From Akkermansia muciniphila ATCC BAA-835 (GTDB lineage Bacteria; Verrucomicrobiota; Verrucomicrobiia; Verrucomicrobiales; Akkermansiaceae): a stretch of DNA of 32,000 nt. Below the pieces are notes generated by a model. The model was given only the letters and a program-made list of their open reading frames with translations, ran no database searches and was not told where the DNA came from. The first letter of the stretch is position 1. Every line of letters starts with the position of its first letter. Location of the stretch: the NCBI RefSeq assembly GCF_000020225.1, contig NC_010655.1:1020001-1052000 (forward strand). The letters run 5' to 3'. Of this stretch, positions 1 through 32,000 are shown one piece after another. Position numbers and translations under genes: made by a program.

Positions 1-438
1 CGGCTTGGTTTTGAACTCCAGCCATGTGACATGACGGAGGAGGACATGGTTTTTTCCAAACGGGCTCTGGCGGAATACAAGCGCATCCGCCCCGTAGTCC
101 AGTTCGGTGACTTGTACCGGCTTTCCTCCCCGTATGAAAGCCGGGTGGCCTCCCTGATGTATGTATGCGGAAAACGGGCTGTCGTTTTCGCCTGGCTGAT
201 GGATAAATGGCTGGCGGATTCCCCTCCGCCCCTGCGCCTGAAAGGCCTGAATTTTTCCGCTAGGTACTTGGTGCGGGAAATCAACATGAATGAAGACGGC
301 TCTCTCACGGATGTTCACGAACGAAGGCTGGGAGGCGACTTTCTGATGGACGCCGGCATCCGCATCCGCTGGAAAAAGGCCTTCCAGTCCGTCTGCCTGG
401 AGGTGGTGGAAACAAACCCTGATGCTCCGGCTTCATGA
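1..438 (+). CDS. C-terminal end of a GH36-type alpha-galactosidase (5' partial, continues upstream of the window)
   Basis: Frame 1 is open from base 1 to the TGA at 436-438. The tail (..YKRIRPVVQFGDLYRLSSPYE..LRLKGLNFSARY..) resembles the C-terminal beta-sandwich of GH36 alpha-galactosidases. Confidence 0.65.
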   Translation, partial: RLGFELQPCDMTEEDMVFSKRALAEYKRIRPVVQFGDLYRLSSPYESRVASLMYVCGKRAVVFAWLMDKWLADSPPPLRLKGLNFSARYLVREINMNEDGSLTDVHERRLGGDFLMDAGIRIRWKKAFQSVCLEVVETNPDAPAS

Positions 439-691
439 TAAAAAGCTGTAGACTTTCCGCCAGCAGCCTGATGTTCTTTTTTCATAGTGGGAACCGGCGT
501 TTGGCGCAGGTTTCATCCCCGCTTTGTTAATATTGTGAGTTATGCGGCCAACTTGCCATTCTGACGCCGCTTCTTCATAAGGGGTAGATGGCAGGTGTAA
601 ACGGTACGCCCGTGACGGAATGCATGATCCCTTTCCGGCTTTTCAGCTGAACCGGATATTGGGGCAGTTGCGTTAAGGGGGCACTAACATG

Positions 692-730
692 AAGGCGGCA
701 ATAAAAGAATTATTGCCGCCTTTATTCTTT
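692..730 (+). terminator. Rho-independent terminator (13-bp stem, 5-nt loop, T-rich tail on the + strand)
   Basis: AAGGCGGCAATAA (692-704) pairs perfectly with TTATTGCCGCCTT (710-722) and is followed by TTTATTCTTT. On the minus strand the stem is not followed by a T-run. Confidence 0.6.
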
Positions 731-759
731 ATTGAGTTCCTGTGGATTTGCTGGCAGTC

Positions 760-2373
760 CTAGATGCCCACCACGCCGCCGATGGTCTGGATGATGACCT
801 TGGCAATGATGGTCATCAGGATAAGGGCCACGGGGTAGGCGGTGGCGTAGCTGACCACGGGAGCCTGGGAGTCCGTTTTGCTGGCGATGGCCCCCAGAGC
901 CGGGGTGGAGGTCATGCCGCCGCAGATGCCGCCCAGGCATTCCAGAATGTTCATCTTGAAGACCTTCATGCCCACGAAGTAACCGGCAAACATGCCGGAG
1001 CAGGTGACGATAACGCCCATGATGAAGACGGCCGCGCCGTGGGTGGCTACCGTATCCACCAGGTCCGCTCCGCCCTTGATGCCGGCGTCAGCCAGGAAGA
1101 AGACCAGCCCCAGGTCCTGTAAAAGAAGGCGCGTGGGGCGCGGGATGTAGCCGACGATGGGGCCCAGCCGTCCGAAGTGGCCGAGCAGCAGGGCGACGAT
1201 GAGGGGGCCTCCCGCAATACCCAGGGAGATTCCCGCGCCGTTGCCGAGGCTGAAGTTGACCAGGCCAAGAATGATGCCCAGGGAGAGGCCGAAGCCCAGG
1301 GAAAGCAGGTCCGTCTGGTTCATGTCCTGGCTGCGGTGGCCGATTTTGTCCCCGTATTTGGTAAGGTTTTCCGGGGTCCCCACCACGGTCAGCACGTCGT
1401 TGCGTTCCAGCGTGGTTTCCCCCGTGGGGACGAAAGTGAAGCCCAGGCGGGAAATGCGGGAGATAATGATACCGTCCGTACGCAGGGTTTTCAGGTCGCG
1501 GAGCTTGTGCCCGGCATAGTTCTTGTTTGTCAGAATCAGTTTGCGGCGCTCCTTCTGGGAGTCCATGGGGTAGGGATTGTCACATACTTCCCCCAGAAAG
1601 GCGATGTCGTGGGGCATGGTGTCGCTGTTGCCCACGATGAGGACTTCCGTTCCTTCCCGGAACGTGTCTTCCGGAGTCAGAGGCATCAGCCTGTCGTTGC
1701 GAACCACGCGGGTGACCATGCAGTGCAGGCCGTCCAGCAGCTTGCAGTCCGCAATGTTCTGGCCTATCAGGTTGGGCTGTGTGACGCGGACAAGGCGGGA
1801 AATGATGCTGACCTCCTGTCTGGAATGCATGGCTTTGGCCTCTTTGTTGAGGTCAAAGTGCAGCAGGCGCGGCAGAAGCTGGACGAAAAGGACCACGCCC
1901 ACCACGCCGAACGGATAGGCGATGCCGTAACCGATGCTGACGCCGCTTCCGGAGGCTCCCGGCAGGCTTTCCGTGGCGGCCGCCAGCGCCGGGGTGCTGG
2001 TGCATGCGCCGGCAAAGATGCCGGAAGAGATTCCCGCGGGAACTTTGAACCAGATGCCGAAGAGGCAGGTGAATAAAGCTGACACTCCTACAATCACCGC
2101 AGACATGATGGCCAGTTTGCTGCCCTGCTTGGCGATGGCGGAAAAGAAGCGGTTGCCCGCGCTGAGGCCCACGCAGTACACAAAGAGCGCCAGACCCAGC
2201 TGCCCTACGCCGTCGGGAATGGCCAGGCGGTAGTGGCCGGCGGCCAGAGCCACGAAAAGAACGCCGGAAAGGCCCAGGTTCAGTCCGTATATTTTAATGC
2301 TGCCGAGAGCGATGCCGAAAAATATGATTCCGAAAAGAACCAGGGTACTGTGATGGAGCAGGATATCAAACAT
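760..2373 (-). CDS. AAE-family (YidE/YbjL-type) anion transporter with two central RCK_C/TrkA-C domains
   Basis: 537-aa ORF with duplicated hydrophobic halves flanking two soluble repeats (..HCMVTRVVRNDRLMPLTPEDTFREGTEVLIVG.. and ..IIISRISRLGFTFVPTGETTLERNDVLTVVG..). This is the typical YidE/YbjL/AspT architecture. Confidence 0.85.
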   Translation of the reverse strand: MFDILLHHSTLVLFGIIFFGIALGSIKIYGLNLGLSGVLFVALAAGHYRLAIPDGVGQLGLALFVYCVGLSAGNRFFSAIAKQGSKLAIMSAVIVGVSALFTCLFGIWFKVPAGISSGIFAGACTSTPALAAATESLPGASGSGVSIGYGIAYPFGVVGVVLFVQLLPRLLHFDLNKEAKAMHSRQEVSIISRLVRVTQPNLIGQNIADCKLLDGLHCMVTRVVRNDRLMPLTPEDTFREGTEVLIVGNSDTMPHDIAFLGEVCDNPYPMDSQKERRKLILTNKNYAGHKLRDLKTLRTDGIIISRISRLGFTFVPTGETTLERNDVLTVVGTPENLTKYGDKIGHRSQDMNQTDLLSLGFGLSLGIILGLVNFSLGNGAGISLGIAGGPLIVALLLGHFGRLGPIVGYIPRPTRLLLQDLGLVFFLADAGIKGGADLVDTVATHGAAVFIMGVIVTCSGMFAGYFVGMKVFKMNILECLGGICGGMTSTPALGAIASKTDSQAPVVSYATAYPVALILMTIIAKVIIQTIGGVVGI

Positions 2374-2487
2374 AAAGGCGGTTAGCGGTTTTGTTCCCTT
2401 CCTTGACGAAGGGAGGGGGAATGCCCGTCAGGATGAGAATGCGTGCGTTGAAAAAGTAGAGGGTGCGGCGTATGCCTTCCAGCCCCG

Positions 2488-2967
2488 TCAGTTTCTCCGC
2501 AGGTAATCCAGCAGAGTGGCCTGGTCCAGGCAGGACATATAGGGCATGTGGTCGATGCCCTTGTCCATGATGAACCTGGTCAGCAGTTTGCGGGCGGTCG
2601 CAAGGAGAACGGCGGGATCCCAGGGTTTTTCCAGATAGTTGTCAATGTGTGCGTCATTGACGGCCTGGATGGTGTCCGCGTGGGTGGCCTGGCCGGTCAG
2701 CAGGATTTTGCGTGTCCCGGCAAAACGGTCGTCTTTGGCGATGCCTCCAAGCAATTCTACTCCTGAACCTCCCGGCATGACGTGGTCGGAAATAATCAGT
2801 CCCGTCAGTTCTCCGTCCTGGTCGAATTCTTCCAATAGCTCGCGGCATTCGGATGCGGATTCCACCCCTTCCAGGCGGAAGCAGGAATTCAGCGGACGAA
2901 GGTCGCGCAAAACGCTGTCCAGGACTTCCGGCTGGTCGTCCACGCAAATGATGTTAATTTTTTCCAT
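2488..2967 (-). CDS. Stand-alone response regulator (REC domain only, no output domain)
   Basis: CVDDQ acidic pocket, ISDHVMPG phospho-acceptor Asp, LLTG, and EKPWD lysine motif. 159 aa. The start overlaps the stop of the upstream kinase by 14 nt. Confidence 0.85.
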   Translation of the reverse strand: MEKINIICVDDQPEVLDSVLRDLRPLNSCFRLEGVESASECRELLEEFDQDGELTGLIISDHVMPGGSGVELLGGIAKDDRFAGTRKILLTGQATHADTIQAVNDAHIDNYLEKPWDPAVLLATARKLLTRFIMDKGIDHMPYMSCLDQATLLDYLRRN

Positions 2968-4438
2968 GATTGTTGATGGTTGGTATGACTATCGTAAAAA
3001 CGGTATGGCCCGGAACGCTCTCCAGGCGGATGCGGCCGCCGTAGCTGTCCACAATGCGCCGGACGATGGTGAGCCCCAGCCCCAGGCCGAAGGAAAGACC
3101 TTTCTTTTTGGTAGTGAAGTTGGGACGGAAAATTTTTTCATGCAGGTCCTTTGGGACGCCGGGGCCATTGTCTGTGACGGAGACCAGAATTTCACGGGTG
3201 GTATGGGATGTCTGGTCCTTGCTGCTGATTTTTTCCACCCGGCATTCTACGTGGATGGAAGGGTTGGGGGTATTTTCTATTTTCAGCGCGTCGCAGGCGT
3301 TTTGAAGCAGGTTGATCCAAATTTGAACGAGCTCCGTCATATCTGCGAAGATGCCGGGCACGGAGTCTCTGGGAGGCAGGACCATTTCAAAATCAACGCC
3401 TCGCAGACTGGACTTGACCAGAGCAACAGCTTCCGTAAGGGAGTCCGTCACGTTTACGCCTTCTTCCCGTCTGGTGTTGCCTCCTCCCAGCAGGCGAACG
3501 GAACGGACAATGGCTGTAGCATGCCTGACAGCCAGTTTCATATCGTGCAGGTCGTGTCCCAATTCCCAATAAGGGAGGTTTTGTTCCAGCTGGCTGAGGA
3601 ATGGCTTGTTCAGCAGCTCCGGCTGATTCTGTATGTCCGGAATCAGGGCCAGGGCCTTGGCCACGTCCTGGGAAAGCCCGTAATTTTTTTCAAACTGGCG
3701 CGCCAGCCTGCGCTGTTCGGAAGTGGATGAGGAGGAAGCCCCTTCCAACCCTTTGTTGTACAGGGTGTAGCGGAAGGCGTTTTCCTGGCGGAACATGTTG
3801 TCCAGGGTTTCCAGAACAAAGTCTGTTTTACGGGACAGGACTCCCAGGGAATTGTTGAGCTCATGGGCTATTCCAGCGGATAATTGCCCCAGGGTGGCGG
3901 CCATTTCAGAACGGTGGAGCATCCGCAGCGCTTCTTCCTTTTCCGCAGTGCGGTCAAAGACGCGGGTATTGCGCGCCGCCAGTTCATGGACAATGGCGGG
4001 AACAAACTGTTCCAGGAGCGTGCCGTAGTGTTCCACGTCCACGGCAGGGGTGGCGGTGTCGATATAGGCCAGTTCCAAATCAGTTTCCGCAATGAGATCG
4101 GAGGAGCTGCGGAACCATCCGGAAAAGAAACTCTGCACTCCCAAATAGTCTCCGGGACCGGCCCGGAACGCCTTGTAGATTTTGTGGGAAGTGGAAGCTG
4201 TTTCCGGGTCTTCTTTAACGACGTGGCGGTAGGAAACCACGCTGCCGGATAAAATCAGGTAAAGCCTTTTGTTCTGTTCCCCCTGGCGGACGACGCTGTT
4301 TCCCCTGCTGATGGTAATAATGCGGTCCGGATCGGAGAAGTACGCCAGATTGATGCGTTTTAGTTTTTTCTGGAATTCTTCCTGTTCAATGATCATAGGG
4401 CGCTTTTCCCGTTGATGTTGGCCATGCCGGGGCAACAT
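2954..4438 (-). CDS. Cytoplasmic sensor histidine kinase with an N-terminal cyclic-nucleotide-binding-like domain
   Basis: No TM segments. cNMP-like beta-barrel (..RGNSVVRQGEQNKRLYLILSGSV..GDYLGVQSFF..RSSS..). H-box GIAHELNNSLGVL, N-box LLQNACDAL, G1 DNGPGV, G2 GLGLGL. An alternative start MIIEQEEF lies at 4396. Confidence 0.85.
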   Translation of the reverse strand: MLPRHGQHQREKRPMIIEQEEFQKKLKRINLAYFSDPDRIITISRGNSVVRQGEQNKRLYLILSGSVVSYRHVVKEDPETASTSHKIYKAFRAGPGDYLGVQSFFSGWFRSSSDLIAETDLELAYIDTATPAVDVEHYGTLLEQFVPAIVHELAARNTRVFDRTAEKEEALRMLHRSEMAATLGQLSAGIAHELNNSLGVLSRKTDFVLETLDNMFRQENAFRYTLYNKGLEGASSSSTSEQRRLARQFEKNYGLSQDVAKALALIPDIQNQPELLNKPFLSQLEQNLPYWELGHDLHDMKLAVRHATAIVRSVRLLGGGNTRREEGVNVTDSLTEAVALVKSSLRGVDFEMVLPPRDSVPGIFADMTELVQIWINLLQNACDALKIENTPNPSIHVECRVEKISSKDQTSHTTREILVSVTDNGPGVPKDLHEKIFRPNFTTKKKGLSFGLGLGLTIVRRIVDSYGGRIRLESVPGHTVFTIVIPTINNHGKN

Positions 4439-4463
4439 GTCCCGGCATGGAACATTACCTTAC

Positions 4464-6203
4464 TTAAAAAGCATGGCATTGGGCAAGAATCATCATCATG
4501 ACGTAGGTTAAAATCATGCCCAGGATGCCCAGGATGACGCCGGAAATGGCCATTCCCTTGGAGCTGACCAGGCCGGTGGCATAGGCCAGGGCGTTGGGGG
4601 GGGTGCTGATGGGAAGGCTCATGCCCAGGGAGGAGGCGAAGGCCACGGACACCAGCAGGGCGGTAACGCCGCCCAGGGGGGCCAGGTTGTCACCCATGTT
4701 GACGCCGACAACGGCGATAATCGGGATGAGCAGGGAGGCCGTAGCCGTATGGCTCATGAAGGTGGCCATGAACAGGCAGATGATTCCCGTACCCACCATG
4801 AGCGGGAAGGGGGACCATTGGGCAAAGGGAATGGAGCCGATCAGGTTTTTTGCCAGTCCGGTGTCTTGCAGGGCCAGCCCCAGGGCAAAGCCGCCGGCTA
4901 CCAGCCAGAGCACGTCCCAGCCCATTTTCTTCAAGTCTTCCTTGGTGATGGTTTCCGTAATGGCAAAGACGGCGATGGGAATCATGGCGATGGTATTGGA
5001 GTCCAGCCCGTGTACTCCCTTGCCCGTTACCCACAGCAGGACGGTAACGGCAAAGGTGACGTAAACGATAATGGCCTTGGGGGTTCTCAGGAATTTCCCT
5101 CCCACCTGAAGTTCCAGTTTCTTTTGAGAGATGGGGAACAGCCACAGCAGGAGAAGCCACGCAATCAGAATCATGACGATGACGAAAGGAATGCCGAACA
5201 TGAGCCATTTGCCGAAGGAGACGTCCAGCCCCATACCCTGCAGCGCCTTCAGCGCGATTGCGTTGGGGGGCGTGCCGATAGGCGTTCCAATGCCGCCGAG
5301 GTTGGCGGCGATGGGGATGGCCAGGGCAAAGGCGGCGCGGCCTTTGTCTTCCGGAGTGAACAGGGCCAGCACCGGCGTCAGGATGGCGAGCATCATGGCG
5401 GCCGTAGCCGTATTGCTCATAAACATGGAGAAAAGAGCCGTTACGGACATCAGCCCCAGAAGTACGAATTTGGGATTGGTGCCGAAGGGTTTTAAAAGTA
5501 CTTTGGCCAGGTTCATGTCCAGCCTGTATTTGGTTGCGGCCGCAGCTAGGAAAAAGCCGCCCAGGAAAAGCATGATGATGGGATCCGCGAAGGTGGCCAT
5601 CGTGGATTTTTGCTGCATGGTGTTGACAAATTGCAGCCCCTGGATGCGCGCGGTTATTTCCTTGCTGTACAGGCGCCCGGCCGCGGTCTTGAGCTGGGCG
5701 GCTATGGATTCCTGCCCGGCGGCTTCTTCCGTTTTTCCTTCACGGGACAGTTCCTGTGCGTTCAAGTCTATTTTTTCATAAGCGTCCATGAGCTGGAACC
5801 CCAGGGTCATCCTCACTTCTTCCGCGTCCAGCTTGGTTTTCTTATTTAACCGGTTTTCGACATTTTCCTTCAATTTGCCGACTATCTCCGGATTGATCCC
5901 TTTGCCTATGGCGTCATCCAGAATGGAGGATACCGCCGCCTTGTCATAGCGCTCCGGCATCAAGAATGAGAGAGAGCCGTTGGAGACGCACAGCAGGGAC
6001 AGGGTAATGACCATCACGGAGGTGGTCCAGATAGGGATGGGTTCCAAAATCCAGAAGAGCGCCGCCATGACAAACATGGCGATGACGCGGATTTCAATAG
6101 GGCTTAATTGGATTCCCCATGAAGCGAAAGGCAGGAAGAAGACGACTCCTGCGGCGGCCAGGCTGATAGCTGCCTTGAGCAGCTTGTTTTGGGTTTCACT
6201 CAT
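4464..6203 (-). CDS. SLC13/DASS-family (sodium:sulfate or di/tricarboxylate) symporter with a roughly 110-aa hydrophilic insert
   Basis: 579-aa polytopic membrane protein with duplicated hairpin motifs (..FMSNTATAAMM.. and ..FMSHTATASLL..) typical of the CitT/SLC13 divalent anion:Na+ symporter fold. A charged helical insert lies after the first TM bundle. Confidence 0.8.
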   Translation of the reverse strand: MSETQNKLLKAAISLAAAGVVFFLPFASWGIQLSPIEIRVIAMFVMAALFWILEPIPIWTTSVMVITLSLLCVSNGSLSFLMPERYDKAAVSSILDDAIGKGINPEIVGKLKENVENRLNKKTKLDAEEVRMTLGFQLMDAYEKIDLNAQELSREGKTEEAAGQESIAAQLKTAAGRLYSKEITARIQGLQFVNTMQQKSTMATFADPIIMLFLGGFFLAAAATKYRLDMNLAKVLLKPFGTNPKFVLLGLMSVTALFSMFMSNTATAAMMLAILTPVLALFTPEDKGRAAFALAIPIAANLGGIGTPIGTPPNAIALKALQGMGLDVSFGKWLMFGIPFVIVMILIAWLLLLWLFPISQKKLELQVGGKFLRTPKAIIVYVTFAVTVLLWVTGKGVHGLDSNTIAMIPIAVFAITETITKEDLKKMGWDVLWLVAGGFALGLALQDTGLAKNLIGSIPFAQWSPFPLMVGTGIICLFMATFMSHTATASLLIPIIAVVGVNMGDNLAPLGGVTALLVSVAFASSLGMSLPISTPPNALAYATGLVSSKGMAISGVILGILGMILTYVMMMILAQCHAF

Positions 6204-6281
6204 GAATAATAGCTGGTAATATGGTTGGCGGGCGGAAGGGTACTTCCCGATTTTACAAATAGAAACTTTTATTTAAAAAAA

Positions 6282-7034
6282 TTATGTCAGAGGGGACGGC
6301 TGCCGTTTCCCGGAGCTGGAGCCGGGAGCTTTCTCCGTGATGGGAAAATTGCGCAACCCTATGGGGATATGCGTGTTTAGCAGAGATAAGTCAATCATCC
6401 GTTCGGGAGCGCCGATTTGGCCGAGTGTTTCCTCTGTATTAAAAAAATTCTGAAGGTAGTAGGTTCCTCTATAGCCGCGCGACGTCAAATCCCCGCTGAT
6501 CTGGTTGATTTCCTTTTCCCCGAGAAGGCCGGAGTGGATTGTCGTTCGAACCTCAAACGGGAAATTTCTGTTGATCAGATAATCCAGCGTTTGAGTGAAG
6601 CAGGGGAATAAGTCCGGACGCCCGGTAATGGAGCCGAACAGTTTTTCCGGCGCTTTGTAATCCAGGGCAATATAATCGCAAAGCCCTTCCTCCACCAGCG
6701 TTTTCACCACGCCGGGCCGGGTGCCGTTGGTGTCTATTTTGACTGCGAAGCCAAGCTGCCGTATATTGCGGCAGATAGGGATAAGGTCGGGACACAGCGT
6801 GCACTCGCCTCCGGACAGAACCACCCCATCCAGAAATCCCACCCGATCTCTGAGAAAATCAAGATAGTCCGTCCGGTCTCCGGCAGGAGAATCCGTTCCC
6901 CTGACCAGGGAGACGTTGTAACAGTACTGACAAAACAAATTACAGCCTCTCAGCCAGAAGATGCAGGCCACCTTATTTGGAAAATCCAGCAAGGTGAGCG
7001 GCGTGATGTCTGCTATGCCCCGACCCGTTCCCAT
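6282..7034 (-). CDS. nrdG: Anaerobic ribonucleoside-triphosphate reductase activating protein (radical SAM)
   Basis: CNLFCQYCYN is the CX3CX2C radical-SAM cluster motif, GGECTL is also present, and the gene lies immediately downstream of nrdD. Confidence 0.85.
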   Translation of the reverse strand: MGTGRGIADITPLTLLDFPNKVACIFWLRGCNLFCQYCYNVSLVRGTDSPAGDRTDYLDFLRDRVGFLDGVVLSGGECTLCPDLIPICRNIRQLGFAVKIDTNGTRPGVVKTLVEEGLCDYIALDYKAPEKLFGSITGRPDLFPCFTQTLDYLINRNFPFEVRTTIHSGLLGEKEINQISGDLTSRGYRGTYYLQNFFNTEETLGQIGAPERMIDLSLLNTHIPIGLRNFPITEKAPGSSSGKRQPSPLT

Positions 7035-7060
7035 CGACTTCGCATATGTTGTTGGGAGAA

Positions 7061-7255
7061 TTATCGCGGCTGTTCCGTTTGGGCGGAGCAGGAGCAGGGG
7101 CGGCCCGGTTCCACGAAGTGGACGCGGTCATGGAACTCGCCCTGTTTGCCGGCGTTGAAAGTTTCTACAGGGCGGTGATAGCCCATGACGCGCGTGTAAA
7201 CGGTGCAGCGGGTCCGGTCCTGTGCGTATTTGCTTAATATTTCCTGTTTGGTCAT
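7061..7255 (-). CDS. Free-standing glycyl-radical domain of class III RNR (NrdD C-terminal module as a separate 64-aa ORF)
   Basis: TVYTRVMGYHRPVETFNAGKQGEFHDRVHF matches the conserved NrdD C-terminus (RVxGY radical glycine, then WN/FNxGKxxEfxxR). The ORF is in the same frame as nrdD, separated by TAA plus 17 sense codons. Confidence 0.7.
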   Translation of the reverse strand: MTKQEILSKYAQDRTRCTVYTRVMGYHRPVETFNAGKQGEFHDRVHFVEPGRPCSCSAQTEQPR

Positions 7256-7306
7256 TGTCGTATTAATGGTTGGGTTTGAAGTCGGGAGCCTATTGGAAAA
7301 GGGATT

Positions 7307-9403
7307 TTATTCATGCCTGTGGATGTGGAGCAGCTCCTCATCGCAGAAGGGGCAGTATTCGTGCTCCCCGCGCAGATAGCCGTGCTTCTCGCAAACGGAA
7401 AAGAGCGGGGTGACGGTGAGGTACGGCATGCGGAAGCGGGTCAGCACTTTGCGGACAATGTCCCGGCAGGCTTCCGGGGAGCTGATGGCTTCGTTCATGT
7501 ACATGTGGAAGACGGTTCCTCCCGTGTAGCAGCATTGAAGTTCATCCTGAAGCTGGAGCGCCCGGAACAGATCACTTGTGTGGTCCACGGGAAGCTGGGA
7601 GCTGTTCGTGTAATAACGCTGCCCCACGGGGCCGGCCTGGATGATGTCAGGATAGCGTTTCTGGTCTTCGCGGGCGAAGCGGTGCGTGGTGCCTTCCGCG
7701 GGCGTGGCTTCCAGGTTGTACAGGTTGCCGGTTTCCTCCTGGTACTCCTGCATGCGCAAGCGGATGAATTCCAGGATCTCTTCAGCAAAGGCCCTGCCTT
7801 CTTCAGAGGTAATGTCCATCGTATCGTTGGAGAAATTGCGCAACAGCTCGTTCATGCCGTTGACGCCGATGGTGGAGAAATGGTTGCGGAAGGTGGGCAG
7901 GTAGCGTTTGGTGTAGGGGTACAGGCCGCGGTCATACATTTCCTGAACGAAGGCCCTTTTCTTTTCCAGGCAGGATTTGGCCAGGTCCAGCAGTTCTCCC
8001 AGCCTGGCGAACAGGGCCTCCCGGTTTTGCTTGAACAGGTAGCCCAGCCGGGCCAGGTTGATGGTCACTACGCCGATGGAGCCGGTCATTTCCGCGGAGC
8101 CGAAGAGACCGCCGCCGCGTTTGAGCAGTTCCCGCAGGTCCAGCTGGAGGCGGCAGCACATGGAACGCACGGCATCCGGCTTGTAGGCCCGTTCGTCAGG
8201 CACGCGTTCCCCGTGTTCATTGACGGTGTACTGGCTGCCGATGAAGTTCTGGAAGTAAGAGGAACCGATTTTGGCGGCGTTTTCAAACAGGAGAGGCACG
8301 TTTTCCCCTTCCCAGTCAAAGTCTTCCGTGATGTTGACGGTGGGGATGGGGAAGGTGAAGGGCTGTCCGGTGCTGTCCCCTTCCGTGAGAACTTCGTAAA
8401 AGGCCTTGTTGATCAGGTTCATTTCCTTCTGGAAATGCTTGTAGGTCAGTTCCGTCAGCTTGTTTGCCCCGCGTTCCCTCGCCAGGGCGAGCAGGTTCGC
8501 GTCTTCTATTCCTTCAAAGAGGTGTTCCCCTCCGCTGAAGGGGGCCTGATCCCGCAGGTCGCGCGGCACAGTCCAGTCGATCGTGACATTGGTAAAGGGA
8601 GATTGCCCCCAGCGCGAGGGTACGTTCAGGTTGTAGACAAAACTGCGGATGTCTTTCTTGATGCGGGGGAAGTCCGTCTGGTCCTTAAAAACGTAGGGCG
8701 CCAGGAAGGTGTCAAAGGAGCTGAAGGCCTGGGCGCCGGCCCATTCGCTTTGCAGAATGCCCAGAAAGTTCGCCATCTGGCCCAGGGCTTCCCGGAAGTG
8801 GCGGGGCGGCCTGCTGTTCACGCGGCTGCGCACGCCGTTGAATCCTTCATTGAGCAGGTTGCGGAGGCTCCATCCGGCGCAGTATCCGGTCAGGCAATCC
8901 AGGTCATGGATGTGGTAATCCCCTTCCCGGTGCGCGGCTCCTTCCCGTGCGGAGTAAACCTGGTCCAGCCAATAGTTGGCGATCACCTTGCCCGCCGTGT
9001 TGTTGATGAGCCCCGCATTGGAATACGTGGTATTGGAGTTGGCAGCAATGCGCCAGTCGCTTTGCCCGATATATTCCTCTACCGTCTGCTTGCAGTCCAC
9101 ATAGGTATTGCCGGAATAAAGGCCGCCAAGCTGTTCGCGCTGCATTTTGTGCAGGAAACGGTAGGTGATGAAGGCCTTGGCCGTGTCAAAATATCCGGAA
9201 CGGAACAGGGCGCGTTCAATCATGTCCTGAATCTCTTCCACATGCGCACTGTCCTGATGGCTCAGCTTGGCTTCCACCTCTTCATAGATGGAACGGTTGT
9301 AGGCGGTCCCGGAACTGTGGAAGGCTTTTCTAATGGCCTCTTCAATCTTATAGCCCTGGTATTGCTCCTTTTTCCCGGAACGTTTGATGATGCTTGTTGC
9401 CAT
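7307..9403 (-). CDS. nrdD: Anaerobic (class III) ribonucleoside-triphosphate reductase catalytic body, lacking the glycyl-radical tail
   Basis: N-terminal ATP-cone (MATSIIKRSGKKEQYQGYKIEEAIRKAF..), finger-loop SMCCRLQLD, and C-terminal Zn-ribbon CEKH..CPFC. The ORF-track N-terminal extension to 9691 overlaps the riboswitch and is rejected. Start taken at the ATG at 9403. Confidence 0.9.
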   Translation of the reverse strand: MATSIIKRSGKKEQYQGYKIEEAIRKAFHSSGTAYNRSIYEEVEAKLSHQDSAHVEEIQDMIERALFRSGYFDTAKAFITYRFLHKMQREQLGGLYSGNTYVDCKQTVEEYIGQSDWRIAANSNTTYSNAGLINNTAGKVIANYWLDQVYSAREGAAHREGDYHIHDLDCLTGYCAGWSLRNLLNEGFNGVRSRVNSRPPRHFREALGQMANFLGILQSEWAGAQAFSSFDTFLAPYVFKDQTDFPRIKKDIRSFVYNLNVPSRWGQSPFTNVTIDWTVPRDLRDQAPFSGGEHLFEGIEDANLLALARERGANKLTELTYKHFQKEMNLINKAFYEVLTEGDSTGQPFTFPIPTVNITEDFDWEGENVPLLFENAAKIGSSYFQNFIGSQYTVNEHGERVPDERAYKPDAVRSMCCRLQLDLRELLKRGGGLFGSAEMTGSIGVVTINLARLGYLFKQNREALFARLGELLDLAKSCLEKKRAFVQEMYDRGLYPYTKRYLPTFRNHFSTIGVNGMNELLRNFSNDTMDITSEEGRAFAEEILEFIRLRMQEYQEETGNLYNLEATPAEGTTHRFAREDQKRYPDIIQAGPVGQRYYTNSSQLPVDHTSDLFRALQLQDELQCCYTGGTVFHMYMNEAISSPEACRDIVRKVLTRFRMPYLTVTPLFSVCEKHGYLRGEHEYCPFCDEELLHIHRHE

Positions 9404-9554
9404 GATGGGTGTCTCGCTTGGAAAGGGTGGTGACCGCTCATCCGCGAGCCTGGGCAAAAGCCTGGAAAAACCATAGGCAGGGGCCAACCGCATGCGTGCA
9501 TTCCCGGAAAGGGGGGCATGCCGAAGACCTGTGCGTATGTTCATCCTGTCCGCG

Positions 9555-9730
9555 GGATGGGAATACGGCAGCATCAGGTCGTCTTCTGGCTTCCGGTGCG
9601 ACATGTGATGGGGACTTCCCGGCTGCCTGGGCAGCCAGTGTCCGGTCCATCGTCTACCGGTTACAGCGGCGCGTCCGCGACGGATTTTCACCGTCTTCCG
9701 TTACCTGCGCTGGAACGCAATGAACCACAG
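9555..9730 (-). promoter_or_regulatory. Adenosylcobalamin (B12) riboswitch in the nrdD leader
   Basis: The minus strand reads ..GGAAGACGGTGAAAATCCGTCGCGGACGCGCCGCTGTAACC..GACACTGGCTGCCCAGGCAGCCGGGAAGTCC..GAAGCCAGAAGACGACCTGATGC.. This matches the conserved GGTGnnAAnnCC / GCC-CTGTAA core, the CACTG..GGGAAG element and the B12 box. Confidence 0.85.
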
Positions 9731-9952
9731 AAAGAGACCTCCCGCAAGAAAAATGTATAAATAATGTGTTAAATAATTATTCATATGCTATATATAGTAT
9801 ATAACGGTAGAAAAATGATTGATAACACAGCCTTCTTTTCCGTCATGGCACCATATATGCCCTTGCGCCCCTTTCCCGGTCTGGAGGAGCGCGGGAAAAG
9901 AAGAATTCTTGTTGCAAGAAAATTCCAGCCTTCTTTTCCCGTATAATATAAC

Positions 9953-12187
9953 ATGCGTTTCTTTGCCTTTTCAAAAAATGGATGGAAAAAATACTTTCTG
10001 TTGCCGGTCCTTTCCATGCTTTCCGCAGGAACTTCCGTTTCCGGGGCTTCCGCAGACTGGAATGAAAAGACCATCCGGGACAATCTTCAGCTGGTGGCGG
10101 AATGGCAGGCGAAGCATCCCAAAAAACGTTCGCCGCTGCATTGGACTTACGGTGCTTTTTATTCCGGCCTGGTGCAATATGGCCTGTCCGTTCCGGAAGG
10201 GCCGGGGCTGCCGTTGCTGAGAAAAGCGGGAGAAGAGCAGGGGTGGAAGACCCTGAACCGGCATTATCATGCGGACGACCATGCCGTGGGGCATGCCTGG
10301 ATGGAGATGGCGATGGAAGACGGCAATCCCGCCGCAGCTGAAAAGATCCGCGCCGTGCTGGACAAGGTGATGAACCGGCCTTCCTCCGCTTCCCTCCAAT
10401 TCCTGACTCCGGGCTGCCAGGACCGCTGGAGCTGGTCGGACGCCCTGTTTATGTCCCCTCCCGTGTTCGTGAAACTGGCGGCCTATACCGGAGACCGCCG
10501 TTATCTGGAGTTTATGGATAGGGAATACAAGCTTACCTGCGACTATCTTTTTGACCGGGAGGAGGGCCTGTTTTTCCGGGATTCCCGCTATTTTACCGTT
10601 CCGGCGGCAAATGGGAAAAAGATGTTCTGGAGCCGGGGCAACGGCTGGGTGATTGCCGGATTGCCTCTTATTTTGCAGGACATGCCTGCGGACTGGCCTT
10701 CCCGCCCCTTTTATGAAGACTTGCTTAAACGTCTGGCGGCAGCCCTGAAAAAATGCCAGTCGCCCGACGGTTCCTGGCATGCGAGCCTGCTGGATCCGGA
10801 CGAACCTCCCTTGAAAGAGATGAGCGGCACCCTCTTTATCATGTACGGGATGCTGTGGGGAGTGAACCAGGGATATCTGGATGCGGATGAATACCTTCCC
10901 TCCATCTGTAAGGCCTGGAAGGCCGCCTGTGATGCGGTCAGCAAGGAGGGCGCGCTGGGATGGGTACAGCCTATTGCGGACAAGCCGGGCCATTATTCCG
11001 GGAAAGATACGGAGGTGTACGGCGCAGGGGCCTACCTGATGGCCGGGAGTGAGTTGCGTAAATATGTCATTGACCGGGATCATCCGCAGAAGAAGACCGT
11101 GACCGTTACGAATCCCCTGGGCAGGTTCCGCCCTGCTGAGACCGTGTCGGTTCCATGGCCGTCCGGAGGTTCCGGTGATGCCGCCGGCCTTCGCGTTTTT
11201 GACGTCCGTCACGGACGTGTTATCCCGCATCAGCTGGCGGATACGGATGGTGACGGAACAACGGATACCCTTTTGTTCCAGAGCAATTTCCGGCCCGGAA
11301 CGGTTCGTGATTTCTGGATTCTGGAGAATTCCTGCCTGGGCGAAGCTCCTTCCGCGGATGTCTGTTTCAGCCGTCCGGTACCGGAGCGGCTGGATGATTT
11401 CGCATGGGAAAATGATCTTACGGCGCACCGGATTTACGGTCCGGCCGTCGCCAGGCCTGCCCCTGAGGGAGAGGGCCTGGTTTCCAGTGGGACGGATGTA
11501 TGGAGCAAGCGCGCGGGCACTCCCGTTATCAATGAATTTTACAAACGGGGGGATTACCACCGGGATCACGGTCGGGGACTGGATATGTACAATGTAGGTC
11601 CGGGGCGGGGCTGCGGCGGCATTGCCGTGTTCAGGGATGGAAAACCGCATGTGTCCGGAAACTGGGCCAGCGCCCGGACATTGTACAATGGCCCGGTCCA
11701 GACCGCTTTTGAGGTGGTTTATGCACCGTGGGACATTGGCGGCGGCGTGCGTGTGGCGGAGACGCGGAGGGTGACGCTGGATGCGGGAAACCGTTTCTCC
11801 AAAGTCCGCAGCGTCTTGAACGTCCGGGGGGCTGAAACGGTGAAGGCCGGTGTGGGAATGGATACCGGAAAGCGCAGAAATGATTATGAAGCGGTTATGG
11901 AGGACCGGGAGTCCGGCGGCCTGATGACCGCATGGAGCAGGCCCCGGAAGGATGACGGATGCCTGGGAACCGCCGTAATCGTGCCCTGGGTTCCGGAAGG
12001 CCGTGCGGTGGATGCGGAAGGCTGTACCTACTTGCTCAGGAAGGTCGCGAACGGAGAACCCTTTGAATGGTACATGGGGGCGGTTTGGGACAAGGCTTCT
12101 CCCATTCGGTCCGCTGCCGGCTGGGAAGCGGAGGCTCGCCGTGTCCGGGAGTGCATCGGCCATCCACTGCAAGTCCGGGTGCGGTAG
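9953..12187 (+). CDS. Secreted GH105/GH88-type unsaturated glycuronyl hydrolase fused to a DUF4861-like C-terminal domain
   Basis: Signal peptide (KKYFLLPVLSMLSAGTSVSGASA). Hydrolase motifs HADDHAVGHAW, WSWSDALFMSPP and FWSRGNGW. The second half (about 370 aa, ..FDVRHGRVIPHQLADTDGDG..ENDLTAHRIYGP..) resembles DUF4861. Confidence 0.8.
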   Translation: MRFFAFSKNGWKKYFLLPVLSMLSAGTSVSGASADWNEKTIRDNLQLVAEWQAKHPKKRSPLHWTYGAFYSGLVQYGLSVPEGPGLPLLRKAGEEQGWKTLNRHYHADDHAVGHAWMEMAMEDGNPAAAEKIRAVLDKVMNRPSSASLQFLTPGCQDRWSWSDALFMSPPVFVKLAAYTGDRRYLEFMDREYKLTCDYLFDREEGLFFRDSRYFTVPAANGKKMFWSRGNGWVIAGLPLILQDMPADWPSRPFYEDLLKRLAAALKKCQSPDGSWHASLLDPDEPPLKEMSGTLFIMYGMLWGVNQGYLDADEYLPSICKAWKAACDAVSKEGALGWVQPIADKPGHYSGKDTEVYGAGAYLMAGSELRKYVIDRDHPQKKTVTVTNPLGRFRPAETVSVPWPSGGSGDAAGLRVFDVRHGRVIPHQLADTDGDGTTDTLLFQSNFRPGTVRDFWILENSCLGEAPSADVCFSRPVPERLDDFAWENDLTAHRIYGPAVARPAPEGEGLVSSGTDVWSKRAGTPVINEFYKRGDYHRDHGRGLDMYNVGPGRGCGGIAVFRDGKPHVSGNWASARTLYNGPVQTAFEVVYAPWDIGGGVRVAETRRVTLDAGNRFSKVRSVLNVRGAETVKAGVGMDTGKRRNDYEAVMEDRESGGLMTAWSRPRKDDGCLGTAVIVPWVPEGRAVDAEGCTYLLRKVANGEPFEWYMGAVWDKASPIRSAAGWEAEARRVRECIGHPLQVRVR

Positions 12188-12238
12188 GAGCCGCCGCATC
12201 CTGTTGTTTCTCGCGGAGCGCGTGGCGGCTTCCTCTTG

Positions 12239-13957
12239 TTACGGCTGCGGCGGTGCGGGAATGGGCAGCCATTCCGCCAGCGTTTCCGGCTGGAGGGGGG
12301 CCGGAGTTTCCCGCGCGTCCGGAGAAGCCAGATTCAGGTCGTTCCTGACGATTTCCGACCGGATGGAAGCCAGGGAAAGAAGGGTATGGAAGATGTGGTC
12401 GTGGGAGACGGCTTTCAGCCGGTTGGCTTTCAGGGCGCGCACCATGTCCGGATAGCGTGAGGCGAAGGTGTCCGAATACCAGATGAACATGGCAGGCCGG
12501 TAAACAGGCGGCAGGATATGGCCCTGGAACATTTTTCCTTCCTCTCCCAGCGCTACGCCGTGGTCGGAGCAGTAAAAATAAATGGCGGGCCTGTTCTTCA
12601 ACAGTGCAATCATGCGGTGAATGGAGGCATCCAGGTCGACGATGGAATTGTCATAGGCATTGACGGTTTCTTCCAGACGGGCCTTGGGGTCGTCCATATT
12701 GCAGGATGCCGGGGTAAAACATTCCGCCTGCGCGGGGTAGCTGAACGCCATATGGCTCCCGTTATTGTAAATGATATAAAGCTGCCTGTTGCGGCCGAAG
12801 TTTTTCAGGGATTCCTCCATGACCAGGGAAGTTCGTTCCTGCATCATTCCGGGCGTCTGGTGCTGGAGCGGCGTCTGTCTCCGTTCACGGCAGTTCCGTG
12901 TCAGGATGCCCAGGGAATAATCATGAATGGAATCTCCGCTCAGGTCCATGATACGGACGGTGCGGAATCCGTGTTTGTTGAACAGGTCAATGAAGGAGGA
13001 GTGACCGGGAGTGCGGCGGCACAGTTCCGCATCCGTAAACATGCCGATGGCGGAAATTCTGGTCACGATGCCAAAGGAAGTGGCATGCGGGAAGGAAACG
13101 ACGTTGGGTTCTTTGGAAAGCCGGGGCATTGTGTTCCGATGGTAACCGTTCAGGGGAAGATGGTCCCCCCGGACACTCTCCCCCATGTGGAAAACCACGG
13201 CCAGGTCGTCTGGGGCTTCGCACTGGGAAAGGGGCTCCGCGCAGGACGGAAGATTCCGCAATGTGTTGAAACGCCCCGCATCCTGGGTGATGTATTCGTC
13301 CGCCAGTTTGCACGTCATTGCAATATCCACGAGAGGCCAGCCTTTGGCCTTGTCAGACGTGTAGTAAAGATAAAGGGGTTCCAAGCTGTAGGAGGCTGCC
13401 GGAATGCTCAGCAGCAGAAGGGCCGCGTACAGGCCCCAAATGCATGCCAGTGCACCCCACGTGGCTTTTTGACGCAGGGAACGGCGGCTCCAGTAGATGG
13501 CCAGGTAGATAAACCCGGCCAGAAGCAGGGTTCCTGCAATGGAAGCGGGGGTGCAGAAGGCGCAGGCTTCCTGGAAATTGGTCTCCGCCATGCTGGAAAG
13601 CACGGAAAGGTTCAGGACCAATCCGTACCGCATCTGCATCATGTACAGGCCCGCATTGAACAGAATGATGGCGGGAAGAAGGACATAGGCGGTGAAGCGG
13701 TATTTCAGGCAGAGAAGAATGGTGCCGCAGAGCAGGGATGCGGAGCAGGCGATGCCCATGCTGCTCATCAGCAGGCTTTGGCCATCGTTGAGCACATAGG
13801 GATTGGCCGCCAGCGCCGCCGCAAGCCCGGCTGCCCACAGGCAGCGCATGCGGCGGGGAATGAACGCGGCGCGCAGAGCCTGGCAGACAGCGGCCGACAG
13901 GCCGTATGCGGACGGATACCGTTCTGCGGAACCGGCGGATGCATGGGGAGGGATCAT
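12239..13957 (-). CDS. Phosphoethanolamine transferase (EptA/LptA-like, sulfatase superfamily)
   Basis: Multi-TM N-terminus followed by a periplasmic sulfatase domain with HMGESVRGDH (metal ligand) and SFGIVTRISAIGMF (nucleophile Thr region, compare SCGTATAVSVPCMF). An alternative start lies at Met37. Confidence 0.8.
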   Translation of the reverse strand: MIPPHASAGSAERYPSAYGLSAAVCQALRAAFIPRRMRCLWAAGLAAALAANPYVLNDGQSLLMSSMGIACSASLLCGTILLCLKYRFTAYVLLPAIILFNAGLYMMQMRYGLVLNLSVLSSMAETNFQEACAFCTPASIAGTLLLAGFIYLAIYWSRRSLRQKATWGALACIWGLYAALLLLSIPAASYSLEPLYLYYTSDKAKGWPLVDIAMTCKLADEYITQDAGRFNTLRNLPSCAEPLSQCEAPDDLAVVFHMGESVRGDHLPLNGYHRNTMPRLSKEPNVVSFPHATSFGIVTRISAIGMFTDAELCRRTPGHSSFIDLFNKHGFRTVRIMDLSGDSIHDYSLGILTRNCRERRQTPLQHQTPGMMQERTSLVMEESLKNFGRNRQLYIIYNNGSHMAFSYPAQAECFTPASCNMDDPKARLEETVNAYDNSIVDLDASIHRMIALLKNRPAIYFYCSDHGVALGEEGKMFQGHILPPVYRPAMFIWYSDTFASRYPDMVRALKANRLKAVSHDHIFHTLLSLASIRSEIVRNDLNLASPDARETPAPLQPETLAEWLPIPAPPQP

Positions 13958-14107
13958 CGCAAAGGAGGGATAAAGAATGCTTCCTGCTTAAAGCGAAGAG
14001 AAATTATAAGAGTTTTAAAATGAATCGCAAGCAGAATGTTGGAGAAGCTTTTTCCGGTGTGGGCCGCCTCCGTAAAAAGGGAAGGGTTTTCTTTCATGGA
14101 CTGCTGC

Positions 14108-14146
14108 GGCAAAAACAGAAAACCGCCCGGAATGTTCCGGGCGGTT
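14108..14146 (-). terminator. Rho-independent terminator downstream of rubrerythrin
   Basis: AACCGCCCGG (14121-14130) pairs with CCGGGCGGTT (14137-14146). On the minus strand it is followed by TTCTGTTTTT. Confidence 0.6.
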
Positions 14147-14185
14147 CCTGGGTGCCGTGGACGGCCTCCGGTGCTCAAACGGAAT

Positions 14186-14734
14186 TTATCCGATGACGAG
14201 GAATTTTTCAGCCTTGGTGCCGCAGAGGGGGCACGCATCCACGCCTTCCAGAGATTTGAACGTATCTCCGCAAACCAGGCATATCCAGTATTGCCTGGGC
14301 AGGGAACTGGTATCTCCGCTTTCCAGGGCCTTCAGGGCGACGGAATAAAAATCGGCATGTTCTTTTTCCGCTTCCGTGGCCCACGTGAAGGAACGGACGG
14401 CGGCTTTCTGCCCTTCCTCTTCCGCCACAGCGATGAATTCCGGATACATGCTTTCAAATTCATGGGTTTCCCCGGCAATGGCGGCTTTCAGGTTTTCCGC
14501 GGTGGTTCCTACATGGATCTGGATATCGATGGGCTCCATTGTTGCCCCCAGCTTTTCCAGAACCTTGTTGTGGTTGGCGGCGTGGACGGATTCCGCCTTG
14601 GAGGCGGCTTCAAACAATTTCTGAATAAGGGGCTGCCCTTCCTGGGCGGCTTTGGCGGCATAGGCCGCGTAAGTGGCGGAGGCGGTGCTTTCGCCCGTAA
14701 TGGCAGCTTTCAGGTTTTCTATGGTCTTAGTCAT
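14186..14734 (-). CDS. rbr: Rubrerythrin
   Basis: Di-iron four-helix bundle (ESTASATYAAYA.., ESVHAANH, GETHEF, EKEHADFY) plus a C-terminal rubredoxin CLVCG..CPLCG. Start set at MTKTIENLK (14734). The upstream extension in the ORF track is low-complexity Ala/Gly. Confidence 0.9.
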   Translation of the reverse strand: MTKTIENLKAAITGESTASATYAAYAAKAAQEGQPLIQKLFEAASKAESVHAANHNKVLEKLGATMEPIDIQIHVGTTAENLKAAIAGETHEFESMYPEFIAVAEEEGQKAAVRSFTWATEAEKEHADFYSVALKALESGDTSSLPRQYWICLVCGDTFKSLEGVDACPLCGTKAEKFLVIG

Positions 14735-14745
14735 CGGAAATAAAT

Positions 14746-14760
14746 TTATAATAATTCTAA
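14746..14760. promoter_or_regulatory. PerR/Fur-family-like operator (7-1-7 inverted repeat) overlapping the rubrerythrin -10 region
   Basis: TTATAAT-A-ATTCTAA, one mismatch from the perfect palindrome TTATAATnATTATAA. It lies 12 nt upstream of the rbr ATG. Confidence 0.35.
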
Positions 14761-14850
14761 AAAGATGCAACTGAAAAAATCCTTCAAGGGAGGAAAAAAC
14801 GCAAATTCCTCTTTCTGCGGCATCACGGGGAGCCGTTACACAATGATTCA

Positions 14851-14879
14851 TTGACGCGTGCATGGCGAGCCTGTACAAC
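14851..14879 (+). promoter_or_regulatory. Sigma70-like promoter (TTGACG-17-TACAAC), with the -10 ending 9 nt upstream of the ATG at 14889
   Basis: Hexamers and 17-nt spacer read directly from the sequence. The position argues for the 14889 start rather than the 14862 ATG, which lies inside the spacer. Confidence 0.4.
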
Positions 14880-14888
14880 GGAAACGTT

Positions 14889-15437
14889 ATGAAGAGCATT
14901 GTAACAATTAGTTCGGCATGTGCCCTGGCATTTGCAGGTATGGCTTCCGCCCAGGATGCCCCGGCTCCGGCACCCGCCGCTGAAACTCCTGCCGCGCCCG
15001 TTGCGCCGGCCGCTGAAGTTTCCAAGGAAGCGAAGGAAGCCGCTGATCAGATGCTGGCGTTGATGAAGGAAATGTCCGCTACGCTCAGCACGGTGAAGGA
15101 CAAGGCCACTGCAGACGCGGCTGCGGAAAAGATGGCAAAGATCAATGAAAAGGGGGAAGCCCTTTCCAAGAGCGCCCAGAAGGTTCAGGCTGAAATGGAT
15201 GCCGCCATGCAGGCGCGCCAGGCCGAGCTTCTGCCCATTTTCATGGGCATGATGACTGACATGCAGCGTTTGCAGCAGGCCGACTTTTACGGAAGCCAGG
15301 CCCTGAAGGACGCCATGAAGCAGACCGGCGCTGCCGGTCCGGAAGAAGATGTGGAAGTGGAGGAAGATGTGGAGGTAGAAGCAGTTCCGGCCCCCGCTCC
15401 CGCCCAGAAGGAAGCGTCCGCCCCCGCCGCCAAGTAA
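14889..15437 (+). CDS. Secreted hypothetical protein (signal peptide, Pro/Ala linker, helical core, acidic EEDVEV repeat)
   Basis: MKSIVTISSACALAFAGMASA/QD signal, PAPAPA low-complexity stretches, and no recognisable catalytic motif. Confidence 0.55.
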   Translation: MKSIVTISSACALAFAGMASAQDAPAPAPAAETPAAPVAPAAEVSKEAKEAADQMLALMKEMSATLSTVKDKATADAAAEKMAKINEKGEALSKSAQKVQAEMDAAMQARQAELLPIFMGMMTDMQRLQQADFYGSQALKDAMKQTGAAGPEEDVEVEEDVEVEAVPAPAPAQKEASAPAAK

Positions 15438-15459
15438 CTTTCTTTTTCAGGATTGTCTC

Positions 15460-15494
15460 TCCTCCGACATTGCGAGATGCCGGAGGATTTTTTT
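15460..15494 (+). terminator. Rho-independent terminator
   Basis: TCCTCCG (15460-15466) pairs with CGGAGGA (15481-15487) and is followed by T7. Confidence 0.7.
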
Positions 15495-15604
15495 ATGGCA
15501 GGGCCGTCTGAAAAAGCCTCCGGGGGGGGACGCAGGAACCTGCGGTATGCCTGGCTGAATGGGGGAGGACGGTGTCCGGAGTTTGCCGGAACATTTGAAG
15601 GAGG

Positions 15605-15646
15605 CTGAAAACAGGCAGGCCGCCTCCGTTTCCGGTGCGGCCTGCC
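15605..15646 (-). terminator. Candidate terminator downstream of the M42 peptidase gene
   Basis: GGCAGGCCGC (15614-15623) pairs with GCGGCCTGCC (15637-15646). On the minus strand it is followed by TGTTTTCAG, a weak T-tract. Confidence 0.4.
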
Positions 15647-15675
15647 GGGTAGTGATGAATGAATGGCCAGACCTG

Positions 15676-16824
15676 TTATTTGGCCTTTTTCTTCTTGGCA
15701 GCGGCTTTGGCGGGCTTGGCTGCCGTTTTTGCGGCCTTGGCGGGTTTTTCCGCCGGGCATTCGTTGACGGAGTTCCAGGACCAGTCCCATTTGTCCACGT
15801 TCATGGCGCAGGCGGTCAGAAGCGCTACGGAAGCGTCCAGGTCGTCTTTGTGAGCCATTTCAATAACCTGGTGCACATTGCGGGTGGGAACGGAAATGGC
15901 CCCGGCAATGGAACCGCCCGGAACGAATTTCTGCATGGCTCCGGCATCCGTGCCTCCCGCCGGCAGCATTTCCGTCTGCCATTTAATTTTGTTGGCGTCT
16001 GCCATGGCCTTCATGAACTTGACCATGCGGCGGTCTGCAATGACGGAACCGTCATACAGCTTGATGGCGGCGCCTGCGCCCAGGTGGGAAACCTGGTCGT
16101 GCGCCGGAGTTCCGGGAATGTCACAGGCGATGGTGACATCCAGGGCAATGGAGAAATCCGGTTGGATGTCCAGCGTGCCGGCCTGCGCGCCCCTCAGGCC
16201 CACTTCCTCCTGAACGGTAAAGGCGGCCACGAAGTTGCAGGAGGGTTTCTTCCTGGAAGCCTTGATGGCGCGGAGGGCTTCAATCAGCACGTAGCATCCG
16301 GCGCGGTTGTCCAGAGATTTGACGTTCACGCAATCCCCCATTTCCACCAAATCCCGTTCACGGGTAACGGAGTCGCCTACGGAAACGTATTTTTCCACTT
16401 CCTCCTTGCTCATGCCCAGGTCAATGAAGAAGTCGGTCACTTCCGGCAGCTTGGTACGTTCCGCCGGGGACATGACGTGGATGGGTTTCACGCCCATGAC
16501 GCCGATGAGGTCTTTTTTACCGTGGACGATGACGCGCTGGGCCGTCAGCGTCTTGGCGTCAAAGCCGCCCAGTGGCAGGAATTTGATGAACCCCTTGTCG
16601 TCGATGTGACGGACCATGAACCCGATTTCATCCATGTGGGCGGCGGCCATCATGGTTTTTTCCGTGTTTTTGCCTTCCACGATGGCAATCACGCTGCCCA
16701 TGTTGTCCACGCGCACGGCGTCCACCAGCGGGGCCACTTCCTGGATGATGAAATCGCGGATTTTGTCTTCAAACCCCGGAGCGCCCGGAGTCACGCAAAC
16801 CTGACGAAGCAGTTCCAAATTCAT
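15676..16824 (-). CDS. M42-family metallopeptidase (FrvX / glutamyl-aminopeptidase-like) with a Lys/Ala-rich C-terminal tail
   Basis: MNLELLRQVCVTPGAPGFEDKIRDFI.., HMDEIGF, SLDNRAGC, QEEVGLRGA and the PTRNVH-type C-terminal motif. The last ~25 aa are AEKPAKAAKTAAKPAKAAAKKKKAK. Confidence 0.85.
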   Translation of the reverse strand: MNLELLRQVCVTPGAPGFEDKIRDFIIQEVAPLVDAVRVDNMGSVIAIVEGKNTEKTMMAAAHMDEIGFMVRHIDDKGFIKFLPLGGFDAKTLTAQRVIVHGKKDLIGVMGVKPIHVMSPAERTKLPEVTDFFIDLGMSKEEVEKYVSVGDSVTRERDLVEMGDCVNVKSLDNRAGCYVLIEALRAIKASRKKPSCNFVAAFTVQEEVGLRGAQAGTLDIQPDFSIALDVTIACDIPGTPAHDQVSHLGAGAAIKLYDGSVIADRRMVKFMKAMADANKIKWQTEMLPAGGTDAGAMQKFVPGGSIAGAISVPTRNVHQVIEMAHKDDLDASVALLTACAMNVDKWDWSWNSVNECPAEKPAKAAKTAAKPAKAAAKKKKAK

Positions 16825-16914
16825 AATGCCGCCAATGTAATGGTTTTCATGAAGGTTGGCTAGCCCATAATGCGGCCTCCGGAAGGAGGCTCCGCAGGAA
16901 CCCGTCTGCCGTGC

Positions 16915-21038
<4,124 letters not shown>

Positions 21039-21075
21039 GCAATCACTTTCCCGTCTGCGGCGGAACAAGTAAAGA

Positions 21076-21110
21076 GGAAAAAATATGCCGGTCCCGTATG
21101 GAACCGGCAT
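21076..21110 (-). terminator. Rho-independent terminator downstream of mscL
   Basis: ATGCCGGT (21085-21092) pairs with ACCGGCAT (21103-21110). On the minus strand it is followed by ATTTTTTCC. Confidence 0.65.
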
Positions 21111-21127
21111 GAACCGTTCAAAAGGGC

Positions 21128-21541
21128 TTATTTGGCGTCCGCCTGTTTTTGCAGGATGTCCCGGATCTGTTCCAGGAGGACGACGTCATCCGGCTTGGGA
21201 GCAGGGGCGGCCGGAGCTTCTTCGCTCTTGCGCCTCAGGGCTCCGATCAGCTTGATGGCTACAAAGACGGAGAAGGCGATGATGAGGAAGTCAATGGTCG
21301 CCTGAAGCAATTCCCCGTATTTTAATTCCACATCGCCCAGCTTCAGCACCAGGTATGCCAGGTTGACCCCGGAAGTAAGGTAGCCGATGATGGGGGTGAT
21401 GATGCTGGAAACGAAGACGGAGACGATTTTGTTGAATGCGCCGCCGATGACGACGGCCACCGCCAGGTCAATAACGTTCCCTTTAAGGGCGAATGCCTTG
21501 AATTCTTCCAGAAAGCCTTTGAGGTTGAAAAAATGAGCCAT
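21128..21541 (-). CDS. mscL: Large-conductance mechanosensitive channel
   Basis: FKAFALKGNVIDLAVAVVIGGAFNKIV signature. 137 aa with two TM helices. Confidence 0.9.
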   Translation of the reverse strand: MAHFFNLKGFLEEFKAFALKGNVIDLAVAVVIGGAFNKIVSVFVSSIITPIIGYLTSGVNLAYLVLKLGDVELKYGELLQATIDFLIIAFSVFVAIKLIGALRRKSEEAPAAPAPKPDDVVLLEQIRDILQKQADAK

Positions 21542-21729
21542 AGTGGATTATTGCTGGTTGCGGTGGTTATTCTGCCGTTAAAATGATAAAAGAAAAGAAA
21601 AATGAATGGGCGGCGGACAAAGATGTGACTGTCTTCCGGGGTAAAATGCGGCAATCATGACGTGGTTCCCAAAAAAATCATTTACAGACGGGGCCAGAAG
21701 AGCAAACTACGCCCATATTACCTTAACTT

Positions 21730-22986
21730 ATGAACACAGAAGAAAAGCTCAACCAGTACGTACTCCATTCCTATGGCCGTTATCCCATGGCTGCCGTCCG
21801 CGGAGAAGGCTCCCGACTGTGGGACAGCACGGGGAAGTGCTATCTGGACTTCTGTGCCGGCATTGCGACCTGCGTGCTCGGGCACTGCCATCCTGCGGTG
21901 ACGCAGGCCCTGCAAAAGCAGGCCGCCACCTTGGTGCACTGCTCCAACCTGTACCAGATCCCCCAGCAGGCGGATCTGGCGGAATTCATTGTGACCAAAT
22001 GCGTGGAGCGCCCGGGAAAAGTCTTTTTCTCCAACAGCGGTGCGGAGTCCAATGACGGTTTAATCAAAGTAGCGCGCCGTTACGGGCACCGCAAGCCCCA
22101 GCCGGACGGCAAGCCCCGTTATGAGGTGCTTACGTTCAACAAATCCTTCCACGGGAGGACGCTGGGCAGCATGTCCGCCACGGGGCAGGATAAAATCAAA
22201 ATCGGCTTTGACCCCATGCTGCCGGGATTCCGCCATTTGCCTTTCAACGATCTGGAAACGGCCCGCGAAGCCATCAGGCCGGAAACGGTGGCCTTCATGC
22301 TGGAAACCGTCCAGGGAGAAGGAGGGGTCAACTGCGTGACTCCGGAATTTCTGCGGGGCCTGGCGCAGTTATGCAGGGAGCACGATCTTCTTCTGCTGAT
22401 GGATGAAGTGCAGTGCGGCTTTGGCCGTTGCGGCGACATCATGGGATGGCGCGCCGTAGCTCCGGATGTGGAACCGGACGGCATTTCCTGGGCCAAGGCT
22501 CTGGGCGGCGGTTTCCCCATCGGCGGCTTCTGGATTTCCGACCGCGCCATTGACGGCCAGGGTACGGAGCTTTCCTCCATCATGGATCCCGGCTCCCATG
22601 GCTCCACGTATGGAGGCAACCCGCTCGGCACTGCGGTAGGCCTGGCCGTGCTGCGGGAAGTTGTTTCCCAGGGGCTCCCGGAGCGGGCGCGGCGCCTGGG
22701 CGCGGAAATTCGCAGGGAAATAGAATCCTGGAACCTGCCTGTTGTTCAGGGCGTGCGTGGCCTGGGCCTGTTGCTGGGCATTGGCCTGAACCCGGAAATG
22801 GTGGCCGCGCCGGAGGGCAAGACGATCGCCTCCGTAGTGGTGGAGGCCCTGCGGCAGGAAGGGTTGCTTTCCGTTCCCGCCGGGCCGGAAACCGTCCGTC
22901 TGCTGCCGCCGCTGAATGTCAGTGAAGAGGAAATCCAGCAGGCTCTGGCCATCATCAGGCGCGTGCTTAAAACGTACGCCAAATAG
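21730..22986 (+). CDS. argD: Class-III PLP aminotransferase, acetylornithine aminotransferase-like
   Basis: YGRYPMAAVRGEGSRLWDSTGKCYLDF, NSGAESNDG, DEVQCGFGRCG and the Lys region WAKALGGGFPIGG. Confidence 0.75.
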   Translation: MNTEEKLNQYVLHSYGRYPMAAVRGEGSRLWDSTGKCYLDFCAGIATCVLGHCHPAVTQALQKQAATLVHCSNLYQIPQQADLAEFIVTKCVERPGKVFFSNSGAESNDGLIKVARRYGHRKPQPDGKPRYEVLTFNKSFHGRTLGSMSATGQDKIKIGFDPMLPGFRHLPFNDLETAREAIRPETVAFMLETVQGEGGVNCVTPEFLRGLAQLCREHDLLLLMDEVQCGFGRCGDIMGWRAVAPDVEPDGISWAKALGGGFPIGGFWISDRAIDGQGTELSSIMDPGSHGSTYGGNPLGTAVGLAVLREVVSQGLPERARRLGAEIRREIESWNLPVVQGVRGLGLLLGIGLNPEMVAAPEGKTIASVVVEALRQEGLLSVPAGPETVRLLPPLNVSEEEIQQALAIIRRVLKTYAK

Positions 22987-23013
22987 AATACAGCCCTTAT
23001 TTGCTTTATTGTT

Positions 23014-23472
23014 ATGAAGGAAGAAGCCATTAAAGCCCCCGGCAGCACGATAAAGCAATATTCCATCATGCTCCAGAACCGGGTGGGGGCCCTGACCGCC
23101 CTCCTCGGCCTGCTGGACATGCACGGCATTTTCTGTCTGGGATTCAGCATGCAGGACTGCCATGAGGCGACTATTGCGCGCCTGATTGTCAGCGATCCGG
23201 AAAGGACGTCGGAAATTTTTCTGGAGAAAGGTATTTGCTATACGGAGTCCGGGGTGCTGGTGGCGGTGCTCCGCCATGGCCCCGCAGACCTCAAAAAATG
23301 CCTGGATGCGCTGTATGCCGCGGAAATGAACGTCAACTTTCTCTATCCCCTGCTGCCTTGCGTGGGGCGGGGGTCTCTGGTGGCTCTTCACGTGGAGGAT
23401 CTCAACTTCGGGCGCACCGTGCTGAATTCCAGCGGCATCAAAGTCCTGTTCCAGCAGGACCTCAGCCGGTAG
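23014..23472 (+). CDS. Small ACT-domain-like (ligand-binding) protein
   Basis: Two beta-alpha-beta-beta-alpha-beta-like repeats (YSIMLQNRVGALTALLGLL.. and VLVAVLRHGPADLKKCLDAL..). The functional call is weak. Confidence 0.5.
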   Translation: MKEEAIKAPGSTIKQYSIMLQNRVGALTALLGLLDMHGIFCLGFSMQDCHEATIARLIVSDPERTSEIFLEKGICYTESGVLVAVLRHGPADLKKCLDALYAAEMNVNFLYPLLPCVGRGSLVALHVEDLNFGRTVLNSSGIKVLFQQDLSR

Positions 23473-23558
23473 GAACAGCCGTTTTCCCCTTCTTCCCCGC
23501 TGCCCTGTTCAGGAGCGTTTTCTCCAAGCGCCTCAAGGGGTTGCCCGATTTTTTCGCC

Positions 23559-23586
23559 TTGACGGGAGGGGAAAACATGGTATGGT
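23559..23586 (+). promoter_or_regulatory. Candidate promoter TTGACG-16-TATGGT, with the -10 ending 9 nt before the efp ATG
   Basis: Hexamers read directly from the sequence. There is no SD-like sequence between the -10 and the ATG. Confidence 0.3.
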
Positions 23587-23595
23587 ACGGGCCGC

Positions 23596-24162
23596 ATGGC
23601 AAAAGTACCCGTAATCAATCTTCGCAAGGGACACGCGGTCAATTACAACAATGACGTTTGCGTTGTAGTCAGCATGGAGCACAAGTGCCCCCCCCGCATG
23701 GCTTCCTATGTGCAAATGAGCATCCGCAGCATTTCCACTAAAAAGGTGTATAACCTTCGCCTGACTTCCAATGAATCCCTGGAAGGCGTCAACCTCGCCC
23801 GTGAGGAATATGAGTTCAGCTACATTGACGGCATGGGTTATCACTTCATGAATCCGGATACATACGAAGACATCACCGTGTCTCCGGAAATCGTGGAACC
23901 CGTCAAGGATTATCTGATGGAAGGCAATATCTACATCCTGCTTTTCACGGATGAAACGGTCGTTTCCGTAGAACTCCCCGCCGCCATCACCATGGAAGTG
24001 GCGGAAGCTCCTGAAGGCGTCAAGGGCGACAGCGCGAACAATGTTTACAAATCCGCCACGATGACCACCGGACTGGTGGTGCAGGTGCCCCTTTTCATCA
24101 AGCCCGGTGAAAAGATTTCCGTAAAAACGGAAGACGGTTCCTATCTGGGCCGCGTAAACTGA
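23596..24162 (+). CDS. efp: Translation elongation factor P (Arg-tipped loop variant)
   Basis: 188 aa with three-domain EF-P layout: ..GMGYHFMNPDTYEDI.., ..EAPEGVKGDSANNVYKSATMTTGLVVQVPLFIKPGEKI..GSYLGRV. The loop is EHKCPPRMASYV where E. coli has EFVKPGKGQAFA. Confidence 0.9.
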   Translation: MAKVPVINLRKGHAVNYNNDVCVVVSMEHKCPPRMASYVQMSIRSISTKKVYNLRLTSNESLEGVNLAREEYEFSYIDGMGYHFMNPDTYEDITVSPEIVEPVKDYLMEGNIYILLFTDETVVSVELPAAITMEVAEAPEGVKGDSANNVYKSATMTTGLVVQVPLFIKPGEKISVKTEDGSYLGRVN

Positions 24163-24188
24163 GTTGCCCCTCTTTCTGTTCTTTGAAG

Positions 24189-24222
24189 AGCCCCGTCCGG
24201 TTTGTCCGGATGGGGCTTTTTT
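24189..24222 (+). terminator. Rho-independent terminator after efp
   Basis: 12-bp stem AGCCCCGTCCGG / CCGGATGGGGCT (one G-U pair), loop TTTGT, then a T6 tail. Confidence 0.7.
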
Positions 24223-24267
24223 CATGCCGCAATCCCTGCCCTTTTTCCTGTTTCCGGAAGAGGGCGG

Positions 24268-25209
24268 TTACTTTTCCGCGCGGTATGGAATGGTTCCTTT
24301 ATGGGGGGAATCCTTTTTCTGGTAAATGCGAACGTAGTCTATTTCGTATTTCTGGGGCAGCGGCAGTTTGTCCAGATCTCCGCCGGTGGCGCCCAGAGCC
24401 AGGTTCAGGATGATGAAGTGAGGCTGCCGGAAGGGATTGGCGACTTCCTTGTAAGAGGCGTTGACGGTATTATCCAGGGGAGTCCGGTTCAGCAGAATAT
24501 CGTCCGCATACAGGCGCACTTCCTTTTCATCCCAGTCCATACGGAAGACATGGAAGCTGTCCGCCCAGTCCGCGTGTTTTTCCTGGAGCCATTTGAGCGG
24601 CGTGTAAGTGGTGCTCCATTTGCCCACGTGTTTTTTGGGGGAACCCCAGCAGAGATTGGCCAGATAGGTGGACTGGTAGTACTCCATGATGTCTATTTCC
24701 CCGCACATGGGCCACTTTTCCTTGACGCCCAAGGTCCAGAAAGCAGGCCACATGCCTTCCCGCGGGCTGAATCTGGCCCGGATTTCAAATCGCCCGTACA
24801 GCCAGGAAAATTTGCTGCGCGTCGTCAGGGAGGCAGAGGTGTATTCCGCCTCTTTCCGTGTCGTCTGCCAGTTTTTTCCCTCCGGATCGTAATGGGGGTT
24901 GGCATGTTTTTCCTTCCTGCCTTCAATAATCAGCATGCCGTCTTTGCAATAGGCGTTTTCCGGCTGGTACCATTGCGCTTCCTTATTGCGGACGAAACCG
25001 TGTTCGTAATTCCATTTGGCAGGATCCGGACGGCCGTCTTTGTCGAATTCGTCGTGCCAGACGAGTTCATAATCGGAATAATCCGCTTTTTCCACGACTC
25101 TCTCCGTTTTTTTGACGCCGTCACCATGGAGGGTGTAAAGCTGGGCGTGGAGGGGGGTGGACAACAAGGCCGCGCTGGCCAGGATGTTGAATAGAGGAGG
25201 AATGTTCAT
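24268..25209 (-). CDS. Secreted GH16 glycoside hydrolase (beta-glucanase/laminarinase-like)
   Basis: Signal peptide followed by GMWPAFWTLG and the catalytic GEIDIMEY motif (ExDxxE). Confidence 0.85.
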   Translation of the reverse strand: MNIPPLFNILASAALLSTPLHAQLYTLHGDGVKKTERVVEKADYSDYELVWHDEFDKDGRPDPAKWNYEHGFVRNKEAQWYQPENAYCKDGMLIIEGRKEKHANPHYDPEGKNWQTTRKEAEYTSASLTTRSKFSWLYGRFEIRARFSPREGMWPAFWTLGVKEKWPMCGEIDIMEYYQSTYLANLCWGSPKKHVGKWSTTYTPLKWLQEKHADWADSFHVFRMDWDEKEVRLYADDILLNRTPLDNTVNASYKEVANPFRQPHFIILNLALGATGGDLDKLPLPQKYEIDYVRIYQKKDSPHKGTIPYRAEK

Positions 25210-25352
25210 GGAGGAAAGTAAAGGTGTTTGTTACTGGTACGGGGCCGCGGGCGTTTTTTTGTCATTTTTTATCAGAGGGGGCTGAAGCCGCGAAAGCGGC
25301 TTGAGGAACGGAATAAATGTGTTAGGTTCGGCTAACAGTATGGGGTCCTGTC

Positions 25353-25384
25353 TGGACCCGGAACATCAAACATTCCGTTTTAAT
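25353..25384 (+). promoter_or_regulatory. Candidate long-spacer (MerR/CueR-style) copA promoter with an internal dyad
   Basis: TGGACC (25353-58), 20-nt spacer, then TTTAAT (25379-84). The spacer contains the dyad CGGAA-N9-TTCCG (25359-25377). The GGGTCC-TGTCT-GGACCC inverted repeat (25343-25359) overlaps the -35. Confidence 0.3.
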
Positions 25385-27641
25385 GACAATGGAAGAAAAG
25401 AACTATCTTGTTTCCGGTATGCATTGCGCCGGGTGTGCCGCCAAGGTGGAGCGCGCCGTGGAAGGATTGGAGGGGGTGGAGCGCGTAGAGCTGAATTTGC
25501 TGACGGGGAAGATGACCGTCTTGTTTGAAAAACCTGATTCCCCCGCCATGGAGCGGATAGCTCCGGTGGTGGAGAAAGCCGGCTTCCGCCTGGCGGACTG
25601 GAAGGAGGAGCCGCTTGCCGGAACGGAGAGGGAGGAAAGGCTGGAACAGGAGGAAACGGGCGGTTCCCGCCTCGTTTGGTCCATTCTGCTGCTGGTTCCT
25701 TTGATGTATTTGTCCATGGGCCCCATGTGGCACTGGCCCGTTCCGGAAGGGAGTTGGGGCCTCTGGATGAATTGGTGGACACAAGGCATTCTGGCGGGCG
25801 CCGTCCTGTGGCTGAACCGGCATTATTTGATAAACGGCGTGCGGCAGCTTGTGGCGCTGTCTCCCAATATGGATTCCCTGATCGCCATCGGTTCCGGCTC
25901 CGCTTTTCTGTATGGGCTGTATTTGCTGGTTGCGGGGATGTGGCAGGGTTTCAGTGTGGAGGGAATGGAGCTGTATTTTGAATCTGCGGCCATGATCGTC
26001 ACCCTGATTTCCCTGGGGAAATACCTTGAACGCCGCTCTTATCGGAAAACGAATGCCGCCGTAAAAGGGCTGGTGAAGCTGGTTCCCCAGGAGGCGCTGG
26101 TATGGCATGACGGCGCGGAGCGCGCCGTTCCGCTGGATGAAATTCGTTCCGGGGATCTGGTAGTGGTGAAAACCGGGCAGCGGATTCCGGTGGACGGCAT
26201 GATTGAAGAGGGGCAGGCGGCTCTGGATGAATCGGACCTGACGGGGGAAAGCATGCCGGTGGACAGGGCGGCGGGGGACCGGGTGATCAGCGGAACATTC
26301 AACCGGGCCGGGTATCTCAAAATCCGCGCGGAACGCGTGGGCGGGGATTCCACGCTGGCCCGCATGATCCGCCTGGTGGAACAGGCCAGCCAGTCCAAGG
26401 CGCCCATTGCGCGGCTGGCGGACCGGGTATGCTATTTCTTTGTCCCTGCGGTCATTGCCGTTGCCCTGGTATCGCTGGTTGGGTGGATGGCTGCCGGGGA
26501 GGGGTTTTCCTTCGCCCTCGCTAGGGCAATTGCGGTGCTGGTGATTTCCTGCCCCTGTGTCCTGGGGCTCGCTACGCCTATCGCCATTATGGTGGGGACG
26601 GGCAGGGGCGCGCGGCTGGGCATCCTGTGCAAGTCCGCCGGAGCTCTGGAAGCCCTGAGCCGCGTGGATACCGTCGTTTTTGACAAGACGGGCACCCTGA
26701 CGGAAGGGGAGCCGCGGGTAGTGGCCGTGCTGCCGGAGGAAGGCATGGATGCGGACGCGCTGGTGGAAATGGCGGCAGCTTTGGAACAGGGTTCGGAACA
26801 TCCTGTGGGAAAGGCTGTTTATGAACACGCCAGGCTTCTGAATTTGCCTGTCCGCGCCGTGGCGGATTTATCCGTGGTTCCTGGCCGCGGCATTGCCGGA
26901 ACGGTGGATGGGGTGCCTTATGCGGTGGGCAATTCCGGATTCATGCAGGATAAGGGAATTTCCTGGAAGGAGGATGAAAGCCGCCTGCGGGAGTTCATGC
27001 GGCAGGGCGCGTCCCCGCTGTATGTGGGCAGGGGCGGATGCCCTGCCGGCGTCATCATGGTGGCGGATTCCCTGAAACCGGACAGCCGTGCGGCGGTGGA
27101 CAGTTTGAAGCGGATGAACCTGCGCGTCGTCATGCTGACGGGGGACAACGCCGCCACGGCGCGGCACATGGCCGGAGAACTCCACATTGACGAGGTGGTC
27201 TCCGACGTGCTTCCGGATGAAAAGGCCTCCCATGTGATGAAGATGGAGGAACGCGGGGACAAGGTGGCGATGGTAGGGGACGGCGTGAACGACGCCCCGG
27301 CTCTGGCCTGCGCCCGGGTGGGCATTTCCATGAAGTCCGGAACGGAGCTGGCGATGGAATCCTCCGACATCGTGCTGATGAAAAGCAACCCCGCAGGCGT
27401 GGCGGAAGCTGTCCAGCTGGGCCGCACCACGCTGCTCATCATCAGGCAGAATCTTTTCTGGGCTTTCTTTTACAACATCATCGGCATTCCGTTGGCCGCC
27501 GGGTGTTTATATCCCGCCTTCGGCCTTACGCTGAATCCCATGATTGCCGCCGGGGCGATGAGTTTGAGTTCCCTGTGCGTCGTATTCAATTCCCTGAGGC
27601 TGCGGGGGTTCACCCCACGCCTGGGGGGCCTGGGGAAATAG
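25383..27641 (+). CDS. copA: Copper-translocating P1B-type ATPase
   Basis: N-terminal HMA domain GMHCAGC, TGES, CPC (SCPCVLGLATP), DKTGTLT, HP motif SEHPVGKA and GDGVNDAP. The start could be the second ATG at 25389. Confidence 0.9.
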   Translation: MTMEEKNYLVSGMHCAGCAAKVERAVEGLEGVERVELNLLTGKMTVLFEKPDSPAMERIAPVVEKAGFRLADWKEEPLAGTEREERLEQEETGGSRLVWSILLLVPLMYLSMGPMWHWPVPEGSWGLWMNWWTQGILAGAVLWLNRHYLINGVRQLVALSPNMDSLIAIGSGSAFLYGLYLLVAGMWQGFSVEGMELYFESAAMIVTLISLGKYLERRSYRKTNAAVKGLVKLVPQEALVWHDGAERAVPLDEIRSGDLVVVKTGQRIPVDGMIEEGQAALDESDLTGESMPVDRAAGDRVISGTFNRAGYLKIRAERVGGDSTLARMIRLVEQASQSKAPIARLADRVCYFFVPAVIAVALVSLVGWMAAGEGFSFALARAIAVLVISCPCVLGLATPIAIMVGTGRGARLGILCKSAGALEALSRVDTVVFDKTGTLTEGEPRVVAVLPEEGMDADALVEMAAALEQGSEHPVGKAVYEHARLLNLPVRAVADLSVVPGRGIAGTVDGVPYAVGNSGFMQDKGISWKEDESRLREFMRQGASPLYVGRGGCPAGVIMVADSLKPDSRAAVDSLKRMNLRVVMLTGDNAATARHMAGELHIDEVVSDVLPDEKASHVMKMEERGDKVAMVGDGVNDAPALACARVGISMKSGTELAMESSDIVLMKSNPAGVAEAVQLGRTTLLIIRQNLFWAFFYNIIGIPLAAGCLYPAFGLTLNPMIAAGAMSLSSLCVVFNSLRLRGFTPRLGGLGK

Positions 27642-27671
27642 GGCGGCCTCTCCCCCACCGGCATTTCCCGT

Positions 27672-29330
27672 TCAGGAGGGCTGCAGCAGGGCCTGGGCCA
27701 GCGTGCGTGCGTGGTCTCCGCCGCCGCCCAGCATGCGGACCAGTTCATCCACCCGTTCTTCATGGCTCACCTCCCGCAGGCAGGAGATGGTGCGGTTGCC
27801 CGCGGATGCTTTCTGAACCAGGTAATGATGGGAGGCCAGGGCCGCCACCTGCGGGAAGTGCGTGATGGAGATCACCTGGTGCCTGTTTCCGAGCTGCTGC
27901 ATCTTGAATCCCACAGCCCGCGCCACTTCTCCGCCCACGTTGGCGTCTATTTCGTCAAATACCAGCAGGGGGGTGGCATCCTTGTGGGCCAGGGCGCTTT
28001 TAATCGCCAGCATGATGCGCGCCAGTTCCCCGCTGGAGGCAATCAGACGGAGAGGCTTGGAGGGTTCTCCGGGATTGGGGCCAAACAGGAATTCCACCGT
28101 TTCCATTCCCTGTGAGCCCGGTTCCTGAAGGGGGGAGAGGCTCACTTCAAAGACGGCCTGGCGGAATCCCAGCTCCCGGGAGTGCCTGACGATGGAAGCC
28201 GCCAGCCTGGGCGCGGAGTCCTGGCGCGCTCTGGTCAGAGCCTGCCCGGCGGCGTCCATCTGCTTGCGCAGGGCGGCGATGGAGGCCCTCAGCTCTTCCA
28301 GGCGTTCCGTGCGGTGTTCAATGCGGTCCAGGCGGCTGGCCGCCTCCTCCCTCCGGGAACAGACGTCCTCAAAGGAGGGGCCGTATTTCATTTTCAGAGA
28401 TTCCAGCAGGTTGATGCGTTCCTCCAGCTGGAAAAGTTCCCGGGGGTCGCAGTCCAGTTCGGCGGAATAATCCGCCAGGCGTCCCTCAATTTCCTTGAGT
28501 TCCAAATTCACTCCCGCCAATGGAGCCAGCCACGCGGCGGTGGAGGCGTCCATGCGTTCCAGCTCATGGGCCGCCCGTGTCAATTCCCTCAATTGGGTCC
28601 CCAGGCCGGGCACATCCGTTTCCTCCAGCATGGAAAGCATTTTGGAGACCTGTTCCCGGAGCCGGGTGCCGTTGCGGGCGCGCTGCCAGCGTTCTTCCAG
28701 CGTGAGCACTTCTTCCGGAGTGAAGGCGGCGGAATCTATTTCATCCACCTGGTGGCGCAGCAGTTCTATTTCCCGTGCGGTGGCCGCTTCCGCATGTTCC
28801 AGGTCATCATAGGCCCGGCGCGCATCCTGCCATTGCCTCCAGGCGTCCGAATAGGAGTGCACCAGGGGAGCGTGCTCCCCGAAGGCGTCCAGCAGGGAAA
28901 GCTGCCTTTCCTGGGAGACCAGGGAGCGGTGGTCGCTGGGGCCATGCATGTCCACCAGGCAGGCTCCCGCTTCCCTCAGCAGATTCAGGGTGCACGGGCT
29001 GTCGTTCAGGAACTGGCGGTTGGCCGTGGAAGAGATGAGGCGCTTGATAATCAGGTTGCCGTCTTCGCAGGGCGGGACGCCATGCTCGTTCAGAATGGCG
29101 TGCACGGGGGAGGATTCCGGCAGATGGAACACAGCTTCCACGCTGCATTGCTGTTCCCCGGAGCGGATGAGCGTCTTGTCCGCCCGTTCTCCCAGCGCCA
29201 GGCGTATGGCTCCAATGATGACGGATTTCCCCGCCCCGGTTTCCCCCGTGATGCAGATGAATCCGGAACTGGGTTCCCAGAGCAGCTGGTCCACAAGGGC
29301 CAGGTTTTTAATTTTCAGCAATGTAAGCAT
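27672..29330 (-). CDS. recN: DNA repair protein RecN
   Basis: MLTLLKIKNLALVDQL.., Walker A GETGAGKS, long coiled-coil, signature ASGGELARIMLAIK, and Walker B LLVFDEID. Start set at 29330. Confidence 0.9.
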   Translation of the reverse strand: MLTLLKIKNLALVDQLLWEPSSGFICITGETGAGKSVIIGAIRLALGERADKTLIRSGEQQCSVEAVFHLPESSPVHAILNEHGVPPCEDGNLIIKRLISSTANRQFLNDSPCTLNLLREAGACLVDMHGPSDHRSLVSQERQLSLLDAFGEHAPLVHSYSDAWRQWQDARRAYDDLEHAEAATAREIELLRHQVDEIDSAAFTPEEVLTLEERWQRARNGTRLREQVSKMLSMLEETDVPGLGTQLRELTRAAHELERMDASTAAWLAPLAGVNLELKEIEGRLADYSAELDCDPRELFQLEERINLLESLKMKYGPSFEDVCSRREEAASRLDRIEHRTERLEELRASIAALRKQMDAAGQALTRARQDSAPRLAASIVRHSRELGFRQAVFEVSLSPLQEPGSQGMETVEFLFGPNPGEPSKPLRLIASSGELARIMLAIKSALAHKDATPLLVFDEIDANVGGEVARAVGFKMQQLGNRHQVISITHFPQVAALASHHYLVQKASAGNRTISCLREVSHEERVDELVRMLGGGGDHARTLAQALLQPS

Positions 29331-29352
29331 TCGGGCTTTGGATTTTGAATGC

Positions 29353-29380
29353 ATTATGGCATCATTTGCCCTAAACGCAA
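29353..29380 (-). promoter_or_regulatory. Candidate recN promoter TTGCGT-16-CATAAT
   Basis: Read on the minus strand: -35 at 29375-29380 and -10 at 29353-29358. This leaves a leader of about 16 nt. Confidence 0.35.
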
Positions 29381-29394
29381 TCATGACCTCTGTG

Positions 29395-30168
29395 ATGAAC
29401 ATTCTCTTTTTGGGCACAGGAACGTCCACCGGAGTGCCGCAGATAGGCTGCTCCTGCGCGGTCTGCACGTCCCCGGACCCCAGAAACAGGCGGTTGCGTT
29501 CTTCAATTTATGTGGAGGCCGCTGGCACCCGCCTCCTGCTGGATTCTTCCCCGGATTTGCGGCAGCAGGCCCTGCGGGAAAATATCACGGATGTGGATGC
29601 CGTTCTTTATACGCATGCCCATGTGGACCACGTGGGAGGTTTTGACGATTTGCGCGCCTTCTGCTGGCGCCGGTCCGGCGGCCTGCCCATGTATGCTTCT
29701 CCCATGACGGTGGACGCCCTGCGGACCATGTACGGCTGGGCGTTCGTTCCTAAACCGGGGCGGAGCGGGTACGTCAGGCCGGAGCCTCACGAGGTGACGG
29801 CTCCGTTCCGTGTGGGGAACATGCTGGCGACGCCCCTTCCGGTGCTCCATGCCGGGGTGGAGACATATGCCTATCTCCTGGAGGCGGGAGGCCGGAGCCT
29901 GGTTTACATGCCGGATGTGAAAAGCATCCCGGCCCCGTCCCTGGAGAGGATGAAAGGAGTGGATTTGCTGATTATTGACGGACTGCGTTATCATCTGCAC
30001 CCCACGCACATGTGCCTGGAGGAAACGTTGGCCGCCATTGCCGCCGTCCGGCCCCGCCGCGCCGTGCTGACCCACCTGTCCCATGATATGGATTACGGGA
30101 TTCTTTCCGGCAAGCTGCCGGAAAACGTCATGCCCGCGTATGACGGGCTGAGGCTGTCCCTGCCGTAA
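29395..30168 (+). CDS. MBL-fold metallo-hydrolase (PhnP/PqqB-like)
   Basis: MNILFLGTGTSTGVPQIGCSCAVC.. and the HAHVDHVGG motif. In-frame alternative starts lie at 29356 and 29383. The track's 28948 start is antisense to recN and is rejected. Confidence 0.75.
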   Translation: MNILFLGTGTSTGVPQIGCSCAVCTSPDPRNRRLRSSIYVEAAGTRLLLDSSPDLRQQALRENITDVDAVLYTHAHVDHVGGFDDLRAFCWRRSGGLPMYASPMTVDALRTMYGWAFVPKPGRSGYVRPEPHEVTAPFRVGNMLATPLPVLHAGVETYAYLLEAGGRSLVYMPDVKSIPAPSLERMKGVDLLIIDGLRYHLHPTHMCLEETLAAIAAVRPRRAVLTHLSHDMDYGILSGKLPENVMPAYDGLRLSLP

Positions 30169-30193
30169 TGCTCACGCTGCATGTTCTCAGGCC

Positions 30194-30991
30194 ATGACTA
30201 TTCCAGACAATTTTGACCGTCCCGGCGCGCGGATACCGTGCGAAACCAGAAACGTATTCGGCTTTTCCGTAGCCGTCAGTTCCGTGGAAGAGATGTCCGC
30301 TGCGCTGGCGGAACGCGCGCTGGAGGCGGAAGCTCCGTTTCTGGTGGCCGCGGCGGATGCCCATGTGGTAACCCTCGGCGTGCATGACCGGGATTACGGG
30401 AACGTGCTGGAACGGATGGACGTGATTTGCCCGGACGGTATGCCGGTAGTGTGGAGGCTGAACCGGAGGCTTTCTTCCGGGGGGGAAAGGGAAGCGTGCC
30501 GTGTGAGCGGGCCGGATTTGATGGAAGCGCTGGTGCGTTCGAATGTGCAGTATCCGGGCTTGCGCCATTTTTTGCTGGGCGGGGATGAGAAGCTGCTGGA
30601 AGCCCTGTCTGGGGCATTAAAGGAAAAATACCCCGGTTTTCAACTGGCCGGGGCGTATTCTCCTCCGTTCCGCCCTTGGACGGAGGAAGATCTGGAAAAC
30701 ATGCGGGAGGCGGTTGCTTCAAGCGGGGCCAATGTGGTATGGGTGGGGCTGGGCTGCCCGAAACAGGAGCGGTGGATGGCGGAGCAGAGGGAATTGCTGC
30801 CCCCCGCGGTTTATGTGGGCGTAGGGGCGGCGTTCGCTTTCCATGCCGGTACGGTGAAACGGGCTCCGCGATGGATGCAGAAGAACGGTCTGGAATGGTT
30901 GTACCGCATTTACCGGGAGCCGGGAAGACTGCTCAGGCGGTACGTGAAGCACAACAGCCTGTTCGTGTGGTACGTGCTGACGGGCAGATGA
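30194..30991 (+). CDS. WecB/TagA/CpsF-family (GT26) glycosyltransferase
   Basis: ..PDGMPVVW.., FLLGG, VGLGCPKQERWM, GVGAAFAFHAG, RAPRWMQKNGLEWLYRIYREP. Confidence 0.85.
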   Translation: MTIPDNFDRPGARIPCETRNVFGFSVAVSSVEEMSAALAERALEAEAPFLVAAADAHVVTLGVHDRDYGNVLERMDVICPDGMPVVWRLNRRLSSGGEREACRVSGPDLMEALVRSNVQYPGLRHFLLGGDEKLLEALSGALKEKYPGFQLAGAYSPPFRPWTEEDLENMREAVASSGANVVWVGLGCPKQERWMAEQRELLPPAVYVGVGAAFAFHAGTVKRAPRWMQKNGLEWLYRIYREPGRLLRRYVKHNSLFVWYVLTGR

Positions 30992-31142
30992 GGCCGTTTT
31001 TCCGGTGTGCGCCCCGGAGTTGAGCCGCGGCGGGTTATTTTATCCTTGTGCCGTTTTCGTGCGGCCCTATCATGATCCCGTTTGAACCTGGACGGAAGTG
31101 GAGGGCGCTCTTCCCTTCTTCGTCTTTAACCTTGTTTTTCTT

Positions 31143-31847
31143 ATGTTCTTTCGCCGTATTCCCCGGAAAAGCTGGTATGAAAAAACTGTGGAACGCGTTT
31201 TCAGGGACAGGAAGCTGTGCGTGGAAAAGCTGCTCTCCTTCGGTTTCGTTCGTGTGGAAAGCGGTTTTCTGCGCAGGGCGGCATTGCTGGACGGCCAGTT
31301 CTGCATGGAATTGGAAATACACGCGGACGGTTCTGTTCATGCAACGGTGCATGATGCGGACGGGAAGAATATCCGGCATGCTGACCCGGGAACGGAGGAC
31401 AGGTTGCGGACAAGAATGCTCCGCAGGGAATATGAGGAAGAACTGTGGCATGTGGCGGAATGCTGCTTTGAACCTGATTTTTTCAAGGCGGCTCCCGCCC
31501 GGAGCCTCATCGCGCACATCCGTAAAGCTTACGGGGAGGAACTGGAATTCCTGTGGAGGAAGTTTCCGGGGAACGCAGTGGTGCGGCGGAAGGATACGGA
31601 AAAATGGTACGCCGCTTTTCTGGCTGTGCCGCGCTTGAAGCTGGGGGGCAGTTCCAAGGAACGGGTGGAGGTTTTGAACCTGCGGGTTTGTCCCGGTGAG
31701 TCCGGGATTCTTGCGGATAATCGCAGCCGTTTTCCGGCCTACCATATGAATAAGAAAAACTGGGTGAGCTTCTGTCTGGATGGAACCGTTCCCTTTGAGG
31801 AACTGGCTGCGCGCCTGGAAACCAGCCGGAGGCTTGCCGGAAAGTGA
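31143..31847 (+). CDS. MmcQ/YjbR-family protein with an N-terminal extension domain
   Basis: The C-terminal half (..ELEFLWRKFPGNAVVRRKDTEKWYAAFLAV..FPAYHMNKKNWVSFCLDG..) is the YjbR/MmcQ fold. Start uncertain: 31098 or 31143. Confidence 0.7.
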   Translation: MFFRRIPRKSWYEKTVERVFRDRKLCVEKLLSFGFVRVESGFLRRAALLDGQFCMELEIHADGSVHATVHDADGKNIRHADPGTEDRLRTRMLRREYEEELWHVAECCFEPDFFKAAPARSLIAHIRKAYGEELEFLWRKFPGNAVVRRKDTEKWYAAFLAVPRLKLGGSSKERVEVLNLRVCPGESGILADNRSRFPAYHMNKKNWVSFCLDGTVPFEELAARLETSRRLAGK

Positions 31848-31916
31848 GCTCCTCCGGCGCGGGATGCCGGGAGAAACCGTCTTCCCGCCCCCGGATGGAC
31901 GGCCGGAAAGGGGGTC

Positions 31917-31945
31917 TTGACCCGGAAAGAGGCGGAGCCTACAGT
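31917..31945 (+). promoter_or_regulatory. Sigma70-like promoter TTGACC-17-TACAGT, with the -10 ending 6 nt before the ATG at 31952
   Basis: Hexamers and spacer read directly from the sequence. The predicted +1 coincides with the ATG. Confidence 0.4.
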
Positions 31946-31951
31946 AAGGGC

Positions 31952-32000
31952 ATGAACATAGAAGAAAAAGCTCTGTCCACCTTCCGCACGGCGCCCTGGC
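31952..32000 (+). CDS. 5' end of an unidentified ORF running off the window (MNIEEKALSTFRTAPW..)
   Basis: ATG immediately after the promoter above, with the frame open to the window end. Too short to identify. Confidence 0.3.
   Translation, partial: MNIEEKALSTFRTAPW

Follow-up and report, generated by a model that had tools for sequence, protein, structure and literature searches.

Does the nrdD gene of Akkermansia muciniphila, which ends ahead of its radical glycine, encode one part of a working enzyme or the remains of a broken one? Ribonucleotide reduction is essential, and in textbooks and reviews, the catalytic part of class III ribonucleotide reductase (RNR) consists of one type of chain, assembled as an alpha2 dimer and bearing its own glycyl radical. 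The glycine loop and the C-terminal wrap of an ordinary NrdD are formed by the last ~35 residues of that one chain. The locus was analysed in a window of 32,000 nucleotides from strain ATCC BAA-835, to which all coordinates refer; its features lie on the minus strand.

The operon order is cobalamin riboswitch, nrdD "body" gene, small gene and nrdG. The riboswitch aptamer (9560..9757, minus strand) occupies the operon 5' leader and matched Rfam RF00174 over its full length (1-189; 75.4 bits, gathering score 31.5). The body gene (7307..9403) runs from the ATG at 9403 to the TAA at 7309-7307 and codes for 698 amino acids with the C-terminus ..CEKHGYLRGEHEYCPFCDEELLHIHRHE*. A 51-nt intergenic spacer follows (7256..7306), whose 17 codons (7306-7256, NPFSNRLPTSNPTINTT) contain no stop and are, by chance, in the same frame as the body. 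The small gene (7061..7255; Amuc_0861, ACD04694.1, B2UQF9) extends from the ATG at 7255-7253 to the TAA at 7063-7061; its 64 amino acids include TVYTRVMGYHRPVETFNAGKQGEFHDR, with Gly25 encoded at 7183-7181, the invariant Cys17 at 7205-7207 and a C-terminal CSC at 7088-7096. This layout (stop at 7307-7309, 17 stop-free triplets, then an ATG opening a 64-aa ORF with the radical motif) had been described in the initial annotation and was borne out by re-reading. The nrdG gene (6282..7034), which begins 26 nt after the small gene, encodes a radical-SAM activase of 250 aa recognised by TIGR02495 (NrdG2, 173.7 bits, cutoff 131.15) and by Radical_SAM PF04055; an NrdG is thus encoded nearby, as expected for a class III RNR. 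No terminator-like site was found between these genes on the minus strand, and no Shine-Dalgarno sequence precedes the small ORF, the body or nrdG in the window. Amuc_0860-0862 have been reported as a single expressed cluster, and the PMC11480725 supplement reports RNA-seq reads mapping to Amuc_0861. The riboswitch was rejected as a general trait of such loci: of the 12 split loci scanned, just two have it, namely that of the window and that of a close relative (L001), where it also precedes the body; the 10 others lack it.

The body resembles an NrdD without the glycyl-radical domain. It matched Pfam NRDD (PF13597, E 3.8e-160) over profile positions 2-536 of 562, and NCBIfam NF006126 over positions 2-651 of 684 (1064.6 bits, cutoff 548). 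It keeps the ATP-cone (residues 4-86, 9146..9394; PF03477, 60.5 bits, E 2.4e-16), the NxN flap, the finger loop and the Zn-ribbon. The finger loop, for which either MGCR or MCCR indicates NrdD membership, reads MCCR (residues 415-418, 8150..8161) and holds the thiyl-radical cysteine; this double-cysteine motif is known from class III RNRs (PMC9669993). The Zn-ribbon that closes the body (C671-x2-H674 ... C684-x2-C687, 7343..7393), likewise read from the sequence, has three Cys and one His as putative ligands, where the NrdD definition calls for four Cys, and lines up with the CxxC/H...CxxC found in fused NrdDs. The RV.GY radical glycine is absent from this polypeptide, the motif being located on the next ORF. 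The best 120 body homologues all end at the same point and all lack the Gly motif. Among the representative NrdD clusters nearest the query, 136 could be classified, and 79 of these lack the motif too. The body of C. fetus (66% identity) stops at the same terminal residue.

Alignment to Pfam NRDD, which had been proposed with the initial annotation, placed the small ORF at positions 532-562 of 562 (E 2.4e-8), next to the 2-536 covered by the body; in NF006126 it covered positions 649-682 of 684. Since the two matches abut in both Pfam and NCBIfam, the break coincides with a domain boundary and, judging from these profiles, body and small ORF together are a complete NrdD. At E <= 0.01, NRDD was the sole Pfam match of the small protein, with no match to Gly_radical PF01228. 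A PDB sequence search with the small ORF yielded no NrdD (single chance match, E 0.013), and tblastn against phage genomes yielded no match. Homologues amounted to 2222, the best 120 of which were all 41-100 aa long; across phyla, the family ranges from 50 to 75 residues. Nineteen columns are invariant across phyla, including C17, T21-Y26 (with the radical G25), R28 and P29; the radical motif (RVMG25Y) belongs to a stand-alone conserved gene. The AlphaFold2 model of the small protein alone (26 homologues) was of low confidence (pLDDT 64) and suggests an N-terminal helix, a hairpin whose tip is occupied by G25, and another helix.

The split was found at the same place in all 86 related loci examined, which belong to six phyla (groups concerned: Verrucomicrobiota, Campylobacterota, Bacteroidota, Betaproteobacteria, Omnitrophota and Lentisphaeria). 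This constancy strongly supports the earlier suggestion that the junction is a remodelled gene boundary and no fresh nonsense mutation; in the ortholog comparison recommended at that stage, the split was conserved, and spacer length and frame varied. The core of the small ORF is under purifying selection (dN/dS = 0-0.09 relative to Akkermansia relatives), and identities of the body and of the small protein co-vary (r = 0.70, 68 loci). Linkage to the activase is tight as well: the small gene adjoins nrdG in 82 of the 86 loci, with -71 to +209 nt between its stop and the nrdG start, and nine Campylobacter MAG loci carry the small gene and nrdG with no body within 7 kb.

The protein junction itself was also remodelled. 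The distance between the Zn-ribbon and the radical glycine, previously given as 53, was recounted as 54 positions from C687 to Gly, stop included. Only 12 residues separate the last Zn-ribbon Cys from Gly in the closest fused relatives, compared to which the split junction has about 24-26 extra residues, contributed by a body tail (11 aa after the Zn-ribbon) and by an N-terminal helix of the small protein, whose N-terminus ahead of the conserved core measures about 14 aa. These added residues probably hold the two chains together.

Of the four explanations initially put forward, the first, a glycyl-radical enzyme of two polypeptides, agrees with all the comparative data. We put at roughly 0.85 the probability that the locus is a functional class III RNR made of two polypeptides, with the radical on an obligate small subunit; obligate, and no spare, because the body itself lacks a radical domain. 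Body, small subunit and nrdG would be co-transcribed behind the B12 riboswitch and translated separately. The ATP-cone, the Zn-ribbon and a ten-stranded barrel holding the MCCR finger loop would come from the 698-aa body, and the 64-aa protein would bring in the C-terminal wrap and the glycine loop (RVMG25Y). By homology, NrdG and S-adenosylmethionine would generate the radical at Gly25 in the small protein, which would then dock, its loop entering the body barrel beside the finger-loop cysteine for catalysis to begin.

Compared with canonical NrdD and NrdG (E. coli, phage T4, T. maritima PDB 4COI, Prevotella copri PDB 8P23), the A. muciniphila proteins fall into the same profile family (NF006126, PF13597) and share the ATP-cone, barrel, finger-loop cysteines, Zn-ribbon, RV.GY motif and adjacent NrdG. 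They differ by the radical glycine and its ~35 following residues being on a separate 64-aa polypeptide, by a junction longer by about 24-26 residues, and by His instead of Cys at one Zn ligand position (CEKH). RNR genes in pieces are found elsewhere. A homing endonuclease gene interrupts the NrdA of phage Aeh1, and in Pseudomonas aeruginosa the class II enzyme is divided into NrdJa and NrdJb. Like the present locus, both form an RNR catalytic subunit from two adjacent genes whose products need assembly; yet they belong to other classes, are broken at other points, and their split-off fragments store no radical. The alpha/beta organization of class I RNR is also reminiscent, with a stable radical on a separate smaller subunit that docks on the catalytic one. 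There is, however, no homology: class I stores its radical as a tyrosyl or metal centre, formed with the help of O2 by a ferritin-like protein, and relies on long-distance transfer, whereas the glycyl loop would here insert straight into the barrel. Small polypeptides bind the glycyl-radical catalytic subunit of BSS (beta/gamma), HPAD (gamma) and MASS (beta/gamma/delta) (PMC13450708), but these are Fe-S or rubredoxin-like and carry no glycyl radical.

A further question is what the separation brings. It could pay off through oxygen, which cleaves at the radical glycine, so that a cheap 7-kDa subunit would be lost and the 80-kDa body spared; we see this as possible, at not far below even odds. 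The small subunit may be replaceable after such damage. Other architectures bear on this issue. Independent split forms occur in further NrdD clades (L087-L089), and Patescibacteria display free-standing genes for Zn-ribbon and radical domain, often in oxidative-stress operons with Fur, rubrerythrin and superoxide reductase/dismutase, a setting that suggests that detachable radical domains are used in connection with oxygen. The products of these Patescibacteria genes, 85-118 aa long, are candidate true spare parts. A tentative scheme, to which we give slightly less than an even chance, would thus have the Akkermansia/Campylobacter/Flavobacterium-type subunit charged by NrdG off the enzyme, docked, and swapped after Gly25 cleavage, and the Patescibacteria genes acting as true spares for full-length NrdD. 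If true, this would be the first spare-part/repair system for a glycyl-radical enzyme beyond pyruvate formate-lyase.

The split may, on the other hand, result from neutral gene fission, the chains being permanently assembled and acting like a fused NrdD, with neither exchange nor oxygen benefit. This appears plausible but clearly short of an even chance. Fused NrdDs are found in facultative or aerotolerant organisms such as E. coli and Lactococcus, hence a split is not required near oxygen. Likewise, lifestyles within the split clade are very different, split and fused forms interleave in a rough tree, and split RNRs that are not known to have a special function do exist (e.g. class II NrdJa/NrdJb). 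A Cys-rich C-terminal tail, considered as a universal trait, was rejected: no more than 27 of the 68 distinct loci have one, which leaves no universal extra feature. Mere fission is harder to reconcile with a small gene that stays beside the activase even when parted from the body, with at least three independent split architectures, and with the Fur-rubrerythrin-superoxide reductase/dismutase operons of Patescibacteria. It also sits uneasily with the transcript level of Amuc_0861, which moves independently of its neighbours in the PMC11480725 supplement.

Far less probable is that the small protein serves as a spare for a full-length NrdD encoded elsewhere, the adjacent body being inactive. 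The model for this is provided by GrcA/YfiD (E. coli) and Y06I (phage T4), autonomous glycyl-radical cofactors that are "spare parts" for pyruvate formate-lyase (PMC8683613; PMC13450708). The analogy, drawn in the initial annotation, holds in so far as all are small free-standing radical-domain proteins, presumably charged by the activase, that complete a barrel without a working domain. It fails on the status of the partner: GrcA backs up an enzyme with its own domain, while the A. muciniphila body never has one, which makes the small protein an obligate subunit instead of a spare. Moreover, GrcA is homologous to the domain of pyruvate formate-lyase (Pfam Gly_radical) and has about 127 aa with a disordered N-terminus, whereas the A. 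muciniphila protein matches NRDD only and the small proteins of split NrdDs have 50-75 aa. A partner with its own radical domain was recorded at L096 only, where a full NrdD occurs with an extra radical-domain gene, in a locus unrelated to the A. muciniphila one. This precedent is outweighed by the best 120 body homologues, which have no such domain and are under conservation, by the arrangement of body, small gene and nrdG in one operon, and by the window's long-ORF list, in which no second nrdD was recognised. The Zn-ribbon and radical-domain proteins of Patescibacteria are the closer functional analogue of GrcA.

Programmed read-through of the TAA, giving a single 780-aa NrdD alone or beside two separate products, was another of the initial proposals and is highly unlikely. 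Its attraction lies in the small ORF of the window sharing the frame of the body through 17 spacer codons without a stop. Yet such a spacer is unremarkable, chance expectation being about 0.44 x 1/3 = 0.15, and the weight given to the "single in-frame TAA" proved a red herring; relatives do not keep a shared frame. In L001 (96% body identity), the 49-nt spacer is out of frame and contains a second in-frame TAA. Among 77 loci, the distance between body and small gene varies from -71 (overlap) to +1522 nt, and the two are in a common frame in 23, i.e. the 1/3 expected by chance. Stop and start overlap as ATGA in ten loci; in ten others they are 9 nt apart, and the spacer includes an AAGGAG ribosome-binding site. 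Whole genes even separate the halves: one of the NAMPT family (454 aa) in C. fetus, and PAC_bac and NifU-like genes in two MAG loci, one from Arcobacteraceae and one unclassified. A downstream ORF kept in frame and free of stops was, in short, not found across relatives, and the second stop of L001, the 23/77 frame sharing and the intervening C. fetus gene refute read-through as a conserved mechanism.

Putative fusions were also inspected. The sole 780-aa protein in the databases, P0125, is no fusion, since its C-terminus resembles neither the body tail nor the small protein and has no Gly motif. P0140 combines a window-type N-terminus with a fused-type C-terminus unlike this clade, and both were read as assembly artefacts. 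In L021, L040 and L069, the small gene is preceded by a long ORF in its frame, but this frame is open by chance: L021 in fact has an ATGA overlap at the junction, and the spacers of L040 and L069 measure 37 and 40 nt, respectively. A split intein with trans-splicing was discarded: Pfam scans of the two proteins showed no intein domain, and the break is flanked by just the 11-aa body tail and the N-terminus of about 14 aa of the small protein.

An incipient pseudogene tolerated thanks to a B12-dependent RNR, as the upstream cobalamin riboswitch might suggest, or an assembly or sequencing error can practically be dismissed, both having been refuted by an identical small protein on at least 1000 public contigs from many sources, an arrangement kept across six phyla, a dN/dS of 0-0.09, intact catalytic motifs throughout and transcription of the genes.

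No description of a split NrdD, or of a spare part outside pyruvate formate-lyase, was found in the searchable full-text literature, i.e. outside subscription-only journals. According to a June 2026 review of glycyl-radical enzymes, spare-part proteins are known for formate lyases only, whether other family members have them is "yet to be determined", and no radical-bearing small subunit is among those listed (PMC13450708). For the question raised there, split NrdD systems offer abundant, natural and easily cloned test cases, and a natural NrdG substrate of 64 aa would ease mechanistic work on radical installation. The split also suggests a way in which microaerophiles and gut-mucosal anaerobes, with A. 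muciniphila as a probiotic candidate among them, may keep the losses caused by oxygen low. In surveys of RNR diversity, a truncated body would be classed as defective. Genome annotation should change for the small gene, which at present is called "hypothetical" or "uncharacterized" or bears the name of the full enzyme.

The class III RNR genes of the window form an operon on the minus strand, headed by a cobalamin riboswitch (9757-9560, Rfam RF00174, 75.4 bits). The body ORF (698 aa, ATG at 9403, TAA at 7309-7307) displays ATP-cone and NRDD domains and ends in ...CEKHGYLRGEHEYCPFCDEELLHIHRHE. It is followed by a 51-nt spacer (7306-7256), a small ORF of 64 aa (Amuc_0861, MTKQEILSKYAQDRTRCTVYTRVMGYHRPVETFNAGKQGEFHDRVHFVEPGRPCSCSAQTEQPR, ATG at 7255, TAA at 7063-7061) matching the end of the NRDD profile and, 26 nt further, the activase gene nrdG (250 aa, 7034-6282, TIGR02495, 173.7 bits). 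No terminator-like site was found between these genes on the minus strand. The Pfam NRDD model (562 positions) was covered from 2 to 536 by the body and from 532 to 562 by the small ORF (E 2.4e-8), and NCBIfam model NF006126 (684 positions) from 2 to 651 and 649 to 682, respectively; this places the break precisely at the boundary of Zn-ribbon and glycyl-radical loop. The catalytic motifs read in the body are intact (Asn-x-Asn flap NSN, residues 122-124; MCCR finger loop, 415-418; C-x2-H...C-x2-C ribbon, 671-687), and it appears to retain what an active enzyme should have. Every coordinate of this layout in the initial annotation was correct; only the distance from the last Zn-ribbon Cys to the radical Gly needs a correction, to 54 positions from 53.

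Our results showed that this two-polypeptide form of a well-known enzyme is real, conserved and widespread. The assembly error once envisaged was discarded since the exact sequence of the small protein, identical to GenBank ACD04694.1 / UniProt B2UQF9 from Akkermansia muciniphila, occurred on at least 1000 contigs (NCBI, JGI, ENA, Logan). Nor is the locus an incipient pseudogene. The small gene is under purifying selection, its conserved core displaying dN/dS values of 0-0.09 against other Akkermansia lineages (Nei-Gojobori), and 19 columns were invariant in an alignment of 26 diverse members, including Cys17, the stretch T21-R-V-M-G25-Y26, R28 and P29. It also belongs to a family of short proteins (2222 matches, the best 120 all of 41-100 aa). 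Likewise, none of the 120 closest body homologues reached a Gly motif, as each stopped past the Zn-ribbon; the longer entries among them are N-terminal over-calls.

Read-through of the TAA was a further alternative: body and small ORF share one frame in the window across 17 stop-free codons, an arrangement with a prior probability of about 0.15. The comparison of orthologous loci advocated in the initial annotation argued against it. Scanning one genome for each GTDB species gave more than 600 matches; among the best 80, together with six other loci, the junction was split in 86 out of 86, with variable spacer length and frame. In the 77 loci with an upstream body, spacers ranged from -71 to +1522 nt, with ATGA overlaps in 10 and a 9-nt spacer containing AAGGAG in 10 (C. 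concisus group), while Bacteroidota loci displayed overlaps of 17-26 nt. The frame was common to both ORFs in only 23 of these 77 loci, which is the chance expectation. In a sister Akkermansia (locus L001, 96% body identity), the spacer measured 49 nt, the small ORF lay in a different frame and the body frame ran into a second TAA. In Campylobacter fetus subsp. testudinum, the body (689 aa, 66% identical) stops at the same position as in the window, and a NAMPT-family gene of 454 aa lies between it and the gene of a 53-aa radical protein, which overlaps nrdG. Read-through was thus abandoned.

The split architecture was recorded in Verrucomicrobiota (Akkermansia and other Akkermansiaceae), in a MAG labelled only 'PVC group', in Lentisphaeria, in Campylobacter, Arcobacter/Aliarcobacter, Poseidonibacter, Sulfurospirillum, Sulfurimonas, Sulfuricurvum, Hydrogenimonas and Helicobacteraceae, in Flavobacterium, Algoriphagus, Fontibacter, Saprospiraceae and Chitinophagaceae, in Vogesella, Aquabacterium, Rubrivivax and Roseateles, and in Omnitrophota. 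Body, radical protein and activase form a conserved three-gene unit, within which the small gene is linked to the activase gene: nrdG lay -71 to +209 nt from it in 82 of the 86 loci, and both remained together where the body was parted from them. This was the case in C. fetus (NAMPT/NAPRTase-family gene in between, L004-L006:3626-4990), in an Arcobacteraceae MAG (L086:6145-6970) and an unclassified MAG (L055:6171-6981), both with intervening PAC_bac (proteasome-assembly-chaperone-like) and NifU_N-like genes, and in nine loci of Campylobacter MAGs that lack a body within 7 kb. The intervening genes are unrelated to the enzyme. The NifU-like gene may be linked to Fe-S supply for NrdG. Identities of body and small protein to those of the window co-varied (r = 0.70, n = 68 phylogenetically non-independent loci), a pattern consistent with the two travelling together. 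Two of the bodyless Campylobacter MAGs (L042 and L071, ~6300-6930, minus strand) displayed an upstream divergent ORF of ~186-200 aa with a GGCGCGC tail, which by eye looks like a thiol peroxidase.

An exhaustive profile search with the body in 1.84 billion cluster representatives gave 5129 matches. Among 136 classified from the best 150, 57 were fused and 79 ended at most 60 residues past the Zn-ribbon without Gly motif, some of which may be contig-end truncations. In a rough neighbour-joining tree, the window belonged to a coherent clade (about 30 representatives, every one split) that was sister to fused sequences, with other domain-less clusters scattered elsewhere. Fused sisters display the Gly 12 residues past the last Zn-ribbon Cys (...CPxCxxxTEVYTRVVGY...), whereas split forms have ~24-26 extra junction residues; in the window, the body contributes a tail of 11 aa (DEELLHIHRHE) and the small protein ~16 N-terminal aa. 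AlphaFold2 modelled the small protein alone, at low confidence (pLDDT 64), as a helix (3-14), a hairpin (20-23/26-29) with Gly25 at its tip and a second helix (30-42); the added junction helices would tether the two proteins.

Two database proteins were rejected as body-small fusions: the C-terminus of P0125 (780 aa) was related to neither body tail nor small protein and lacked the Gly motif, and P0140 joined the N-terminus of the window's protein to a fused-type C-terminus unlike the split clade. Both public 'NrdD' predictions are probably artefacts, and such entries could mislead automated surveys. Many of the NrdD cluster representatives P0241-P0390 reached 1000-1900 aa and aligned with the 698-aa query over 2-5 distinct segments, as would fit a body gene holding one or more inteins. 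Some fused NrdDs displayed a glutaredoxin/thioredoxin-like domain C-terminal to the radical domain. The C-terminal tail of the small protein is Cys-rich (PCSCS, 7064-7096; CGCGC, CC or GCGCS in loci L007-L086). Such tails were found on small subunits in 27 of 68 distinct loci, and three bodies bear them instead; they resemble the C-terminal redox-shuttle Cys pairs of class I/II RNRs, or a metal site.

When another domain-less clade served as seed, a metagenome scan yielded 77 fused and 3 split loci. The bodies of L087 (3605-4114) and L088 terminate in a long helix of heptad-like (coiled-coil-like) character, and the next ORF combines a similar helix with radical and glutaredoxin-like domains. 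In L089 (3579-3997), the ribbon reads CPYEH; the stop codon of the body overlaps the start of a 59-aa radical protein, and a thioredoxin-fold ORF follows. These are apparently two further independent split architectures. At L096, a 96-aa ORF (3632-3922) lies 4 nt past a complete fused nrdD. It encodes a separate CxxC...CxxC ribbon, and its radical domain shares 56% identity with the one in the adjacent NrdD. Its family (208 matches, the best 120 all of 85-118 aa) displayed five invariant Cys and an invariant EVYSRIVGY.RP core, and its named members were from Candidatus Nealsonbacteria, Paceibacterota and Portnoybacteria (Patescibacteria). The genes, located on metagenome and MAG contigs (L096 and L167-L177), are usually away from nrdD. 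For three of six proteins whose context was examined, they occurred in an oxidative-stress cluster, organized as Fur - radical protein - rubrerythrin - desulfoferrodoxin (L172 and L173; L174 without the Fur gene) or Fur - radical protein - encapsulated-ferritin-like - superoxide dismutase (L169 and L170); two of the others adjoin a release-factor (prfB-like) gene and ftsEX, and one a flavoprotein gene. The Patescibacteria proteins are promising candidates for genuine class III RNR spare parts of the GrcA type. Andorfer et al. (2021) counted only two validated spare parts, both for PFL.

By homology to solved fused enzymes, NrdG would take the hydrogen of Gly25, the loop of the small protein would enter beside Cys417, and catalysis would then proceed as in other MCCR-type NrdDs. 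Amuc_0860-0862 are transcribed and were published as an expressed cluster. Amuc_0861 (baseMean 740, RNA-seq, PMC11480725 supplement) changed about 5-fold between mid and late growth in high-GlcNAc medium (log2FC 2.35, padj 3e-48), while body and nrdG barely moved in the same contrast (log2FC -0.13 and +0.40; PMC11480725). Processing or stability of its transcript may differ from that of its neighbours inside the operon. Since oxygen is published to cut glycyl-radical enzymes at the radical glycine, a detachable subunit would restrict the loss to 7 kDa, and one may speculate that it limits the cost of oxygen damage. The repeated evolution of detachable radical domains, the Patescibacteria genes in stress operons and the growth-phase change of Amuc_0861 without that of body or nrdG all agree with this idea. 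Against it, facultative organisms, e.g. E. coli, run on fused NrdD, and the split could also be a neutral fission.

No description of a split NrdD was found in the open full-text literature, which covered large RNR phylogenies (Burnim et al. 2022), the paper on RNRdb, work on GrcA and recent cryo-EM studies of NrdD, and prior mention is possible in subscription-only literature; split class II NrdJa/NrdJb has been discussed in RNR literature. The small protein has no model of its own in Pfam or NCBIfam and is labelled in databases as 'hypothetical', 'uncharacterized' or with the full enzyme's name. A two-polypeptide NrdD is directly relevant to a question still debated for glycyl-radical enzymes.

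The presence of a B12 riboswitch implies that cobalamin, when available, represses the nrdD operon; comparative genomics of B12 regulons has revealed such repression for B12-independent isoenzymes where a B12-dependent one coexists. The riboswitch was also present in the closest Akkermansia relative (L001:1623-1804) and absent from the other split loci scanned (other Akkermansia/Akkermansiaceae, Campylobacterota, Bacteroidota, Betaproteobacteria and Omnitrophota), and is therefore a local regulatory feature outside the split system. Finally, a 706-aa open frame antisense to nrdD (7313-9433, plus strand) and a 742-aa one (9971-12199, minus strand), opposite a 744-aa ORF (9953-12187) whose L001 homologue matches Glyco_hydro_88/DUF4861, are probably not genes but shadow ORFs, as arise in a GC-rich genome.
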